A stretch of 64,000 nucleotides of DNA from Hyaloraphidium curvatum SAG 235-1 (taxonomy: Eukaryota; Fungi; Monoblepharomycota). Below are positions 1-64,000 of the stretch, piece by piece. The DNA is taken from NCBI GenBank assembly GCA_025558095.1, contig JAIVFI010000007.1, positions 682,001-746,000 on the forward strand. The letters run 5' to 3'. The notes under the pieces were generated by a model. The model was not told where the DNA came from. It did no database searches and saw nothing but the letters and a program-made list of their open reading frames with translations. The translations under genes and the position numbers were made by a program. Numbering within the stretch: position 1 is the first letter of the stretch; each line of letters opens with the position of its first letter.

Positions 1-1242
1 GCATGGAGTGAAAGGGACTCGGAAAGCGGTGGACCAAGACCATGCCACTGTGTCCGAGGTGAGGAGTTAGAGCTGCAGGACACCTAGTGCTCCCAACTAC
101 CCGAAGTCAGATAAGACTTGACCTCACATCATCCCCTTTCTCACTTGTGAATGGAGAGTTTACTGAGTTGCCCTTGCATTGCATATAAATATGCTTTTGC
201 AGCATTTTTTTTGGGGACCAGTTTACAGCGTCAGAAACCATGAAGGTGTCAGGAACCCCGTCAGGACCCAGGTGCCAGCTGGGCCCTAGTTGGGACGGAC
301 TGTACCCGAAGGAGGAGTACCTTGCCGGGGAAAGCACCAGGGACAAAGTGACATGCATGGCCCTTTGTGCTGTCACTCATCAGCCCAAATCTACCTCCCT
401 GGCATGTCTATATGCGATCACTGGCCAGTACCCTCTTGCAGTTCATGACCATGAGTCGGCTCTCAAGTTCCTCATGCGCATCAAAACAGCTGACCCTGCA
501 TTGTACCTGCTCTACAAGGAGCTCAAGATCGAGGCACTGAAGGGGTGCTGGAACTGGGCTGCCTTCCTGAGGGAACCACTTGTGTACTATGGTGGAGAGG
601 AGAGGAGGGAGATGTGGGAGAAGGACACTTTTTCATGGGCCAAGGAGACTGTGGAGAACCTTGTGAAGGGCAAGTTCAGGGAGATCAATGCCCAGAGGCT
701 CAAGGACAACGACAAACTGCACTTTTGGAGGATGTGTGACATGACCTTTGGCCACATCGGACCATCCCTGATCCGGGTGGAGAAGCACCGGAGGGATGTC
801 CAAAAGTTGCTGTGCTCTACCCACGACCTGGAGGTGGAGACAGGCAGGCACCAAGGACTTGAGGTGCAGCAGAGAACGTGCAAGCATGACCCTGAGCACA
901 TTGGAGACGAACAACACTTTCTGTTTCACTGTTCAGCAAATGCGGAGCGGCGCCAGAAGCTGCAGACTAGATTGGAAGCACTAGGCCGCGAGTGGAACAT
1001 GGAGACCTGGCTCTGGGCTCTTAGCATCAAGGAGTTCGAGCCCACGATCAAAGCGAGGCGGCAGAAGGAGAAGGCCCTCAACTCCATTGCCAGCTTCATC
1101 TCAAAGTCCATGAAGGACAGGAAAACTGGGAAAATGAAAAAGACACACGACAACGATGAACTTTGCAATTAGCAGCAAACTCATGGTGTAACAGCGGCCA
1201 AGCCAGGGGCAGGTCCGGGTCACCAATACTATTCTATTCTAT
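1..1242 (+). mobile_element. 3' end of a degenerate APE-type LINE (L2/CR1/RTE-X-like): post-RT region, C-terminal Zn motif and microsatellite tail
   Basis: ORF 240..1172 carries HDLEVETGRH..RTCKH..GDEQHFLFHC, typical of LINE ORF2 C-termini. It is followed by a short 3' UTR and CTATTCTATTCTAT at 1229-1242, abutting gypsy RT. Confidence 0.8.
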
Positions 1243-2925
1243 CTTCACCAAAATCGATGTAGCAGCAGCCTACTACCAAGTCAGAGTTGCCAAAGGCCAC
1301 GAGTGGAAAACTGCATTCAAAACTCGCTACGGAAGTTACGAGTACTTGGTGATGCCATTTGGGCTCAGGAACGCACCCAGTGCTTTTCAGCGCTACATGA
1401 ATACGATTTTCATCGAGTTCCTGGACGATTGGTTGGTATCTACTTGGATGACTTGCTGGTATACGACAAAGACCCAAGCAAGCACGCAGAGCACGTGAAG
1501 CAGGTGCTGCAGGTGTTGAAGGACAACAACTTGCAGGCCAGGCCACACAAATGCGTCTGGGACGCAACGGAAGTCATCTACGCAGGTTTCCTGATCACGG
1601 AGAAAGGGTACCAGCCACACCCGAAAGATGTCAAGGCCATCCTGGATTGGGCGGAACCCAGGAATGTAAAGGAACTGAGGACGTTTCTTGGCTTTGCCAG
1701 CTACCTGCGAAGATACGTGGAAGGGTTTGCAAGGAAAGCAATGCCCCTCTACAAGTTGTTGAAGAAAGAGCAAGCATGGGAGTGGACAAAGGAATGCAGG
1801 AAGGCGTTTGAGGACTTGAAACGCGCATTCACAACACCGCCACCAGTGTTGCTCCACCCTGACTTTGACAAGCAGTTCGTGATGGAGACGGACAGTTCTG
1901 CTTTTGCGATCAGTGCAATTCTGTTGCAGCAAGGGGAGGATGAACAGCTGCACCCGGTGTGCTACTTCTCAAGGGCAATGTCGAAGACCGAAGGGGACGA
2001 CTACGACACGCTTGACCAGGAGATGCTTGCAATCAAGGAAGGATTTGCAGAATGGAGGCACTACCTGGAAGGAGCAAAGCACAGAACGATTGTGTACTCC
2101 GACCACCACAACCTGCATGCCCTGTCAAAAGCAGTGGTTCTGAAAGGCAGACACGCCAGATGGGCACAGTTCTTCATGCGGTTTTGGTTTGAAATCAGGT
2201 ACAAACCGGGCAAACAGAATGGAAAGGCAGATGCATTGTCAAGGAAGCCACAGTTTGAGCCAAGTGAAGACCAACTGCTGGAGCAGAAGGAAAGGACAAT
2301 CTTCACGAACGAGAATTTTGTGCTGATGGCATTGCTTGCTGATGAAGAGGACGAAGATCTGTGGGAACGGATCAAAGGCCTTCAAGAAGAGGATCCTTTG
2401 GTTCAAGAGCTGAAGACATGGCTACTGAGCAGAGGCAAGGAACCAAGGCCAGACATGGGACACTTCTCACTGGACGAAGGAGTGCTGTACCATGGAGACG
2501 CAGTGTACGTGCCAGAAGAGCTTCGAAGGGAAGTTTTGGAGAGCAGACATGACAGCAAACTCGCGGGACATTTTGGGGTCAAGAAAACACTGGAGCTCGT
2601 GGAAAGAGACTTCTGGTGGCCCAAAATGAAGAAGGTCGTGGAGGCATACGTGACGACATGTGACACTTGCCAAAGAAGCAAAGCGAATCGTCACAAGCCC
2701 TACGGAGAACTTCAGCCTTTGGGGGTACCTGAGAGAAACTGGTCATCAATCTCAATGGATTTCATTGTAGAACTACCTGAGTCTGAGGGCAGAACATGCA
2801 TTCTCACAGTTGTAGACAGACTCTCCAAACAAGCGCACTTTCTGGACTTCAAGAAGCTGCCAGATTCGGAACAGACGGCAAAGAAGTTCCTGAAGCACGA
2901 TTTCAAAGAGCATGGTTATACGTGA
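1241..2925 (+). mobile_element. Ty3/gypsy pol fragment (RT - RNase H - integrase), frameshifted and truncated
   Basis: [27 protein letters not shown] in one frame, then a frameshift near 1438 into YLDD. RNase H ETDSS..YSDH; integrase H..GHFG..CDTC and SMDFI..VVDRLSK. The ORF stops inside the integrase core. Confidence 0.95.
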
Positions 2926-3095
2926 GCTGCTGCTACACATTGTAGAGTACGATATCGTCGTTTTCGCTGAAGCAAGGTGGACGGGCAAAGGCGAGAAGCG
3001 GACTTGGGAGGAGCATATGAGCAACAACGCTTTGTTCCCCTGGTCGCAGGCGCCCAGAGACAGGTGCGGATGAGGCAGGTGGCGTTCCTGGTGTT
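2921..3095 (+). mobile_element. Small fragment of a LINE AP-endonuclease N-terminus
   Basis: Frame from 2921 reads RELLLHIVEYDIVVFAEARWTGKGE, resembling the RTE-type APE motif DIxxLxExRWxGxG. It is followed by a stop. Confidence 0.55.
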
Positions 3096-3100
3096 TGTTG

Positions 3101-3365
3101 TGTTATTCCTTTTTCCTTAGAGCCGCCCTCCTAGGTTATTGTCTAGCCAAGATCCACCCATCCATCCAAGTCCAACATCAAACTCCAGGACCAACTCCAA
3201 CTCGATCCGACGGCTCCAAACACATCCATCCATCCCCAGCAACACTCCCCCATTTGGAGGCGAGTGGATCGAGTGGAGTCCCCCACCGCGTGCTCCTCCA
3301 CGCCCCGGGAGTGAGTTCCTCGGGCTGCCTAGGCCAGGCTCCCTGATGTCACATCGCACGTCACA
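3101..3365 (-). repeat. Putative 3' LTR of the Ty1/copia element
   Basis: On the minus strand a purine tract GGGGGAGG is immediately followed by TGTGAC (from 3365), and the segment ends ..ATAACA (3101). It lies downstream of the copia RNase H. The left edge could be 3092-3101. Confidence 0.65.
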
Positions 3366-3577
3366 CCTCCCCCCAAGCCCGGGCGATCCAATCGCCGTAC
3401 AAGGCTCCCCCAGAGACCATACATGCAAAGAAAGTACAAGACACAATACAATCCAGAGTTACACGTAGAGAAACGCCCCCAGAAAACCAAGGAACGGCTG
3501 CCCACTAGCCTCAGGCTCATCACGGGCAGAGATTCCCGGCAGGGTCTGGCTCGCAGAGAACGCTGGCCTCAGGCCCA

Positions 3578-4033
3578 TCACGTACTGGAAGCCGAACCCG
3601 GATCAAGATCCACAACACCAATGCGCGCACGGAAAATGTCAAAAGGGGCCGGAGCTAAAGGCTTGGTAAAGCCGTCCCCAAAGTTGTCGTCTGACACCAC
3701 CCGCGCAGTTTCAATGGTTCCATTTTGCACAGTGTCGCGAACGAGGTGGTACTTGATATCGATGTGCTTCGTGCGCTCGTGGAACTTAGGATCACGAGCG
3801 AGCTGTTCAGCAGACTTGTTGTCCTCGAAAAGTCGCGTAGGTGTCGTCCGCGCAAAGCCAAGTTCCTGCAGGATGGAGCGCAGCCAGAGAATGTTGCGAA
3901 CTGCATGCGCCATAGCAACATACTCGGCTTCCGTAGTAGACTGTGCAACAATGGATTGCCGCTTGGTCAGCCAGGCAATGCTGGAAGCACCCATGAGGAT
4001 GACGAGACCCGTGGTCGACTTGCGGGTCATCAC
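3578..4033 (-). mobile_element. Ty1/copia RNase H fragment
   Basis: TRKSTTG..AWLTKRQSIVAQSTTEAEYVAM..EDNKSA..HERTKHIDIKYHLVRD..DGFTKPL. The 5' side is cut by the Helentron end. Confidence 0.93.
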
Positions 4034-7000
4034 AAAATGAGTGCATGGGGCAAGAAGCAAGCTTCTTGCTGCACAGTGCCTTTTGACAAGCCGAAAATTG
4101 TATTCAAGCCCAACATACTACAAAGCCATCAACTCCTCGTAGAACTCTCGGTGCCGTGCCTCGGTGTGCGTCCAAATCTCCTCCAATCGAGCCGTCTCGT
4201 CCACCACGTACTCCGGGCGGGAAGGGGCTACGTAGTGCTGTGATGGTGGCAGCATCCATGGGTCAACAATGGGTGCAGTCAAAACAAAGTCATCCAACGT
4301 CGTGAATCGTGAGAGCGCGGTGTACATGCGCTGGATCTGTGATCCTTTTGCTGACGGATTGTGGATCAATCTTCAAATCCAGCACCACCCCAGTCAGTGT
4401 TTGCCCTTGGGAAAAGTGCACAGTCATGGCATCGCATGGAGTGAGCTTGATCTGCTTCCTGGTCACTCCGATGTCCTTCTTTCGGTCCCCCGGCATCTTC
4501 AACTGCACCATTTTGGATGCTGTTTCTGCTGATAGGGGGATATGGTTCGGTGGCAACCCTGCCAATTTGAACGGTCGCAATGGGTCCACGACCTCCACAA
4601 TGACGTAGTCAGGAACAGGCACGTTCCGAACGTCTTGCCCAGGGTACCGAGAGTCAAAGGACCACTGCTCGGGAGTCAGGGGGTTCTTCCAGATGATGCG
4701 TCGAAGGATCACCACTGAACCATTGCAAGCCCCCACAGAAGTGGCCACATTGGCACGCAGGAAATACCGGTGCCCAATCACCAAAGGCAAAACACCCAAG
4801 AGGTAGTCCAGTTGAGCATCCAACACTGCAAGAAGGCGGAGCTCTTCCACGGGAGTAAAAGCCTTGTGGCCTTCGTAGGGCTTGTCCATTGCTTTGACCA
4901 GGAACACAGTCAAGCCGTGCCGTGCAGCAAATTCAAACACTCCGTCCATGGCAAACGCCTCCTTGGCAAGGTTGGTGTAGGTGAGCACACTGAGGTCACG
5001 GTAATGTTCATCCGACACGCGAATCAGTCTTCCTTCTCGCGGATGAGAAGCAGGGTATCTTGCAAGCCCAAGTGCTCGGCCATTCACGAGGTTGATTTGG
5101 TGGTCAGTCACGTTATTATTTCTCTTGGCTCCCGGTTGTGGGACAGTGCGCATGGCTTCCAGAAGGCTCGTGAGTCTGGGATCCTGTGACCGGCGATTCT
5201 GCTGCAGAATTACGCATTCTTCGAAAAAGTTCACCCAAAGAAGACGGCCCTGAACCAGGGCGAGTGATTTTGCTTGCTTTGCAGGGCCTGCACTGGCCAA
5301 TGAGACGGCCCCCACAGGTGGTAGCTGGTAAAAGTCGCCGCAAGCCTTGATGTGGGTGCCTCCAAACATGGGCATCTCGGTGACGTCGATGCCAGGGTAA
5401 TCAGCGGCCCTGATCTTCTTGAAGGCATAGTCCAGTATGCTGAGGAGCAATTGACCAACCATTCCCATCTCATCCAAGACGAAGAACCAGCAATCTTGAA
5501 GCTCTTCCCTCAGCTTGTGGATGTTGCGGTCCGCACACGCCTTGTAGTGCTCCTTCTGGCCGGGCTTGCCATCACCTCCAACACTGGCAATCCGCTTCTC
5601 TACGCCTTCCCGGATGTCTGGGTCCTCGACAACGCATACAGGAAGATACTCAGGCACCCCGTCCTCCGGAAGGTTGCATGCCTCATCAATCTCAATGTCC
5701 TCATAATCCGGGTTGTTTTTCTTCAACCACCGCAGAAATGCAAGCACTTTCTGCTTCCTGATTCGCATGGTTCGTACGAATGATGGATCATCACGGGCTT
5801 TACCACTTCCTAGAAGAACAACCACAATTTCCCCAGCAAGGTCTTCCAGTGCATGGGGCAGCTTCTTCGCCACGCCATTGTTGTCCCCTGGTACAATCAC
5901 AAAACTCCCTCGGAGGGCAACATGCTCTCCTTTGTGTCCCTGAGGTTCAGTGAGGTGCACAATGGTCATTCTCGACCTAACAGCAGCGCATACAATCTTC
6001 TCGCAGTACGTGAGGTCGGCAAACTGCTTGGGCAGAGGTCCAGTCCAGTTTCCGTTTGCCAAAGCCACGGCCGGAGTTTTCTTTTTGTACCCGTGGTGGC
6101 AATCACCGCACAGGCGAACAACGCGCACCCCGCCGGGAGTTGTATGAATACCCTCTTTTTGCAGTACCATGTCATCCGCGAAAAACTCGGCGCGCAACTC
6201 GGGGTTATCCGCGACGGTTGGGTGAAGCAAAAGGTCGGCAGGCGCCGTGAAGAGTCCGCTTTTTTCCACGTCCACGTAGTTGACGGTGGTGGAATGACGC
6301 TTGAAGCACAGACGCGCACACAACCCGCAGACTTCCTGCTCCATGGCTTCCTCACTGACTGCATTCAACCAGGCTTCCATGCACTTCATTCGTTCCGCAT
6401 TGTTTTCTGGAGGACAAGCAAACCCGTGTGGAACGTTGCAGGGGTCGACACGGACGCTGGCACACAGATCCCGAACGGTCTTGACGAACCGAGCGCGGGC
6501 AAAGCCCTTGGTAGTTCAGTAGGTGGGATCGACAAGGGGGTCCACCGAGGAGGCTGCCGAATCTGCCGAGCGCGGCCTGTGAGATCACTACCATGAAGCG
6601 AAGCCGCCTGCCACGAACTGTTGCCACTTGCTGACGCGGAAGTGCCGCGGCCGGGCGCAAAAGGGACGGGCTCCGTCCGGCCGGCCGTGTCGCGCTCGAG
6701 ATTTGTGCCAGATGAACCTAAGAAGAGAAATAAAACCAACGGTCGAAGCGGGACCGAACGTGCGGAGGCAAACCTGCAATCGGGATGTCAATGTCCATAG
6801 GATCCACACCGCGTGTGCCCCCGGCCCTCGCGCTTTCGTTTCCGCAACAATCGCGATCTGCGGGACGGAAAGCAAAATGAGGCCGGAAGGCACGCGCAAA
6901 CAGACAACGCACCCAGGATCGGGTCAACGGTCACCGGACTTGCCGCTCCCGCTACCCGAACACGCTTCTTGGTGGATCCTGCAAGGCACAGCAATCATGA

Positions 7001-8140
7001 TCTGCCCTTGCACATCAAGCGCCTCTCAAACCCACCCAACGTAGTGCCCGCAATCGGCGCGTCCGTGGGTTGCGTGGCCCGGCGTTTGGTGGGTGATGCT
7101 GGAAGGGAGGGTCAAAAGGTGCAACGCGTTGCGCCCAAATCGGCGTCCGCCCACAGTGCCGGGAGCAGGCCTCGGATCCGAGATTGGTCTTTTCCACCTC
7201 GAAGGTTTCGGAACACGCTGCACGCGATTCGCAATCAGAACACCCGGCGGGGCTGCGCACGACCGTGTCCAACCTTCCCCACATTCAGAACTAACACATC
7301 CGTCGTCATGCCACGACTCTGCAACGGCAAAAGAAACGTCCTCTTCGCGCGCGTAGATAACGACCGTGTGAGCGGCGGCAACGGGTGCTGTGACGCCGCG
7401 CTCAACGCACCTGACCGTGCACGACGCCGAGACTTGTTCTTCGCAACGGCATTCCGTGCCCGAAGTTCGGCGCGTTCCTCTTCCGACATAGACGCTACTT
7501 TGACGCTTTGGAGCACGCGGTTGTAGATCGTCCTTCGTTGAGCTGCGGAAAGGGATGGAGTGCGTCGTACCGCGTCCGCCACTGCGGCCTTGGCCGCGGC
7601 CGCGGGGCTCTGTTTCGGAATCGCGGTTTCTGGCGGCGTGCCAACGGTCGGGAGAACAGGCGACAACGAGCCAGGGAGCTGACCCGACGGCGCGCTCATC
7701 GCGCCGTTGTCCGCGAGCCACTACGGCCGGGAGGGGTCAACGCGGTCGGTGTAAGCTTCGTACCGCCTTACCCCGTAAACCACTGCACCAGAACCGCCAA
7801 AAGAAGTCGCCCTCGTGAATGCTAGGTGCAGAACGGCGACCGCGGCGCAGAAGGCCACCAAGCGACCGCAGGCGGAGACCCTGGTCCGCACTGAACTGCA
7901 GCACCCGCCGGCACACAACGGGGCGCAGCGAGCGACACGGAAAGCGCCCCCGTGCAGACGCCGATGCTGCCTGAGCAGAGAGGCACACGCCGGTCGTCCG
8001 CGTCTGGTTCGGTGTTGGCCCCGCCACGGTGATAATCCCTTGCTGAGGGACATTCGTCTTGCCCCCCTCCCCACTTGCCACACACTTTTTCCCCAACCTT
8101 TTGACTCGATTTTGTACCAAAATCTATAGTCAAAAGGCAA
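4034..8140 (-). mobile_element. Helentron/Helitron2-like element, internally deleted (non-autonomous)
   Basis: 11-bp subterminal inverted repeats TGCCTTTTGAC at 4077-4087 and GTCAAAAGGCA at 8129-8139; 5' hairpin 8097-8106/8128-8137; 3' palindrome GCAAGAAGC-AA-GCTTCTTGC at 4050-4069; T-rich ends; encodes DUF6570-like and PIF1 helicase domains. Confidence 0.85.
4118..6389 (-). pseudogene. Helentron transposase remnant: DUF6570-like domain joined to the C-terminal PIF1 helicase; HUH Rep and Walker A absent
   Basis: ALANGNWTG..IRKQKVLAFLRWLKKNNPDY is followed by VLDEMGMV, FGG..GDFYQLPPV, NGS and MTVHFSQGQTL. A frameshift near 4370 leads into YTALSR. The deletion junction is near 5580. Confidence 0.85.
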
Positions 8141-8207
8141 GTCTTGCCTCCATAACACCCAAGCACCTTGCATCTGAAGTCTCCAATGATAACCCAGGCA
8201 GCAAAGG

Positions 8208-11126
8208 CTACAACCTTGCAACGCCTGCAAAGGAAGCAAGACCTGCCTCCTGTCTGGCTACAACACGAGCAGCATAGTACATCCCATGCGCATATGCAGC
8301 AGCAACCTTGTTTGCATCATGGGCAATGTATGACGTGAGGGAGAGCCAAATGATGGCAAGCCATGCATGATGCCGGACTGAGAAACACGCCAGTGCCTCG
8401 GATGGCCAGTCAGCAAGACCATCCTTGATGGTGGCATCTCCAGCTGCAGAAACAGGCAACCCGTACTGGACCGCAGAGTTTAGGGCATCGTATCCCGAAA
8501 GTGCATAGAGCACCTTGGCTTGGTCGTACTCAGGTGGGCCATAGATCGAAGTCTCCCCGAAGTAACCCCTTGGGTCAATAAGTGCAAGGTTCCTGCCGTC
8601 CTGGGACACGAGAACGTTGGAAAAATTGACGTCTCCATGGATCAGAGTGTAACCGGCATCGCGGGAGCCCGATCTCCAAGCAAGCACCGAATGACAGGCC
8701 GCTGCCACGGCGGCCACATCCCCGCCAAAGGGCAACGGTACGCCGTTCACGCTGCGGATGCCAAAGTGCCGCCAAATGGTCTCCACCGAGGCACAGCGGG
8801 ATATGACCTTGTCGAGCGCCTCGATGCGCAGGTCCCGGGCGGCTTGCTCGGGCGTGGGCTGCGACGGCGCCGGCACAGCGTGAAGCGGAGCAAGCAGGCC
8901 CAGCACGCGGCGAACGAGGTCGGCGGTACGCCTTGCACAGGGATCCCCATCCAGCCAGACTGCGACCGGGATGCCGTCGATGGCCTCCATGGTAAATGAG
9001 GCTGCAGCATCGTCGACATGCAGGATCCGAGGTGCGCGTATGTCCAGCTCCTTCACGGCGTCGTACCAGGCGAGCTCGCGTGCCTGCAGAGCCCGAGCAG
9101 GGTCCGTAAGCGCGGTCTTGCGCACTCCCGAGTCGCCGACACGTTCAACGCGGTTGAACGGTCGGCTGACCATGTCGTCGGCGCCGCCACGGGCGGCACC
9201 GGCTGCCTTTATGGCCGCGGCGTACTTTGCGGCGTCCCCAACATCGAGCAGACCGGGGAGAGCGACGGTCTCAAATGCACCAAAGTTGTCGACAAACACG
9301 TCGGCCACATCCTCGCCGTCCGTCCAGTGGCGGAGCCCGCGGAAACCGTGCACGAGGTACAGGCCGACAACGTTCCCGCCTCGGCCGTCGGGCAGCTTGT
9401 CCAGGCGCCCATCGCGAGCGAGGTAGCGGCACTGATCTCCGTGCACAAACACGGTCGTGTGCCGCTGTCCGAGGCACGTACGCAGAGCATCGGCTGAAGG
9501 AGCCTCGGGCACGATGTCGCCCCATGCAATCAGCAGGTTGGATCCCCAATCCTTGCGCCCCAGGGTGTGCGCCACCGTGGCGGCAGTGCCGTCAATGCGG
9601 TCGTACGTACGGATCTCGATGCTCCGGATGCCTCCGGCGGATGCATCGTTCTTTCGGGCCGCAAGGTAGGCGTCGGCGTAGAATTGCGTCAGATCGGCGT
9701 GAGCGGGTCGTACGATGATGATGGCTCGTTCGGTGACGGTGCCGTAAGCGTCCAGGATGTGGTCGAGCAACGGGCGTCCATCCAGCGGAACCAGGGGTTT
9801 AGGCACATCCTTCGTCATGGGATAGAGACGCGTGGCAGCCCCGCTTGCAACCAGCACGACTGCATCAACGGCGCGGGAGCTGCTCTTTCCAAGCAAGCCT
9901 GCGGGGTGCCTTCGCTGAAAGGTCGACGACGAGACCCCCTTTGCCTGGGCGACCGCGACACCGAGAACGTCCAGGAACGCCATCAATGCGGCCGAGGAGA
10001 CGGTAGGGGCCATGTTGATGTTGTCGATCTCGACGAATCCCTTCTCGCTCATGCAGGCCGAGAAGTCGCAGGCCGATGCCAGCGGCCCTCCCGGCTGCAG
10101 GGTGATGGCGACCTGCAGATTCCCGAAGCCCGCATCGCGTACGTAGCTGGCACATTTCACCAGCTCCTCCGTGGTGCCAGAGTTGGACACATATACGAGA
10201 AGATCGTCCGGAGCGATGCCGCCAAAGTCGCCGTGGAAGAGGTTGGGCACGCTCGCAGTCTGCGCTCGCAGCCCCATCGAAGTCCAGGTAGAAACCGACT
10301 TGGCAGCCACCAAGCCGCACTTGCCGATGCCGAGCAGATAGGTGTGGCCGCGACACGAGGCCACGAGAGGCACGAGCCACCGCAGGGCTGATCCACCCTG
10401 CTCGGGCTGCAGAACCTCGCGCAAAGCGCTTGTGTAGAGGCGCGCCGACCGCTCGACGAGCATTTTGATGGCAGGAGCCTTGCCGACGGCGAAGCGATCG
10501 AGGAGCTCCAGCCGAAGGTCGGCGAGAGACTTGACCGTCTTGACTGAATGATCAGCGGCACAAGCGGCCACGCAGCCGGCCGGGCACGACTCGACTGCGA
10601 TGCACGGCAAACCGGCCGCACGGGCAGCGGCGATACCCCGCGGCGTGTCTTCGACGGCGACGGCGGCGCGGGCTGCGGGGTCCAGGGCCAGGGCCCGCAC
10701 GAACCCCTCGGGAGAGGGCTTGGAGGCTTTGCACACATCGCGCGTGACGAATCGCTCGACGGCACGCAGCTCGGGGTGCGCGGCCTTGAGCGTGGCCAGC
10801 GACGCCGAGCTCGAGTGCGTCACGATGCACGTCTCGATGCCGGCCGCGGTGAGGGATCGCAGCAGTTCTCCCGCGCCTGGGGCCAGCGGCGGCGGCGAGC
10901 GGCGGAGGGCGGCGGCGTATGCGCGCGCCTTGGCGTCGCGCAGGCCCGGCAGGCCGCGGACCGACGGCGGCTCGACGGGCTCCGTCGCGTGCTGCATGGC
11001 GCAGTACTCTTCGGCGGTCAGCGCCGGGCGCCCGAACGACGCCAGCGCCTCATTGTACGCGGCGTGGTGCAGCTGCTCGCTCGCGATCAGCGTGCCGTCC
11101 AGGTCGAACAGCACGTAGTCGACCAT
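8208..11126 (-). CDS. Intronless four-domain sugar-phosphate/nucleotide-sugar enzyme: HAD phosphatase + KdsD/KpsF-like SIS isomerase + NTP transferase + APH-like kinase (~972 aa)
   Basis: HAD: FDLDGTL, KPSP, VEDTPRG. SIS: GIGKCG, HGDFG, SNSGTTEE, APTVSS, HPAGLLG. NT: ASGAATRLYPMTKDVPKPL, WGD. Kinase: HGDVNFSNV, IDPRGYFG, YDQAK. Likely ATG at 11126. Confidence 0.9.
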   Translation of the reverse strand: MVDYVLFDLDGTLIASEQLHHAAYNEALASFGRPALTAEEYCAMQHATEPVEPPSVRGLPGLRDAKARAYAAALRRSPPPLAPGAGELLRSLTAAGIETCIVTHSSSASLATLKAAHPELRAVERFVTRDVCKASKPSPEGFVRALALDPAARAAVAVEDTPRGIAAARAAGLPCIAVESCPAGCVAACAADHSVKTVKSLADLRLELLDRFAVGKAPAIKMLVERSARLYTSALREVLQPEQGGSALRWLVPLVASCRGHTYLLGIGKCGLVAAKSVSTWTSMGLRAQTASVPNLFHGDFGGIAPDDLLVYVSNSGTTEELVKCASYVRDAGFGNLQVAITLQPGGPLASACDFSACMSEKGFVEIDNINMAPTVSSAALMAFLDVLGVAVAQAKGVSSSTFQRRHPAGLLGKSSSRAVDAVVLVASGAATRLYPMTKDVPKPLVPLDGRPLLDHILDAYGTVTERAIIIVRPAHADLTQFYADAYLAARKNDASAGGIRSIEIRTYDRIDGTAATVAHTLGRKDWGSNLLIAWGDIVPEAPSADALRTCLGQRHTTVFVHGDQCRYLARDGRLDKLPDGRGGNVVGLYLVHGFRGLRHWTDGEDVADVFVDNFGAFETVALPGLLDVGDAAKYAAAIKAAGAARGGADDMVSRPFNRVERVGDSGVRKTALTDPARALQARELAWYDAVKELDIRAPRILHVDDAAASFTMEAIDGIPVAVWLDGDPCARRTADLVRRVLGLLAPLHAVPAPSQPTPEQAARDLRIEALDKVISRCASVETIWRHFGIRSVNGVPLPFGGDVAAVAAACHSVLAWRSGSRDAGYTLIHGDVNFSNVLVSQDGRNLALIDPRGYFGETSIYGPPEYDQAKVLYALSGYDALNSAVQYGLPVSAAGDATIKDGLADWPSEALACFSVRHHAWLAIIWLSLTSYIAHDANKVAAAYAHGMYYAARVVARQEAGLASFAGVARL

Positions 11127-11184
11127 TGGTCGCGGTGACTCGATGGGGATCGCGGTGACGAGTAGGTCCTTAGTACCGTTTACA

Positions 11185-11530
11185 GAATGAACGGAAGCCT
11201 CTGAGAAACCAACAACTAAGCCAACCACAATACCTCCCGGCATCCTGCTCGTACTACGGCGATTGGTTACGCCGACTCCGGAGCAATGAACCCTACCTCC
11301 ATTTGTTTTGGTTCCTGCTCCCGCCCGCCGGGGTCTTCTCAGTATCACTGATCGCCCGGAGAAACCGAGCCCGCGGATAGATGCCCCGCCCGATCAAAAC
11401 ATCATTGCATAGCTCAGTCGGGATCGGATCGGCCACGACCCTTGCTTTCGAGAGCGAACTCAAGATCGCAAGAGTTGACCGTTGAGCGGGATCGTCACAC
11501 ACACAGGAGTCGTTGGAGGGCCAAAAGACC
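11185..11530 (-). ncRNA. Candidate Fanzor omegaRNA locus / element right end
   Basis: Non-coding stretch directly 3' of the Fanzor stop, with several stems (CGGCG-TAACCAAT-CGCCG at 11257-11274; CGGAGTC 11280-11274 can pair with GGCTTCCG 11199-11192). Its position is inferred from known Fanzor architecture. Confidence 0.4.
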
Positions 11531-14500
11531 CTAGTTGACGATGACACCCGCGCTCGCCGGATCGCGTCCCTCGAAGTTGGCCCTCCGCGTCGAGTAGAAC
11601 ACGGGAGGCCTGCCTCCGTGGAGGATCTCCGACAAGGCAATGGTGCGGATGTTGGTGGCAGCCATGACGTCCCTGCGGCCGAAGTGTCAGGAGCTGCGTA
11701 ACGAGAACCCAAGGCAACGAACCGATTCCAGCACTTGATCAAATAATCCGGATTTCTGCAATCCTTGATCTGGTAGTGCCCGTTCTTCGGGTGTTGTTTG
11801 CCGACCCTTTCCCAGCATGCCGCACAGATCTGCGACGTCATGTCTTCCTCCACGTCCTCGGTGACCGTGACGCCGCGGCGGCGCAGGATGCGCTTCAGCC
11901 ACGCCAGTGCCGACCCTGGCGTCGTTACGCCGCCGCGCATGTTGTGACGGAACCTGGCCTTGCCGAACGCAAGTATAAGGCGCTCCGCTTCGACGCCGCA
12001 GCCCTTGATGACCTTCTCGGCAACGGCTTCCTGCGCGGTGTGCTTGCCGATGTACCGGTCGAACCGAGACCGCCGGTGGACCTTTGTCCCGTAGAAGCCG
12101 ACGATCGTGGAGAGGTGCTTGAGACAGTGGTGGATGTACAGCTTGGTGTCCGCGACCGTGGAGGCCTTGGCGACGGGCGTGTCGCGCTCGATCTCGAGGA
12201 TGGACGGGTGCCGCTTCTTGCGCTGGTTTGCTTTCCACGTGTTGTTCTTGTACCGGGCGAGGTGGTAGTACTCGCCCGCGGAGATGCTGACGGCCTTGCT
12301 GTTGCCGTGGTGCTTGTCGTCCCCCGGCGTCGAGAGGCCCGTCGAAACCGTGAGGATGGCTGTGCTGCCGGGGTCGAGCCCGGCAACGGACATGCCGGGG
12401 ATCTTGATGTCGGAGAACGACGTGCCGGGCTGCTCCTCTGACGGCTTCCGCACGCGAACCGTGATCGAGGCCTGCACGGCGTTGGTGGAGAAGGAGTAGT
12501 CGAAGTGCCTCGACAGGTTCTTGGCGCCGCCGGTGTTGACCTTCTCCGGCCGGAAGAACATGCGCCACCAGTGCTCCGGATCCTCGGCTTCCGCGGCGAG
12601 GTAGTCGGCCAGCGAGGTGGGCTCCTGGCCGAGCCGCCGCTGCGCCACCTGGAGGAGCTGGTGAAGAGCGATGCGGTCGATGAGGATGTGCTTGGCTTCG
12701 GTCGAGAAGCGCGGGAGGACGTTGAAAGGCTTCACGAGCTTGTGGTTGTAGGGAAAGTTGCGGAGAGCGAACTTCCTCTCGCTCTTGCTTAAGTTCTCCG
12801 TCCACTGCACTAGCTTCTTGCGCAGCTCCTCGTGCTCCCGCTGGATGCGGAACAGGACGTCGAAGAACCTCTGCCAGTAGTACGCTACCCAGTACGCGCT
12901 GAGGTAGAGACCCTTGAGCAGGTCGTCGCGCAGTTCGGTGTAGACGTCGCGGCAGATCTCCAGGAGCAGCGGGTCGGTCGTGACCTTGTCGTAGAGCTCG
13001 TTGTTAGGCAGCGTGAAGGGTCGGTTCGTGTTGGCGGGGTGCTCCCTCGGATCCCAGAACTTCAGGCTGTTGACAAAGTGGGTCGCGATGGCCGTGGTTT
13101 CACCCTTGGTGAGCGTACGGCCCTGGTTTGGTTGCTGGGGGCCAAAACGACCGTGCTTGTGCAGCCGGATGCGAATCCTGCAGATCGTCCACGCGCGCAC
13201 CCGATCGTGCAGGTTTTCCTTCACCGAGTTCATGGCAGCCGTCACGTAGCCTTGCGAAGCGGTCCGCATGATCTGGCCGAGGCCAATCCGTGAGGTCCGC
13301 TTGTAACCATGACGAGCAGCTCGTTTGACGCAGCCCAGCCATTCCGTGTCGCGGAACGTGTTCAGAAGCGGCACCAGAGTATCGGCGTGGTCTTCGTCGC
13401 CGTCGAGTGGCGCCGCCACGGCGAAGAAGGCGTTCAGGCCGAGGCTCATGTCCAGGTGAGGGTACCGAAGGTCCCCTCCCAGTAGCCGCAAGTCGCGCAC
13501 GTACTTGAAGAAGAGGTCCATGAACAGAGACTTTTCGAACGAAAGCTTCGTGAACCGCCCGATGGCATCCTCGATGACCTCGTAGAGCGTGGCAGCTAGT
13601 TCCTCCTCTGGGCTCGCGGGTTCCCGCGCCGTCCGGTCCCCATACCTCAAGAACTTTTGGAACGCCATAACAACGGTCCTCTGGGCAGACTGCGGGCCCA
13701 TGAGCTCGTCCAGCGCCTCCTTGGGCGTGAGCTTCTTCAGATCGTTGATGTTGAACACGCAGGCCCCGGCGGTAACCTTCGAGTGACCCCTTTGTCCGCA
13801 GCCGTTGGCGCTCGTGTGGCACGCAGACATGTAGTGCACGTGCTCCTTGGCCCGGTGCTCAAACGATCCGCACTGCGAACAGTACAGAGGCTCTACCCCG
13901 CCGTGCGCCGCGCGCGTGTGGCCCAGCGAGCCGCAGTGAACGAGGAAAGGCCGGCAACCGTTGGGCTCCTCTGCGGAAACGAAGCTATGCTTGTGCTCGA
14001 GCACGTGGTCCTCGTACGAGATCAGGGGGAACCACGAGTACAGCACGTTCTCGGAAAGGAAGCCATTTGCGACCATCTCCCACAGTTCCTCCTTTGAACG
14101 CGACGCCCAGATCCTCCCGGTGCACACGAGGGCGTCGCAAGGATGCGCGTGGGCGATGTCGCCATGGTCAAGCTCGCCACACGTGCCGCAGACCGAGTGG
14201 AAATCTTCGTCGTGGTCGAGCGTGTTGAGCGGGTCGCAGTGCGGGCACATGAAAGGCATGCGGGGATCGGGCCGCTTCAGATGTTCCTTGGTGTTGTGGT
14301 AGACGCTCCCGCAGGGAAATAACTGGCAGCCGCTCCCGTCGCCGTGACCGGTATCCCAATGATCAGTGTTTCCGTGACCGGTATCTCAATGATCAGTGTT
14401 TCCGCAAAGCAGGGCGGGGCAACCGGTGGGCACGTTGGCCTGCTCCAGGTGGGCGGAGTACTCCGGCGGCAGGGCCGCCTGGGCGGCGGCGGCGGCGGCA

Positions 14501-14853
14501 TCGTAGCCCTTCTTCTTCGGCTTCTTCGGTGGCGGAGGCTCTGCCGCGGCGCCCTCGCCGTCCGACAAGGGAGGAGACCGTGCCCGCTCCTTGCCTTTTG
14601 GCGTTGCCTTGGGCTGCTGCTTCTTTGTTGTTGACTTCTTGGCCACCGACTTCGTTGGCGGCGCGGAGTCCGAGTCGTCCCCCCCGGACTCGGAATCGGA
14701 CGACTCGTCGAGCGGAAGCTGTGCCGTGACGTCGATCTCGTCCTCCTTGGCTATTCCTCGAGCTGGTCGCTTCTTCGCCGGGTCCTTTGACGACGCTTTG
14801 CCCGCATCGCTGTCAGATTCCTTATCCGGAGTCCGTCTCCTCTTGGGCCCCAT
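11531..14853 (-). CDS. Fanzor1 (eukaryotic TnpB-like RNA-guided RuvC nuclease), ~1090 codons, one 50-nt intron, in-frame TGA at 14386-14388
   Basis: RuvC-I VAGLDPG (D at 12373-12375), LAFGKARF, RuvC-II VEEDMTSQICAAC. Splicing 11673-11722 gives WNRDVMAATNI..GGRPPVF. ORF 14386..14958 (basic, NLS-like) is in frame with 11293..14259. Confidence 0.88.
14342..14403. repeat. 30-bp tandem duplication inside the Fanzor coding region
   Basis: CCGTGACCGGTATC(C/T)CAATGATCAGTGTTT x2. The copies differ at one base (TGG vs TGA on the minus strand). Confidence 0.95.
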
Positions 14854-15335
14854 GTCACTGCTATTGCAAACAATGTTAGAGCTCGATTGATCCTCGTCGA
14901 CGGCCGAGGGAACGGACCTCGATGCGGTGACTTGGGCAGGGGTCGAGGTCGGAGGCAAAGGCGGCTCTAGTCACCAGCGTCCTGGAGGAGGTGCGAAGGA
15001 ACGAGGGCGAGGTCAGCATCGCGCACTTCGCGAACCGTGTACTTGCGGCCCACCTAGACCCGGCTGGTGCAGTGGATGGCCATGCGGCCGGCGAGGCGGA
15101 CTCGGACTCGGCACCCGAATGCCATGCCGGCGGAGAGCGAAGCGGGCGCAGACTACCGACGTCTGAAAGAAAGAAGGTCAGCGGCTTCGTCGGAGGCAAT
15201 CCCGAGTGGAGCTCACCAACGAGCTGCAGGAATTGTGAATGAGGTTGTGCTGACCGGGGGCTCGCCTGGCTCGAGCACGGATCCCCACCGCGAATCCCGT
15301 CAATCCTTGCACCCCCGGTTTCTTGAGGCCGGCAC

Positions 15336-16082
15336 ATGGCTTTTCCCCTGGCATTGGCCGGTCCTCGGGATTTTCTTTCCATAGACCACTTCATTCGGGT
15401 GCGTTGGGGCGCCCTGGTCTACGATCCCACCGTGCACGGGACTGTGCACAACTTTCTTCAAAACTTTGGCGTCTTCGGCCCCTTGCAGTGGGCCCTCATA
15501 CCTTCTCTAGCGGTCTTCAATCCAGCATACAACCCTTTTTGGTGGCTGCCAATGCCTCCCTGGTTCCCCTTGCACGCAATGAATAGGGTGCTCCATGGAA
15601 ACATCCTGATGGCGCAGCCCGTCGGTCCGGCAGTTAAGAAAATGAATGTGATCAATATGGGGATGAACCATGGAATGCAATCGGGATCCATCGGACGCTA
15701 CTTCCAGATCGCCAACGGTGATACAACCAACATGGTCAACAGGGAGTTCCGGGCGCTTGGCAATGCCATCATGAACGGACTGGCGCCCCACATCCTTGCC
15801 ATATTGCTCATACCTGGACATCAAGGCACGCCCGGGTTTCCGCCTGCACAGGCGGTCATCAAGGTCTTCTGCCAGAACGTCTTCAACGGACCCGCCCTCT
15901 GGCAGTGCGTAAGCAATCATCGATCGAGACCTCTACTACTGACTTCATATCTCGACCAGGACGGTTCAAAACATCGACGCAATACCCATTCTGATGCACT
16001 TTCGGTACCTGAGGATCAAGCCTCTGATCATCGACTTCATCGGCCAGAATTCCGGAACCGCCTTCCCCGACCACCGGGCTGA
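15336..16082 (+). CDS. Hypothetical protein divergent from Fanzor (possible element cargo)
   Basis: ATG-started 248-codon ORF with non-GC-skewed composition. Intron-like segment ~15905-15959 (CTGAC..CAG). No recognisable domain; 3' end uncertain. Confidence 0.45.
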   Translation: MAFPLALAGPRDFLSIDHFIRVRWGALVYDPTVHGTVHNFLQNFGVFGPLQWALIPSLAVFNPAYNPFWWLPMPPWFPLHAMNRVLHGNILMAQPVGPAVKKMNVINMGMNHGMQSGSIGRYFQIANGDTTNMVNREFRALGNAIMNGLAPHILAILLIPGHQGTPGFPPAQAVIKVFCQNVFNGPALWQCVSNHRSRPLLLTSYLDQDGSKHRRNTHSDALSVPEDQASDHRLHRPEFRNRLPRPPG

Positions 16083-16320
16083 CGACGCTGACGATCGACG
16101 TGCGCTTCCAGCTCGGCAATTTGGTAGTTGTTGTTTAGCTTATGGTGGAGACAGAGATAGAGCGTCAGAATGATATGCAGTGGTTAGGAATTCAAGGGCC
16201 TGCTTTAGGCAGTGATATAGAACTTCTTTTGGCACAGAGTCCCGGTTGTTTTGAATATACCTCAAATACAGTATTTTGAGTTGATCGGGTTCCCGCCTCG
16301 GGCTCGCGATCGCCACGCCC

Positions 16321-17469
16321 ATGGTGACGCCGAACTTCGCGCGGGGCCTGCTCGTGCTCGGGGCGACCGCGGCTGTGGCGCTGTTGGCGACACGGGCAGC
16401 GCTGGCGCCCGTAACAGGGCCGGCAGCATGCACGCCGTGTGTCGCGTCGCCGCCTTCGCCGGACGTTGCACCTCGCGCCCCCGCCGCCGGCGGCACGCGC
16501 CCCGTCTTCGCCTACCATGTTCAGGCGTCGCGCGAGAACGTTGCGAGCGTTCCCCGCCTGATCCGCGCCATTCATGCCCCCGAGAACGACTACCTCTTGC
16601 ACGTTGACGCCAAGGGGATCGGGAGCCCCGGCGAGGTCGCGCTGCGCGCTCTCGTCGCCAGCGAACCATACTCCCGCAACGTGCGCATCATGGATAGCGC
16701 CTTTGTTGCTTACAGGGGGATTTCGATGGTCCTCACGACGTTCGACGCGCTGGTCGAACTCGTGGAAACCTCGCGGACGTGGACACACTTCGTGTATTTG
16801 TCCGGGAGTGATTACCCCCTCATCTCGCAGGAGCAACTGGCAGCGGCGCTGGAGGAAGCGTCGCGCGATGCGGCAAACAAGACGCTGGAGGTCAGCTTCG
16901 TCAGCACTTTTGGAGCTCTCGCTACGCGCTGGAAACATCTGGCGGTGGATCCGGCACTCTGGGGGTTGAACCTGTCGTTGCATGAGATCTACGGGTCGGA
17001 AATTCCGTTTGCGCCGCCGCTACCCGTCGGATACGGCTCCGCGTACGGGGTGCTGTCGCGGGCGGCATGTGAGGCGTTGGCGCGATCGCGCGAGGCCCGC
17101 AGGCTGCTGGTGATGATGGGCGGCATGACGGAGCCAGCAGAGAGCTTCTTCCAGACCTTCTTCGAATGGACGCGGGAGGGGAAGGAGCTCGGAGCCCTGC
17201 GTGCCCTCGACGATCTTCGGTACTGGGAGCAGCCCATGGACAGTCAGCATCAGAAGTACCTGGAAACGCAGGACCAGCTGGCAAAGGCGCTGGGTTCCGG
17301 GGCGCCGTTTGCGCGCAAGTTTGCCCCGGACAGCAAGCTCCTCGACCAGATAGACGCGCTGAGCGCGCAGGAGCGGGCGGCCGTGGCAGTGCGGGTGCTT
17401 GGTCGGATGAAGCGAGCTGTATCCAATCTTCCGGCGTACGGGCGGCGCGATACAGTGCCGGGGGGCTGA
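16321..17469 (+). CDS. GT14 (core-2/I-branching/xylosyltransferase-like) glycosyltransferase
   Basis: N-terminal signal anchor; YLLHVDAK, LSGSDYPL, GSAYGVLSR, ESFFQT, FARKF. Confidence 0.9.
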   Translation: MVTPNFARGLLVLGATAAVALLATRAALAPVTGPAACTPCVASPPSPDVAPRAPAAGGTRPVFAYHVQASRENVASVPRLIRAIHAPENDYLLHVDAKGIGSPGEVALRALVASEPYSRNVRIMDSAFVAYRGISMVLTTFDALVELVETSRTWTHFVYLSGSDYPLISQEQLAAALEEASRDAANKTLEVSFVSTFGALATRWKHLAVDPALWGLNLSLHEIYGSEIPFAPPLPVGYGSAYGVLSRAACEALARSREARRLLVMMGGMTEPAESFFQTFFEWTREGKELGALRALDDLRYWEQPMDSQHQKYLETQDQLAKALGSGAPFARKFAPDSKLLDQIDALSAQERAAVAVRVLGRMKRAVSNLPAYGRRDTVPGG

Positions 17470-17526
17470 AGTGGTAAAAAGAGTTCCCCGGCCGGCCCCA
17501 GCCCACCCCCGCTCCCCTGAATCACA

Positions 17527-19155
17527 ATGAGAACGCAGCAAAAGTCCGGCGGCTCGCGCGATGCCGTGCCGTCGACGCGCTCAATTCTGAAGGACCAGCT
17601 TGCGGCGACGGAGGAGCCCACCTTTGGCCAGCTCCGGGCGCTCGTCGCGAGCGGTCGGGTCCCACTACCCCTGGCCATCGCGGTCAAGCTCGCTTTCCTG
17701 GCCTGGCGCGCTGAAGCCACGGGAGATCAGAAGCAGAAGATTGGGAAGAGCGTCCTTTCGAAGTGGGTGTTCCGAGAGGGTCCCGGGTCCGACGTCCTGA
17801 CACTCCGGCCGCGCAGGGTCACCGCGAATCTGCCCCCGGAATACCGGAAGAAGGGCAAGGCCATCGAGAAGCAGATATCCGACGATGCGGAAGACGTAGC
17901 GAACTTGTCACCGTACGACGCTGTGCTCGCCTTCTTCAAGCTTTGGCGCAGCCTGCCCGCCTCCCGCTATGTCTGGTTCCCGGTCAAGGTGGATTCGACG
18001 CTATCGATGATGTCCGCCGTCTAACCCGCGTACGACAGCAAACCGTCCAGGATGAAGCGGACGCAAAGGAGATTTGGCTCGGGATCGGCAAGGAGTCGGT
18101 GTGCATCATCGACGGCCCGGCCAGGGAGATACAAAAGTCGTACGCTGTGGCCGATCTCAAACGTTTCGCAGCGTCTCCGAGCCAGTGAGTGCACTTGACA
18201 TGTCTTCTCCAAGTGCCAGCTAACTCTGCCTTTTAGGATAACCTTGGACTTTGGGACGAAAGGGTGCCCGACGTACTTGACGACCGAGGCCGGTCACATG
18301 GAGATCCTGCTAGCCGCGCATCTCGAGGTCTATTGGAGAAAGAAGCGCGAGGCAGAGCTGGCCGCCAGGCAAGCCGCAGCCCTGCTTCACGGGCCTGCAT
18401 CGAGCCAGCCCGATGTGCCGGCGAACGTTGTATTCGCTGCGCCGTCACCTTCTCCCGCGGACACGGATGGGCAAGTCTTGGGCGCACTTGAGGACGTAAT
18501 CACTTTCCTCGCAAGTGGCTCGGCGATGTGTACGGAGCCCTTGGTGTCGGACTTGCAGAACATACGCGACTTCTTGCAGGCACAGTCGGACGGATCGGAA
18601 AGCTTGGTGGCCGACCTGGACTCCCTGCTTCATGAGGTTATGTTTGCCGGTGCAAATGTGCTCGACGATCAAGGTCGGGCCACGATAACGGCTGCGTGCC
18701 TGTCGGCGCTGTCGACGGCCTTTGGTCATCCCAACATGAACTCATCATCCAACGACGCCTTGCTTCGGATGGCCAGATTGCTGGCGAACGAGATGGCTTT
18801 TCTCGCAGGACGAGGTGTCCCGTCTCGCGGACACGACACGGTGCAGATGCTCAAGGACCTGCTCCTGGAACTCGACGCAGGGGTTGGCGGCTCAGCGACA
18901 TCTTCATTGCATGAAACCGCCCGTGCAATCGGCAGAGCCATAGCGGCGATGCAAATCCAACTTAAAACCGTGCCCGACTTGCCGCATCGTGATGGCCGCG
19001 GTGAGGAGCCGTCGGCTGCGGGGTTGCCCGCCCTGCATGGACTGCGGACCAGCATGACAGCCACCTACGCCGAAGACGGAGCCGGAGACATTAGAGCAAA
19101 TGCGATTCGCCTAGCCGCTGTGTTCAACCATGGTATGGCATCCATCAGATTGTAA
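17527..19155 (+). CDS. Short, divergent talin-like FERM (F2/F3) protein with helical tail, spliced
   Basis: WRSLP..FPVK | IWLGIGKESVCIID..KRFAASP | TLDFG..ILLAAHLEVYWRKK parallels talin F3. Introns ~17989-18038 and ~18185-18236. Confidence 0.65.
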
Positions 19156-19165
19156 GGCGTCGGCA

Positions 19166-20983
19166 TTACAACCTCGGGTCAACATCCCTGATGCGAAGGC
19201 CCGCATTGCGACAGAAGTTCTTCACAGCTTCGATAGGAACCTCCCTCCTGTGGAAGATGCCCGCCGCAAGCGCAGCTTCCACATCCGTACTGTCGAACAC
19301 CTCCTTGAAGTGCTCGGGCTTCCCGGCGCCACTCGAAGCAATCACGGGGATATGCACAGCAGCCTTGACGTCCGCGATGAGCTCGAGATCGTAGCCGCTG
19401 TTCGTTCCGTCCTTGTCCATGCAGTTCTGGCGCAGGGAGTCAGGACAACAGAGTTCGCAAGGGCATCGTCTCGCCTCACCAGAAGGATCTCGCCGGCGCC
19501 CATCTTCTCGCACGCCGTCACGAGCTGGTAGACATCCAGATCGCGCTTCTCCCTCCCTCCCTTGACCGTGCACTGGTACCAACAGAATTTCTCGCCGCCG
19601 GGACCGGGAAAGGCGGTAGGTATGACGTGGTGGGTGGATGCAGCGTCCGGGGAAGAAACATAGACCCTTTGCGGGTCCACGGAAATGACCACGGCCTGCG
19701 AGCCATAGCCCCGCGCAATCTGCTCAATGGCAGTCGATCCGGAAAGCTGCTGGCCGTTGGCGTAGAACTCCTCCGCTGCATAGACGGCATCGCTGCCGAT
19801 CGAGACCTTGTCTGCCCCTGACCGAAAGTACTCTCCGGCGACCTCCAGAGCGCTGTGCACGACACCATTGGGATCCGTTATGTCGCGGATGCCCCCGCCG
19901 ATGGTCAGCGGCACGAAGACATTCTCCGACGTCCTGCGCAGGACCTCGAGCATGGGAAGATCGTGCAGCGGAACGTCGCGGAAGGACGTGATGTTCAGGA
20001 AAGTGACCTCGTCGGCTCCTTCCTCGAAGTACCGGCGTGCCAGGTCGACGGGCTTGCCCAGGTTCCGAACCTGTCCGTCAGATTTCTCGCGGACATCGTA
20101 CTGATCGCCCTTCGTGACGACAAGATCGCCCGTGTCGTTGGTTCTAACGTCCAAACAAGCGATGATGCGCTTGCTCAAGCGCTCCGGAGGGCGGGGAATC
20201 CCGACATCCCGGTGAAGCCCGTTTCCGATCGGCGCTGGCAGGGAATCCGGAAGATCGCAGGAAAGGAAAGACTTCAGGACACGGAGGCCGGCGAAACCGC
20301 TCTTCTCCGGGTGAAACTGAGTGGCGAAGCAGTTGCCCTTCCGGATTGCGCTCACGAACGTCTCGCTGCCGTACGTCGTGGTCGCCATGATCCAGTCCTT
20401 GATGTCGTCCGAGACCGGAATTGCGTAGGAGTGCACGAAGTAATACAGGGTCGAGTCCTCCCCGGTGTGGTTCAGAAGCTGGACCGAGTCCAAGGTGCAC
20501 GAGACCTGGTCCGGAGCCATGTCACCGTTCCGGCCCTTTACGGCGCTCGCACCGTTCCACCCGATCTGAGGAACAGCCTTATCGCTGTTGTCGAACCTCC
20601 GGACCCGCGTTGGGATGATCCCCAGGCCCTCCACGCTCGGGTCCTCGTCAGATCCGAGGCACAGAGATTGGAGGCCGATGCAGATGCCCATGAAAGGCCT
20701 CCCCGAGGCAATGTACTGCTTCAGAGGTTCCGCGTAGCCTTTGCTTCGCAGAGCAGTCAAACATTGTCCGCACGCCCCCACTCCGGGGAACAGTAGCTTC
20801 TGCAGACGGAGGAAGACTGTTGGCGGCGCGGACGGTGGGAAGCAGAGGTATTCGGTAGCGCACCTTGGCACGTAGAATATCCGAGGGCTCCTGGACGATC
20901 TTCAGATCGAACCCGAGATACTGGACGGCGTTGACAAGGCTGCGGACGTTCCCCGCGCCGTAATCTATCATCCAGACCTCCAT
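19166..20983 (-). CDS. HIS7: Imidazole glycerol phosphate synthase HisH-HisF fusion
   Basis: IDYGAGNVRS, GICIGLQ, YFVHSY, QFHPEKSG, RIIACLDVR..VVTKGDQYDVRE, ASSGAG, ALAAGIFH; several short introns. Confidence 0.97.
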
Positions 20984-21283
20984 GGTTGTCGGTGGAGCAG
21001 CAGGCCGCGAAGGAGGGGACCTGGGCACCGTGGGTTCCGGTAGGCTGGATTGTGTTCTGATGCGCTCCCGCGAGGCAAGAAGGGGCGAACGGGCGCACCA
21101 GACTCCCGCAATCTGCTGCAGAAGGTTTGGCCCTTTGGTTGTTGACTTCGGCGGCGTCGCGACGAGAAACACAAGGTCGTCGGCTTCCCTCACTCATCTC
21201 CCCGCATCGCGCCGCTGCTCATCGGAGCGCGCATCGCAGCTCCCGAGCGAGCTCGATTGCGCCGATTTGCGGGGGCCGCAGCC

Positions 21284-23086
21284 ATGCTCGTCCTCTTCGA
21301 GACCCCCGCGGGCTACGCCCTCTTCAAACTGCGGGACGATGGAAAGCTCGACAAACCGGATGACTTGCAGAAAGACTTCGCTTCTCCCGAGTCTGCGAAT
21401 CGGCTGTCAGTATAGGCCGGTAGCACTCTGCTCCGTCCCGGCACTCACTGGCCGCCGGCCCCGCAGCCTCAAGCTGAAGGCTTTTGGGAAGTTCGAGAAC
21501 ACGACGGACGCCATGCAGGCCGTGACGGGCATCGTGGAGGGGAAGATGCCCAAGAATCTGAAGAAGTTCCTGTCGAAGGAGCTTTCGGAGCAGGAGATGA
21601 AGACGGAGCGGCTGGTCGTCGGCGACGCCAAGCTCGGTGCGAGGGTTCCCGGTGGAGAAGGGTGGCGGCAGCTCATTCCCCGCCTCAATCAGGCGCTTCG
21701 ATATCCAAGAAGCTTGGAATCACCGTGGTTTCTGACAGCTCGGTGAACGAGCTGATGCGCGGGATCCGGAGCCAGCTGGAATCGCTCCTCCAGGGCATTC
21801 CCGAGTCGGACCTGCGCTCCATGGTCCTCGGCCTGTCCCACTCCCTCTCCCGATACAAGCTCAAGTTCAGCCCCGACAAGGTGGACACGATGATCATCCA
21901 GGCCATATCGCTGCTGGATGACCTCGACAAGGAGCTCAACACGTACGCGATGAGGATCAAGGAGTGGTACGGCTGGCACTTCCCGGAGATGCAGAAGATC
22001 ATTGTGGACAACCTGGCGTACGCCAAGGTCATCAAGGCCGTTGGAGTGCGGACCAAAATGGCGGCCGCCGACCTGTCGACCATCCTGCCCGAGGAGCTCG
22101 AGAAGGAGCTCAAGGAAGCGGCCGAGGTGTCCATGGGAACCGAAATCTCGGAGGAGGACATTGAGAACATCACGTTTCTGTCGGATCAGGTGGTCTCGAT
22201 TGCCGAGTACCGGGCGCAGCTCTACGATTACTTGAAGAACCGGATGGCGGCCATCGCGCCCAACCTGACGGTTCTGGTCGGGGAGCTCGTCGGAGCCCGC
22301 CTCATTGCCCACGCGGGCTCGCTCATGAACTTGGCAAAGTACCCGGCTTCGACGGTGCAGATCCTCGGTGCGGAGAAGGCCCTGTTCCGGGCTTTGAAGA
22401 CGAAGCACGACACGCCCAAATACGGACTTCTCTATCACGCTTCCCTCGTGGGCCAGGCCGCCCCGAAGCTGAAGGGCAAAATGGCGCGGGCGGTGGCGAC
22501 AAAGGCCGCTCTGTCGATTCGCGTGGACGCGCTGGGCGACAAGGACACCCCCGAAATCGGCATTGAGATGCGTGCCAAGACGGAGGCACGGCTGAGGCAG
22601 CTCGAAGGCCGGCAAACGCACATTTCCAACAAGGGGGCGGGCAAGGGCAAATCCCCGCAGCAGAAGTTTGAGCTTGCCAAGGGCACCAAGACGTACAACG
22701 TTGCGGCGGACGTGGAGATGAACGGTGCGGAAAAGACGCCGAACGAGAAGAAGTCCAAGGACAAGAAGCGTTCCGCGGAGGAGGTGGGCGAATCCCGTTG
22801 GGGTTTTGGGTTTGGCTGACTTGTCCACTCGTTTTCCCAGGCACAAACGCCAGCGGCCGAAGACACCCCGAACGGCGAAGAGGGAACCGAGAAGAAGAAG
22901 AAGAAGGTAAAGGCATTTCGCGTGCGGCGGCGGTGTTGGCCAGGTCTCAGCCCATCTGTCTTCGCGCAGAAGGACAAGTCGGAATCATCGTCAAAGAAGC
23001 GCAAGGCGGAAGCGGAGGACGAGCCGGAGGGCACGCCTACGGGGGAAAAGCGCAAAAAGAAGAAGGATAAGAAGGCGGACGATTGA
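21284..23086 (+). CDS. NOP58: Box C/D snoRNP protein Nop58
   Basis: [63 protein letters not shown]-rich tail; spliced; head-to-head with HIS7 (~300 bp). Confidence 0.96.
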
Positions 23087-23296
23087 AGCTGGGGTTGAGC
23101 CATCTTTGTCACTCATATGTGCAGCGTGCGCATTAATTCTACGGGAGTTGCGACAAAGCAATCAAACATCAGAGACACAGGAGAACTAGGAAAGCCAAAG
23201 CACGCGCAACAGAGCATCCCTCCCCTACCCGTCCTCCCCTACCCATCCTTCCCTATCCGTCCTTCCCCACCCGCCTTCCATACACATTCCTCGTCC

Positions 23297-26200
23297 TCAC
23301 GCAGCGTACGAGAAGTAGCCTAGCCGCTGCTTCTCCTTCACCTCGACCCGGTAGTACATGCTGTCGCAGTCCTGGTTCTTCTTGGGGAAGAACTCGGCCT
23401 CGACGTAGTCGCCCACGCCGAGGCTGCCGGCGACTCGCTCGTCGTACATCTGTTGGAACGGGCTGGGCCGCGCCCCCGTGACCTTGCCCGTGCCTTCCTC
23501 CCTGCCGTAGTCCAGGGTGTCGAGCACGGTCACGTTGCGCCCAATCTCCGCGTGGGTCGAGTTGTCCAGCGTCCGGCGCACGATGCGCAGCTCGATCCGG
23601 ACGCCGTCTCCGCACGAGCCCCAGAGCTCGAACTCGGCCCGCACGTTGAGCTCCTTGATGGTCATGTTGGAGATCCACCGCACCATGGCCGAGTTGGCCG
23701 GCGCCGGTCCGCAGCACGGCTTCCCGTTGCTGCAGGGTACGAGCCACAGCTGGTGCATCCGGGGCTGTCCACCGATCTCAGCCTTCTTGCTGGCCTTGTA
23801 TCCCCTGCCCGTCGGATGCGGGCACGCCCAGGTGCCGGGTTCCTTGCCCCTGTCCGGGTCGTCGCGCCACCAGGCCAGCTCCTTGGGCTCTCCCCTCATC
23901 GTCAGGCCGTCCTTGTCCAGCTCCCGGTACAGGTAGAACCACCCTTGGGCCTCGGGCTGCGTCTGCGCGGGCGTGAAGTTGGACCATGCCGTGTCGACCC
24001 ACGTGTAGACCGTCTTGACGATCGGCGGCGCGAGGTGGTCCCGCACGCGGTTGTGCACCGCGCTCGACCTGAGCGTCAGCAGCGACTGGTTCTTGAGGGC
24101 CGCCATGTCCAGCACGGGGTCCGAGTCCTCGAAGCAACCGTCCACGACGGGCTCCTTTGCAGGATCGGTCAGCTCAAACATGCGCAGGGGCAGCGTACCG
24201 ACGGCGCCGCCGGACTCCTCGAGCTTCATCATCAGGACAAAGGCGCGGTAGGTCCAGAAGGGATCCGGCTCCGAGGCGTTCTTCTTGTCGACGCGGTAAA
24301 AGTCGCAGAACGTCTTGCGCTTCGCGACGACGGGGTAGTCGTGGAAGCAGCGCTCGTCCTCCATGCGCGCGTAGTACAGCGGGCCCGTCGCGAGGGCCGA
24401 CGGGTCGAGCGCCGAGCGGCCCCGCCGGATGCCGGCGGTGAGGGCGACCAGGTTCGAAGGGCCACCGAACAGCGCGCGCGTGAGGACCTTGAGCTCCGCA
24501 TCGCGCCCGCCGATGAACTTGTACCGCGGCGTCAGGAAGAGGTACCCGTCGGGTTCGTCCAGGCCGCGCCTGCGCAGCGGCTTGCTGCCGGCCGACAGCT
24601 GCGTCCCTGCGGCACCAAAGTCCGAGCTCGTGATGGCGCTGACGCCCAGCCCCTCGCCCTCGCACAGCACGTTGCGCATGTGCGTGGCGTTGGGGTACGC
24701 GAGCGGGTCCACCACGGCGATCCGGTAGTCCTCGGGATCGACGTCGCCCTGCTTCCTCGCGAGCTCCTTGAGGGCCACCGAAAACGGCCGGATCGGTTTC
24801 TCCGGATCCTCCGAGGGGAGCTCGTTGGACAGCCACACCTTGCGGTGCCAGCCGATCCACGTCTTCTCCGCGGCCGTGAGCGCGTCCGAGAGCTCGGGCA
24901 CCTTGGCCGCCGACATGTCGTTCTCCCCCACCACCTTCCAGAGCTGCTCGCCCAGCGCCCGCGGGGACTTTTCGAGGATCAGGCTGCCCGTGCCCGGCTT
25001 GATCATCTCGGCAATGCCGCCCGTGTCGAAGGCGACGGTGCGCATGCGCAGGGTCGCGCACTCGGCGATGACGTACGGCAGGTTCTCGACCAGCGACGGG
25101 ATGACCACCACGGCGTCGTGCAGCCGCAGCTCCTTGAGGTGGTTCATGGCCTCGGACCGCGTGAGATTGTTGAGGGTGCGGATCTGCCACCGCTTTGGCC
25201 AGCGCTGCACCTGCTCGCGGATGTACACCGAGGCGTCCGTGAGGTTGACCGTGCCCTGCTCGGGGTGCTCGTTGATGGTGCCGAACTTGCCGACAAAGTC
25301 CACCTTGAGGTCGATGGCGTCACCGCCGCGGGCGGCCAGGAGGTGCAGCGCCTCGGCAAACACGCCCAGGCCCTTGCGCTCCTCGATGCGGGAGAAGAAG
25401 ATGAGGTGCCGCGACTTGCGCACCTCGCCGGGCTGCAAGGAAGGCAGCTCGGGGACCGAGTGGTTCGACACGTCGACGATGTTGGGGATGACCGAGGGGT
25501 TTCGCGAGTTCCAGCCGCGCTCCTTGGCGTACCGCAGCATGTAGGCCGTCGGCGAGATAACGGCGTCGGCGTGCTCCATCGAGTACTTCTCGGCAAAGTC
25601 CACGCCGAGCGAGTAGAGGTCCGTGTGGTTGCGCGCCATGGAGCTCCACACGTGGCTGCCGTGCGGCTGCACCGCGACGAACTCGGGGAGCACCTTGGTG
25701 ATGGTCGGGTCGTCGCGGGCCATGAGCAGGGGCGCGGCAACGCCGCCCCACTCGTGGCTGTGGACGAGGTCGCACTCCCGGCCGCGGAAGTCGGTCATGT
25801 ACGAGGAGGAAGAGCGGCGGAGCCAGTCGACCACCGCCGAGCCGTGCGAGATGGAGGTCAGGGCGAAGGACCAGCGGCCCGAGTGGCTGCTTTGCACCGT
25901 GGCCCTGCTGCCGCCGAGGGAGGGGTCCACGCAGACGAGCTCCACGCGGTGGAGGGCGTAGAGCGTCCTGAGACGGCGGCAGGCGTTGCGCGAGAGCACC
26001 GTGGTGATCCAGCGAACTCGGAAGGGGTGCAGGCCGCTAGACTCGCGGTGGTTGGCCAGGGTCGTGGCCATCAGCCAGTAAGCCGTTGCGGTTCCGCCCT
26101 GCAAAGAAAGGAGGTCAGCGCAAGTCGACCGGGAAGCGAACGCCGGTTCTTGGTGCCCACCATGCCCTTGACGCCGTAGGTGTCCATGCTGAGGATGCAG

Positions 26201-26791
26201 ATCTTCATCGAGTCCCTGCTCAGCTCGGGCTTGGGCGGCGCCGCGGTGATGAGCGGCGGCAGATCCTCGGGCTTGGCGCCCTCGCGGTGCGCCTCGGCGT
26301 CCGTGGGCGCCGGCCCCGGGGCATCCGACGAGTCCCACGCGCCGATGCTGCCGAGCACCTGCTCCACCGTCCGCCGGGCGCTCAGCGCCCCGGCTGCCGA
26401 GTGCTTCTCGAACGAGCAGATGACGCCGCCGCCGCCGTGCCGCCGCGGCCAGCCCTGGTCGCCGGGCTCCGGGGCGATGAGGCACGACTGCCGCGCCTTT
26501 TCCTTGAGCACGTCGTTGGGGTAGTAGACGAACATGAAGAGCGAGAGGACAAAGGCGCCCAGGCACACGAGGAGGACGAGCTGCATGAGGAATCGCAGCG
26601 GGTGCGCCAGCGGCGAGCGCGGCACGCAGAAGACGACCAGCCGCCGCAGGAAGCTGTGGTGGTTGAAGAGGGAGCACGTGCACCTGGGGACGGGGCGGCG
26701 TCAGCGGGGAGGAAAACGGCAAAGGCGGGAGGTGGTCAAGAGCGCACCAGAAGCGGCACCCGCAGCAGCCCGGCTCCGGCGACGGCGCCAT
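23297..26791 (-). CDS. Type II membrane GT4-like (GT-B) glycosyltransferase with long C-terminal extension
   Basis: TM helix; KICILSMD..GGTATAY, HSHEWGG, SPTAYM, FFSRIEERKG, PSLVENLPYVIAE, TGGIAEMI. Two 5' introns; start approximate. Confidence 0.8.
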   Translation of the reverse strand: MAPSPEPGCCGCRFWCALDHLPPLPFSSPLTPPRPQVHVLPLQPPQLPAAAGRLLRAALAAGAPAAIPHAARPPRVPGRLCPLALHVRLLPQRRAQGKGAAVVPHRPGARRPGLAAAARRRRRHLLVREALGSRGAERPADGGAGARQHRRVGLVGCPGAGAHGRRGAPRGRQARGSAAAHHRGAAQARAEQGLDEDLHPQHGHLRRQGHGGHQEPAFASRSTCADLLSLQGGTATAYWLMATTLANHRESSGLHPFRVRWITTVLSRNACRRLRTLYALHRVELVCVDPSLGGSRATVQSSHSGRWSFALTSISHGSAVVDWLRRSSSSYMTDFRGRECDLVHSHEWGGVAAPLLMARDDPTITKVLPEFVAVQPHGSHVWSSMARNHTDLYSLGVDFAEKYSMEHADAVISPTAYMLRYAKERGWNSRNPSVIPNIVDVSNHSVPELPSLQPGEVRKSRHLIFFSRIEERKGLGVFAEALHLLAARGGDAIDLKVDFVGKFGTINEHPEQGTVNLTDASVYIREQVQRWPKRWQIRTLNNLTRSEAMNHLKELRLHDAVVVIPSLVENLPYVIAECATLRMRTVAFDTGGIAEMIKPGTGSLILEKSPRALGEQLWKVVGENDMSAAKVPELSDALTAAEKTWIGWHRKVWLSNELPSEDPEKPIRPFSVALKELARKQGDVDPEDYRIAVVDPLAYPNATHMRNVLCEGEGLGVSAITSSDFGAAGTQLSAGSKPLRRRGLDEPDGYLFLTPRYKFIGGRDAELKVLTRALFGGPSNLVALTAGIRRGRSALDPSALATGPLYYARMEDERCFHDYPVVAKRKTFCDFYRVDKKNASEPDPFWTYRAFVLMMKLEESGGAVGTLPLRMFELTDPAKEPVVDGCFEDSDPVLDMAALKNQSLLTLRSSAVHNRVRDHLAPPIVKTVYTWVDTAWSNFTPAQTQPEAQGWFYLYRELDKDGLTMRGEPKELAWWRDDPDRGKEPGTWACPHPTGRGYKASKKAEIGGQPRMHQLWLVPCSNGKPCCGPAPANSAMVRWISNMTIKELNVRAEFELWGSCGDGVRIELRIVRRTLDNSTHAEIGRNVTVLDTLDYGREEGTGKVTGARPSPFQQMYDERVAGSLGVGDYVEAEFFPKKNQDCDSMYYRVEVKEKQRLGYFSYAA

Positions 26792-27776
26792 TGCCCTGTG
26801 CGGCGAGCCATTGTCGAACGAGGGGCGCTTTGGCCTGTGGTAGCCCAGCGGCGCGGGGAGCCGCGGCTTGGGGGCGGCCTCGACGACGGCGAACATCGCT
26901 TCCGCCGGCTGCCGGTGCCGCGTCAGAAGTCTGGCCGGGCCCCTTCAGGCTCTTCTGGCGGTGTCTAAAAGTGCGATTGGCGGTCCGGAGGGCGGGTTGG
27001 CGGAATGCGGGCGGGAGGGTGCCGGTGCCGGCGGCGACGGTTGGGCGAATGGAATGTGCCGGTGCGGAGGAGGGGAGCACGACAGCAGTCAGTTCCCCGC
27101 CCGCAGAGCGCGCAGCAGCATCGGCGCCCACCGTTTCCCGCCGTCCGCGGAGTCCCCCGGGCCGCGCGTCGGTCACCGCGCGCGCAGCCGCTCCCGCCCG
27201 TCCGCCGCCGCCGTTTCTCTGCGAAGGCCGTCGCGCCGCCGTGCTGCCGCGTGCGCTGGAGGCCTGGCCGTTGGTCGGCGAGCTCGGGGGATTCGGGTGG
27301 GCTCGGTTGGGGGATGAGGGTCCGGCGGAGGCCGGTTTCCCGTTTGACCCCCTTTGCTCGTTTACGGTCGGAGAGGTGATCAGCCGGGCGGGCGGTCCCC
27401 CGACCCCATTTTGCGCAGAGATGGATCGGAGCGCCCATCCGAAGCCAAGGTGGGCAGAGATAGACATGAATAGATTCACTGCGATTGCCGGAGGGTTGAC
27501 ACCGCATCGGCCGCCGCCCCCGGGCCCCATCTTCGGCTGATTATCGGGAAACGTCGGGCGTCCCAAACCCGATATACGCCTCGTTACGGCCTCGAACGGC
27601 TGGATCGGACGCAGAAGCACTCTTTGAGCGTAGCCGGACGTCGCACCGCCGCCGGGACGTCCCAGCTAAGGCAGCAGACGAGAGGTGAGATTGGGCGTAT
27701 GCACCAGCCCCTTCGCACGACCACAACCCGTTTGCCCGTTTGGGCGCAAACGCCAATCACCCATCCGCCTCGTCCA

Positions 27777-28538
27777 TCACCCATCAGCCATCTCCATGTT
27801 GGCGTCCATCCTCTCCTCCTCGCCGAGCCGCCCCGCGCTCCCCCTCCCCGCCCGCCCGTCCACGAACTCGAGCACCTCCGCCGCGATCGCCCCCGCGGCA
27901 TCGACGTCCCCGCCCGGCGACAGCTCGACCAGCCGTGAGCCAAGCGTGTCCCTCAAGGTCCGCTGCAGCCGCACGTCCTGTCCAGTCCCGGTGGCGAACT
28001 GCAGCACGAACCCCGCGGCCTGGCTCGCCGCCCCGCCGTCGATCTTCCCCATCCCCTCGGGATCGACGTACGCGTCCACCAGCACCACCCCCGCCACCCG
28101 TCTCGTCCTCCCATTCCCCGCCGCCGAACCTAGCGACCCGATCAACCCCCATGCGGTGTACCCCGACGCGAGCACCACCGCGTTCCAGCGCCCCGACCCG
28201 AGCCTGTCCAGGGGGAGCTCCTCCACGGCTGCAAACACCCTCGCGTCCGACTCGATCTCCCTCGCCTCGGCCAGCGCTTCGACCAGGGGTCCGAAGAGCG
28301 CGGGGAGCGCGTCGCCGGGGTCACAGAGCACCACGAGCGTCCTGCCGCCCGTCCGGGGGTCCCCTGCAGACGTGCGGGCGGTGGGGCTGTTGAGCATCTT
28401 CTCGAGCTCGGTCGGGGACAGCGAGGGCGGAGTCGAGGGGAGCAGCGTCCTGGGAAGGTTGTCCGGCGCCAGGATTATCGACACACCGTGCTGCGGGTCG
28501 ATGGACGCCGAGGGAAACCCTGGACCCGCGTAGTCCAT
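27777..28538 (-). CDS. Hypothetical protein (possibly alpha/beta-hydrolase-like)
   Basis: Host-like codon bias and alternating strand/helix pattern (VVLASGYTAW..VAGVVLVDA). No firm motif. Confidence 0.5.
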   Translation of the reverse strand: MDYAGPGFPSASIDPQHGVSIILAPDNLPRTLLPSTPPSLSPTELEKMLNSPTARTSAGDPRTGGRTLVVLCDPGDALPALFGPLVEALAEAREIESDARVFAAVEELPLDRLGSGRWNAVVLASGYTAWGLIGSLGSAAGNGRTRRVAGVVLVDAYVDPEGMGKIDGGAASQAAGFVLQFATGTGQDVRLQRTLRDTLGSRLVELSPGGDVDAAGAIAAEVLEFVDGRAGRGSAGRLGEEERMDANMEMADG

Positions 28539-28851
28539 CGTTTCGCTGTCGGGCGACGACGGGGCGTGCCCGCCGTTGTGGGAACGCGACGACGCCGAGA
28601 GGCCGTGCGCCTGCTGCGAATGCCGCCGCCGGACGATGCGGACGGGGCCCTCGGCGGAGGCGCGCGTTTCGTGCGACATGGCGTCGCGTTTTCAAGCTGA
28701 AGGACGCGCTGATAGAGGGAAACGAGGTGTGACTCCCGTGGGTACTTGTCTGGTACTAACTTGTCGGCCGCGCGGTGCCACGTCAATCAATCGGAGTCCC
28801 CAACTCCTCTCGAGCACACCCGCTCAGGCCGCCAATCCCGGCTGTGCCGCC

Positions 28852-29572
28852 ATGGCACGCCGTACGGGGGCCCTCCGCTGGCCGCTCTTCGCGCTCGCCG
28901 GCGTCGCCGCGCTCTCCCTCGCCCTCCACGCGGACGCGGCCGGACCCCAAATCGACGAGGAGTTCCGAAGGGTCACCTGCCAGAGCGCGGTCAAGCTCAC
29001 GCACGCCGTGTCGGGATTCAAGCTGCACTCGCACCAGATAAACTACGGCTCGGGCAGCGGGCAGCAGAGCGTCACGGGGTTCCCCTCCGCGGACGACCCC
29101 AACAGCTACTGGGCCGTGCTGGGCGGGCTGGACACGCCGTGCAAGCGGGGGGAGCCGTGGGATTGAATTGCCTGCCGGGCTCGCTTCTTCGTCTGACCCC
29201 CCGTTCTTTCCCAGCATCGCCTGCGGCTCCACCATCCGCCTGCGGCACGTCGCCACCAAGAAATACCTCCACAGCCACGCCAACCACCAGTCCCCCCTCT
29301 CCTCCAACCAGGAAGTCTCCGCCTACGAGGGCGAGGACGCCGGGGACGAGTGGAAGCTGCAGTGCCCCGACTCGGCCAAGTTCTGGGTGCGCGAGTCGGA
29401 CGTCCGCTTGGTGCACGACACGGGGCGGTACCTGACCGCGCTGCCGGGCTACAAGTACCGGCATCCGATACCGGGGCAGATGGAGATCTGCGGGACCAAA
29501 AAGACCGACAAGGACACGCTGTGGAAGGCCATGGAGGGGATATACCTCGCGGACATCACCGTGAACGACTAG
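28852..29572 (+). CDS. SDF2: SDF2-like MIR-domain ER protein
   Basis: Signal peptide; VTCQSAVKL..KLHSHQINYGSGSGQQSVTG..DDPNSYW; CGSTIRLRH..YLHSH..SPLSSNQEVSAY; WKAMEGIY. Intron ~29157-29214. Confidence 0.92.
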
Positions 29573-29622
29573 CGGACGCCGCGCACGGGGCATGTAGAGC
29601 AGACCTGAAACGAAGATGGTAT

Positions 29623-30838
29623 TCAGAGCTTGTTGGGATCCGCGGGCGGAAGCTTCTCGAGCCGGTAGCTCGGCTTGTCCGCCCGCTTGGCGTCTACGAT
29701 CATGCCCGCCGTCGGCGTCCCAAAGTGCGTTCCTGAGGCGAACGGTCAGCAAATCTCGTCGGCCCGCTGTGCAGGTCTGGCCCACCGATGATCAAAGCGC
29801 CCTCGTCCGCCCACCGCCGGAAGAACTCCTGCCTTGTCGCCGCCGCCATGTCCGGGTCCCAATCCAGCACCGTGCTCATCCCCGGCTCCGCAATCTGCAC
29901 CGGCGTGTGGGTCATGTCACCGGTCACCACTGCCCGCGCCCCTTTGCTCTCGATCACGACGCTGATGTGCCCCGGCGTGTCTGCACCCGACCCCGGTGAG
30001 CGCACGAACCCGGGGACGCCCACGAACCACCCACGCCCGACCGTCGGCTCGAACCTGATCCCGTCCGCCACCACGTGGTCCACCGGCACCATGTCCACCA
30101 GCCCCGCCTTGACCACCGGCTCCACCGAATCCGCCATGATGTTCTCGCCGTCGTAGGACCCCTTGTCGGTGCGGCTCCAGTGCTCGTACTCCGGGCGCGC
30201 AAAGAGGTACCGCGCGTTGGGGAAGGTCGGCACCCAGCGCCCGTTCTCCAGCTTGGTGTTCCATCCCACGTGGTCAACATGGAGGTGGGTGCACACGACG
30301 TGGGTGATCGAGTCGGCGGGGTAACCCGCCGCCCGCATCGTGCCGAGGAACTCGGTCTTCAAATCGGACCACCCGGGCGTGGAGCGCTTCTTGTCGTTGC
30401 CGATGCATGTGTCCACGACCATCCTCATCTTGCCGTTGTCGATCACCAGCGCCTGGATCTTCTGCAGCAGGAAGCCGTCATTCGTGACGTAGTCCGGGGC
30501 GAGCCAGGGGTGCTGCCCGGCGATCTCGACGAGGCGTTTCTTGTCCACCGCGTTGCCGAAGATGAACTTGGGCGTCGTACGGGACTCGGATTCAGGAATG
30601 CTCTTGGGGAGCAAACACGCGGCGAGGGCCCCCGTGTGGTGGCAAATGACGGCATCAAAGGCAAGTGGTAGAGGCAGAAATGGGCAGGCGACGGCACGCA
30701 TGTGGTGGCAGCAAGTGGGGTCAGGAGCGGGGTGGGAGACACCAGAGCGGCGGGCCCAACGGTGATCTTGAAGTCGCCCACCCGCCAGCGGAGGATGTTG
30801 GCGGTGCCAATCTTGGTGCCCTGGAGTGATTGGGCCAT
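29623..30838 (-). CDS. MBL-fold metallo-hydrolase (bacterial AHL-lactonase-like subfamily), spliced
   Basis: VVDTCIGNDK, THLHVDHVGWN, PTFPNARY, TPGH, TGDMTH, GTHF; interrupted by short introns. Confidence 0.88.
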
Positions 30839-31790
30839 CGTGGTGGCTCTTCCGGGTGCCCTGGATCGTTCACGGGCTTGGTGTTGACCGATGTTGACGA
30901 CGCTGCTTCGGCCGCCCAGACCGAATACGGACTCCAAATAACACCGGAAGGAGCAACCGCGTGCCGTGTTTGACGGCCAGATAAATGGATCGACTATTCA
31001 TTCGGTGTAGCTCTGCCCGGCAGCAGTGTCATTATGGGAGGGTCGTCGCGAGGGACTCGAGGAGAGTTCAACCGCGCCTTCGCCCTCCAGACCCCATTTG
31101 AGCATACAAGACCCCTTTCGGAGCTGAGCAACCAGCTCTTTGGAATCAGATGCATTGATGGATGGCGCTTTTGGTGCTTTTCGGTATTCAAGATGGCCCG
31201 GGTCGATCGGCTTGCCAGACTCGAAGCCAAGACCATCTCGCACCTCCGGACAACTCGGACCTTGGAAAGACTCGGAAAGGAGCAGATCGGGCCCTTTTTC
31301 GTGCATCTTGCCATTTTATTCGTGTGCATAGTCAGCGGGGATATGTAGGGCCATTCTCTGCGGGCAGACTGGGCGATCGGCGCGTCCGGGGACGCCGGAT
31401 CACTCGATCGGGCGTTCGGGACTCGAATCACGTTCAAAAGTTTCGCGAGGGCGCTCTGCGGCCTTCGATTGCCACCTGGGGTTCGAGTGTGGACGGGGCA
31501 CCCCGCGCGCTCCTCCCGCCGCGAATCCCGGCGCCGGACCGGCCATCGCGGCCATCCGATGACGTGTCGGTCTTCTGGCGCCGTCTCTTAAGTCTCCTTC
31601 CACCTGCAGGCCCGGGAAAGGGCGAGGGATGGCAGGGGACGGCGGGTGGCTGGAACCGTGCTATTGAGCGCGTGCGCCGGGCAATGTTTGGCACTGCAAG
31701 TTCGCTGCAATCACGCCCGCACGCCCGCCGCATCGCCGCCGCGCCGCCGCCTCCGCCGCACGCAACTGCGAAGCAACCGCATCGGCAAAC

Positions 31791-33101
31791 ATGCCACGCG
31801 GCGGGCGAAAGGTGCGCGCCTTCTTCTCCGGCGTCTACCGCCGCTCGGGTGCCGCGAAGGTGGTGGCTCTTGTCAAGAGCAAGGTTCACCCCGAGCCGGC
31901 CCGCCGCGACGTCTCGGGCGACCCTCTCTCGAGGCTTTACCCGATCGGTGGCCTCATGACCGTGACGGAGAGCGGGTTTGCTCGCGTGCCTCTGTTCGAG
32001 GGGCCACCCACGGTCGGCGCCGCGCTGCCCATCGCCCCCGCGCCGCAGCCCGCTCCCGCGCCCGAGGACGCGACCGACTGCATCGGCGCTGCGACCACCG
32101 AGGAGCTGCCCGCACCCGCCGCCCTGCTGCCCGCCGCCCCGGCGCAGGAGCCCGCCGCCGTGCCCGCCGCCGTGCCCGAAGACTCAACGGCCTCCATCCG
32201 CGCTGCGCCCATCAAGGGACCGATCGAGCAGGAGAGCGCCGAGACTCTCATCAGCGGAAGCACTACCGACCTCCACGGCGCCGTCCCCGCGGTGCACGAT
32301 GCTGCAGTCGGGGTGCACGGCGGGCGCATCGAGGAGATTACGCAGTCCAAGGACCTCGCCCAGAATGCGTCCGCGATCGCCAACCCCGACGAGACCCGCT
32401 CCTTCGCGCATACGAGCACGAAGCTCGAACCCCTCATGGAAGAGCTGAGCCTTGCGATGCGCGAGTTTGCCGACCAGGCCGCTGTGCAAGCCCCCGCGGA
32501 AGCCGGCGTGCCCGTCGCGGACGAGACCCTCGAGTCCGGCCATGACTTTTCGTTTGCCGAATCGATGGAGCTCCAGTTCTCGCCCGTCTTGTACGAGGAA
32601 CGGCCCCGGAAGGCGCTCGGGGAGCTGGACGGGGAGCTGACCCAGCAGCTCGAGGAGCACGAGAGTTTCGTGCTGTTGGAGAAGACGGCCGACGTGGCGT
32701 GGGTTCGGGCGTCGCAGGCCCGGGGCGAGCAGGAGCTGGACTTGGAGGTGGACGCGAGCGATGCATCCGACGTGCAAGCCCGTGCCGAAGCCGGGATGCA
32801 AGCTCATGTTGAGGTCAAGAACTGTGCCGCTTCGCCCTTTGTGCAAGCCGTTACGGAAGCCGGGGCGCACGGTGCGCTCGACACCGATCCGCACCTGAAG
32901 CTCATGGTCTCGGATTGGGATGCTCAGCTCAACGTGTTTCGTCACAACCTCAACCCTTTCGCCCTGCTTGAACAGGCCGCCGCCGGCGGAGCCAGACCGG
33001 GCCGGATGGAGCAACGGCCGATGGGACCGCCGAAAAGGCCGATCGAGAAGCGGTCCGAGGGTCAGGGTTTGAAGAGGTGGGCGGCAAAGGTCGACCAGTG
33101 A
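31791..33101 (+). CDS. Hypothetical acidic low-complexity protein
   Basis: 436-aa ATG ORF, Ala/Glu/Pro-rich, with host-like codon use. Confidence 0.55.
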   Translation: MPRGGRKVRAFFSGVYRRSGAAKVVALVKSKVHPEPARRDVSGDPLSRLYPIGGLMTVTESGFARVPLFEGPPTVGAALPIAPAPQPAPAPEDATDCIGAATTEELPAPAALLPAAPAQEPAAVPAAVPEDSTASIRAAPIKGPIEQESAETLISGSTTDLHGAVPAVHDAAVGVHGGRIEEITQSKDLAQNASAIANPDETRSFAHTSTKLEPLMEELSLAMREFADQAAVQAPAEAGVPVADETLESGHDFSFAESMELQFSPVLYEERPRKALGELDGELTQQLEEHESFVLLEKTADVAWVRASQARGEQELDLEVDASDASDVQARAEAGMQAHVEVKNCAASPFVQAVTEAGAHGALDTDPHLKLMVSDWDAQLNVFRHNLNPFALLEQAAAGGARPGRMEQRPMGPPKRPIEKRSEGQGLKRWAAKVDQ

Positions 33102-33354
33102 GGAGGACTTTGGGGCCCAGCGCGAGATCCGCGCGGCCGGGCGCAGGAGAGGAGCGGTCGAAGAAGGAAAGAAGGGCCCGTCCACGGACATCCGCCGCGG
33201 GACACATATGGTCTTCGGACTTGCAGAAGCCCTGTTCCGACCAAATCACCAAAGCCGAAGCTCATTTAGCATGGCATTATTGTACTATATCCGCATCATC
33301 TGAAAAGTTGACATCTCCTCCAAACCTCGGCACAGCTTCAGTCCTCGGCATCAG

Positions 33355-35154
33355 TCAATTATCTTCCACATCATCGTCGACCTGGGCTTCCTCCTCGGCC
33401 TCCCGCGCCACGAAACGCGCCATCATCTCGCACACCTTTCGATGCACCGGCCAATCCTTCCGCTGGCACTCCTTGGAGCAGTACCTGATCACCCCGCACT
33501 CGGCGCATCGCAGCAGCCCCTCGCCCTCGCGCCTGGGGTCCTTGCACACCTCGCAGCAGACCGTGAACCTGGCGCCCTGCTTCCTGCGGGCTTGGTCCAT
33601 GCGGAAGGACTTGTAGGCCCGCGCCGAGAGCTCGCAGGATTCGTCGGAGCAGTAAGGGTACAGGAACGTGTGGCAGACGGTCTCGAGATCCTCCGCCCCG
33701 GGGCCTTGGGGGACCCAGGAGGTTCCGTGGTAGATGTACCCGTGTGCCTTTTTTCCGCAGCCCATGCAGTCGTGCTCGCGGCCGCCGGGATTCGACCGCC
33801 AGAACCGCTCGACGACATTGTCGAGCATATCCCGGGTTGCGTCGATGAAGCGCCCCGAGGCTGACTGCCGCTGCAGGAGCGAGGCCGGGTACGGGCACAC
33901 CGATTCGCCGACGAGGTCGTAGTCGGGTGCGAGGAAGAAGTGAACGGGGACCTTTGCGATGTTGGGGGGCGGGAAGCCGTTCTCGCGGCCGATGCAGCGC
34001 TCCTTGTGCAGTCCTTCGTTCCAGTCCGCCTTCTGGCACGCAGCGGAGCAGTACGAGGCCGTGCGGCAGCCCGAGCACCGCAGACGCCGGCTCCCTTCGC
34101 GGATGCGGAAACAGTAGTCGCACCAGTCGGGCACGTCGCCCCGCAAGAGTCTCGGGTCCGCTTCCATCCGCAAATCAACACCCGGCTCGTTGTGGTTGAT
34201 GTCCATCGCGGATTTGAGGACCCTGTTGAAGTAGACCATGGCGTCGTAGAACGGCTGCTTGCTCGCGTTGGCCATGCCGCCGAACTTCTCCTCCATGGGA
34301 TCCGTGACTTGCCGAAGCGCCTGAGCACCGATCATGAAGATCGTGTCTTCGTCCGCCCAGGCCTTCTGCTCGAGCATCCAGCGCCTCAGCGGCCCCTCCC
34401 GGTCGGCCAGCATCACTCCGACGATCTCCAGGCCCCGCTCCAGCACGTCCTTGGCCCTAATCTGTTGGTCGGTTGCTGGCAGGTCCACTTGTTCAAGCCG
34501 GAACTGGGCCACTGCCCAAGTCGAGATGGAAGCGACGACGGCCGCGCCGGCCAGCTCCGGCTCTGCAGTCAGCCTCCTCCGCACGGGCTCGCACGCGACC
34601 ATAAACGCCCCAATGGCATCGATGGCCCTCTCCACCAGCGGGTCGAAGAATTCGGCAAAGGGGCGCAGCCGCGCCGCGGTGCGGCCCGGGGACGGCGCGT
34701 CCCACTCGCTCCGTTGGCGAGGGTCGGGCGATTCCCAACCAGCGCGCAGCTCCGGGTCGATGTACCAGTAGACAACTTCCCGCAGCACGGGGTGGAAGAG
34801 CGGGAAGGCGACCAGGGCTAGGCGGCCCAGCATCGCGTCGGACGCCGCATCGCTCGGGCGGAGACCCTTGCGAAAGGGCGCGGGGCGGAGGTGCCGCACA
34901 TCGGCATTCGACGACTCGAGCGCCTTGAGCAGGTCATCCCTCAGCCTGACTGCCCGGGCCAGCGCCAGGGCCCCGGAAGGGCGGACCGACGCGGCGGCCT
35001 GCTTGCAGCTCGACTCGACCAGCAGGCGGCGGGCTTCCGATGCATCACGCAGCCACCGCTCGGCCACCCGCTCCGTGTCCAGCCCACGCCAGCTCTGCAG
35101 CTCGGGGCGTCCGATGGCCCGAGCGAGCTCGGCGGCGCGGTTGGATGGCGGCAT
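33355..35154 (-). CDS. Protein with two MYND-type zinc fingers
   Basis: CDYC..RCSGCRTASYCSAACQKADW..HKERC and CEVC..RCAECGVIRYCSKECQRKDWPVHRKVC. Confidence 0.88.
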   Translation of the reverse strand: MPPSNRAAELARAIGRPELQSWRGLDTERVAERWLRDASEARRLLVESSCKQAAASVRPSGALALARAVRLRDDLLKALESSNADVRHLRPAPFRKGLRPSDAASDAMLGRLALVAFPLFHPVLREVVYWYIDPELRAGWESPDPRQRSEWDAPSPGRTAARLRPFAEFFDPLVERAIDAIGAFMVACEPVRRRLTAEPELAGAAVVASISTWAVAQFRLEQVDLPATDQQIRAKDVLERGLEIVGVMLADREGPLRRWMLEQKAWADEDTIFMIGAQALRQVTDPMEEKFGGMANASKQPFYDAMVYFNRVLKSAMDINHNEPGVDLRMEADPRLLRGDVPDWCDYCFRIREGSRRLRCSGCRTASYCSAACQKADWNEGLHKERCIGRENGFPPPNIAKVPVHFFLAPDYDLVGESVCPYPASLLQRQSASGRFIDATRDMLDNVVERFWRSNPGGREHDCMGCGKKAHGYIYHGTSWVPQGPGAEDLETVCHTFLYPYCSDESCELSARAYKSFRMDQARRKQGARFTVCCEVCKDPRREGEGLLRCAECGVIRYCSKECQRKDWPVHRKVCEMMARFVAREAEEEAQVDDDVEDN

Positions 35155-35745
35155 CGGTGCGTCGTAGTTTGGAGCTGTTCGACACGTCACCCCGATCACT
35201 CCATCCCGACACCTTTTCCTGCGTCCACGGATCCACTTTCCCAGGCCTCTATCACGTTATCCATTAAGTTAAGCTCCGTCGCATCGCGATGCCCGGATTC
35301 TGGGACAACTCAACCTTCCGTGCCCGGCGGCAAATTCCAAGATGCATTTGCGGTCTCGAAGACGCTTTCCGTAGTCAGAAGGCCATCGTCACGTGATTGA
35401 AGCTCAAACCTGACCGCCGAGTCTCGCGCTGTTCTCGTGAAAGCGGAGGTTTTTGGAGCTTGGGGGACTTGGCTGGGGCCGAGCCCTGACACTTCCTGGC
35501 GTGGGGGTCCTCTCTTTCCCGCTTTTCGCAATTCCCGCGCACCACCACCACCACACGTCGCCTCCCCGGAGCCACGTATTTGGGTCTGGGGAGCGCCTTG
35601 CTCTGAGAAAAGAAAGCTTTGTGACGCGGCGGCACCGCCGCCGGAGGAGCCGACGCCGCCCTCTGCCGGCGTCGCGCGCGGAACGGACCGGACGGACCGG
35701 CCCCCCGCGGCACGGCTCCCACCGGGCCCTGAAGATTTTCGGACA

Positions 35746-38700
35746 ATGATGCGCCGGCGCGCACAACGCGGCCGGGAGCGGCCGCTGCGGCGCTGGTGGG
35801 CGGGCGCGCTGCTCGCCGCCGTCGCGCTGTCGGCCGCCGCCGCCGCCGCCGACCGCCCGGGCAGCCTGGCCGCCGCGCAGCAGCTGGTCGAGGAGAGCGA
35901 GGCGGGCATATCCGTCACACTGGGCACGGAGGAGGTCGAGGAGTACGGCTTGGAGCTCGGGAAGGCCGCCCCGGCGCCCGGCGCCCGGCAGGCCGGCGAC
36001 CATGCAACGCCCACCGCAAAGGGCAGCGTCCGGTACATGTGGGTGGCCCGCCGGCACTCCGTACGTCCCGAGTACTGACGCCGAGAATTGCATGCGCTCC
36101 CAGCAACGACTATGGGCATGACAAGGAGAAGCGGGAGCTGCTGCCTGCCGAGCGGGCAGACCTGCGCAGCTCCGACGGCTGCCCGGCCGACTGCGGCATG
36201 GTCCGCGACGCCTTTGCCAGCGGCCAATGTGGGTTCCTCATGCGACGACGTGCATTCCGCTCCGTCTCACCCTCTTTGGCAGGTGTCAACGGCGCATGCA
36301 AATGTCTGCCCGGCTGGGGCGGAGACACCTGCACCACCCCCTTGGGCCAGCCTCCCATTGCCGGCGACCCGGCCTGCGACATGCGCTGCGGCTCGGGCGT
36401 CTTCTGGGCCGTCGGCATGTGCAACTCCGAGACCGGCCAGTGCGAGTGCGCTGAGGGATGGAGCGGACCCTTCTGCGGCTTGTGAGTTCCCCCTCCGCGA
36501 CCTTTTTCTGCGGCTCCTCACCTCCCCCTCTCCTTCCAGCAACAACAACTACCCCCTCGCCAAGGGCCTCGAGCACGTGAACGTCATCGGCGTCGAGCTC
36601 GACCGCAACAACGGCGGCCAGCCCACCAACACCAACACGAATCCCATCAACCCGACCTACAACCCCGACACCTCCAACGGCTGCCCGTACTACGCCGTCG
36701 CTTCGGGCCTGCCGCTCATGTGCGGCCCGCAGAACGGCTTCAAGCGCTGCCCGGCCGGCCTGTGCTGCTCCACCTGGGGCTACTGCGGCGGCGGCTCCCT
36801 CATCAAGGTCAAGTCGTTCGCCCTGGACCGCAGCGCTCCCGCGCACCTGTACGAGCGCGGCAGGGAGGAGGAACTCGAGCGGTGGGAGTACGAGCGCCAC
36901 CTGCTCGCTGAGCGCAGCTACTGCTACGGCGCCCGCGCGCTCGACGGCTCGCGGTTCCGCGAGGTGCACTTCGAGTTCGAGGCCGAGGAGCACGCCATGC
37001 CCCGCGTGCAGCGCCGCAGCATCCGCCGCAACTGCGCCAAGCGGTCCCTCGAGGAGCGGACCAACTCGTGCAAGCGCACCAACGAGTGCTGCTCGCAGCC
37101 CATCTGCAAGAGGATGTCGATCGAGGAGCGCAACAATGCGTGTAGCAAGCGCAACAACGGCGGAGGCTGCTGCCCGCTCCCGCCCTGCCCGCCCACCCCG
37201 CCGCAGGCTTACTGTGGGTTTCCCGCCCGTGCATGCGGCTCTGCGCTCCCTTCTGACTCGCTCTCTGCACAGGCGGCGACGGGTGCCAGCCCAACTTTGG
37301 CAAGTGCTTGTCCAGCGTGGCCTCGTGCACCGGCCTGCCCACGGCTACGACCACGGCCACCGCCATCACCGGAATCACGACGACGACGCCGAGCAGGCTG
37401 ACGGACGCGACCCTGACGGCGCGCACCACGTTCACGGGCCCGACGACGTCCACGAGGACCCAGACGCCCCAGACGACCACCTCGACGCGCTCCACCCGGG
37501 CGACGACGCAGACGCTGTCCCCGGGCGCCACCACCACGCGATCGCGCTCGACGGCCACGGTCAGCATCCAGGCGCCCAACGTGTACGACGCCATCCAGGC
37601 CGTCGTCAACGGCACCATCAGCAAGGAATACCGCCTCGATGCCGCGCTCACCCAGATCGACAAGTTCGAGAGCATCCAGGCCATCCTGCGGGGCACCGAC
37701 ACCAACTTCCCCAACGTCACCTTCTTCTGCTCCAGCGACGGCGGCTGGGGCTCATTCCTCGCCCGCCGGCGGCGCTTCAACGAGATCGCCGGCCGCTCGC
37801 GCGTGCCCCGCGACGCCGGCTTCGTCGAGCGCCGACTGGCACCCCGCCAGACGGCCAAGGACCACATCGACCAGGTCCTGCTCTACAACATCAACCCCAT
37901 CTTCATCGACCGCCGCACGCTTTCGCCCAAGGTCCTGGCCCCGACGCTGCTCAACGGCCCGACGGACCTCACGGTGGTCTCGACCCAGTACATCGTCCTC
38001 ATCACCACCGACTCTGGCGTGGGCTTCTTCCCCACGTACGGCGTGAGCAACACCACCGTGATCGACACCATCGTGACCACGAGCGGGGTCCTGTACGTGA
38101 CGAGGGACGTGGTCGTGCCTCCCCTCATCCCCAGGAACACGCTCGAGGGGGCGGGGCTGACGCAGATGAAGCAGTTCCTGGAGAACACGACGCAGCCCAA
38201 CCAGCCCAACAGGGACCTGAGGATGATGGAGGTCACGGACGGGTACGGGCTGCCCGACCAGCCGGGGCTGACGATGTGCGTTTGGTTTGCCCGCCGTGCC
38301 CGCCTGGTCTCTGACCCGACCGCCCCGCCCAGCTTCGCCCCCATCAACGACGGCTTCTTCGACATCTCCGAGGCCATCTCCGCCTTCACCGCCGACGAGG
38401 TCGGCGCCATGCTCAACTACCACCAGGTCATCAGCGGCAACGGCGTCTACTACTCTTCCGACTTCACCGACGGCATGCAGCTCCAGACCGTGCAGGGCGA
38501 CAGCCTGACCATCAACATCCAGGACGGCACGGTGTTTGTGGACGGCGTGCAGGTGCTGCTGCTCGACGTGCTGACGGACTCGGGCGTGGTGGGTCTCCCT
38601 CTGGGCGCGGAGTGCATGGAGTGCAGCCGCTGACGTGCGCGCCCTCCTGCAGATCCACGTGATCAACTCGGTCCTCCTCCCCCCCTCCCTCGCCGGCCGC

Positions 38701-38958
38701 GCCACCGCGCCGCCCAAGTTCCAGAAGTCCAACAACGTCGTCGTCGCGGACCGCATCTCGGGGCTGGTCCCCATCGCGCGCAAGCTCGAGCCGGGGCACT
38801 ACGACGCCCCCGCCGCCGAGGACACGCGGGACGGCGGGCAGGTGGACAGCGGCGCGCTGGCGCCCGAGCCCGAGCGGCCCGCGGCGGGGGGCGACCCGAT
38901 GACGGATTCGGGGGCCGTGTCGTCGGGCGGGGAGCTGTACGCGGTGCCGGACGAGTGA
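35746..38958 (+). CDS. Secreted EGF-like + split CBM18 (hevein) + Thr-rich linker + 2x fasciclin protein (paralog 1)
   Basis: Signal peptide; CKCLPGWGGDTC, CECAEGWSGPFC; CGPQNG..CCSTWGYCG...YCGDGCQPNFGKC; FAS1 FAPINDGF, LNYH, IHVINSVL; multiple introns. Confidence 0.85.
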
Positions 38959-39088
38959 AGGGTCGATTTGGAGCATGTACTGCATCGTCGGAATCTAGAC
39001 TGACATGTGCAATTGGATGGGGCGCCGCAGCGTGCCGCCGGCGGCACGCGGCCGCCCCAGAGGTCCGATGAGGGGTGCGGCCCGGAGT

Positions 39089-39752
39089 TCACTGCGGCGG
39101 CTGCCCCGCCGCGATCGGCGGCCCCGCCGGCACCTGTCCGCGCCTCGCGACGGCGCCCACGGCCGAGCTCCCCGCCCACCAGACCAGCCGCACGGCCCCG
39201 AAGCCCATCCGCGCCACGTCCCAGAGCACCCAGAGCAGCAGCATCCCCCAGAGCACCCCCGCCACCTTCTTCCACGGCCGTGCCGAGCCGGCCCAGTGGA
39301 CCAGCCCGCCGGTGGAGCTCGTCGCCGCCCCGCGGATCCGCTCCATGTGCTCGGGCGCGAGCGTGTACGGGTGCGCCAGGCCTTGGCGCTGCGCGACGCC
39401 GCCCTCGTAGAGCTGCTGCACGAGCTGCACCTTGGTCGGCTGCGGCGCGGGCTTCGGGGGCTCGGGCGGGTCGGGCGTGAGGTCCACGGCGTCCTTGATG
39501 CCCGAGCCCACGCGCTTGAGCGTGCCCGCGATGCGGTCGTTGCTGGCCTCGATCTTGTCGCCGAGCTTGTCGAACGAGTCGGCGATCTTCTGGTTGCTCG
39601 CCTCGATCTTGTCGCCGATCTTGTCGAAGGCCTTGCCGATCTGTTTCGGGGTGGCGGTTGGCGCGGTCCCGGGGGGTGCGGGCGGGCCCATCGCGGCGTG
39701 GCGCCCGCCGGCATCGAGGGCCGGGGAGACTGACCTTGTCGAAGATGCCCAT
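39089..39752 (-). CDS. Small hypothetical membrane protein with amphipathic repeats
   Basis: MGIFDK|intron|IGKAFDKIGDKIEASNQKIADSFDKLGDKIEASNDR; C-terminal hydrophobic segment. Confidence 0.6.
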
Positions 39753-40411
39753 GGCTGCGATTCCGGGCGCCCGGGCGCGTTTCGGGGGGTCACGGAAGTT
39801 GGGGGGTCGGGCAGGCGGCCAAGCTCCGATCAGAGCCCTGAAGCAGCGCATCCCACGATCACTTGTGCACCGGCACGTCGCGGCCCTCAACGCGCACCGG
39901 CATTATCGGGAGAAGCAGCACACTGCATTTTTGCCCTCGACGGGACCGATTCGTGGGCCCTGGCCGCGATCGTCTGGTGACGACGCCTTGCCCTGTATCT
40001 GACCACACCCGAGGACAATCAAGGCGCCAACCTTCAAGAGAGCTCGATGTGCCTCGGTCTTTATTTTTCGCATCGTTTCTCGGGGTTTTATGGACGGCTT
40101 GGGCAAGGGTTGGCGGGGTCGGCGCGAAGGCGGGCTGGCGGCTCGGCTCTCCCGCCGCAGCATTTCGCTCAAAACGGACGGCAATCCCCCTGCGGCGGGC
40201 AAAGTGCCCTCGATCCGCAGCAGCACGCCGGCACGTTCAACGCGCTTTCCCTATTCATTCCCACCGCGCGCCGGACGCGCACGCCCTCAGCGGGTCCCCT
40301 TGGCGCGCGTTCACCCCGCCGCGTCGGCTGCGCGCAGCCGCGGCGCGCAACCCGCGGGACACCGGGCTTCCCCGCGCGGCTCAGCAGCGCCCGCCGCCCC
40401 CGCGCGCCGCG

Positions 40412-43400
40412 ATGGGCACTTCCGCACGGCCCGTGGCCCGCGGAGCGGGCACCGCAGACATGAATGACTCGCGCGCCGCGCCGCGCACGCCCGCCGCGCC
40501 CCGCCGCCGCCGCCATCGGACCCGCCTCCTGCCGCTGCTGCCGCTGCTGGCCGCCGTCGCCGCGCTGGCCGCCGGCGCCGCCGCCTCCGCCTCGAACCCG
40601 CTGCCCGCAGACGAGCGCGCCGCCGCCGTGCGCGAAATCATCGCAAAGCTCGACTCGGCGGTGCGCAGCCCGGACGGCTGCCCTGCAAACTGCGGCATGG
40701 TGCGCGACGCTTTCGCCTCGGGCCGCTGCGTCAACGGAGAGTGCGTGTGCATGCCCGGCTGGACGGGCGACTCGTGCACAATCATCGACGGCGAGCCGCC
40801 GATCCCCGCCGGCGGCTGCGATCCGCGATGCGGGACCGGCGTCTTCTGGAAGACGGGCTCCTGCAACCCGGAGACGGCGAGCTGCGTGTGCGAGGAGGGC
40901 TGGGAGGGCGATTTCTGCGGCCTGTGAGTTGGACCGCGTTCCCGCCGGCAAGCCGGATTGCTGACCGACCCCATCGGACCGCGCCCATCACCCTGTGCAT
41001 CCTGCTGTGCATCGTCCGCATCGAAAATGCCTGCTGCGTCGTCGGGCTTTTCCGTTTCTCGCACCTCCAGCAATCCCGAGCGCCCGCTCGTCGGCGGCCT
41101 CCTCAACGACCTCCCCGCCACAAAGATCCTGCCCGGCAAGGACAACGCCGGTCTCACGACGCAGACAAAGACCACCACCACCACCAACGGGGGCGGCACC
41201 AACACCGTCCAGCCGACCAACGGCTGCCCCTACTACCCCGTCGCCACGGGCTCGCCGATGAAGTGCGGCCCCGCCAACGGTACGCCCCTCGCTCGCCTCC
41301 CGCCCGCCTCCGCTGACCCTCGGCCCGCTTCCAGGCAACCAGCGCTGCCCCGACGGCCTGTGCTGCTCCAGCTACGGCTACTGCGGCGGCCGCCTGCGCT
41401 CCTACGTCCCCCTGAGCGCCAAGAAGCCCAGCCGCAACGCCAAGCGGTGGTACGTCCCCGACGACCTGGACATGCGCGACGGCGCGCTCGTGGAGCGCAG
41501 CGAGGGCGGCGAGACCTCGTGGGACCTCGAGCTCTACGACGCGCCGCCGTCGCCGACGGCGCTGGGAAAGCGCCAGGCGGGCCCGGAGCCCGACGACAAC
41601 TCGCCCTTTGCCGACGGCGAGGGCCGGCGGGCCTACTGCTACGGCGCGCGCGGCTTCTCCGACGCCGCGTCCGAGGGCGTCTGGGTGTTCCGCCGCACGG
41701 CGTGGGAGAAGCGCAACTGCGCGCGGCTGTCGCTGGCCAAGCGGACCAACGCGTGCGCGCGCAACAACGTGTGCTGCACCGGCAACGTGTGCAAGCGGTG
41801 GGGGCTGGAGGAGAGGACCAATTCGTGCAAGCGGAAGAGGAACAACGACGGGGGCAGCGGGTGCTGCACGACGACAAACCTGCCGCCGTGCCCGACGACC
41901 CCGCCGCAGGCGTACTGTGGGTCTCGATGCCGCCCGTGCTGTTATCGCCGCATCCGGCTGACCCGTTCTTCCGCCAGGCGACGACGGATGCCAGCCCAAC
42001 TTTGGCAAATGCCAGTCCGCCGTGGCCTCGTGCACGGGCATCACCGTCCTCCCCACCAAGACCGCCGACCCCGGCGCGCCCAGCACCACCACGACGCGCA
42101 ACACCGTCACGCTGAACCTGGCCACCACGACGACGCAGACGGCCCAGGCGCTCACGGGCACGTCGACGACCACCAAGGCGGGGACCAGCACTTCGACGGC
42201 CACGGTGGTGCCGGCCACCAACGACATCTTCGGGACGCTGTTCCAGATCACCACGGGCAACATCAGCAAGCCTTACCAGGTGCGTTCGCTCCCTCGTCGC
42301 CGGTCTAGCCCCGCTGACCCGCCTCCGTTCCAGGTCGACAAGATCCTCTCGCTCGTCAACCTCGCGCCCGCGGTCAAGGCCATCCTGCAGGGCCAGAACC
42401 CCGCCTTCCCCAACGTCACCTTCTTCGCCGTCATCAACGAGGGCTTCACCCTGCCCACCGCGACGGGCGACCAGGGTCTGCCCACGAGCACCACCGCCGC
42501 CCGGGGGACGGGGACGACCACCGCCGTGCGGATCACGGGGACAACCACGGCGGCGAGGACGACGACCAGGGGGACGGGGGCCGCGGGCACGACGACGGCT
42601 TCGCTGACGCTGTCGGAGGATTCGGCGACCGACGGGGGCACCACGGACGAGGGCACGGGCGACACCACCGACGGCGGCACAACGGACGAGGGCACGGGGG
42701 ACACGACTGACGGCTCCGGGGACGGGACCACCGACGGCGGCGAGGAAGCCGCGGGCCGGCGGCTTTTCGGCCGGCAGACCACGACGGAGCCGACGGCCGC
42801 GCAGCACCCCGGCGACGTGCTCCGCTACGAGATCGTGCAGGCCTACATCGACCCCGCCACGCTGCCGGGCAAGGTGCTCGCGCCCACGCTGCTCAACGCG
42901 AGCTTCACCCTGGCCAAGGTCAACCCGCAGTACCTGGTCATCACCAAGTCGGGCCTGGGCATCTTCCCCTTCTTCGGGTTCCTCAACACCACCGTCATCG
43001 ACACCGTCCCCGCGACAAACGGCATCATCTTCATCACCCGCACCCTCGTCGTGCCGCCCGTGTGGCCGACGACCACCATGACCCAGGCCAACCTCACGTC
43101 CTTTGTCTCGCTGCTGGCCAACGGCTCGCTGACCAACACGGTCAACAACTACGGGCAGACGGCGCAGCCGGGCGCCACCTTGTGGGTATCCTCCCCCCCC
43201 GCGCGCGCTCGTTCCGTCCTGACGCCGCCCCGATCCGCGCAGCTTCGTCCCCGTCAACGACGCCTTCACCACCGAGGAAGCCGTCGCCATCCTCACGGGC
43301 GCTTCGGCCGAGGAGCAGGCGTCCATCGCCAACTTCATGATCGTCGTCTCGGGCAACGGGGTCTACTACTCGTCGGACCTGACCGACGGCCTGGAGCTGC

Positions 43401-43819
43401 AGAGCGTCAACGGGCAGAACCTGCAGATCGCCGTGATCGACGGCACCGTGACGGTCAACGGGGCAAACTGCATCATCCTCGACATCCTGACCAGCAACGG
43501 CGTGGTACGTGCCTCCCCGCGGGCCGTCGCGTCCGCCGCTGACCTTCCCCGCTTTCAGATCCACGTCATCGACGCGCTCCTCATCCCGGACAACATCGGC
43601 GCCCGCCGCAACCGCGCCGACGGCGTCGTCCGCGCCCCCGCCGCCTCGGCCGCGCAGCTGCGCTCCTACGGCGAGCGCAGCGGGATGAACCGCCGCGCCG
43701 AGGTGATCCCGCCCTACACGTGGGCGGGGCAGGGCATCCTCAACGCCGGGCCGATCGGGTCGGCGAAGGGCAAGGACACGAGCCCGCTGTGGGATGCGTC
43801 GGCGGGGGGGGAACAGTGA
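40412..43819 (+). CDS. Secreted EGF-like + split CBM18 + Thr-rich + 2x fasciclin protein (paralog 2)
   Basis: Same architecture and several shared intron positions with 35746..38958; RSPDGCPANCGMVRDAFASG, CCSSYGYCG, YCDDGCQPNFGKC, IHVIDALL. Confidence 0.85.
42628..42714 (+). repeat. 39-bp coding tandem repeat (TDGGTTDEGTGDT) within a FAS1 insertion
   Basis: Two near-identical 39-nt units plus a partial third. Confidence 0.8.
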
Positions 43820-44054
43820 TGGAGGGGGATCTGCTGAAGCATTCGCATCATCTTGTAGTACTTTATCTGGCGGAGCGCGGACGCATAGCCATTAATTCGC
43901 CTGTTTATGGTATCATAGAGATACGTGGAAAGCCGAACGCTCCGGTTGGGAGGGAGGAGCCCTGTACTCGCTGGCTTCTGCCGCCTCGTTCCGCCAAATC
44001 AAACCAACTCCAACGCGGTCAAAGATGGCATCCGCAAATTGGTCGCTCGCCGGA

Positions 44055-44696
44055 ATGTCCACAACCTCGGACGCGCGTCTCTCGGCGCCCTGGGTCGCCC
44101 GCAACCGCGACGCCATCCTCGCGGAGCTCGCGAGGCGGTTGCCCTCAACCGGGACGGTTCTCGAGGTCGCCTGCGGCTCGGGCGAGCACACCGCGTTCTT
44201 TGCTTCCAAGCTTCCACGGCTGACTTTTTTGCCGACGGATCTGGCGGACGAGATGCGCGCGTCGGCGGACGCCTGGGCGCGTTCGATGCACCTCGCCAAC
44301 GTGCTCCCGTCGGTCCCGCTCGACGCGTCGGATCCGACAACCTGGCCCATCACCACCGCCGACGCGGTGCTCTGCATCAACATGATCCACGTGGCGCCCT
44401 GGGCCGCGTGTCTGGGCCTGTTTGCCGGCGCGGCAAAGGTCCTCGGTGCTGGTGCCCCGGTGATCCTGTACGGACCGTTCATGAGGGACGGGAGGCACAC
44501 GTCGGAGTCCAACGAGGTGTTTGATGGCAAGCTGAAGGAGAGGAGTGGGGATTGGGGGGTCCGGGATCTCAAGGATGTTGCCGAGGTGGCGAGGAGCGAG
44601 GGGTTCGGGGAGCCGGAGGTCGTCGAGATGCCGGCAAATAATCTGGTCGTTGTGTTTCGAAAGACGGGTGTCGTGGATGGCGAGGAGGTCGAGTAG
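44055..44696 (+). CDS. DUF938 / METTL26-like SAM-dependent methyltransferase
   Basis: RNRDAIL, VLEVACGSGEH, CINMIHVAPW, LYGPF, SNEVFD, WGVRD, MPANN; intronless. Confidence 0.92.
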   Translation: MSTTSDARLSAPWVARNRDAILAELARRLPSTGTVLEVACGSGEHTAFFASKLPRLTFLPTDLADEMRASADAWARSMHLANVLPSVPLDASDPTTWPITTADAVLCINMIHVAPWAACLGLFAGAAKVLGAGAPVILYGPFMRDGRHTSESNEVFDGKLKERSGDWGVRDLKDVAEVARSEGFGEPEVVEMPANNLVVVFRKTGVVDGEEVE

Positions 44697-45206
44697 AAGT
44701 TCGGAGCGCGGAGCACCGTACCGGGGAATTGTGCGGTCGTTCATTTGACGATGCGGCACCTCGGATGAGAGCCGGCCTACCCACCATGAAGAGGCGAGAC
44801 GATTGAAGAGGCGGGAATCGGGACGCGTTCTTTGGCCAACGGCAGTGGCAACGTCCTGCTTCGCAGTGTGGCAAATCGAGTTTCGGCAACCGCCCGTGGC
44901 GGCGCGCTCATGGAGCGGCCCGTCGCATCGGAAGGGTAGTTTCTGGTGCCATTTGCAGCGCGAGACCCTGCTGATGGAGTCCAATTGGGAGCAGAGTTTG
45001 GGTTGATGACGGGCGGCGAAGCGGGCGGCGAGTGCGGCGGCAAGCGGTGAAGCGGCGAAGGGCCTGGACTTCCATGCTGACTTCCACGTTTTCCTCAACC
45101 TTCCTGGGAACCTTCGGTGAAAAACAACGGGTATAACTCCGCCAGCAAAGGCCGCCTTGCCGACTCCACCCCGTGTCTTCGAAACGAAACGAGCGACTAC
45201 GACACA

Positions 45207-46701
45207 ATGACCGCCGCCCCTCAGCGCGTGTACCAAGGCGACATGTGAACCCGCAGGCCCTCTCCTCGCGCCGTCCGCTGACCTTGACCCGCCTCAGCTA
45301 CGACGCGTTCGTCTTTCGCCGCCCGCGGCGCTTTCCTTTCGGACCTCGCGCTCACACGGCGCGGCCCCCCGCAGGATTGACCCCACAAAGGGGCTTAAGG
45401 ACGCGGCCAATGGCAAGGTGGTTCTCGTCACGGGGGCGGCCAGCGCCAGGGGGCTGGGTCCCCACATGTGCGTGGTGGGTTTTGGGTGCGCCCTGTTGCC
45501 GTTTTGGAGGGGTACTGACGGCGCCTTTGTTCGGTTCGCAGGCATTCGCGAGGGCGGGAGCGGCGGTGGTCGCGATGGGAGACAAGTCTGTGTCGGGCCT
45601 CAAAGAGACGGCGGCAAAGGTGGCTGCCGCGAATCCGAAGACCAAGGTCATCGAGGTGGGTTGCTTTCTTCTAGATCTGGAACCTCCTTCTGACTGGAGT
45701 GCGTCCGCCCCGGGGCCTGTGTTCCAGCTTGCACTCGACGTCTCCAGCCTCGAAAGTTGCAAGAAGGCCATTGAGACCGTCATTGCCGAGGCCGGCAGGC
45801 TTGACGTCCTCGTGAACGTAGGTTGACGCGAGCGCACTTGACCGAAGGGCGCTGATCGCGTAACCTGAACATAGAACGCCGGCATCTCGGAGCTTTGGGT
45901 TGATTTTCTCGAAAGCGACCCCGAGGAGTGGTGGCGGACCCACGAAGTCAACCAGAGGGGCACCTTCTTCATGTGCCGCCTTGCCATCCCGCAGATGCTC
46001 AAGAACGAACCCTCGAAAACGGGGACGAGGGGCGTTGTCGTCAACGTGGCCAGCATTGCGGGGGTGATGGTCGTGCCGACAGCGTCTTCGTACAGCGTTT
46101 CCAAGGCGGCCGTCATCAGGTTGACCGAGTTCATTGACGTGGGCTGTGCTTTGTCTCCGCGCATGATCCCCGGACTGATCTTGGACCGTGAACATGCAGA
46201 CCGAGATCGGACACGAGGGAATCGTCGCGATCGCCATCCATCCCTGCGCTGCAGAGTGAGCTTCCTGTATCGCGAAGGTGCCCTAGCCGGATCTCATGAT
46301 TCCCAACCGCAACTCTCCCTCAACCACCTCTTTTCCAGCACCGCGATGCAGGATCCTTTCCGCTCCAAAGAAAATGTCCGCGGGCAGAAGGGTAATCCAG
46401 CAGCGCTGCCTTTGAGTGCTCGGTGTTCTGACGCTGGGATCGGCAGGCTGGGAGATACTCAAGCCCTTCCTGACCGATAACAAGGAGCTCGCGGGGGCAT
46501 TTGCGCTGTGGTGCTCGACGCCGGCGGCGGAGCCGTTCAAGTGGGTTGTGCTGTCGCTCGAACTGGCTTTCGGTGAGCTCATTCGACGTTCACAGGGGCC
46601 GCTACCTGTCCGCGAATGACCCGGTGGACTGGCTGCTGCACAATGCAAAGGAGGTAGTCGAAAAGGATCTCTTCAAGCTCAAGCTCGCTAACCTTGCTTG
46701 A
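45207..46701 (+). CDS. Short-chain dehydrogenase/reductase, highly intron-rich
   Basis: VVLVTGAAS..G, LDV, GRLDVLVN|NAG, EVNQRG, NVASIAG, SYSVSK (YxxxK), AIHP. Confidence 0.88.
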
Positions 46702-46780
46702 TTTTGTGTACCGTTGCACTAGAGCGAATTCAAACCTACATCCCGTGCACGAGGGCCCTTTAGCTCGCCCATTGAGGCAA

Positions 46781-49700
46781 TCAAAGCTCCATCCCGTCCA
46801 TCTCCATCCCCTCCCCGTCGCTCTCCATCTCGTCGTCCTCGTCTTCCTCGTCTTGATCGCCGTTCTCGCCGTTCTGCGCGTGGTGCTGCTGCCCTGCGTT
46901 GGCTGCCCGCGCCTCCGTCCTCTGCCCCGCCAGCGAGATCCCAGGACCGGCCCAAGCAAAGTCGTCGTGGAATTCCTGCCCCTGCGCTTCGGGCTCCTGT
47001 CGCGGGACCTGTCCCGGCGGCGGGATGCCGAGGAGCCGCGGCTTTTGCAGGTTCGCAAGGTCTGGGCACGAACAGTCAGAATTGCCATCACTTCAACAGC
47101 AACGAGAACGCACCCTTCAGCGAATCAAGGCAAGCCTGCGTGCAGCCCGTGTGGTCGAGGTTCAGAAAGGACAGGTTCAAGAAGCCTGGACGCAGAGCCG
47201 TCAGACCTGCGCTTCCACAAAAGAGCTCCCCAACCAACCTGCGAGGCACGCGACGCCCTTGTCCGTCACCCCCGCGCACCGGTTCAGGTTCAGCTTCCTC
47301 AGTATCCTCTTGAACTGCGCCTCCCTCTCCGCGTCCGGCCTCGCGTACGCCGGCGACGTCGACATGCTCGCCACGTGCGCGGTCCCCGGCACCGTCCCCG
47401 CCCCGCCGTTCCACACCTCGAGCGCCGCGTCGCCGACCCCCGTCTGCGCCACCGAGAGCGACTCGAGGCCCGCGTAGCGCCGGATGCTCGCGGCGAAGAA
47501 GGCCTCCTCCTCGTTCGACGGGTCCAGGAAGGGAGGGGAGAGGCAGGCGACCCTGTCCAGGTCGAGAGAGACGAGGTCCAGCTGCGAGAGGAGCGACGTG
47601 AGGGCGCGGATCGAGATGGTCTTGATGCCGGCCAGCGAGAGGGTCTTGAGCGTGGGCGCGAACCCGGCGATGGCGGCCAGCCCGACGTCGGAGATGTCGG
47701 ATGCGTTCTCCAGGTCGAGGCCGGCCAGCGGCACGCGGTTCTGCGCCAGAGCAGGGAGGATGAGGTCCAGAGGCAGGTCGCGGGTCGGGAAGCTAATCGC
47801 CGTGAGGTGCTTGAGGGCTACAGCGCACGACTCAGTGCAAAGAAACGTCAAACGCAGCAAGCAGACTCACATTTGGCGATGTTTTGCATCCCGACCGCCG
47901 TCACGCCCGAGCACCCCTTGAGGTCCAGCTCCTTCAGATCCGAGAACCCCGAAACGATCCTCCGCACGTCCTCGTCCGAGACCGCGGTCCGCGAGACGTC
48001 CAGCACGCGCAGGTGGGGGTAGAACTCGGACTGCGGGCCCGTCGGAGGTTTGAGCGGGGAGGTGATCTGGGCCGAAACCAGAGACAACGTTTCGAGGTTT
48101 CTCAATGCTGACGGCACAACGTCAGCGGAGGCCAACGGCACGTCAGCAAACACTCACGCTTCAGATCCTCGAAGATGGTGTTGCCCATGATTCCGGGGCA
48201 GTGAGCCAGCATAAGAGTCTCGAGCGCCGATTCGCCACTTCCGTCGACCCCCAACCCCTTTGCGATCGTCCTCAGCCCGGCCGTTGTGATCTTGGTGCTC
48301 GACAGGTCCAGGTGCACCAGCCCCCGCATCGCCGCGAGCGTCGGCGCGCTCTTGTCCGTCACCTTGACGTTGGACAGGTCCAGATGCTGCAGCGTCTTTG
48401 TCAGCGGCGCCAAGGCCTTGATCCCGTCGTCCGTGACGTAGCTGCACCCCCGCAGCGTGAGCCTGCGCACGCCCGCCGTGCCCAGGATCGCGAGCACCGA
48501 GTCGGTCGCGAGGCGGTACGAGTCCATCGCCACGTTCTCGAGCTGGCACCGCGCCGCGAGCCGCCTGAGCGAGTGGATGTCGAGCTTCTTTTGCCGGATC
48601 AGCGCCGCCAGCACCGCGTCCGCCAGGCCGGGGGAGAGGAACTTGAGCGGGCTCAGCTCGGCGGCGGGGAGCTTGGGGTCCGTGAGCATCAGCGCCACCC
48701 GCGAGAGCACCGCGTCGCGCAGCGTCGGCATCTCCTTGCTTCCCTTCGGGCCCGCACCGGTCGGCGACCCCTCGTTCCCGGCCCTCGCGCCGCCGCGCGC
48801 CAGCGAATCCAGGAACGCCGCGCGCCGCCTCGCTTCCTCCTCCTCCCTGCGCCGCTCCGCATCGTCCGCTCCCTCGTCCCCGTCGTCCGGATCGGGCTCG
48901 GGGTCCGGCCCGCCCCCGCCGCCGGCCAGCGTCCTCCCCTGCCCCGAGAACCCCAGCGACCCCGCGTGCTCGTGCGCGAACCCCGTGCGGATCTGGCCGC
49001 CGGTGGGGAACCCGGGGGTGCCGGTGAAGTTGGTCGGGCGGGTGGCGACGTGGCCTCCGCCGGGGCGGTTGGCGCCGCCGCCGCCGCCGCCGAGGGTCAT
49101 GCCGGTGCCGGGGCGGATGTTGCCGGTGCCGCCGAGGAAGGGGTGCGGGTTGAGGGAGCCGGGGGTGTGGATGTTGGGGCGCGGGGCGGGGCGAACGCCT
49201 TGGATCGGGGGGCGGGCGGGGGCGATGGGCGAGGTCGGCGACGGGGTCGCTTCCGAGGCTGAAGGGCCGGCTTCCGAATCGTCCATGGGCTCCTCGTCCT
49301 CGGCTTCGGGCTCGGGGGCCGGAGCAGGAGGAGGAGCCGGCTGCGCCGGCGCCGGAGCGTTTCCAAAGACGACACCGTCATTGACCTGTTTGACAATCGC
49401 AAGAGAGGCCGACGGAGCGAGACCTTCACGAGGCATGGTCAGACAAAGAACGAACCATTCGGGCAGAATGACAACACACCGCAGTCCGCCACCGTCTTGC
49501 CCGAGTCCCTCGGAACCTGGCGCCGGGGAGGCACCGTCTCGACCAGGCCCCACCCGTCGCCCTGCGCGTGCTCCGCGGCAAACTCCCACACCTTGTCCAC
49601 GCTGTCCGTCCGCTCGAACGTGCGCCGCACGGCGCGCCCGTCGGGGAGCCGGAGCTGCACCGTCGCGCCGGTTGACGGCGATGCGGGGGCGGGGGCGGGG

Positions 49701-50484
49701 GCGGGCTCGGGCGGGGCGGCCTTGCGCACGGGGGCGGGCTTGGGGCCCGCTTCCGCGGCCTTGGCGTTGAGCATGCGGGCGCGCTCGCGGTCCGCTTGGA
49801 TCTCCTTGAGCAGGCGTGCCTTATCCTGCGAAGCGCAGTGGTCAGGAATGACCATCAAATGAATGCAGCAGAGTGGTTTCGAACCTCGCGTTCCTGCTTC
49901 CTGAACTTGGCGTAGTCGTCGGCCGCCTTGGTCTGGGCATAGAGCTTGTTGTCGCCCATTTTGTAGCGGCTCTCGATCTTTCTCGCCGCGGGCGGACTGC
50001 CTCCCGCCGCCCCTGCCCCAGCCGAGCTCGGTCCCAGGGGGCTGGCCGCCACGGGCGAAGTGCCTCCCGCGGTCCCCGCCCCGGCCGAACCGGCTCCCGG
50101 GGCACCGGCGCCCACCAGAATACTTCCCGACGAGCTTGCAGCTGCAGGCGTCACGTCGATGGCCATGGGTGAGGCGCCGGAGAGTGCGAGAGGGGGCGCG
50201 AAGGGGCCGTCCGGGGGCAGATCCGGGATGGTGCCGTCGGCGGACGCGAACGGCGACGAGATCCCGATCGCGCGGGAGCCGCCGAGCCGCAGCGTCGCGT
50301 TCGCCGGCGCGGCCGCCGCCAGCCGCCGCTCGATGAGCTCCGCGGGCGACGCGCCGCCCTGCCGCTGCACGATCCAGTCGACGCCGTCCTCGACGTCGAC
50401 GGCCAGCCCGACGTTGACCGCCTCGGCGCACAGCTCGGAATCAAAGCCGAGCGCCAGCAGCGACGCGAGCACCGAGCCGGACAT
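46781..50484 (-). CDS. UBA-like + UBX + leucine-rich-repeat protein
   Basis: N-terminal LLALGF..A..VEDGVDWI (UBA-like); VQLRLPDG..RRTF..VPPRR (UBX); many LxLxxCxxVTDxG / LDLSxTxITxxG repeats; spliced. Confidence 0.82.
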
Positions 50485-50549
50485 CGTGTCGGGTGTGCGT
50501 TTGTATGTAATGAGGAGCTAGCAATCCCACCGTACACTTAGAAATCCCC

Positions 50550-53500
50550 CTACGCCCCAAGAATCAGCTCCTCATCTACATTCAAACCAAAAGCGACCGG
50601 CGCGGGGGCCGGAGCGTTGACAGCGGCGGCTTCGGTGCACAGCTGAAGCCAGTGTTGGAGTTGGGCCGCGACGCCAAGAGCCCAGGCCACCGCGATCCGT
50701 TCGCGGAAGCGCCGCACAAAACGAGAGTAAAGGCCATCGAGGTCCACGGGCTGCCCATCGCGGCCGACGATCCCGGGATACTGGATGCGCCCCATCTCCG
50801 AGGAGAAGCGCGAGAAAGTGGCAGAGACAGCGCTGTACGAATCAAAAGCAAGCACGATCAGAGGGTAGAAGTTGGCGTTGAAGACGAAACGGGAGTAGTC
50901 CTTCCTGGCGGCCTCGACCCGCCGTTCGACTGCGTGGCCCGGGACCGAGAAGACCAGGCCCGTGTGCAAATGGGCCATAGAGGTGAGGGTCTTGATCTCG
51001 AGCAACCACCGTTTCCGGGTTTCGCGGTGCGTGATGAGAATGTCGCCAAGGCGGCCAGCATCCGCAGGCGTGGGCGGGGTGACAGTCTCGTAGCCATGCG
51101 CAAGGAGGTTTGGCGGCATGGGGTGCACGCGGAGGAGCGGGATGGAGCGAAGCGCCGCGCGGATGGCCGCGCAAATGTCGTCGTGACCAGGACTGAAGAG
51201 ATCCCGGCCATAGCAGCCCGAGAACGCGTGCTCCCCCGTCAGCGCCATGGCCGATCGCTTGCAGCCCCGCCGGCAGGGCAAGGAAAGACCAGGGTAGTCG
51301 GCCTCGTGCAGGAGCGGGAGGCAAAGCCGGAAGCGTACAAGTAAGCGGAAAAAGTTGTTGCGAATGTGGTTGGCAAGCAGCGCGGGAGAGGCAGTCAGGA
51401 AAGCCGACAGGCCGTCCTGCGCCTGGACGAGCCGCTTGCGGCGCTCCAGACCAGCGGAAGTGTCGGGTTGCAAGGCAATCAGAGCCGCGAGGCGGCGCTG
51501 GTCCTCGAGACGCGTAAGGTCGCTCTGCAGGCCGTGCCAGACCGGCTGAGCGAAGAAACTGGCGTCCGCAGGGAGCGTACGGCGGGCGGGCGCGGCGCCC
51601 ACCGGTTGCCCAGCACGCGCAGCCTCGGCGTACGCTGCGGCCGTGTCATCCTCGACACGCTCAAAGGCGGGGCGGAGGGCCTCGATGACGGGAACCAGTT
51701 CCCGCACGTGCTCCACGCCCACACCCCGGGCCGAGGTTCGAAGACCAAGCATGGCGTCCAAGGGGCCCGCCGTGAGGTTGAGTGAAGACAGGTAAGCCGC
51801 CGAGGCCACCTTCTCCGATGACAGAAGCCCCATCCCCGAGTAGTGCAGACCCAAGAATACCTGCTCCCGCACAGTCCGACCCTCCACCGACAGCGGATCC
51901 AGATCCTCGGCCCGATCTCCCAGCAAGCGCAAGAAGGTGGTGAAAAGCGCGTTGTCAAGACGTCGAGCAAAGGGTTGGGTAACCGAGGGGGGGAGAATGC
52001 GGAGCCAAAACGAGAAGAGCTGGGTCACACAGAGACGGAGGAGGGAGTACAGGCCCTGGAGGGAGGGGATGTCGGCCGGCATGGCGTAGCCGAGCGCGGC
52101 GCGCTCGATGTCATCGAGAAGAGCGGCAATGGAGTCGATCTTGGCCGCGAGGAACGACTCCACATAGGCAGGGGTGCCGACCGGGGCACCTACCACCTTG
52201 AGGCCGCACGAGCGAGCGAAGTCAGGCGAGCCCGGGGCCGACGCCGTGGCATGCACCTCGGGGTCGGCCTCGTGAGGCGGGAAGCCAGCGACGCGGATGT
52301 TGTGGGCCGCACCGGCCGCGCGCACCCACTCCAGCACGGCCGGGTTCGTCGAGAGCGAAAGCAGGTAGCTCTTGTCCGGGCGGTGGGTCATGCCGAGGGA
52401 AGAAAGGCCGTCACGCACCTCTCCCAGGACGGCCATGACCGAGTCCAGCGGCCCGACCACGGTGAGGTCGTCGAGGTACCCAAGGATGAGGCAGTCGGGG
52501 TGCCCAGAGCGGATGGGCCGCAGCATGCGGCTCATGGCGCAGGAGAAGATGGCAGACGCCAGCGGGTCGCCCTGGATGTTGCCCTCGTACATGGTGATCC
52601 GGAAAAGGAGCTCCGCCGAGCGCCGGTCGCGGAAGTAGGCGTGGGAAGGGCGCGAGTAAACGAGGTTGTAGTACGGGATAAGCTGAGGCACCTGGCGGAC
52701 CACCTCGCGCGCGAAGAGGCGGCGCAGCGTATTGAAGGCGTTCCTAGAGTCGACCTTCATGACGACGTGGTCGGGGAAGGCCGCCAGCCACGCGTTCACC
52801 GCGTGGGCGGTCGCCTCCGCGCCCCCGTCCACCCCGTGACCCAGGTCCTCCTGCTGTTGGAGCTTCCTCAGAAGAGCCTTGTGCCGCACGGCCAGGTACG
52901 AGCCCGCGAGCCGCGTGATGCCCTCCATAATGCCAATCGGCCGGAGCCCCCCCTCCGGCTTGAGCAGAGGGACGAGGATTTGATCCGTGAGGAGCGGCCG
53001 GAGCATGGGGGTGTCGAGTCGGCCAGTGCACACGCCATGCACCATGGCCGCCAGCGGGCGGAGCTTCCGCCGCGTCGCGTCGTTCTCGCAGTTGTGCACG
53101 ATGAAAAGTTTGGCCATGCTGAAACCCGACATGCCGGCCCCCACGCCGTCCTTCTTCCGGCGCAACCGGGCCCAGATGTCCTCCAGGAAAGCCGCGTCCG
53201 TGTAGGCAGGGCAGGGCGCGGGCGCGTTGGGGGGCAGAGACAGCCGACACAGCGGCTCTCCCTCCCGCGGCCCCGGGTACAGCTCCTCCAGTTCCGCCTG
53301 AAGCGTGGGCGTGAAGCCAGCCGGAACGGCCTCCCCCGAGAGGGCCGCGGACGCAGCACCAGGAGCGCCCTTCAAGGCGGCAAGCACGATGGACTTGAAG
53401 AGCTGGTAGTTGAGCGGCCGCAGCCCGTCCCGCCGCGCGCCCCGGTTGACCTGACGGGCGGCGAAGTAGTTCTGCTCGTACATGTAGTCCCCCGACATGA

Positions 53501-54461
53501 CGTAGCCGCCAAACGCAAGGTAGGCGGTGAGAGTGCGGTGCAGGTCGGTTTCCGGCGCCGCCGGGTCCTCGTAGGCCCGTTGGAAAGACTCGCTGGCCCG
53601 GAAGGCGAGCGCGCTCCAGGTGGTGGTCCGGTAGCGGTGCTTCAGCGGCTCCGGCGGCGGCGCCCCCGCGCCCCCGCCCGGCGGCGAATCAGGCCCGGGA
53701 CCCCCGGGTGGACCACCGTCGCCCGGGTCGCCCGGATCACCGCCGTTGCCGTGCCCGCCAGCCGCGGCGTTGCCGCCCGGCGCGCCGTCGCCGCCTGGGG
53801 GATCACCGCCGTCCGGGGCGGCACGCGCCGCCGCCGCCGCCGCCGCCAGCGCCGCCCGTTGCGCCTGGCCGTCCTGCGGGGCGTCGGCCGCAACCCGGGC
53901 GGCCGCAAGGGCCGCCATCAGCGCGGGCGCGGGTGGCGAAGCACGGGGAGATGCCGACGATGCCGCTGGTGACGCCGGTCCCTCCGCGCGTCCCGTGGCA
54001 GCCGCCCGCTCGGCACGCACGCGGTCGAGGAACTCGACGAGATCGGGTGGAAGCGAAGCTAAAGAGACGCCAAGTGGCGGGTTAGCTGCGTCCGGGTTGC
54101 ACGAGGTGTGCTGTCCAGAAACACCGGCACCAGAGGCGTTTGCGGCGTAGGGACGCCGGCAACCCCCGCACCGCGCTAGCCCCATGGCGCGCAACGCATC
54201 GGCAGACAGGCGCTGCATCGCCAACCAGTGCTCCGGGCTCCGTGTGACCCGAAGATGACCGTCCCGTTTGTTTTTGTTTGGAGTTGGCTGGAAGCGGCAA
54301 CCATCAACCGGGCACTCATGGAGGCCGGGTTCAGCAGGCGCCTCCGCCATCGGCACATCGCCGTCGATGCAAGATTGGTGATGATGAGATAGAGCTCCGA
54401 TGTTGGCGAAAGCTGCCGCGCAGCGGTGGCAGCTGTAAGGCAGGAGCGGCGTGCGGCTCAT
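50550..54461 (-). CDS. Retrotransposon pol: N-terminal zinc fingers, reverse transcriptase, CCHC and RLE endonuclease
   Basis: CHRC..HHHQSC; LKPEGGLRPIGI, KVDSRNAFN, GNIQGDPLAS, YLDD, VGAPVG, GMGL; CRRGC..HAFSGC..HD; RLGDILI..LEIKT. Confidence 0.93.
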   Translation of the reverse strand: MSRTPLLPYSCHRCAAAFANIGALSHHHQSCIDGDVPMAEAPAEPGLHECPVDGCRFQPTPNKNKRDGHLRVTRSPEHWLAMQRLSADALRAMGLARCGGCRRPYAANASGAGVSGQHTSCNPDAANPPLGVSLASLPPDLVEFLDRVRAERAAATGRAEGPASPAASSASPRASPPAPALMAALAAARVAADAPQDGQAQRAALAAAAAAARAAPDGGDPPGGDGAPGGNAAAGGHGNGGDPGDPGDGGPPGGPGPDSPPGGGAGAPPPEPLKHRYRTTTWSALAFRASESFQRAYEDPAAPETDLHRTLTAYLAFGGYVMSGDYMYEQNYFAARQVNRGARRDGLRPLNYQLFKSIVLAALKGAPGAASAALSGEAVPAGFTPTLQAELEELYPGPREGEPLCRLSLPPNAPAPCPAYTDAAFLEDIWARLRRKKDGVGAGMSGFSMAKLFIVHNCENDATRRKLRPLAAMVHGVCTGRLDTPMLRPLLTDQILVPLLKPEGGLRPIGIMEGITRLAGSYLAVRHKALLRKLQQQEDLGHGVDGGAEATAHAVNAWLAAFPDHVVMKVDSRNAFNTLRRLFAREVVRQVPQLIPYYNLVYSRPSHAYFRDRRSAELLFRITMYEGNIQGDPLASAIFSCAMSRMLRPIRSGHPDCLILGYLDDLTVVGPLDSVMAVLGEVRDGLSSLGMTHRPDKSYLLSLSTNPAVLEWVRAAGAAHNIRVAGFPPHEADPEVHATASAPGSPDFARSCGLKVVGAPVGTPAYVESFLAAKIDSIAALLDDIERAALGYAMPADIPSLQGLYSLLRLCVTQLFSFWLRILPPSVTQPFARRLDNALFTTFLRLLGDRAEDLDPLSVEGRTVREQVFLGLHYSGMGLLSSEKVASAAYLSSLNLTAGPLDAMLGLRTSARGVGVEHVRELVPVIEALRPAFERVEDDTAAAYAEAARAGQPVGAAPARRTLPADASFFAQPVWHGLQSDLTRLEDQRRLAALIALQPDTSAGLERRKRLVQAQDGLSAFLTASPALLANHIRNNFFRLLVRFRLCLPLLHEADYPGLSLPCRRGCKRSAMALTGEHAFSGCYGRDLFSPGHDDICAAIRAALRSIPLLRVHPMPPNLLAHGYETVTPPTPADAGRLGDILITHRETRKRWLLEIKTLTSMAHLHTGLVFSVPGHAVERRVEAARKDYSRFVFNANFYPLIVLAFDSYSAVSATFSRFSSEMGRIQYPGIVGRDGQPVDLDGLYSRFVRRFRERIAVAWALGVAAQLQHWLQLCTEAAAVNAPAPAPVAFGLNVDEELILGA

Positions 54462-55309
54462 GGCGAATACGGTGGCGGCGGCGATGCCGGTGTCCCGCCG
54501 CCAGGATCAGCTACCGCGGACGGTGCCTTGTCCGACGAGATCTCCCAATCGTCGAGCGCATGTGTCCGCATCCAAACCTCCTGTGACTCGGTCAGGTCGC
54601 CCCCCGCCCTGTGCCAGGCCGCAAGCGCCGACCACGCGTCACCGATAGCATCACGGCCGCCGTCATCGAGGAGCTCGGAACCTGGCCATTCGAGGTGCGC
54701 CGGCGAACCGGGCTCCGTGTGAGCATACCAAGGAGGCAAGGTGCGCGTCGGAGTGGATACTTCCGAGGAGCTCTGCCCCCCCCCGGCCGTTGGTGCCGGC
54801 GGCGTGCCGGGGGTTGTGCGGGGCGGCGCAGGCGGCAGCTGCAAGCTCGGCACGGCGGTTGCAGCTGGGGTTTCCCACGGAGGATGGCCTGGGTGCGCCG
54901 AGAGCATGGAAGCGGCCGAAGCCGGGGCATCAGCGATCAAGATCTGCGATGACGAGGAGGGAGATACTTCCGAGCATGCCGCCCCTTTCCCCCCCGCTGG
55001 TGCCGGCAAGCGGGAGGAGCCGCGGGGCGGCGTGGGCAGAGTGTGACCCTCGGCCAAGCTAGGCACGGCATTTGGCCGAGGGGCCCCGGGGGACGCGGGG
55101 TCAATGTCGGAAGTCTCCCCTGCTGCCGCGAACGGCCTCGGAACTCGGTGAGACGTTGTAGATAGTGGTAGTTGGCGTACCGGTGAAGACTGCAAAACAG
55201 CAAAAGATGGAGGGGCTGACCGCGCCCGGGAGGTATCCGGACGAGCTCGGCGCCGAGAAGAGCAGCCCACTACTCGGCGTTGCCACTTGCTTGGTGGTGT
55301 TTTAGGCAT
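54458..55309 (-). CDS. Middle ORF of the retrotransposon (283 aa, Pro/Ala/Ser-rich)
   Basis: Exactly bridges ORF1 and pol: ATGCCTAA overlap at 55309-55302 and ATGA overlap at 54461-54458. Confidence 0.55.
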   Translation of the reverse strand: MPKTPPSKWQRRVVGCSSRRRARPDTSRARSAPPSFAVLQSSPVRQLPLSTTSHRVPRPFAAAGETSDIDPASPGAPRPNAVPSLAEGHTLPTPPRGSSRLPAPAGGKGAACSEVSPSSSSQILIADAPASAASMLSAHPGHPPWETPAATAVPSLQLPPAPPRTTPGTPPAPTAGGGQSSSEVSTPTRTLPPWYAHTEPGSPAHLEWPGSELLDDGGRDAIGDAWSALAAWHRAGGDLTESQEVWMRTHALDDWEISSDKAPSAVADPGGGTPASPPPPYSP

Positions 55310-57467
55310 TCAAGGACGGTGAGCCAGGAGCCGGCAGCAGGGATCCGGTTGACGTGGAGGCGGCCTTGGCCTGGGGGAAGCCGAGCTTGCGAACGGCCGC
55401 CTTGGCCTTCCGTTCCGCTTTGGCGGATTTGACGTCGATTTGCTGATACGGCTTGGCAACCTTGTCCGGGTTTGTCCCTGCCACATCCTCCACGGGACGG
55501 CCCTTGCCTGCGTGCTTGGGGCCTGGGGCCATCGTAGGATCACCAACCGCGGATGCCCCAGCGGCCTCATCGGCCGTGTGCATGTCTTCGCTTGGTGCCT
55601 CCGAGTTCGAACCATCGCCCTCAGCAGAGGCTTCGGAGGCGGCGTCGTTTCCACCCGAGGCCTCAGAGCCGGTGGCATCCTCCTCCATCGCAGATTCCGT
55701 GCCCTCCATTGCGGGAGCAGCAAGCTCCAGATCCTCCAGCGCGGTATTGGCTGCAACCTGCTGTGCAGCACTGCTGATGGCGTTCTCAGCGGCCAGCTGG
55801 TCGGCACCACCCATGTCCTCGTCCCCATCCTTGTCAGCCGGCTCCAAAATGGGAAGACCATGGAAATCCATCTTTTCGGCGGCGTCAGACTCCCCCCAAT
55901 CGACCGAAGCACCGGCACCACCACCACCGAGTGCCGAAAACCTGTTGTGGGACGCCTTGGCCACTGGCTGGGCAAGAGCTGGGGGCGCAGAGCCTGCGCG
56001 CTTGCCGGACGGCCCAGCTGTAAGCCACTCGTTGGCCGCAGGGGCGGTGGGGGAAGCCAGATGCGGAGGAACGACCTCTTCCCTCAGGGGGGGCAGCCGC
56101 GGGGTCGTGGCGGGCTCCACCGTTGGGGGAGAGAGCCGTACGTTGGCCGGGTTGTGAATGCAGTCCGCCTCGTGCGCACGGCGTGCTTGCGGGCTGGCAA
56201 AGGCGCCGGGATTCATGCGGTTGAGACCGTCTGGGCAGTAAGCACAGTTGGTGCACGTGGCATCGTCACCGACGTGGCCGCCCGTGCGCTTGCAGTGGCC
56301 GCACTGTCCGTTGCTACTGTCATAGCGGACAGCTGGGCGAAGGAGCTTGTGCTGGAGGAGTGTCCCCCACGAGTCAAGGAAGCAGTACGAGGGTGGGCCA
56401 ATGCGTGCTGCGCGGTCAAAGAAGGCATCAACCCCGCACTGCGAGACGTCGAAAGTGACCCGCCAGAAGGCGTTGCTGTCGGTGCCCGAGATGGGAGCCG
56501 CTTCAATGACTTGGCAAGGGGCCCCATAGTGGTTCTGGAAAGTCGCGTAGAGGCGGGCCCACCAGTCCGGGCACTCGTGCACCGAACCAGGGACGATCAT
56601 GGGCCCGATCTTGAGCTCGGCGTGCGTGTCCTTGAAGACAGGGTGGATGCGCAGCCGACGCGTCGGGCCGTTTGGGAACTTGACCTCCAGCACCCCCTGC
56701 TCCACCAAGGCGTTGATAGCGTCTGCCCCGTCGACAGCACCAACAACACAGAAGAGGTCCAGTCGCGAGTAACGCGGGTTGTAGCCTCGCGTCTCGGTCG
56801 TGAAGACGGTGGTGGGGAAGGTCGCCTTCGCCACGGCTTCGGCGACGACGCGCCGTCGGTCCTTTGGCACACCGTTGAGGTCGATGAGGCAGTGGGGGAC
56901 AGGCCCAATGAAGGCCGGCGTGTAGCCCCGACCGTTGGCGTGCGGTTGCACCCGATCGATGAGCTTGGCGTAGTTGGTGGGCGCCGAGAAAGGCATGGCA
57001 GAAGCCAGATGCTCCGCCATCGCGCCGTCCGTGACACGAACAATCGGGCGGTCGGGCGAGGTGCGCGACGTTGCTGCGGCGAAAGAGCGAGACCCCAGGC
57101 GCGTGGCGGGGGCGGTTGCTTTCGGGAGACGATTCTGCGGAGCCGGCTCCTCCCGGGCGCCGCCGTTGGCGGACGCGGGGCGGATTTCAGTGGTCGATTC
57201 AGCAGCGTCCTCCTTAGAACCTGTCAGCTGAGCCGTAGCACCAGCGGGGGCCGGCGCGGGCTCCTCTGCCGCGCCAGGGAGGCGAGGAGAGGCAGCGACG
57301 CCGGGAGCGTGGGAAGAGTGGACGGGATTCGCAAGCGCCTCCGAGGAGGCCGCGGCGAGCGCAGGGGAGACCTTGCCATCAGGCAGGACCACGGGAGCGG
57401 CCGCATCATTGGGCCCCTGCCCTGTGTCAGGGGGGTCCATTCCGGGTAAAATTGACGGCGGCGGCAT
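55302..57467 (-). CDS. Retrotransposon ORF1 (gag-like nucleic-acid-binding protein)
   Basis: 721-aa ORF inside the TSDs; disordered ends, globular core, CGHCKRTGGHVGDDATC knuckle and CAYC..HEADC finger. Confidence 0.8.
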   Translation of the reverse strand: MPPPSILPGMDPPDTGQGPNDAAAPVVLPDGKVSPALAAASSEALANPVHSSHAPGVAASPRLPGAAEEPAPAPAGATAQLTGSKEDAAESTTEIRPASANGGAREEPAPQNRLPKATAPATRLGSRSFAAATSRTSPDRPIVRVTDGAMAEHLASAMPFSAPTNYAKLIDRVQPHANGRGYTPAFIGPVPHCLIDLNGVPKDRRRVVAEAVAKATFPTTVFTTETRGYNPRYSRLDLFCVVGAVDGADAINALVEQGVLEVKFPNGPTRRLRIHPVFKDTHAELKIGPMIVPGSVHECPDWWARLYATFQNHYGAPCQVIEAAPISGTDSNAFWRVTFDVSQCGVDAFFDRAARIGPPSYCFLDSWGTLLQHKLLRPAVRYDSSNGQCGHCKRTGGHVGDDATCTNCAYCPDGLNRMNPGAFASPQARRAHEADCIHNPANVRLSPPTVEPATTPRLPPLREEVVPPHLASPTAPAANEWLTAGPSGKRAGSAPPALAQPVAKASHNRFSALGGGGAGASVDWGESDAAEKMDFHGLPILEPADKDGDEDMGGADQLAAENAISSAAQQVAANTALEDLELAAPAMEGTESAMEEDATGSEASGGNDAASEASAEGDGSNSEAPSEDMHTADEAAGASAVGDPTMAPGPKHAGKGRPVEDVAGTNPDKVAKPYQQIDVKSAKAERKAKAAVRKLGFPQAKAASTSTGSLLPAPGSPSLNA

Positions 57468-57489
57468 TGGGTGTGCGTTTCGGGTGCGT

Positions 57490-58070
57490 CTCAGAAGCCA
57501 CGAGGTCGACGAGGTGGTGGCCGGATGCTCTGCCGCGGAGGCTGCGGGCGCCCGATGCGCGCGGGCCCGGGCCGGAGCCGGCCGCGTCGGCCAAGCTCGA
57601 CCCGCCCGCGCTGCTCCGCGCCCTGCCGCCGCCGCTGAGGCTGCTGATCGCCGCGCAGCTCTGGCTGGCCGTGCACTACATCGGCTTGCCCGACGCCGTT
57701 CTGCCCCCCTCTACACGGTGACCATGATCCTCAGCGTCGCCTACGTCGCCTTCTGGGACCTGCTCGCCGTCGCCGCCTCCAACGGGCAGGCAAACGCCAC
57801 CGCATCCTTGCTCCTCCAGGCGAGCCGGGAATGCCGGTCGCTCCTCGCTTTTTCGGCGCCGGATCCGGCAATGGCGCAGCACCCGGAGCTGCTGCGGGCG
57901 TTTGCGGAGGGGGGGGGGCGGGGGGGAGGGCGAGGTGGCTGTGGTTCGAGCCGGACTACGGGTCCGCGAGGGCCGTGGCGATCGCGGCGTTCACGGTCGC
58001 GGTGGGGTTGTGGTCGGTGTTCAGGTCGAGCGGGGTTTACCTGACGCCGGAGCTGGCGTGCTGGGGTTGA
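57490..58070 (+). pseudogene. Fragment of a membrane-protein gene, frameshifted in homopolymer runs, with no in-frame start
   Basis: Hydrophobic segments spread over three frames (LLIAAQLWLAVHY; ILSVAYVAFWDLL; AIAAFTVAVGLW), with switches at C and G runs. These may be sequencing errors. Confidence 0.35.
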
Positions 58071-58230
58071 GAACATGGACGGGGCATGCAGAGCATCCCG
58101 CCGGCTATATCCCCCGGTGGTTAGGCCAGAGGCGGCCTAACTTCTGTGGAATGGAGCCCAGTTACGAATGAATGAAGATTGCTTTGAAAACATCGTTATC
58201 AGAAGATTCAGATCGGGATACAAACGTAAG

Positions 58231-60021
58231 CTACCGCTCGGCCCTTTTTGAGTTACCTTCTCCTGCCATCGCTTTTGCTGCGGCGAAGTACTTCCTCATC
58301 GACGTTTGTACAGCTGCGCCCGAGTTTCGAAGCAGGGCGTCCACGTTCTTAGCAACCACGTTGAGGCGCGCCAGCACCTTGTCTTTGTCGAGCGGCGGCT
58401 CTGGGGTCCATTCCAGAGCTTCCAACACCTGAATCATCAGGTTCTGAATCCTCTTGGAGGAATCGACCACGAACTGCTGGGCACCTTCGACTTCCAGCTT
58501 CTCCATCTTGTCCCGGAAGCGGATGACTCGCATACCCGAGGCCAGCAGGTGGTGCGTCTTTTTCTCATCTTGCTCGCGAACTTCGTCGGTGCCGTGACGA
58601 TACGTTCCATCGAACTCAATGGCGACATGGCGTCCCTCGACTTCAATCACGGCATCGGGGGAGATCCGGCCCGAAACAAAGTCTTGTGATTTTGGTGCTG
58701 CAACAGTCCGCTTCATGGCTTCCACGACGACATCCGTGGCCAAGTCGGGCTCTTCCGGCCACCGACTGCCGAGTAGGCAGTACATGGTCGCAACAACGGC
58801 ATGGATCTCTGGCACCGAACGACCAACGAGGAGTTTGCCACAGGTTCGCTCATCTCCAGTGCAGCAGGACATCCGGCTGCCGTGTTCGCAGGGCAGATGC
58901 GTTTCCCTGTGCTTGGTAAGATCACTGCTTCTGGACATTGCAACATGGCATTGGTTACCATCCGAGCCAATGATGCCACAGATGTAGGGCCTCTCGCCCG
59001 TGTGGATCCGGATGTGCGACCTCAAGGCGCTGGGGTCGGAGAACGCGCTCTCGCAAGATGTTCCGTCAGGAAGATCGCAGATGCAAACGAAGGGTTTCTC
59101 GCCGGTGTGGATGCGCTTGTGGTTCGTGAGCGAGCTCTTCTGCACCCATCCTTTTCCACAAACACTGCCATCCGGCAAAGGATAGTCGCAAAAGAACTTC
59201 TTCACCCCAAGATGAAAAGCTACGTGTTTGTCTCTGTTACCGGAGTAAGCAAAGGCCTTCTCACAGATGTCGCAAAGGTATCTCAGGTTCTTGGTGTGAA
59301 CACTGTCTCGGTGGCGGCTACGAGCGCTCATGTCAGCGAAGGCGGCAGTGCACTTGGTCCCATCCTCGAGCTCGAAATCGCAAACGAATGGTTTTTCCCC
59401 CGTGTGCGTACGCAGATGGTTCTCTCTCGCCCATTTCGTGGGGAAAGCCCTGATGCAGGGCCCTTCATCATCAAACTTGAAGTTGCACACAAACGTCTTT
59501 TCACCGGTGTGAGTGAGAATGTGTCTGTTCCGTGTGGCGCTTTGCGTAAAGGCCTCCTGGCACGGTGTTCCGTCCTCGAGCTCGAAGCCGCAAATGTGGG
59601 GGCGCTCTCCCGTGTGCGTCAGACGATGCGTGTTTCGGGCTCCGATATCACTAAAAGCTTTAGGGCAATCTGACCCGTCTTTGCGCTTTAGCCCGCACGG
59701 ATACCTGCGCTCCCCCGTGTGCGAAGCCATGTGTCTGTCGCGAGCGCCACTTTGCGTGAACGCCTTCTGGCACTTCGTACCGTCCTTAAGCTCATAATGG
59801 CACACAAAAGGACGTTCCTTGGTGTGTGTTCGGATGTGGCGGACCCGAGACGATGCGTCCGCGAGCACAGCGGGGCACAAGGAGCCGTCGGGGAGTTCGA
59901 AACCGCAAGGGACGCCGCCCGGGTCCCCCGGGGCTCGGTTCGGCCGTCTCCCGCGCCCAGAGGGCCCCGTGGGCACCACTTTCACCAAGCCATCGTGCTG
60001 AGCGACCGATGAGTCGCTCAT
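58231..60021 (-). CDS. Intronless 10x C2H2 zinc-finger array fused to a C-terminal Vsr/DUF559-like PD-(D/E)xK-type endonuclease
   Basis: Ten fingers (58897-59907), mostly with HTGE(K/R)-type linkers; CEHG..CC..C motif; SPDAVI..VAIEFDGTYRHG..QDEKKTHHLLASGMRVIRFR (~58500-58670). Confidence 0.88.
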   Translation of the reverse strand: MSDSSVAQHDGLVKVVPTGPSGRGRRPNRAPGDPGGVPCGFELPDGSLCPAVLADASSRVRHIRTHTKERPFVCHYELKDGTKCQKAFTQSGARDRHMASHTGERRYPCGLKRKDGSDCPKAFSDIGARNTHRLTHTGERPHICGFELEDGTPCQEAFTQSATRNRHILTHTGEKTFVCNFKFDDEGPCIRAFPTKWARENHLRTHTGEKPFVCDFELEDGTKCTAAFADMSARSRHRDSVHTKNLRYLCDICEKAFAYSGNRDKHVAFHLGVKKFFCDYPLPDGSVCGKGWVQKSSLTNHKRIHTGEKPFVCICDLPDGTSCESAFSDPSALRSHIRIHTGERPYICGIIGSDGNQCHVAMSRSSDLTKHRETHLPCEHGSRMSCCTGDERTCGKLLVGRSVPEIHAVVATMYCLLGSRWPEEPDLATDVVVEAMKRTVAAPKSQDFVSGRISPDAVIEVEGRHVAIEFDGTYRHGTDEVREQDEKKTHHLLASGMRVIRFRDKMEKLEVEGAQQFVVDSSKRIQNLMIQVLEALEWTPEPPLDKDKVLARLNVVAKNVDALLRNSGAAVQTSMRKYFAAAKAMAGEGNSKRAER

Positions 60022-60088
60022 CCTCTGTGGAGGTCGCCAAAAGACAAGTTTCGGGCGCTCTCAACTTGGATCATGGCTGGTGCCCAAG

Positions 60089-60424
60089 TTGCTAGTAATG
60101 AGGAGCTAGCAATCCCACCGTAAAATCGCCCCTACGCCCCAAGAATCAGCTCCTCATCTACATTCAAACCAAAAGCGACCGGCGCGGGGGCCGGAGCATT
60201 GACAGCGGCGGCTTCGGTGCACAGCTGAAGCCAGTGTTGGAGTTGGGCCGCGACGCCAAGAGCCCAGGCCACCGCGATCCGTTCGCGGAAGCGCCGCACA
60301 AAACGAGAGTAAAGGCCATCGAGGTCCACGGGCTGCCCATCGCGGCCGACGATCCCGGGGTACTGGATGCGCCCCATCTCCGAGGAGAAGCGCGAGAAAG
60401 TGTCAGAGCGGTCTCTACGGGCTT
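60089..60424 (-). mobile_element. 5'-truncated copy (~310 bp) of the CRE-like retrotransposon
   Basis: 60095-60408 is nearly identical to 50507-50826 (last ~90 codons plus 3' UTR). Candidate 8-bp TSD TGCCCAAG at 60081-60088 and 60425-60432. Confidence 0.9.
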
Positions 60425-60440
60425 TGCCCAAGAACAAATA

Positions 60441-62264
60441 TCAAGATCCTGCAATGCTCAGCGCGGCCTGCTTGTTCAGCGCCCTGGCGGCCTTGCACAC
60501 GCACCCTCCCCCGTGCCCGCCCCTGCCGCACCCCTCGCCCGACCAGAGCGCCCTCGCGGCCTTGGTCTCCCTCCTCCGCACGGCGTCCTCGGGAACGGGA
60601 AACCATCTCCCCTCGAACATGGTCCCCACAACGTCCACGGCGTCCAGGCCCGAGGGATCGACGGCGTAGGGATCCTCGGCGAGCACGGTGAAGTTTGCAA
60701 CCTTGCCCTTCTCGATCGACCCCAGCCTGTCCTCCATCCTCCACGACCGCGCCGCCTCGATCGTGATGGCCCGCATCGCATCGGCGACGGGGATCCGCTG
60801 CTCGGGCGCGGCGATTCTGCCCGTCTCGGTGAAGCGGTTGGCGCCGCACCACGCCAGGAACAGCGGATCGGCGGGCCCCATCGGCATGTCGCTGTGGAAA
60901 GACAGCGGGATACCGCGGTCCAGCACCGACTTGGCCCGGACCATGCTATCGGCCCTCTCGGGCCCCAGCCCGCTGCGCGCGAACCGCTCCGAGAAGCCAG
61001 TGACGTAGTACGGGTTGGCCGACACGTGCGCGCCCAGCGCCGCGATGCGGTCCACCAGGGCCTCGGTCGAGTTGGCAAAGTGCACGATCACGGTGCGGTG
61101 GTCCTCGCGGGGGTTGGCCGCGGCGACGCGCTCCAGGGCGTCCAGGAGGGTCTCGAGGCCGAGGTCGCCGTTGACGTGGATGTGCAGCTGCCACCCGGCG
61201 TCCCAGTAGACCTTGGCAAAGGCTTCGAGGACGTCTGGTTTCATCAGCCATTCACCGTGATGGTGCGGAGCGGGCTGGCCCTGGTCGTCGAGGTACGGGT
61301 CCTTCATCTGCATCAGCTGCGAGATGATGGCCCCGTCCATGAACAGCTTGACGTGCTTGTCGAGCATGCGGACCTTTCCCTCGGGCGCAATGGCGACCTG
61401 CTTCTGGGCGTCGGCGACGGCATCCTTGGGGTCCATCCCCTTGTCGGCCTGCGTCCGGGCGTCGACCATGAAGGTCGAGTACATGGGCACGGCGTCGGCG
61501 CCCAGGATCGCCTGGTACAGCTGGAACGGCTCCTGGTCGAACACGATGCCGGGCTCGTTGAAGGCTGTGACGCCGTTTGCGTGCAGGTACTCGACCATTT
61601 GCTTCAGGCCTTTCACGAGGCGGTCCTTGGTCAGGAAGACGGGGCCGAGCTTCTTCAGCAGGCCGACAAAGAAGCCCGTCTCCCAAAAGTGCCCCTTGGC
61701 GATGTCCGAGGTGGCCGCCACCATCGGCGCCTCGAAGTCCGCGGGGACGAGGGCTAGCCGCGCGATGGCGGCCGAGTTGACGTAGAACTCGTGGGCCGAG
61801 CGGTGCCACACCCCCACGGGACGCGTCGGCGCGATTTCGTCCAAAACAGCGCGGTCGAGGGGCCCGTGCCACAGCGCGTGATAGCCCCACGAGAAGAGCC
61901 ACTCGTCGGGATCGGCCAGCTTGGCGCTGGCGACGCGCAGGCGGGCGCGGTACTCGTCCTGCGACATGGCCGCGGGGAACGACCCGTCGGGCATCGTCCA
62001 CGTCTCGGTGGAAATCACTTCCGTCGTCATCGTTGTAGCGACCAGGATCGGGTGCAGGTGCTGCTCGACGAAGCCCGGGAACACGCACAGCCCCGCGAAC
62101 CGCGCGTCGACGGTGTGCGGCTCGCCGCCGAGCTCGGCGAGCACCTCGGCGAGGCTGCCCACCGCCGCGACGGTCCTGCCGCGCACAGCGACGGCTTCGG
62201 CCTCGGCCGGCGCGCCCATCGTAAAGAAGCGGCCGGGATGATAAACCGTGACGGCCTCCGCCAT
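60441..62264 (-). CDS. Amidohydrolase-3 (YtcJ-like) metal-dependent hydrolase, bacterial-type, intronless
   Basis: FPGFVEQHLHP, HRSAH..VNSAA, KLFMDG, HIHVNGD, VIVH, SFHSDMP, TIEAA..GSIEKGKVANFTVL. Confidence 0.92.
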   Translation of the reverse strand: MAEAVTVYHPGRFFTMGAPAEAEAVAVRGRTVAAVGSLAEVLAELGGEPHTVDARFAGLCVFPGFVEQHLHPILVATTMTTEVISTETWTMPDGSFPAAMSQDEYRARLRVASAKLADPDEWLFSWGYHALWHGPLDRAVLDEIAPTRPVGVWHRSAHEFYVNSAAIARLALVPADFEAPMVAATSDIAKGHFWETGFFVGLLKKLGPVFLTKDRLVKGLKQMVEYLHANGVTAFNEPGIVFDQEPFQLYQAILGADAVPMYSTFMVDARTQADKGMDPKDAVADAQKQVAIAPEGKVRMLDKHVKLFMDGAIISQLMQMKDPYLDDQGQPAPHHHGEWLMKPDVLEAFAKVYWDAGWQLHIHVNGDLGLETLLDALERVAAANPREDHRTVIVHFANSTEALVDRIAALGAHVSANPYYVTGFSERFARSGLGPERADSMVRAKSVLDRGIPLSFHSDMPMGPADPLFLAWCGANRFTETGRIAAPEQRIPVADAMRAITIEAARSWRMEDRLGSIEKGKVANFTVLAEDPYAVDPSGLDAVDVVGTMFEGRWFPVPEDAVRRRETKAARALWSGEGCGRGGHGGGCVCKAARALNKQAALSIAGS

Positions 62265-62405
62265 CGTCGTGGGTCGCTGGGGGCGTTGCGGAGTTGGGAT
62301 GAAGGTGGTTCAGGGTCGCCGTCCGCGGACACGGTCCAATGTCCACATCCCCTTGCCCCCACAGCCCGTACCGCAATCGGCAATGTTGACCGGGCGGCAG
62401 CTACT

Positions 62406-63162
62406 TTACATGGATTTCCAGGCCACGAGCGAAGCCTGTCCCTCGCTTCCCGTCGCGATTCGTGGCTGCCATCTAGATGCAGGTGCTGTAAAGGTACGCC
62501 ACGGAGCTGCCGACGTTGGGGCTAGCGGTGCACGTCGAGCCGTAGGCACAGAGGCAGACCAAGCTGCTGGAGTCCTGCAATCCGGGCCCGGGCCGTCAGG
62601 CAGATCCTCGCGGCGATGGAAGCGCGCGCTCACCGTCACCCACAGCTCGGCCACGAAGGGGTCCCCGGCGGCCCACTGGTTGCCGCACAATGTCTTGCAC
62701 TCGCCGATGTATCCCGCCGCCTTGGCGTCGGCCACGACGGCGCCGGAAGCTTTGAGCGTCGAGATGGAGTTCGTCTCGAGGCAGGAATTCGGCGGAGTGT
62801 TCTCTTGCACCGACACGCAGAGGCCGTCGCCGTACCGCCTGTAGAGCGCCGAAGCGTAGCGGGGCGATGTCACGCAGGCGACCGAGCCCTGCGGCGCGTC
62901 GGGGTGCGCGAACTCGCTGCGGTCCGTCAGCACGTGGAACGGAGGGGCGCGGCGGAACCGGGACCGACCAAAACGCGTCGACGTCGCAATCGCTGCAGCT
63001 GCGGGCGAAAATGACGCCGGCGGCGGGTGCGCTGGGCGGATGGCATCGTCAGCACCCAGCAGCCGACCGCGCGCGCGGCGCGGCTCACGCGTCGGCGTTG
63101 CGCGCGGCGCAGGCGAGCAGCCCAAAGAGAAGCAGCGCGCGGAGCTCGGTCCTCCTGATCAT
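62406..63162 (-). CDS. Hypothetical secreted protein, spliced
   Basis: Signal-like MIRRTELRALLLFGLLACAARNADA followed by a GTGAG donor; Cys-containing downstream exon. Boundaries uncertain. Confidence 0.4.
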
Positions 63163-63212
63163 CGTGGCCGTGGGAGCAGATTGGAGATTGGACGGGGTCT
63201 GATGGTCTGATG

Positions 63213-63331
63213 GCGGGGTCTCGGCCCCGAGGCGATCGGTGCGGTAGGGCGGCTGGGCGGCCCGATTTCAATGCGGGGTCTCGGCCCCGAGGCGATCGGT
63301 GCGGTAGGGCGGCTGGACGGCCCGATTTCAA
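63213..63331. repeat. 60-bp tandem duplication
   Basis: GCGGGGTCTCGGCCCCGAGGCGATCGGTGCGGTAGGGCGGCTGG(G/A)CGGCCCGATTTCAA x2, one mismatch. Confidence 0.95.
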
Positions 63332-63409
63332 ACCAAGACAATATACACGAAAAGCGAAGCCTTGCCCCCCGAAATTTACCCTTCCATCTCGTAGAGCCAC
63401 TGAGCCGTG

Positions 63410-64000
63410 CCCTCCACCCGACGAAGCCGAGCCCGCCGTGGCGACGGGGCAAGAAGATCTGGTTCGTGAGGTCGCCATCTGCGGGCGTGTTGGGGGCCGG
63501 AAGATGAGTTTGAGGAACGCCCATAAGGGTGCGAAGGTACGTGTCGCGCATGGCCGCCCGGATTCGCTCCGCTTCCGGGGCCGTGATGCGGGCCGGCACG
63601 GTCTGCGCCGTGTAGGTGAACTGCAGGGCGAAGCACTTTTCCAGTACCTGGCCCAAGCTATGGCGAAGCGGCAGCTGGCGGCCGGCTGAGGTGACGAGGC
63701 CCTGCTGGAGAGCTCTCCCCGGGGAAAGAAGTATGTCGATGGTGCTCTGTGCGATGCCGTGGACGCGCTGCCGCAGGAAGTCGTCCGTGCCGATGGGGAT
63801 GCCGACAACGATGAAGCCGGCTGGGGAGTAGCGAAGGCGGTGTTCCTCCGCCATCGCGGCGAGGCGTTGGTGGGCGGTGGGAACAACCCGCCGGCCACCG
63901 CCCAGCCGCCGCCTCCGGCGCCAAGAACACAGGTTGGCAGTGCGCCAAGCCCCCGTCCCCAATGCCGATCCGCTGGTGGTGGATTGCTTGCCGATCTTAT
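63410..64000 (-). mobile_element. Fragment of a second, divergent CRE-like retrotransposon family (post-RT region)
   Basis: GFIVVGIPIGTDDF...QIFLPRRHGGLGF parallels GLKVVGAPVGTPAY...QVFLGLHYSGMGL in 50550..54461. 3'-truncated and runs off the window. Confidence 0.75.

Follow-up and report, generated by a model that had tools for sequence, protein, structure and literature searches.

Hyaloraphidium curvatum SAG 235-1, a monoblepharomycote fungus, carries a transcribed gene in which a HAD phosphatase, a SIS isomerase, a sugar-1-phosphate nucleotidyltransferase and an APH-fold kinase are joined in a single polypeptide. We consider it likely that the gene product constitutes a cytosolic single-chain route from D-ribulose-5-phosphate (Ru5P) to activated D-arabinofuranose, most likely UDP-D-arabinofuranose (UDP-D-Araf). 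Elsewhere, a route from Ru5P to activated D-arabinose is, to our knowledge, on record only for bacteriophages with arabinosylated DNA. The original prediction, made from the letters of the 64,000-nucleotide stretch analysed here (the window), had proposed a one-protein route from Ru5P to an NDP-D-arabinose; this is now supported both by the matches of the SIS domain and by the full-length homology of the nucleotidyltransferase-kinase (NT-kinase) half to a phage UDP-D-arabinose enzyme. Our literature searches found no published description of the four-domain fusion.

A transcribed, long-standing resident of the fungal genome

The features of the gene are listed in Table 1. The minus-strand open frame extends over 8208-11348 (1046 codons), and the ATG at 11126 opens a reading frame of 972 codons that ends at the stop codon 8208-8210. 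This ATG is a better start than that of the deposited gene model at 11243, since every homologue starts with the DxDG strand and everything upward of about 11171 is part of a multi-copy element. Five other genomic copies of this element match from query position 172/181 onward; the element ends some 45 bp upstream of the ATG at 11126, so that the deposited start falls inside it. It contains a Fanzor-like ORF (11293-14259), and the depth of the RNA contigs rises at its boundary from about 275 to more than 1000.

Table 1. Positions of the fusion gene, its encoded domains and adjoining features (window coordinates)
Feature	Position	Strand	Basis
Complete CDS of the four-domain enzyme HAD-SIS-nucleotidyltransferase-kinase (972 aa + stop)	8208..11126	minus	ORF list, translation, Pfam
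HAD-IA phosphatase (beta-phosphoglucomutase/CbbY-like, capped), residues ~1-185	10572..11126	minus	Pfam HAD_2/Hydrolase, PDB matches
Helical HAD-SIS linker, residues ~186-245	10392..10571	minus	lower-confidence model
Single SIS domain of KpsF/GutQ/KdsD type without CBS pair, residues ~246-418	9873..10391	minus	NCBIfam, PDB matches
Sugar-1-phosphate nucleotidyltransferase, residues ~419-650	9177..9872	minus	Pfam NTP_transferase, colinear with N-terminal half of DLP3 gp82
APH/choline-kinase-fold kinase, residues ~651-972	8211..9176	minus	Pfam APH, colinear with C-terminal half of DLP3 gp82
51-nt GT..AG intron, in the transcript 3' of the stop codon	7721..7771	minus	joint 7720/7772, CT..AC ends on the plus strand
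End of multi-copy element, not enzyme	11171..11348	minus	five other genomic copies 97-99% identical; RNA depth jump

An RNA-derived contig of 3525 nt carries the intron joint 7720/7772 and continues gap-free through 7772-10853, so this portion of the CDS is unspliced; the remainder (10854-11126) is covered by shorter RNA contigs and nonzero depth. The spliced intron identifies the sequencing run as RNA and the transcript as the minus strand. The gene is single copy, its only full-length match in the Hyaloraphidium genome being itself. Its codon usage is host-like (GC3 74%, against 75-86% in neighbouring genes), and the fungal housekeeping genes HIS7 and Nop56/58 are no more than 12 kb away. 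Given the host-like codon usage, and since the gene most closely related to it is eukaryotic and bears introns, the fusion gene is a transcribed, long-standing resident of the fungal genome and not a recent acquisition. The link to giant viruses originally suggested is borne out by the same fusion on giant-virus contigs, but recent transfer does not fit.

Four intact domains and their relatives

Pfam recognises, from N- to C-terminus, Hydrolase/HAD_2 (3e-18), SIS (7e-9), NTP_transferase (2.5e-7) and APH (1.6e-12), each exceeding its gathering score. Each domain's catalytic motifs are invariant across 16 aligned homologues of the same four-domain build, and the fungal protein has them all. Together with the RNA contig, these results bear out the earlier reading of an intronless frame with intact HAD, SIS, NTP-transferase and APH-like kinase motifs. 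The AF2 model of the whole protein has a mean pLDDT of 83, falling to 51-76 over residues 181-230 in the linker region, where helices are modelled at residues 204-211, 216-239 and 241-256.

In the HAD domain, the four catalytic motifs are complete (D8-x-D10 of DxDG, T103, K136 and E159-D160, all invariant), and the best PDB matches are the xylulose-1,5-bisphosphate phosphatase CbbY (E 2e-15) and BT2127. The top three NCBIfam models for the SIS domain are kpsF, GutQ and KdsD, with a score of 82.6 bits against a full-length model cut-off of 203.7. Its PDB matches are 5uqi (c3406 with D-arabinose-5-phosphate (A5P), E 1e-22), 3etn and 2xhz, with E from 1e-22 to 2e-12, and Foldseek TM-scores to the solved arabinose-5-phosphate isomerases (APIs) as targets are 0.87-0.89. 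The invariant motifs include GxGK (GIGK), HGDFG, SNSGxTxE (SNSGTTEE), E366 before APTxSS, and H407 of HPxG (HPAG). When aligned with solved APIs, the domain keeps the five active-site positions of E. coli KdsD, which we take to be K59, H88, E111, E152 and H193. Pfam finds no CBS domain in the 972-residue protein, an absence shared with the single-domain APIs 5uqi and 3etn, and we therefore place the SIS domain in that subgroup. The assignment to a KdsD/KpsF type without CBS domains is thus confirmed, its best sequence and structure matches being characterised APIs, and on these grounds we propose that the domain is a predicted D-arabinose-5-phosphate isomerase.

The nucleotidyltransferase retains GxxxR..PK, WxD and DxGD and is RmlA/MurU-like, with structural matches to MurU, RmlA and UGPase; the kinase retains K670, E684, HGDxxFSN and DPRG, and all of these are invariant among the 16 homologues. 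The two domains together are colinear over their whole length with phage DLP3 gp82 (30% identity, E 2e-65, 555 columns). They match 368 phage records, Thanatos and DLP3 gp82 among them, 344 at ≥80% coverage, and 26 columns are invariant across 28 diverse NT-kinase members. The SIS domain is 29% identical to the DLP3 isomerase gp83, whose gene adjoins that of the NT-kinase. For the HAD domain and the DLP3 phosphatase gp81, the DxD motif alone aligns (E 0.31), and no AfhF/GmhB-like relationship was found in this comparison.

According to PMC13326640, which cites He et al. 2026, HY126 AfhE combines a kinase for arabinose-5-phosphate with a UDP-D-arabinose pyrophosphorylase, and AfhF is a phosphatase. 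The phage route, as described there and in PMC6024577, builds arabinosyl-5-hydroxycytosine DNA and comprises HY126 AfhE/AfhF and an isomerase, RB69 gp55, gp52:53 and gp51, and DLP3 gp83, gp82 and gp81. We propose that the fungal NT-kinase half is a predicted AfhE-type A5P 1-kinase and NDP-Araf pyrophosphorylase; this activity is predicted at only about 30% identity to the characterised phage enzymes.

The four-domain family becomes visible only by exhaustive search, a full-length word search having matched just the protein itself. The domain-architecture search recommended with the original prediction recovers about 18 sequence clusters with the same order. The clusters whose context was inspected lie on giant-virus contigs, often beside glycosyltransferases (GT61, GT25, GT92, GT32, GT10 and GT2), on DNA of 17-23% GC. 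RmlD/epimerase-like genes stand beside some viral copies, SHMT and HNH genes lie near the fusion on one viral contig and a thymidine kinase on another, and on a 20% GC contig a separate HAD_2 gene adjoins an unfused NT-kinase. Other members are a Ceratiomyxa transcript and a eukaryotic gene on contig L006 (47-48% identity), which has four intron-like interruptions (tblastn mapping) and is flanked by STELLO, two GT25, a GT2 and a TPT transporter-like gene. The best named match of the L006 STELLO protein is to an aphelid, at an uninformative 37% identity. Relatives of STELLO, GT2 and GT25 are present in the Hyaloraphidium genome, unlinked to the fusion locus. Candidate acceptor enzymes in the fungus are a GT14 (16321-17469) and a 1199-aa GT4 protein (23297-26896) in the window, and the STELLO homologue at C4:689655-690851 of the genome. 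No mutual relationship is detectable between the GT25 genes beside viral and eukaryotic copies, and in the Hyaloraphidium genome we found neither a match to a conserved neighbour of unknown function from a giant-virus contig nor an arabinosyltransferase or dedicated transporter.

Other fusion orders also occur, namely SIS-NT-APH, HAD-NT-APH and NT-APH-SIS, the last in an archaeal locus (L021). Of 80 loci from bacteria and archaea, 66 have a SIS of the same type as here beside the NT-kinase gene or fused with it, and only two have a beta-PGM-type HAD nearby. In a tree of the NT-kinase region, the fungal sequence forms a long branch of odd composition whose placement lacks support; when the L006 orthologue is entered by its single NT exon (P0034), it pairs with the fungal sequence at 100%, with weak support (84) for a position beside a giant-virus clade. 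The fusion is a lineage common to giant viruses and a few eukaryotes.

The predicted route and its alternatives

In the route that we propose, the KdsD-type SIS domain would isomerise Ru5P to A5P, which can close only as a furanose because its C5 is blocked by phosphate. The APH-fold kinase would then phosphorylate C1 to give Araf-1,5-bisphosphate, the beta-PGM/CbbY-type HAD would strip the 5-phosphate to leave Araf-1-P, and the nucleotidyltransferase would join this with an NTP, probably UTP, to yield NDP-D-Araf. The kinase probably precedes the phosphatase, by analogy with the phage route, and the product is probably in the furanose form; it would most likely serve to donate sugar to glycans that contain D-arabinose rather than to DNA. 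Four points are our inference: which of kinase and phosphatase acts first, what the HAD domain takes as substrate, which nucleotide is used and what purpose the product serves. The role of the HAD domain is the least certain step, since its homology to the phage phosphatase is undetectable and its relatives include an inorganic pyrophosphatase; among solved structures the domain is closest to CbbY, an enzyme whose substrate is a pentulose 1,5-bisphosphate. A5P does not go into Kdo, as Kdo-8-P synthase (TIGR01362) has no match in the Hyaloraphidium genome, where positive controls matched; on this ground, and because the nucleotidyltransferase is RmlA/MurU-like and not KdsB-type, we rejected a CMP-Kdo reading.

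The same enzymes may act in another order, with the HAD domain freeing D-arabinose from A5P and the kinase then phosphorylating the free sugar at C1. A free intermediate could lead to a pyranose product, as in trypanosomatid GDP-D-Arap, and D-arabinose could also feed D-erythroascorbate synthesis. This order would agree with the proposed dephosphorylation of A5P to free D-Ara in eukaryotes (PMC11301363), with the many sugar-monophosphate phosphatases among HAD-IA enzymes, and with the table of PMC13326640, where the phage kinase domain has the entry 'phosphorylates Ara to Araf1p'. However, the text of that paper names Araf5P as the kinase substrate and has the phosphatase work on the bisphosphate, CbbY is likewise a bisphosphate phosphatase, and release of a free sugar by a fused enzyme would be wasteful; we therefore regard this order as rather unlikely. 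It is less probable still that a different sugar is activated, whether a heptose, by the logic of GmhA, HddA, GmhB and HddC, or another pentose or hexose phosphate through drifted SIS specificity. The four activity classes do equal those of NDP-heptose synthesis, resemblance to characterised enzymes is low, at 24-30% identity, and the RmlD/epimerase-like genes beside some viral copies leave room for further sugar modification. Against this, the SIS domain matches the KdsD/KpsF/GutQ type with its five active-site positions kept, and all NT-kinase family members known to us to be characterised make UDP-arabinose. The NDP-heptose comparison in the original prediction thus holds as an analogy of logic but not of enzymes; with no GmhA-type SIS, GHMP or PfkB among Pfam and top NCBIfam matches, and with an APH-fold kinase, we rejected that reading.

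Were bases of DNA arabinosylated in the fungus, or in giant viruses with the fusion, this would be the first such sugar hypermodification of DNA outside phages and kinetoplastid base J. Such a use is suggested by the sole characterised use known to us of the NT-kinase family, which is arabinosylation of 5-hydroxycytosine in DNA, and by the viral contigs with SHMT and HNH or thymidine kinase. We consider it very improbable, since the DLP3 arabinosyltransferases gp76 and gp77 have no match in the Hyaloraphidium genome, eukaryotic and giant-virus copies lie among glycan glycosyltransferases and a transporter-like gene, and the genomes that carry the module in bacteria and archaea are cellular ones. 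An artefact, be it a contig that is contaminant or chimeric, a gene that is a dead relic, or recent integration of a giant-virus fragment, is hardly credible. The gene is intronless and flanked by transposable elements (Fanzor-like, PIF1/DUF6570 Helitron-like and an LTR retroelement), but no catalytic motif is missing from its intact frame, its RNA contig also carries a spliced intron, and its GC3 is host-like, unlike the GC-poor DNA of the viral homologues. Moreover, housekeeping genes lie nearby, the deposited model stands on a contig of 890,790 bases, and the flanking element is multi-copy in the same genome. The doubt raised earlier about a chimeric contig is thus outweighed by an intact, transcribed gene with host-like GC3 and housekeeping neighbours.

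The origin of D-arabinose in eukaryotes is unsettled, and the fungus described here has a dedicated KdsD-type isomerase wired straight to sugar activation. Elsewhere, D-arabinofuranose is a sugar linked with the walls of mycobacteria and the DNA of phages, and we know of no report of it in fungal glycans. If our reading is correct, D-arabinofuranose glycoconjugates would be made not by Hyaloraphidium alone but also by many giant viruses and at least one further eukaryote. It would also place the conversion of a central metabolite to a rare nucleotide sugar in one 972-residue polypeptide, useful for chemoenzymatic synthesis, and tie the recently described phage DNA-arabinosylation pathway to a much wider family that spans giant viruses, eukaryotes, archaea and gut Firmicutes. 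Eukaryotes have been described as lacking obvious homologues of the prokaryotic isomerase, and GFAT has been proposed to moonlight in that role (PMC11301363).

Comparison with known systems

The fungal protein shares features with several pathways of sugar activation. NDP-heptose synthesis (GmhA, HldE/HddA, GmhB, HddC) uses an isomerase, an anomeric kinase acting on a sugar phosphate, a distal phosphatase and a nucleotidyltransferase; the chemical logic is identical, but its isomerase and HAD belong to other subfamilies and its kinase has another fold. The trypanosomatid arabinokinase/pyrophosphorylase has a GHMP kinase and a pyranose product. Both this GDP-D-Arap pathway (PMC11301363) and AmgK/MurU, an APH-fold anomeric sugar kinase and a uridylyltransferase that matches the fungal nucleotidyltransferase structurally, pair a kinase with a nucleotidyltransferase; they salvage free sugars, unlike the de novo route predicted here. 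Giant viruses encode bacterial-type nucleotide-sugar synthesis, including an arabinose-5-phosphate isomerase in a putative Kdo route of CroV, and an NDP-D-arabinose route is not mentioned in that review (PMC9614988).

The APIs of E. coli CFT073 (c3406, 5uqi) and Bacteroides fragilis (3etn) and the SIS domain of E. coli KdsD (2xhz) have the same fold and active-site residues as the fungal domain, and the first two also lack the CBS pair; all three are free-standing enzymes, unlike the fused fungal domain, and KdsD feeds Kdo synthesis. Bacterial and archaeal NT-kinases have the same NT-APH module (23-30% identity) and commonly the same SIS type alongside, as in the Butyrivibrio proteins annotated GutQ (PMC6024577), but their domain order differs. 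The phage pathway shares the isomerase type, the bifunctional NT-kinase architecture and the logic from Ru5P to NDP-Ara. It differs in its small HAD, to which the capped HAD-IA phosphatase of the fungus is unrelated in sequence, and in its target, which in the fungus, where no DNA arabinosyltransferase homologue was found in the genome, is likely a glycan; and only in the fungus are the steps fused in one chain, in a eukaryote.

Gene, transcript and genomic setting

The enzyme is read from the minus strand, and Pfam recognises HAD, SIS, NTP_transferase and APH domains within it in this order, each exceeding its gathering score. The catalytic motifs of every domain are invariant across an alignment of 16 four-domain homologues and are all present in the fungal enzyme, which bears out the original prediction of four enzymes with intact motifs in a single ORF. 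An AlphaFold2 model built on the 16-homologue alignment has a mean pLDDT of 83, its only long low-confidence stretches being the linkers between HAD and SIS and between SIS and the nucleotidyltransferase (NT). Because the homologues all begin at the DxDG strand and the sequence above ~11171 is a repeat, with five further copies in the assembly (97-99% identical), the deposited start is probably wrong for the enzyme; the deposited model takes its start codon from the Fanzor-like element. RNA contig depth over this element is 4-7 times that over the enzyme gene.

Features in the window, on related contigs and elsewhere in the genome assembly (G000).
Feature	Position	Strand	Remark
Enzyme open frame	11348 to stop at 8208-8210	minus	ORF list, translation
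Enzyme ATG	11126	minus	972-aa product
Deposited start	11243	minus	39 codons upstream of the 11126 ATG
Fanzor-like 988-aa ORF and downstream tail	11171-14259	minus	stops ~45 bp upstream of enzyme ATG
Transcribed stretch beyond the stop codon	7411-8207	minus	at least 800 nt, into Helitron-like block
Intron in that 3' stretch	7721-7771	minus	51 nt, GT..AG
GT14 'Branch' glycosyltransferase	16321-17469	+	5 kb from enzyme gene; candidate user of product
1199-aa protein with GT4 domain	23297-26896	-	12 kb from enzyme gene; candidate user of product
Giant-virus-like glycosyltransferase cluster	L099:3745-15699		around four-domain gene
RmlD/epimerase-type reductase genes	L012:2-1057; L098:9031-9957		immediately upstream of NT-kinase/fusion gene; two viral contigs
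Unannotated protein family	L004:7220-9946; L012:2644-3471		adjoins arabinose genes; both contigs AT-rich
STELLO-domain protein	G000 C4:689655-690851		40% identical to STELLO beside L006 orthologue

One public sequencing run contains 93% of sampled words from the enzyme locus, and a contig of that run spans 7411-7720 and 7772-10853, omitting 51 nt with GT..AG ends on the minus strand. The run is therefore RNA, the transcript is minus-strand and the covered part of the CDS is unspliced, in keeping with the predicted intronless ORF. The contig's 3' extension shows another loose end at 7411; it represents either a 3' UTR that is long and spliced, or read-through to a transcript lying downstream.

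Transposable elements flank the enzyme on one side (the Fanzor-like ORF, a PIF1/DUF6570 gene and an LTR retroelement), and ordinary genes lie on the other (GT14 Branch, HIS7, Nop56/58, GT4, MBL-fold and MYND proteins). A chimeric contig at this locus, or a recent viral insertion, is nevertheless unlikely, since the enzyme is single-copy in the 31.9-Mb assembly, is expressed, has ordinary neighbours and has a host-like composition (GC3 74% vs 75-86% for neighbouring genes), whereas viral-contig homologues sit in 17-23% GC DNA. GC3 declines within the gene, being 89% over the HAD domain and 64% over the kinase domain; CpG observed/expected likewise drops, from 1.3 to 0.95, toward the transposon block.

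The four-domain lineage and its relatives

An exhaustive search with the enzyme returned 84 cluster representatives at E <1e-30, about 18 of which share the HAD-SIS-NT-APH order, at 27-34% identity. GVMAG contigs in IMG/VR give full-length matches, and three giant-virus contigs carry the fusion: one together with an NCLDV major capsid protein and RNA polymerase, another with Rpb1, an Evr1/Alr oxidase and thymidine kinase, and a third of 409 kb and 20% GC. The transcriptome of the slime mould Ceratiomyxa fruticulosa supplies one four-domain member. The closest relative lies on a 33-kb, 48% GC metagenomic eukaryotic contig (L006), with 47-48% identity over the NT exon and 38-39% over the whole gene (tblastn). 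This gene is broken four times by 78-114-nt stop-containing stretches, where homology breaks; the third, the one junction inspected of the four, has GT..AG ends. In the tree, which the L006 gene entered as its NT exon, it pairs with the fungal protein at 100% support; the pair stands beside a clade with giant-virus fusions with weak support, and Ceratiomyxa is nested among viral members. The predicted bacterial or giant-virus link finds a counterpart in the viral fusions. The host-like composition, together with an orthologue that has introns, speaks for a long residence of the gene in eukaryotes.

Prokaryotic relatives of the NT-kinase, scanned with one genome per species, number 530, mostly from Lachnospiraceae with some from Melainabacteria and Thermoplasmata-type archaea. 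A SIS gene is adjacent, overlapping or fused in 66 of the best 80 loci; against a profile of the enzyme's SIS domain these linked genes give E-values of 1e-27 to 1e-37. Metagenomic proteins show the alternative orders SIS-NT-APH, HAD-NT-APH and NT-APH-SIS, and on one contig of 20% GC a homologous HAD_2 gene adjoins an NT-kinase that is not fused. Since the same parts have been fused repeatedly and independently, there is strong evidence from gene linkage that SIS, NT, kinase and HAD would serve one pathway. The T4-sized viral IMG/VR contigs L104 (168 kb) and L107 (175 kb) match enzyme residues ~242-958 in one stretch, which suggests phages in which the isomerase is already fused to the NT-kinase.

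Predicted chemistry and use of the product

The SIS domain was predicted to be of KdsD/KpsF type without CBS domains, and this stands: the top NCBIfam models are kpsF, GutQ and KdsD, and the nearest solved structures are those of E. coli c3406 (in complex with arabinose-5-phosphate), the Bacteroides fragilis arabinose-5-phosphate isomerase and the KdsD SIS domain (TM-scores 0.87-0.89). The isomerase active-site Lys, His, Glu, Glu and His are all kept, and the CBS pair is missing, as it is from c3406 and the Bacteroides enzyme. Identity to the isomerase of phage DLP3 (gp83) is 29%. Plants possess a KdsD-type isomerase for Kdo. The statement that eukaryotes have no obvious homologue of the prokaryotic isomerase (PMC11301363) is therefore true for fungi, not for every eukaryote.

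The NT-kinase half matches T4-like phage proteins at 30-35% identity across ~95% of its length; the 368 matching phage records include Thanatos and DLP3 gp82, with which it aligns colinearly (E 2e-65). According to PMC13326640, the isomerase of phages RB69, DLP3 and HY126 yields Araf-5-P, the NT-kinase AfhE converts this to Araf-1,5-P2 and afterwards forms UDP-Araf, and the HAD phosphatase AfhF takes off the 5-phosphate (the latter two steps citing He et al. 2026). Pairwise comparison of the DLP3 phosphatase (gp81) with the enzyme's HAD domain found no similarity aside from the DxD motif; the latter is a capped HAD-IA domain whose nearest solved relative is the xylulose-1,5-bisphosphate phosphatase CbbY. 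Domain identities, phage homology and linkage support the predicted one-protein route from D-ribulose-5-phosphate to an NDP-D-arabinose, with step order, ring form and gene age refined, and we consider it rather likely that the enzyme constitutes an NDP-D-arabinofuranose pathway. That the nucleotide is UDP and the product is used for glycans we hold with less confidence.

Flanking the L006 orthologue are a STELLO protein, glycosyltransferase genes (GT25 twice, GT2 once), an FkbM methyltransferase and an exon resembling TPT-family transporters. On L099, GT92 lies upstream of the four-domain gene and GT61, GT25 and GT32-like genes directly downstream, and a virus-encoded transketolase 4 kb upstream could boost pentose-phosphate supply; further viral copies adjoin GT10, GT2 or RmlD-like genes. 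Neither phage DNA arabinosyltransferases (no detectable homologue) nor Kdo-8-P synthase was found in the fungal genome. Given these glycosyltransferase contexts elsewhere and these absences, we favour a glycan donor as the putative product. No acceptor enzyme was identified in Hyaloraphidium; GT14 and GT4, encoded close to the enzyme, are candidates only. The two viral RmlD/epimerase-type reductases, one of which carries a fused HAD domain, hint at further sugar modification by some viruses; in a wider search, STELLO domains were often fused to RmlD/epimerase domains. The unannotated L004/L012 family (27% identity, E 2e-21), whose longer member gives a weak match to GT9 (heptosyltransferase-like), is a candidate viral arabinosyltransferase with no match in the fungal genome.

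No description of the four-domain fusion turned up in the literature searched, which does not prove absence. The proposed chemistry is, by homology, that of the phage arabinose pathway described in 2025-2026, and the logic of NDP-heptose synthesis runs parallel to both; what is new is the union of four domains in one chain, the use of a non-orthologous HAD domain, and the occurrence in giant viruses and in two eukaryotes, one of them a fungus.

Follow-up and report, generated by a model that had tools for sequence, protein, structure and literature searches.

A candidate natural zinc-finger nuclease in Hyaloraphidium curvatum: ten C2H2 fingers joined to a predicted Vsr/DUF559-type nuclease domain

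A single gene in the window (the whole stretch of 64,000 nucleotides that was analysed) is predicted to encode a protein of 596 amino acids in which ten C2H2 zinc fingers are followed, towards the C-terminus, by a CHCC zinc knuckle and a nuclease domain. Sequence comparison and structure prediction together support the view that the finger array is fused to a PD-(D/E)xK nuclease of the Vsr/DUF559/EDxHD type. On balance, and with modest confidence, we favour the reading of this protein as a chimeric, sequence-directed DNA endonuclease, the role of which is most likely one in genome conflict (anti-transposon or antiviral host defence, or a formerly selfish gene that is now resident) rather than housekeeping. 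That the substrate would be DNA rather than RNA, that the domain would be catalytically active, how it would cut (a nick or a double-strand break) and what role it would serve are points that we infer. Full-text searches of the literature, including searches for natural zinc-finger nucleases, found no description of a fusion between C2H2 fingers and a Vsr-type nuclease domain. The features discussed below are as follows.

58231..60021, (-) strand: predicted intact ORF of the zinc-finger nuclease, with an ATG start, 596 aa and no internal stops
57956..60065, (-) strand: probable unspliced transcript (run X1 contig), comprising a 44-nt 5' leader, the ORF and a 3' UTR of about 275 nt
58897..59907, (-) strand: ten C2H2 fingers, residues 39-375 (regular-expression scan and Pfam)
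58840..58890, (-) strand: CHCC zinc knuckle (C378, H380, C387 and C394) joining the array to the nuclease (alignment of relatives)
58279..58893, (-) strand: nuclease domain as modelled, residues 377-581 (AlphaFold2, profile match and fold matches)
58558..58656, (-) strand: predicted catalytic core, D456...E469-x-D471-G...H476...D485-x-x-K488 (conservation; codons checked)
50547..~57454, (-) strand: full-length, very young, multi-copy non-LTR retrotransposon, downstream of the nuclease gene, with ORF1, a middle ORF and an RT ORF
60129..60408, (-) strand: 5'-truncated, 280-nt fragment of the 3' end of this retrotransposon, 99% identical to the full-length copy

The gene and its surroundings

The frame proved to be single, intact and intronless, as the earlier note had described it, and the gene is present once in the genome, as is the whole of positions 57468-60128. 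It was also correctly described as less GC-rich than its neighbours, with a GC content of 54-62% compared with 65-74% in the flanks, the genome being GC-rich. At third codon positions the GC content (GC3) is 0.67, compared with 0.84-0.95 in four neighbouring host genes and 0.72 in the fifth that was measured (HAD-SIS); the nuclease family as a whole has values of 0.67-0.77, within the range of the transposon genes of the window (0.60-0.80), but the contrast is drawn from few genes, and HAD-SIS itself falls inside the range of the nuclease family.

The gene probably gives rise to an unspliced transcript. A contig of 2133 nt from run X1 is collinear with positions 57956-60065, with no gaps and with a sequencing adapter at the 60065 end, and the 44-nt leader that it defines contains no ATG. 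The nature of run X1 as RNA, on which this evidence for expression depends, is a guess; it is the probable one, because the depth of reads differs over adjacent single-copy genes and the multi-copy ORF1 of the retrotransposon is covered no more deeply than the nuclease gene.

The gene had been described as lying between two copies of a young retrotransposon, which holds for one side, where the element is full length, whereas the other flank carries only the 280-nt 3' fragment, which lies upstream of the gene at a distance of 64 nt from where the transcript probably starts. The RT ORF of the full-length copy encodes 1303 aa and matches RVT_1. There are at least 64 copies of the 3' end in the genome and at least 20 of the 5' part, at ~100% identity, and the 5' ends of the copies vary (57440-57454). 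Two ways of relating the element to the gene were considered and rejected. Descent of the nuclease from the endonuclease of the adjacent retrotransposon was tested with hhalign against the C-terminal third of the RT ORF, which gave no match (probability 0.4%). The direct repeats of 280 nt, 9.6 kb apart, might have made the gene a part of the retrotransposon, but the repeat is simply one of the at least 64 3' ends, and positions 57468-60128 are single copy.

The nuclease domain

Finding relatives of the C-terminal domain required sensitive methods. A word-indexed homologue search with the nuclease region found no protein other than the query, a single-sequence phmmer search of the last 209 aa against the PDB gave chance matches only (sigma factors and Fab chains), and the relatives were obtained instead from an exhaustive profile search. 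The family profile was then required to find a match in the PDB: seeded on the window protein and built from 80 sequences, it matches the EDxHD homing endonuclease I-Bth0305I (3r3p) with an E-value of 1.1e-7, and also the DUF559 structure 3hrl with an E-value of 0.1. Searched on its own, the window protein scores under the Pfam cut-offs (16.6 bits compared with 20.6 for DUF559, and 18.7 compared with 38.2 for MTES_1575), with no Vsr hit reported and no RAP hit, but its homologues P0005 (28.8 bits) and P0007 (23.0 bits) exceed the gathering score of DUF559. Together, the profile and these two homologues place the domain in the Vsr/DUF559/EDxHD clade. No match to the window nuclease domain was found in PHROGs or PADLOC, and its relatives had only weak matches there, to phage homing endonucleases.

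The active-site residues are strongly conserved. D456, E469, D471, H476, D485 and K488 are either invariant or at least 90% conserved in the 80 relatives, distant bacterial ones included. In the HMMER alignment to 3r3p, D456, D471, H476 and D485 fall opposite D196, N208, H213 and D222 of I-Bth0305I, which correspond to D51, H64, H69 and D97 of Vsr (PMC3239194); every residue equivalent to the active site of Vsr and of I-Bth0305I is retained.

An earlier AlphaFold model based on five sequences was weak (pLDDT 63), with Foldseek matches that were suggestive only, and it has been superseded. With the 80-sequence alignment, AlphaFold2 gave a mean pLDDT of 92.0 for the nuclease domain and a pTM of 0.87. 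The modelled domain comprises N-terminal helices carrying a GRSxxE motif, a PD-(D/E)xK alpha/beta core of the restriction-endonuclease-like fold, and a C-terminal helical extension. Nearly all of the structures that resemble it are PD-(D/E)xK nucleases, including Vsr (Z 5.9), Bax1, SfsA and VC1899, with further matches to 3r3p (Z 4.8) and 3hrl (Z 4.7), although every one of these Z-scores is below 8, which the tool regards as its middling range, so that the fold evidence is supportive but not sufficient by itself. Prediction of a homodimer of the domain gave a score of 0.00, which the tool returns as a verdict neither for nor against dimerisation. The assignment of the C-terminus to the Vsr/DUF559 type, made originally from the sequence alone, is upheld by the sequence profile, by the conservation of catalytic residues and by the predicted fold; modelling, which had been named in advance as a means of refuting it, returned the expected PD-(D/E)xK/Vsr fold.

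The finger array and the zinc knuckle

A regular-expression scan recovered ten fingers with exactly the recognition helices listed in the earlier note. The array consists of repeated C..C-x12-H-x3-5-H units and matches the Pfam families zf-H2C2_2 (3.8e-37) and zf-C2H2 (2.5e-18), far beyond chance. The linkers had been called mostly TGEKP-like, and seven of the nine are indeed of the TGE(K/R)P type, the divergent two being HTKNLRYLC and HLGVKKFFC. The individual fingers depart from the canonical design of a C-x2-4-C knuckle with a hydrophobic residue (leucine) at helix position 4. Eight of the ten knuckles are C-x9-C and one is C-x7-C, leaving a single C-x2-C, and position 4 of the helix, normally the core leucine, is occupied by arginine in fingers 1-7. 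DNA binding by the array is not assured, given these C-x9-C knuckles and the arginine in place of the core leucine in seven fingers.

The earlier note had also called for the target to be predicted with a zinc-finger code, and this yielded no site: the 30-nt degenerate pattern derived from a naive recognition code had no match in the genome with up to two mismatches, and neither had the control. Because the fingers are non-canonical, this null result is uninformative in either direction.

Both of the motifs picked out at the outset are present, CEHG...C at residues 378-394 and PD..IEFDGxYxH..D..K..G.RVIRF at residues 455-503. The first of these is the CHCC knuckle, in which C378, H380 and C387 are invariant across 19 eukaryote-type relatives. 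It looks like a degenerate unit of a CEHG..CxxCGG repeat, and in the paralogue L005 full CEHG repeats occupy the same position.

Proposed mechanism and the question of activity

In the mechanism that we propose, the ten-finger array would recognize a long site, and the short CHCC knuckle would serve as the joint between the array and the C-terminal Vsr/DUF559/EDxHD-type PD-(D/E)xK domain. The latter would cut the phosphodiester backbone using metal ions held by D456, E469, D471 and D485, with H476 the likely general base. The overall logic would be that of an engineered zinc-finger nuclease (ZFN) with a different cleavage domain.

The best of the alternatives, although an unlikely one, is that the protein is a zinc-finger regulator, acting on transcription or chromatin, in which the nuclease fold is non-catalytic and makes, for example, DNA or protein contacts. 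Proteins with many C2H2 fingers are usually regulators, the literature on brown algae discusses the related EsV-1-7 family only as candidate developmental regulators, and the cleavage activity is still only a prediction. The retention of every active-site residue in relatives of just 20-40% identity, bacterial ones included, is, however, unlike what would be expected of a dead domain. Where such a loss has occurred it is visible: paralogue L005 has lost E469 and has phenylalanine instead.

Paralogues, relatives and the case for homing

The genome contains six such nuclease loci, three intact and three broken. The paralogues are only 33-38% identical to the window gene, and they have no flanking DNA in common. 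Three of them (L002, L003 and L004) share ~66% DNA similarity, which ends at the ORF boundaries, and have canonical C-x4-C fingers, nearly all with leucine; one of the broken paralogues adjoins a tyrosine-recombinase-like ORF. Within the genome, the window array is most closely related to those of the other paralogues that carry the nuclease.

Forms with C2H2 fingers are rare, with only a handful among 1.84 billion representative proteins. In a quick tree, the C2H2-bearing nucleases cluster (SH-aLRT 82; 0 of 500 shuffles as low). The window protein has its nearest relative, 40% identical, in a different data set, and from these two results we conclude that the fusion of C2H2 fingers to the nuclease has persisted. 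The same nuclease module is found behind four kinds of zinc-repeat array, namely C2H2, EsV-1-7, CEHG and DUF4379, the last a treble-clef repeat whose nuclease-bearing carriers are bacteria. Such variety would be expected of an array that serves as an exchangeable part for targeting, and the comparison of sequences shows the window gene to belong to a family with interchangeable zinc-repeat arrays.

These observations bear on the suggestion, made in the earlier note, that the nuclease is a homing-type selfish gene or a defence gene. A currently mobile homing gene, which would cut the empty allele and copy itself in, is improbable. In its favour, the relative nearest to it among those characterised is a homing endonuclease, there are the weak matches to phage homing-endonuclease families, GC3 is low, and a recombinase-like ORF lies beside one broken paralogue. 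The gene, however, is single copy and lies outside any intron or intein, the DNA similarity of L002, L003 and L004 halts at the ends of the ORF, the divergence from the paralogues is large, and the recombinase family is not found near the window nuclease locus. Overall, the analysis gave no indication of homing, and a role in genome conflict, as either a defence or a selfish gene, is no more than hinted at by the birth and death of paralogues, the low GC3 and the rare, patchy distribution.

Comparison with known systems

Of the solved structures, I-Bth0305I, representing the EDxHD homing endonucleases (3r3p; PMC3239194), is the one that matches best in sequence. The window protein is predicted to share its Vsr-like catalytic core, with the same active-site positions, and its modular order, in which the DNA-binding part is N-terminal and the nuclease C-terminal (PMC3239194). 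The two differ in the DNA-binding part, which consists of NUMOD and HTH modules in I-Bth0305I and of zinc fingers in the window protein, and in setting, I-Bth0305I being phage-borne and located in a group I intron whereas the window protein is of eukaryote type and is encoded by a free-standing, single-copy gene. The CHCC knuckle, the GRSxxE helix and the C-terminal helical extension are extra to the window protein.

Among predicted structures (Atlas), the nearest are bacterial and phage 'zinc-ribbon domain-containing' proteins that combine DUF4379 with DUF559 (TM 0.55-0.59 over 138-162 residues). These share the core motif ExDGxYWH..D..K and the arrangement in which a nuclease follows an array of zinc modules, but their module is a treble clef rather than a C2H2 finger, and their match to the domain profile is confined to its core (approximately positions 65-165 of 214), leaving out the N-terminal part that contains the CHCC knuckle and GRSxxE motif. 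EsV-1-7 proteins (PF19114), known from brown algae and phaeoviruses and including IMMEDIATE UPRIGHT, have a repeat type different from the C2H2 fingers of the window protein; several of the relatives (P0007, P0009 and P0012, from metagenomes and one NCBI assembly) are EsV-1-7 repeat proteins that end in the same knuckle and nuclease module. The brown-alga paper on EsV-1-7 makes no mention of a nuclease domain and describes the IMM-type members as having the repeats together with a unique N-terminal domain. No account of the fusion seen in the window protein was found in the literature on EsV-1-7 with endonuclease or on DUF4379.

The resemblance to engineered ZFNs that had been pointed out is real in its layout, with an N-terminal array of C2H2 fingers joined by TGEKP-type linkers and a C-terminal PD-(D/E)xK domain. 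The cleavage domain of the engineered enzymes is that of FokI, itself a member of the PD-(D/E)xK superfamily, whereas the window protein has one of the Vsr/DUF559 type; its array is also longer, at ten fingers, and has the unusual C-x9-C knuckles. Among natural eukaryotic proteins, those of R2-type non-LTR retrotransposons, with N-terminal C2H2/Myb motifs, a reverse transcriptase and a C-terminal restriction-like endonuclease, likewise use C2H2 fingers to aim a PD-(D/E)xK nuclease at a specific DNA site, and R2 structures are weak fold matches to the window nuclease domain. The window ORF, by contrast, has no reverse transcriptase domain according to Pfam, and with the hhalign probability of 0.4% against the C-terminal region of the neighbouring element it does not group with the R2/CRE-type endonucleases. 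The HO endonuclease of yeast, itself a fungus, cuts at a specific site and needs for this a zinc-finger DNA-binding region attached to it, but it is a LAGLIDADG nuclease of intein origin with C-terminal, non-C2H2 zinc fingers, and is unrelated to the window protein.

E. coli Vsr (1cw0) appears from the model to share the same fold, with nearly the whole of Vsr aligned (114 residues, Z 5.9), and has equivalent catalytic Asp, His and Asp residues. This raises the possibility, in our view also a poor one, of a repair nickase like Vsr, acting at T:G mismatches that arise from deamination of 5-methylcytosine, with the fingers limiting the sequence context; the rank of Vsr among the best fold matches and the conservation of its active-site residues would fit. 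Vsr, however, reads the mismatch with its own helix and tryptophans and has no separate DNA-binding array, and this long DNA-inserting helix and the intercalating Trp residues are what distinguish it from enzymes of the I-Bth0305I type (PMC3239194). The sequence of the window protein is nearer to DUF559/EDxHD than to Vsr proper, and a ten-finger array in a birth-and-death family is a poor fit to a general repair enzyme. Least probable of all is an RNA-directed nuclease paralleling the RAP-domain proteins, in which an array of repeats brings a Vsr-like domain to organellar RNA: some C2H2 arrays do bind RNA, and the fold matches include RAP-domain structures (FASTKD4 and a Toxoplasma mitoribosome protein, Z 5.7-5.8), but against it stand the lack of a RAP hit in Pfam, the affinity of the sequence to DNA endonucleases and the Gly/Pro/Arg-rich character of the first 38 residues.

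Biological significance

Zinc-finger nucleases are generally seen as an invention of engineering, and a natural, intact and probably expressed example would show that evolution has also reached the design of a finger array coupled to a cleavage domain. The protein offers for study a compact cleavage domain other than that of FokI and an unusual C-x9-C finger scaffold. It also ties together groups of 'function unknown' (DUF559, the DUF4379 repeat proteins and some EsV-1-7 proteins) through exchangeable zinc arrays that would aim a common nuclease, and it opens the possibility that an early-diverging eukaryote defends its genome with a sequence-specific nuclease. A broader and decidedly more speculative proposal is that eukaryotes and their viruses harbour unrecognised, naturally programmable nucleases, in which an EDxHD/DUF559 module is carried on interchangeable zinc arrays and the C2H2 members, encoded in the germline, cut the DNA of transposons or viruses in a sequence-specific manner. 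If this were true, the EsV-1-7 repeats would be modules for reading nucleic acid, and the family would be the cleaving counterpart of repression by KRAB-zinc-finger proteins.

The gene and its finger array

The gene is a single intact ORF of 596 codons with an ATG start (58231–60021, reverse strand). A pattern scan returned the ten C2H2 units that an earlier note had read in it, with helices (positions −1 to 6) identical to those listed there, and Pfam recognized the array as zf-H2C2_2 (3.8e-37) and zf-C2H2 (2.5e-18). TGE(K/R)P-type linkers, which the same note had seen between most fingers, occupy seven of the nine junctions, and the lower GC content that it had described is borne out (54–62%, against 65–74% in the surroundings). 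The GC3 is 0.67, compared with 0.84–0.95 in four of five measured neighbouring host genes and 0.72 in the fifth. The fingers themselves are unusual: their knuckles are C-x9-C in eight cases, C-x7-C in one and C-x2-C in one, and Arg replaces the usual conserved core Leu in fingers 1–7. The array is followed by these features:

3′ of the last finger: CHCC knuckle, C378-x-H380-x6-C387-x6-C394
downstream of the knuckle: GRSVPE, then PD(456)A...IE(469)FD(471)GTYRH(476)...D(485)EKK(488)...RVIR(501)FR(503), in agreement with the motif reported earlier

The C-terminal nuclease domain

By itself, the protein reached only sub-threshold Pfam values in this region (MTES_1575, 0.0019; DUF559, 0.0074). A search profile was built from the paralogous domains of the same genome, one of which (locus L003) was queried solely with the piece downstream of its stop, and it gave 437 matches at E ≤ 1e-3 among 1.84 billion representative proteins. 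Two homologues exceed the DUF559 Pfam cut-off of 20.6 bits, namely P0005 (28.8 bits) and P0007 (23.0 bits). When an 80-sequence alignment of the domain was compared with PDB sequences, it matched the catalytic domain of I-Bth0305I (3r3p; E 1.1e-7), the founding member of the EDxHD homing endonucleases (PMC3239194), and a DUF559 structure, 3hrl (E 0.1). The HMMER alignment places Asp456, Asp471, His476 and Asp485 at I-Bth0305I Asp196, Asn208, His213 and Asp222, which have been equated with Vsr Asp51, His64, His69 and Asp97 (PMC3239194). Across the 80 sequences Asp471, Gly472, His476, Asp485 and Arg501 are invariant, and Asp456, Glu469, Lys488 and Arg503 are at least 90% conserved. From these alignments, the C-terminal domain is predicted to be a Vsr/DUF559/EDxHD-type nuclease.

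With the same alignment, AlphaFold2 gave a confident model with an alpha/beta core (mean pLDDT 92.0, pTM 0.87), and nearly all matches in an exhaustive structural comparison were PD-(D/E)xK nucleases:

Vsr, 1cw0: Z 5.9 over 114 residues
3r3p: Z 4.8
3hrl: Z 4.7
further matches: VC1899, Bax1, SfsA and RAP domains

Every Z-score lies below 8, rated middling by the comparison tool, and the fold therefore backs the sequence evidence without being sufficient alone. The top Foldseek match was the restriction enzyme EcoT38I (E 1e-3), and the closest ESM Atlas models (TM 0.55–0.59) were bacterial proteins joining DUF4379 treble-clef zinc repeats to DUF559, some of which also contain NUMOD modules.

Neighbouring DNA and paralogues

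The gene lies in single-copy DNA (57468–60128) between two copies of one retrotransposon:

50547 to about 57454: full-length non-LTR retrotransposon, downstream of the gene, with an RT ORF of 1303 aa
60129–60408: 280-nt 3′ fragment of the same retrotransposon, upstream of the gene, 99% identical

This element is represented in the genome by at least 64 3′ ends and at least 20 5′ parts, 99–100% identical, which suggests a very recent expansion of the family. The 5′ ends of the copies differ, within 57440–57454, and the truncated copy, on the upstream side, stops 64 nt short of where transcription of the zinc-finger gene probably begins. Kinship of the nuclease to the C-terminal region of the retrotransposon was considered and rejected, as comparison revealed no relationship.

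Two further ORFs were observed in the window. One (8208–11348, reverse strand, 1046 aa) unites HAD phosphatase, SIS isomerase, nucleotidyl-transferase and APH-type kinase domains and has the look of an NDP-heptose-type sugar-nucleotide pathway with its four steps fused, which would be uncommon in a eukaryote; the other (4290–6389, reverse strand) is Helitron-like, with DUF6570 and a PIF1 helicase, and has a low GC3 of 0.60.

The assembly (31.9 Mb, 55 contigs) contains six family loci, three intact and three damaged. Those besides the window gene are:

L002, contig C15: intact, 681 aa, 11 C-x4-C fingers
L005, contig C28: intact, CEHG repeats, Phe at the Glu469 position
L003, contig C17 (about 233 kb): 15 or more fingers observed at the locus, TGA at a conserved Ser codon within the nuclease domain
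L004, contig C10 (about 660 kb): reading-frame change inside one finger of the array (frameshift or very short intron)
L014, contig C8 (about 527 kb): frameshift in the nuclease core, between two catalytic strands

The window nuclease is just 33–38% identical to the other members; L002, L003 and L004 are mutually 62–67% identical, and their DNA similarity ends at the ORF boundaries. The GC3 of the family (0.67–0.77), lower than that of four of the five measured host genes, lies inside the span of the transposon genes in the window (0.60–0.80), although that of the HAD-SIS host gene (0.72) also falls within the family's range. The six loci show a birth-and-death pattern, without sign of recent mobility. 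Homing, one of the roles proposed in the earlier note, is not supported, because of this family evidence and that from the neighbouring DNA, and a role in genome conflict is suggested only indirectly.

The gene at L014 (L014:240–1896, forward strand) has at least 12 near-identical C-x4-C fingers and is placed tail-to-tail with a 412-aa tyrosine-recombinase-like ORF (L014:1903–3141, reverse strand; Pfam Phage_integrase 1.3e-3, under the cut-off). This ORF has five diverged relatives in the rest of the genome, all of them away from the other nuclease loci.

Relatives with other zinc arrays

From protein to protein, a common module (CHCC knuckle, GRSxxE, nuclease and C-terminal helices) is preceded by differing repeat arrays:

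C2H2: the window gene, its paralogues, P0005 and P0006
EsV-1-7: P0007, P0009–P0013 and P0016 (PF19114, up to 5.6e-83)
CEHG..CxxCGG: P0008, P0015 and paralogue L005
DUF4379: bacterial relatives, with similarity confined to the nuclease core

Cys378, His380, Cys387, Ser402 and Glu405 are invariant residues peculiar to the eukaryote-type subfamily. In a maximum-likelihood tree, which was quick and of modest support, its sequences cluster (SH-aLRT 92). The six nucleases with C2H2 fingers make up a single group inside this cluster (SH-aLRT 82; none of 500 label shuffles was as low), with P0005 as the closest relative of the window protein (40% identity). Within its own genome, the window array is matched best by those at the other nuclease-bearing loci, a sequence pattern that would fit one fusion followed by divergence.

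P0005 and P0006 are also the closest non-self C2H2 relatives, and P0006 shares the C-x9-C finger. In the same protein cluster as P0006 is P0151 (JGI metagenome 3300059473, 2.1-kb contig); after P0151 comes a 57-aa fragment that weakly matches N6/N4 DNA-methyltransferases, hinting at a possible restriction-modification-like pairing. The EsV-1-7 cysteine-rich proteins listed above, including those at loci L007 and L008 (metagenome and assembly), terminate in the CHCC knuckle and a DUF559-type nuclease, which suggests that nucleic-acid targeting may be the job of these repeats.

Expression

Of the words sampled from the gene, 98% occur in one public run, and a 2133-nt contig from that run is collinear with 57956–60065 without gaps, with sequencing adapter on its 60065 side. 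Contigs of the run are interrupted in intergenic stretches, its depths are unequal across adjacent single-copy genes (212, 130 and about 70), and retrotransposon ORF1 is no deeper than the gene despite at least 20 genomic copies. The pattern fits RNA rather than DNA; the run type itself is a guess of the tool. The 44-nt leader of the probable transcript contains no ATG. In the probable 3′ UTR, about 90 nt past the stop codon, is a perfect hairpin with a 7-bp stem (58120–58141, TTAGGCC ... GGCCTAA).

Mechanism and place among known systems

The best-supported mechanism is that the finger array would set a Vsr/EDxHD-type catalytic domain on DNA. The domain may cut one strand or both; a homodimer prediction scored 0.00, a value that the tool counts neither for nor against dimerisation. 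A naive recognition-code site had no match in the genome, a scan made uninformative by the odd fingers. Three alternatives appear less likely than such array-directed catalysis on DNA: a regulator without catalytic function, a repair nickase akin to Vsr, and an enzyme directed at RNA.

The PD-(D/E)xK families were surveyed in 2012, and the VSR/DUF559/DUF2726 group appears there as prokaryotic (PMC3424549). In a brown-alga preprint, EsV-1-7 proteins figure as possible zinc-finger regulators, with no mention of a nuclease. We found no description of a natural C2H2 fusion to a Vsr-type nuclease in the searchable literature. A DUF4379-only family of bacterial origin is reported to have undergone massive duplication in Mucoromycotina (bioRxiv 10.1101/2021.12.02.471044), and zinc-repeat proteins of the kind seen in the bacterial fusions have thus earlier entered early-diverging fungi. 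We place the protein as a new form within a known class: it would be a modular nuclease, site-specific and built on an EDxHD-type catalytic domain.
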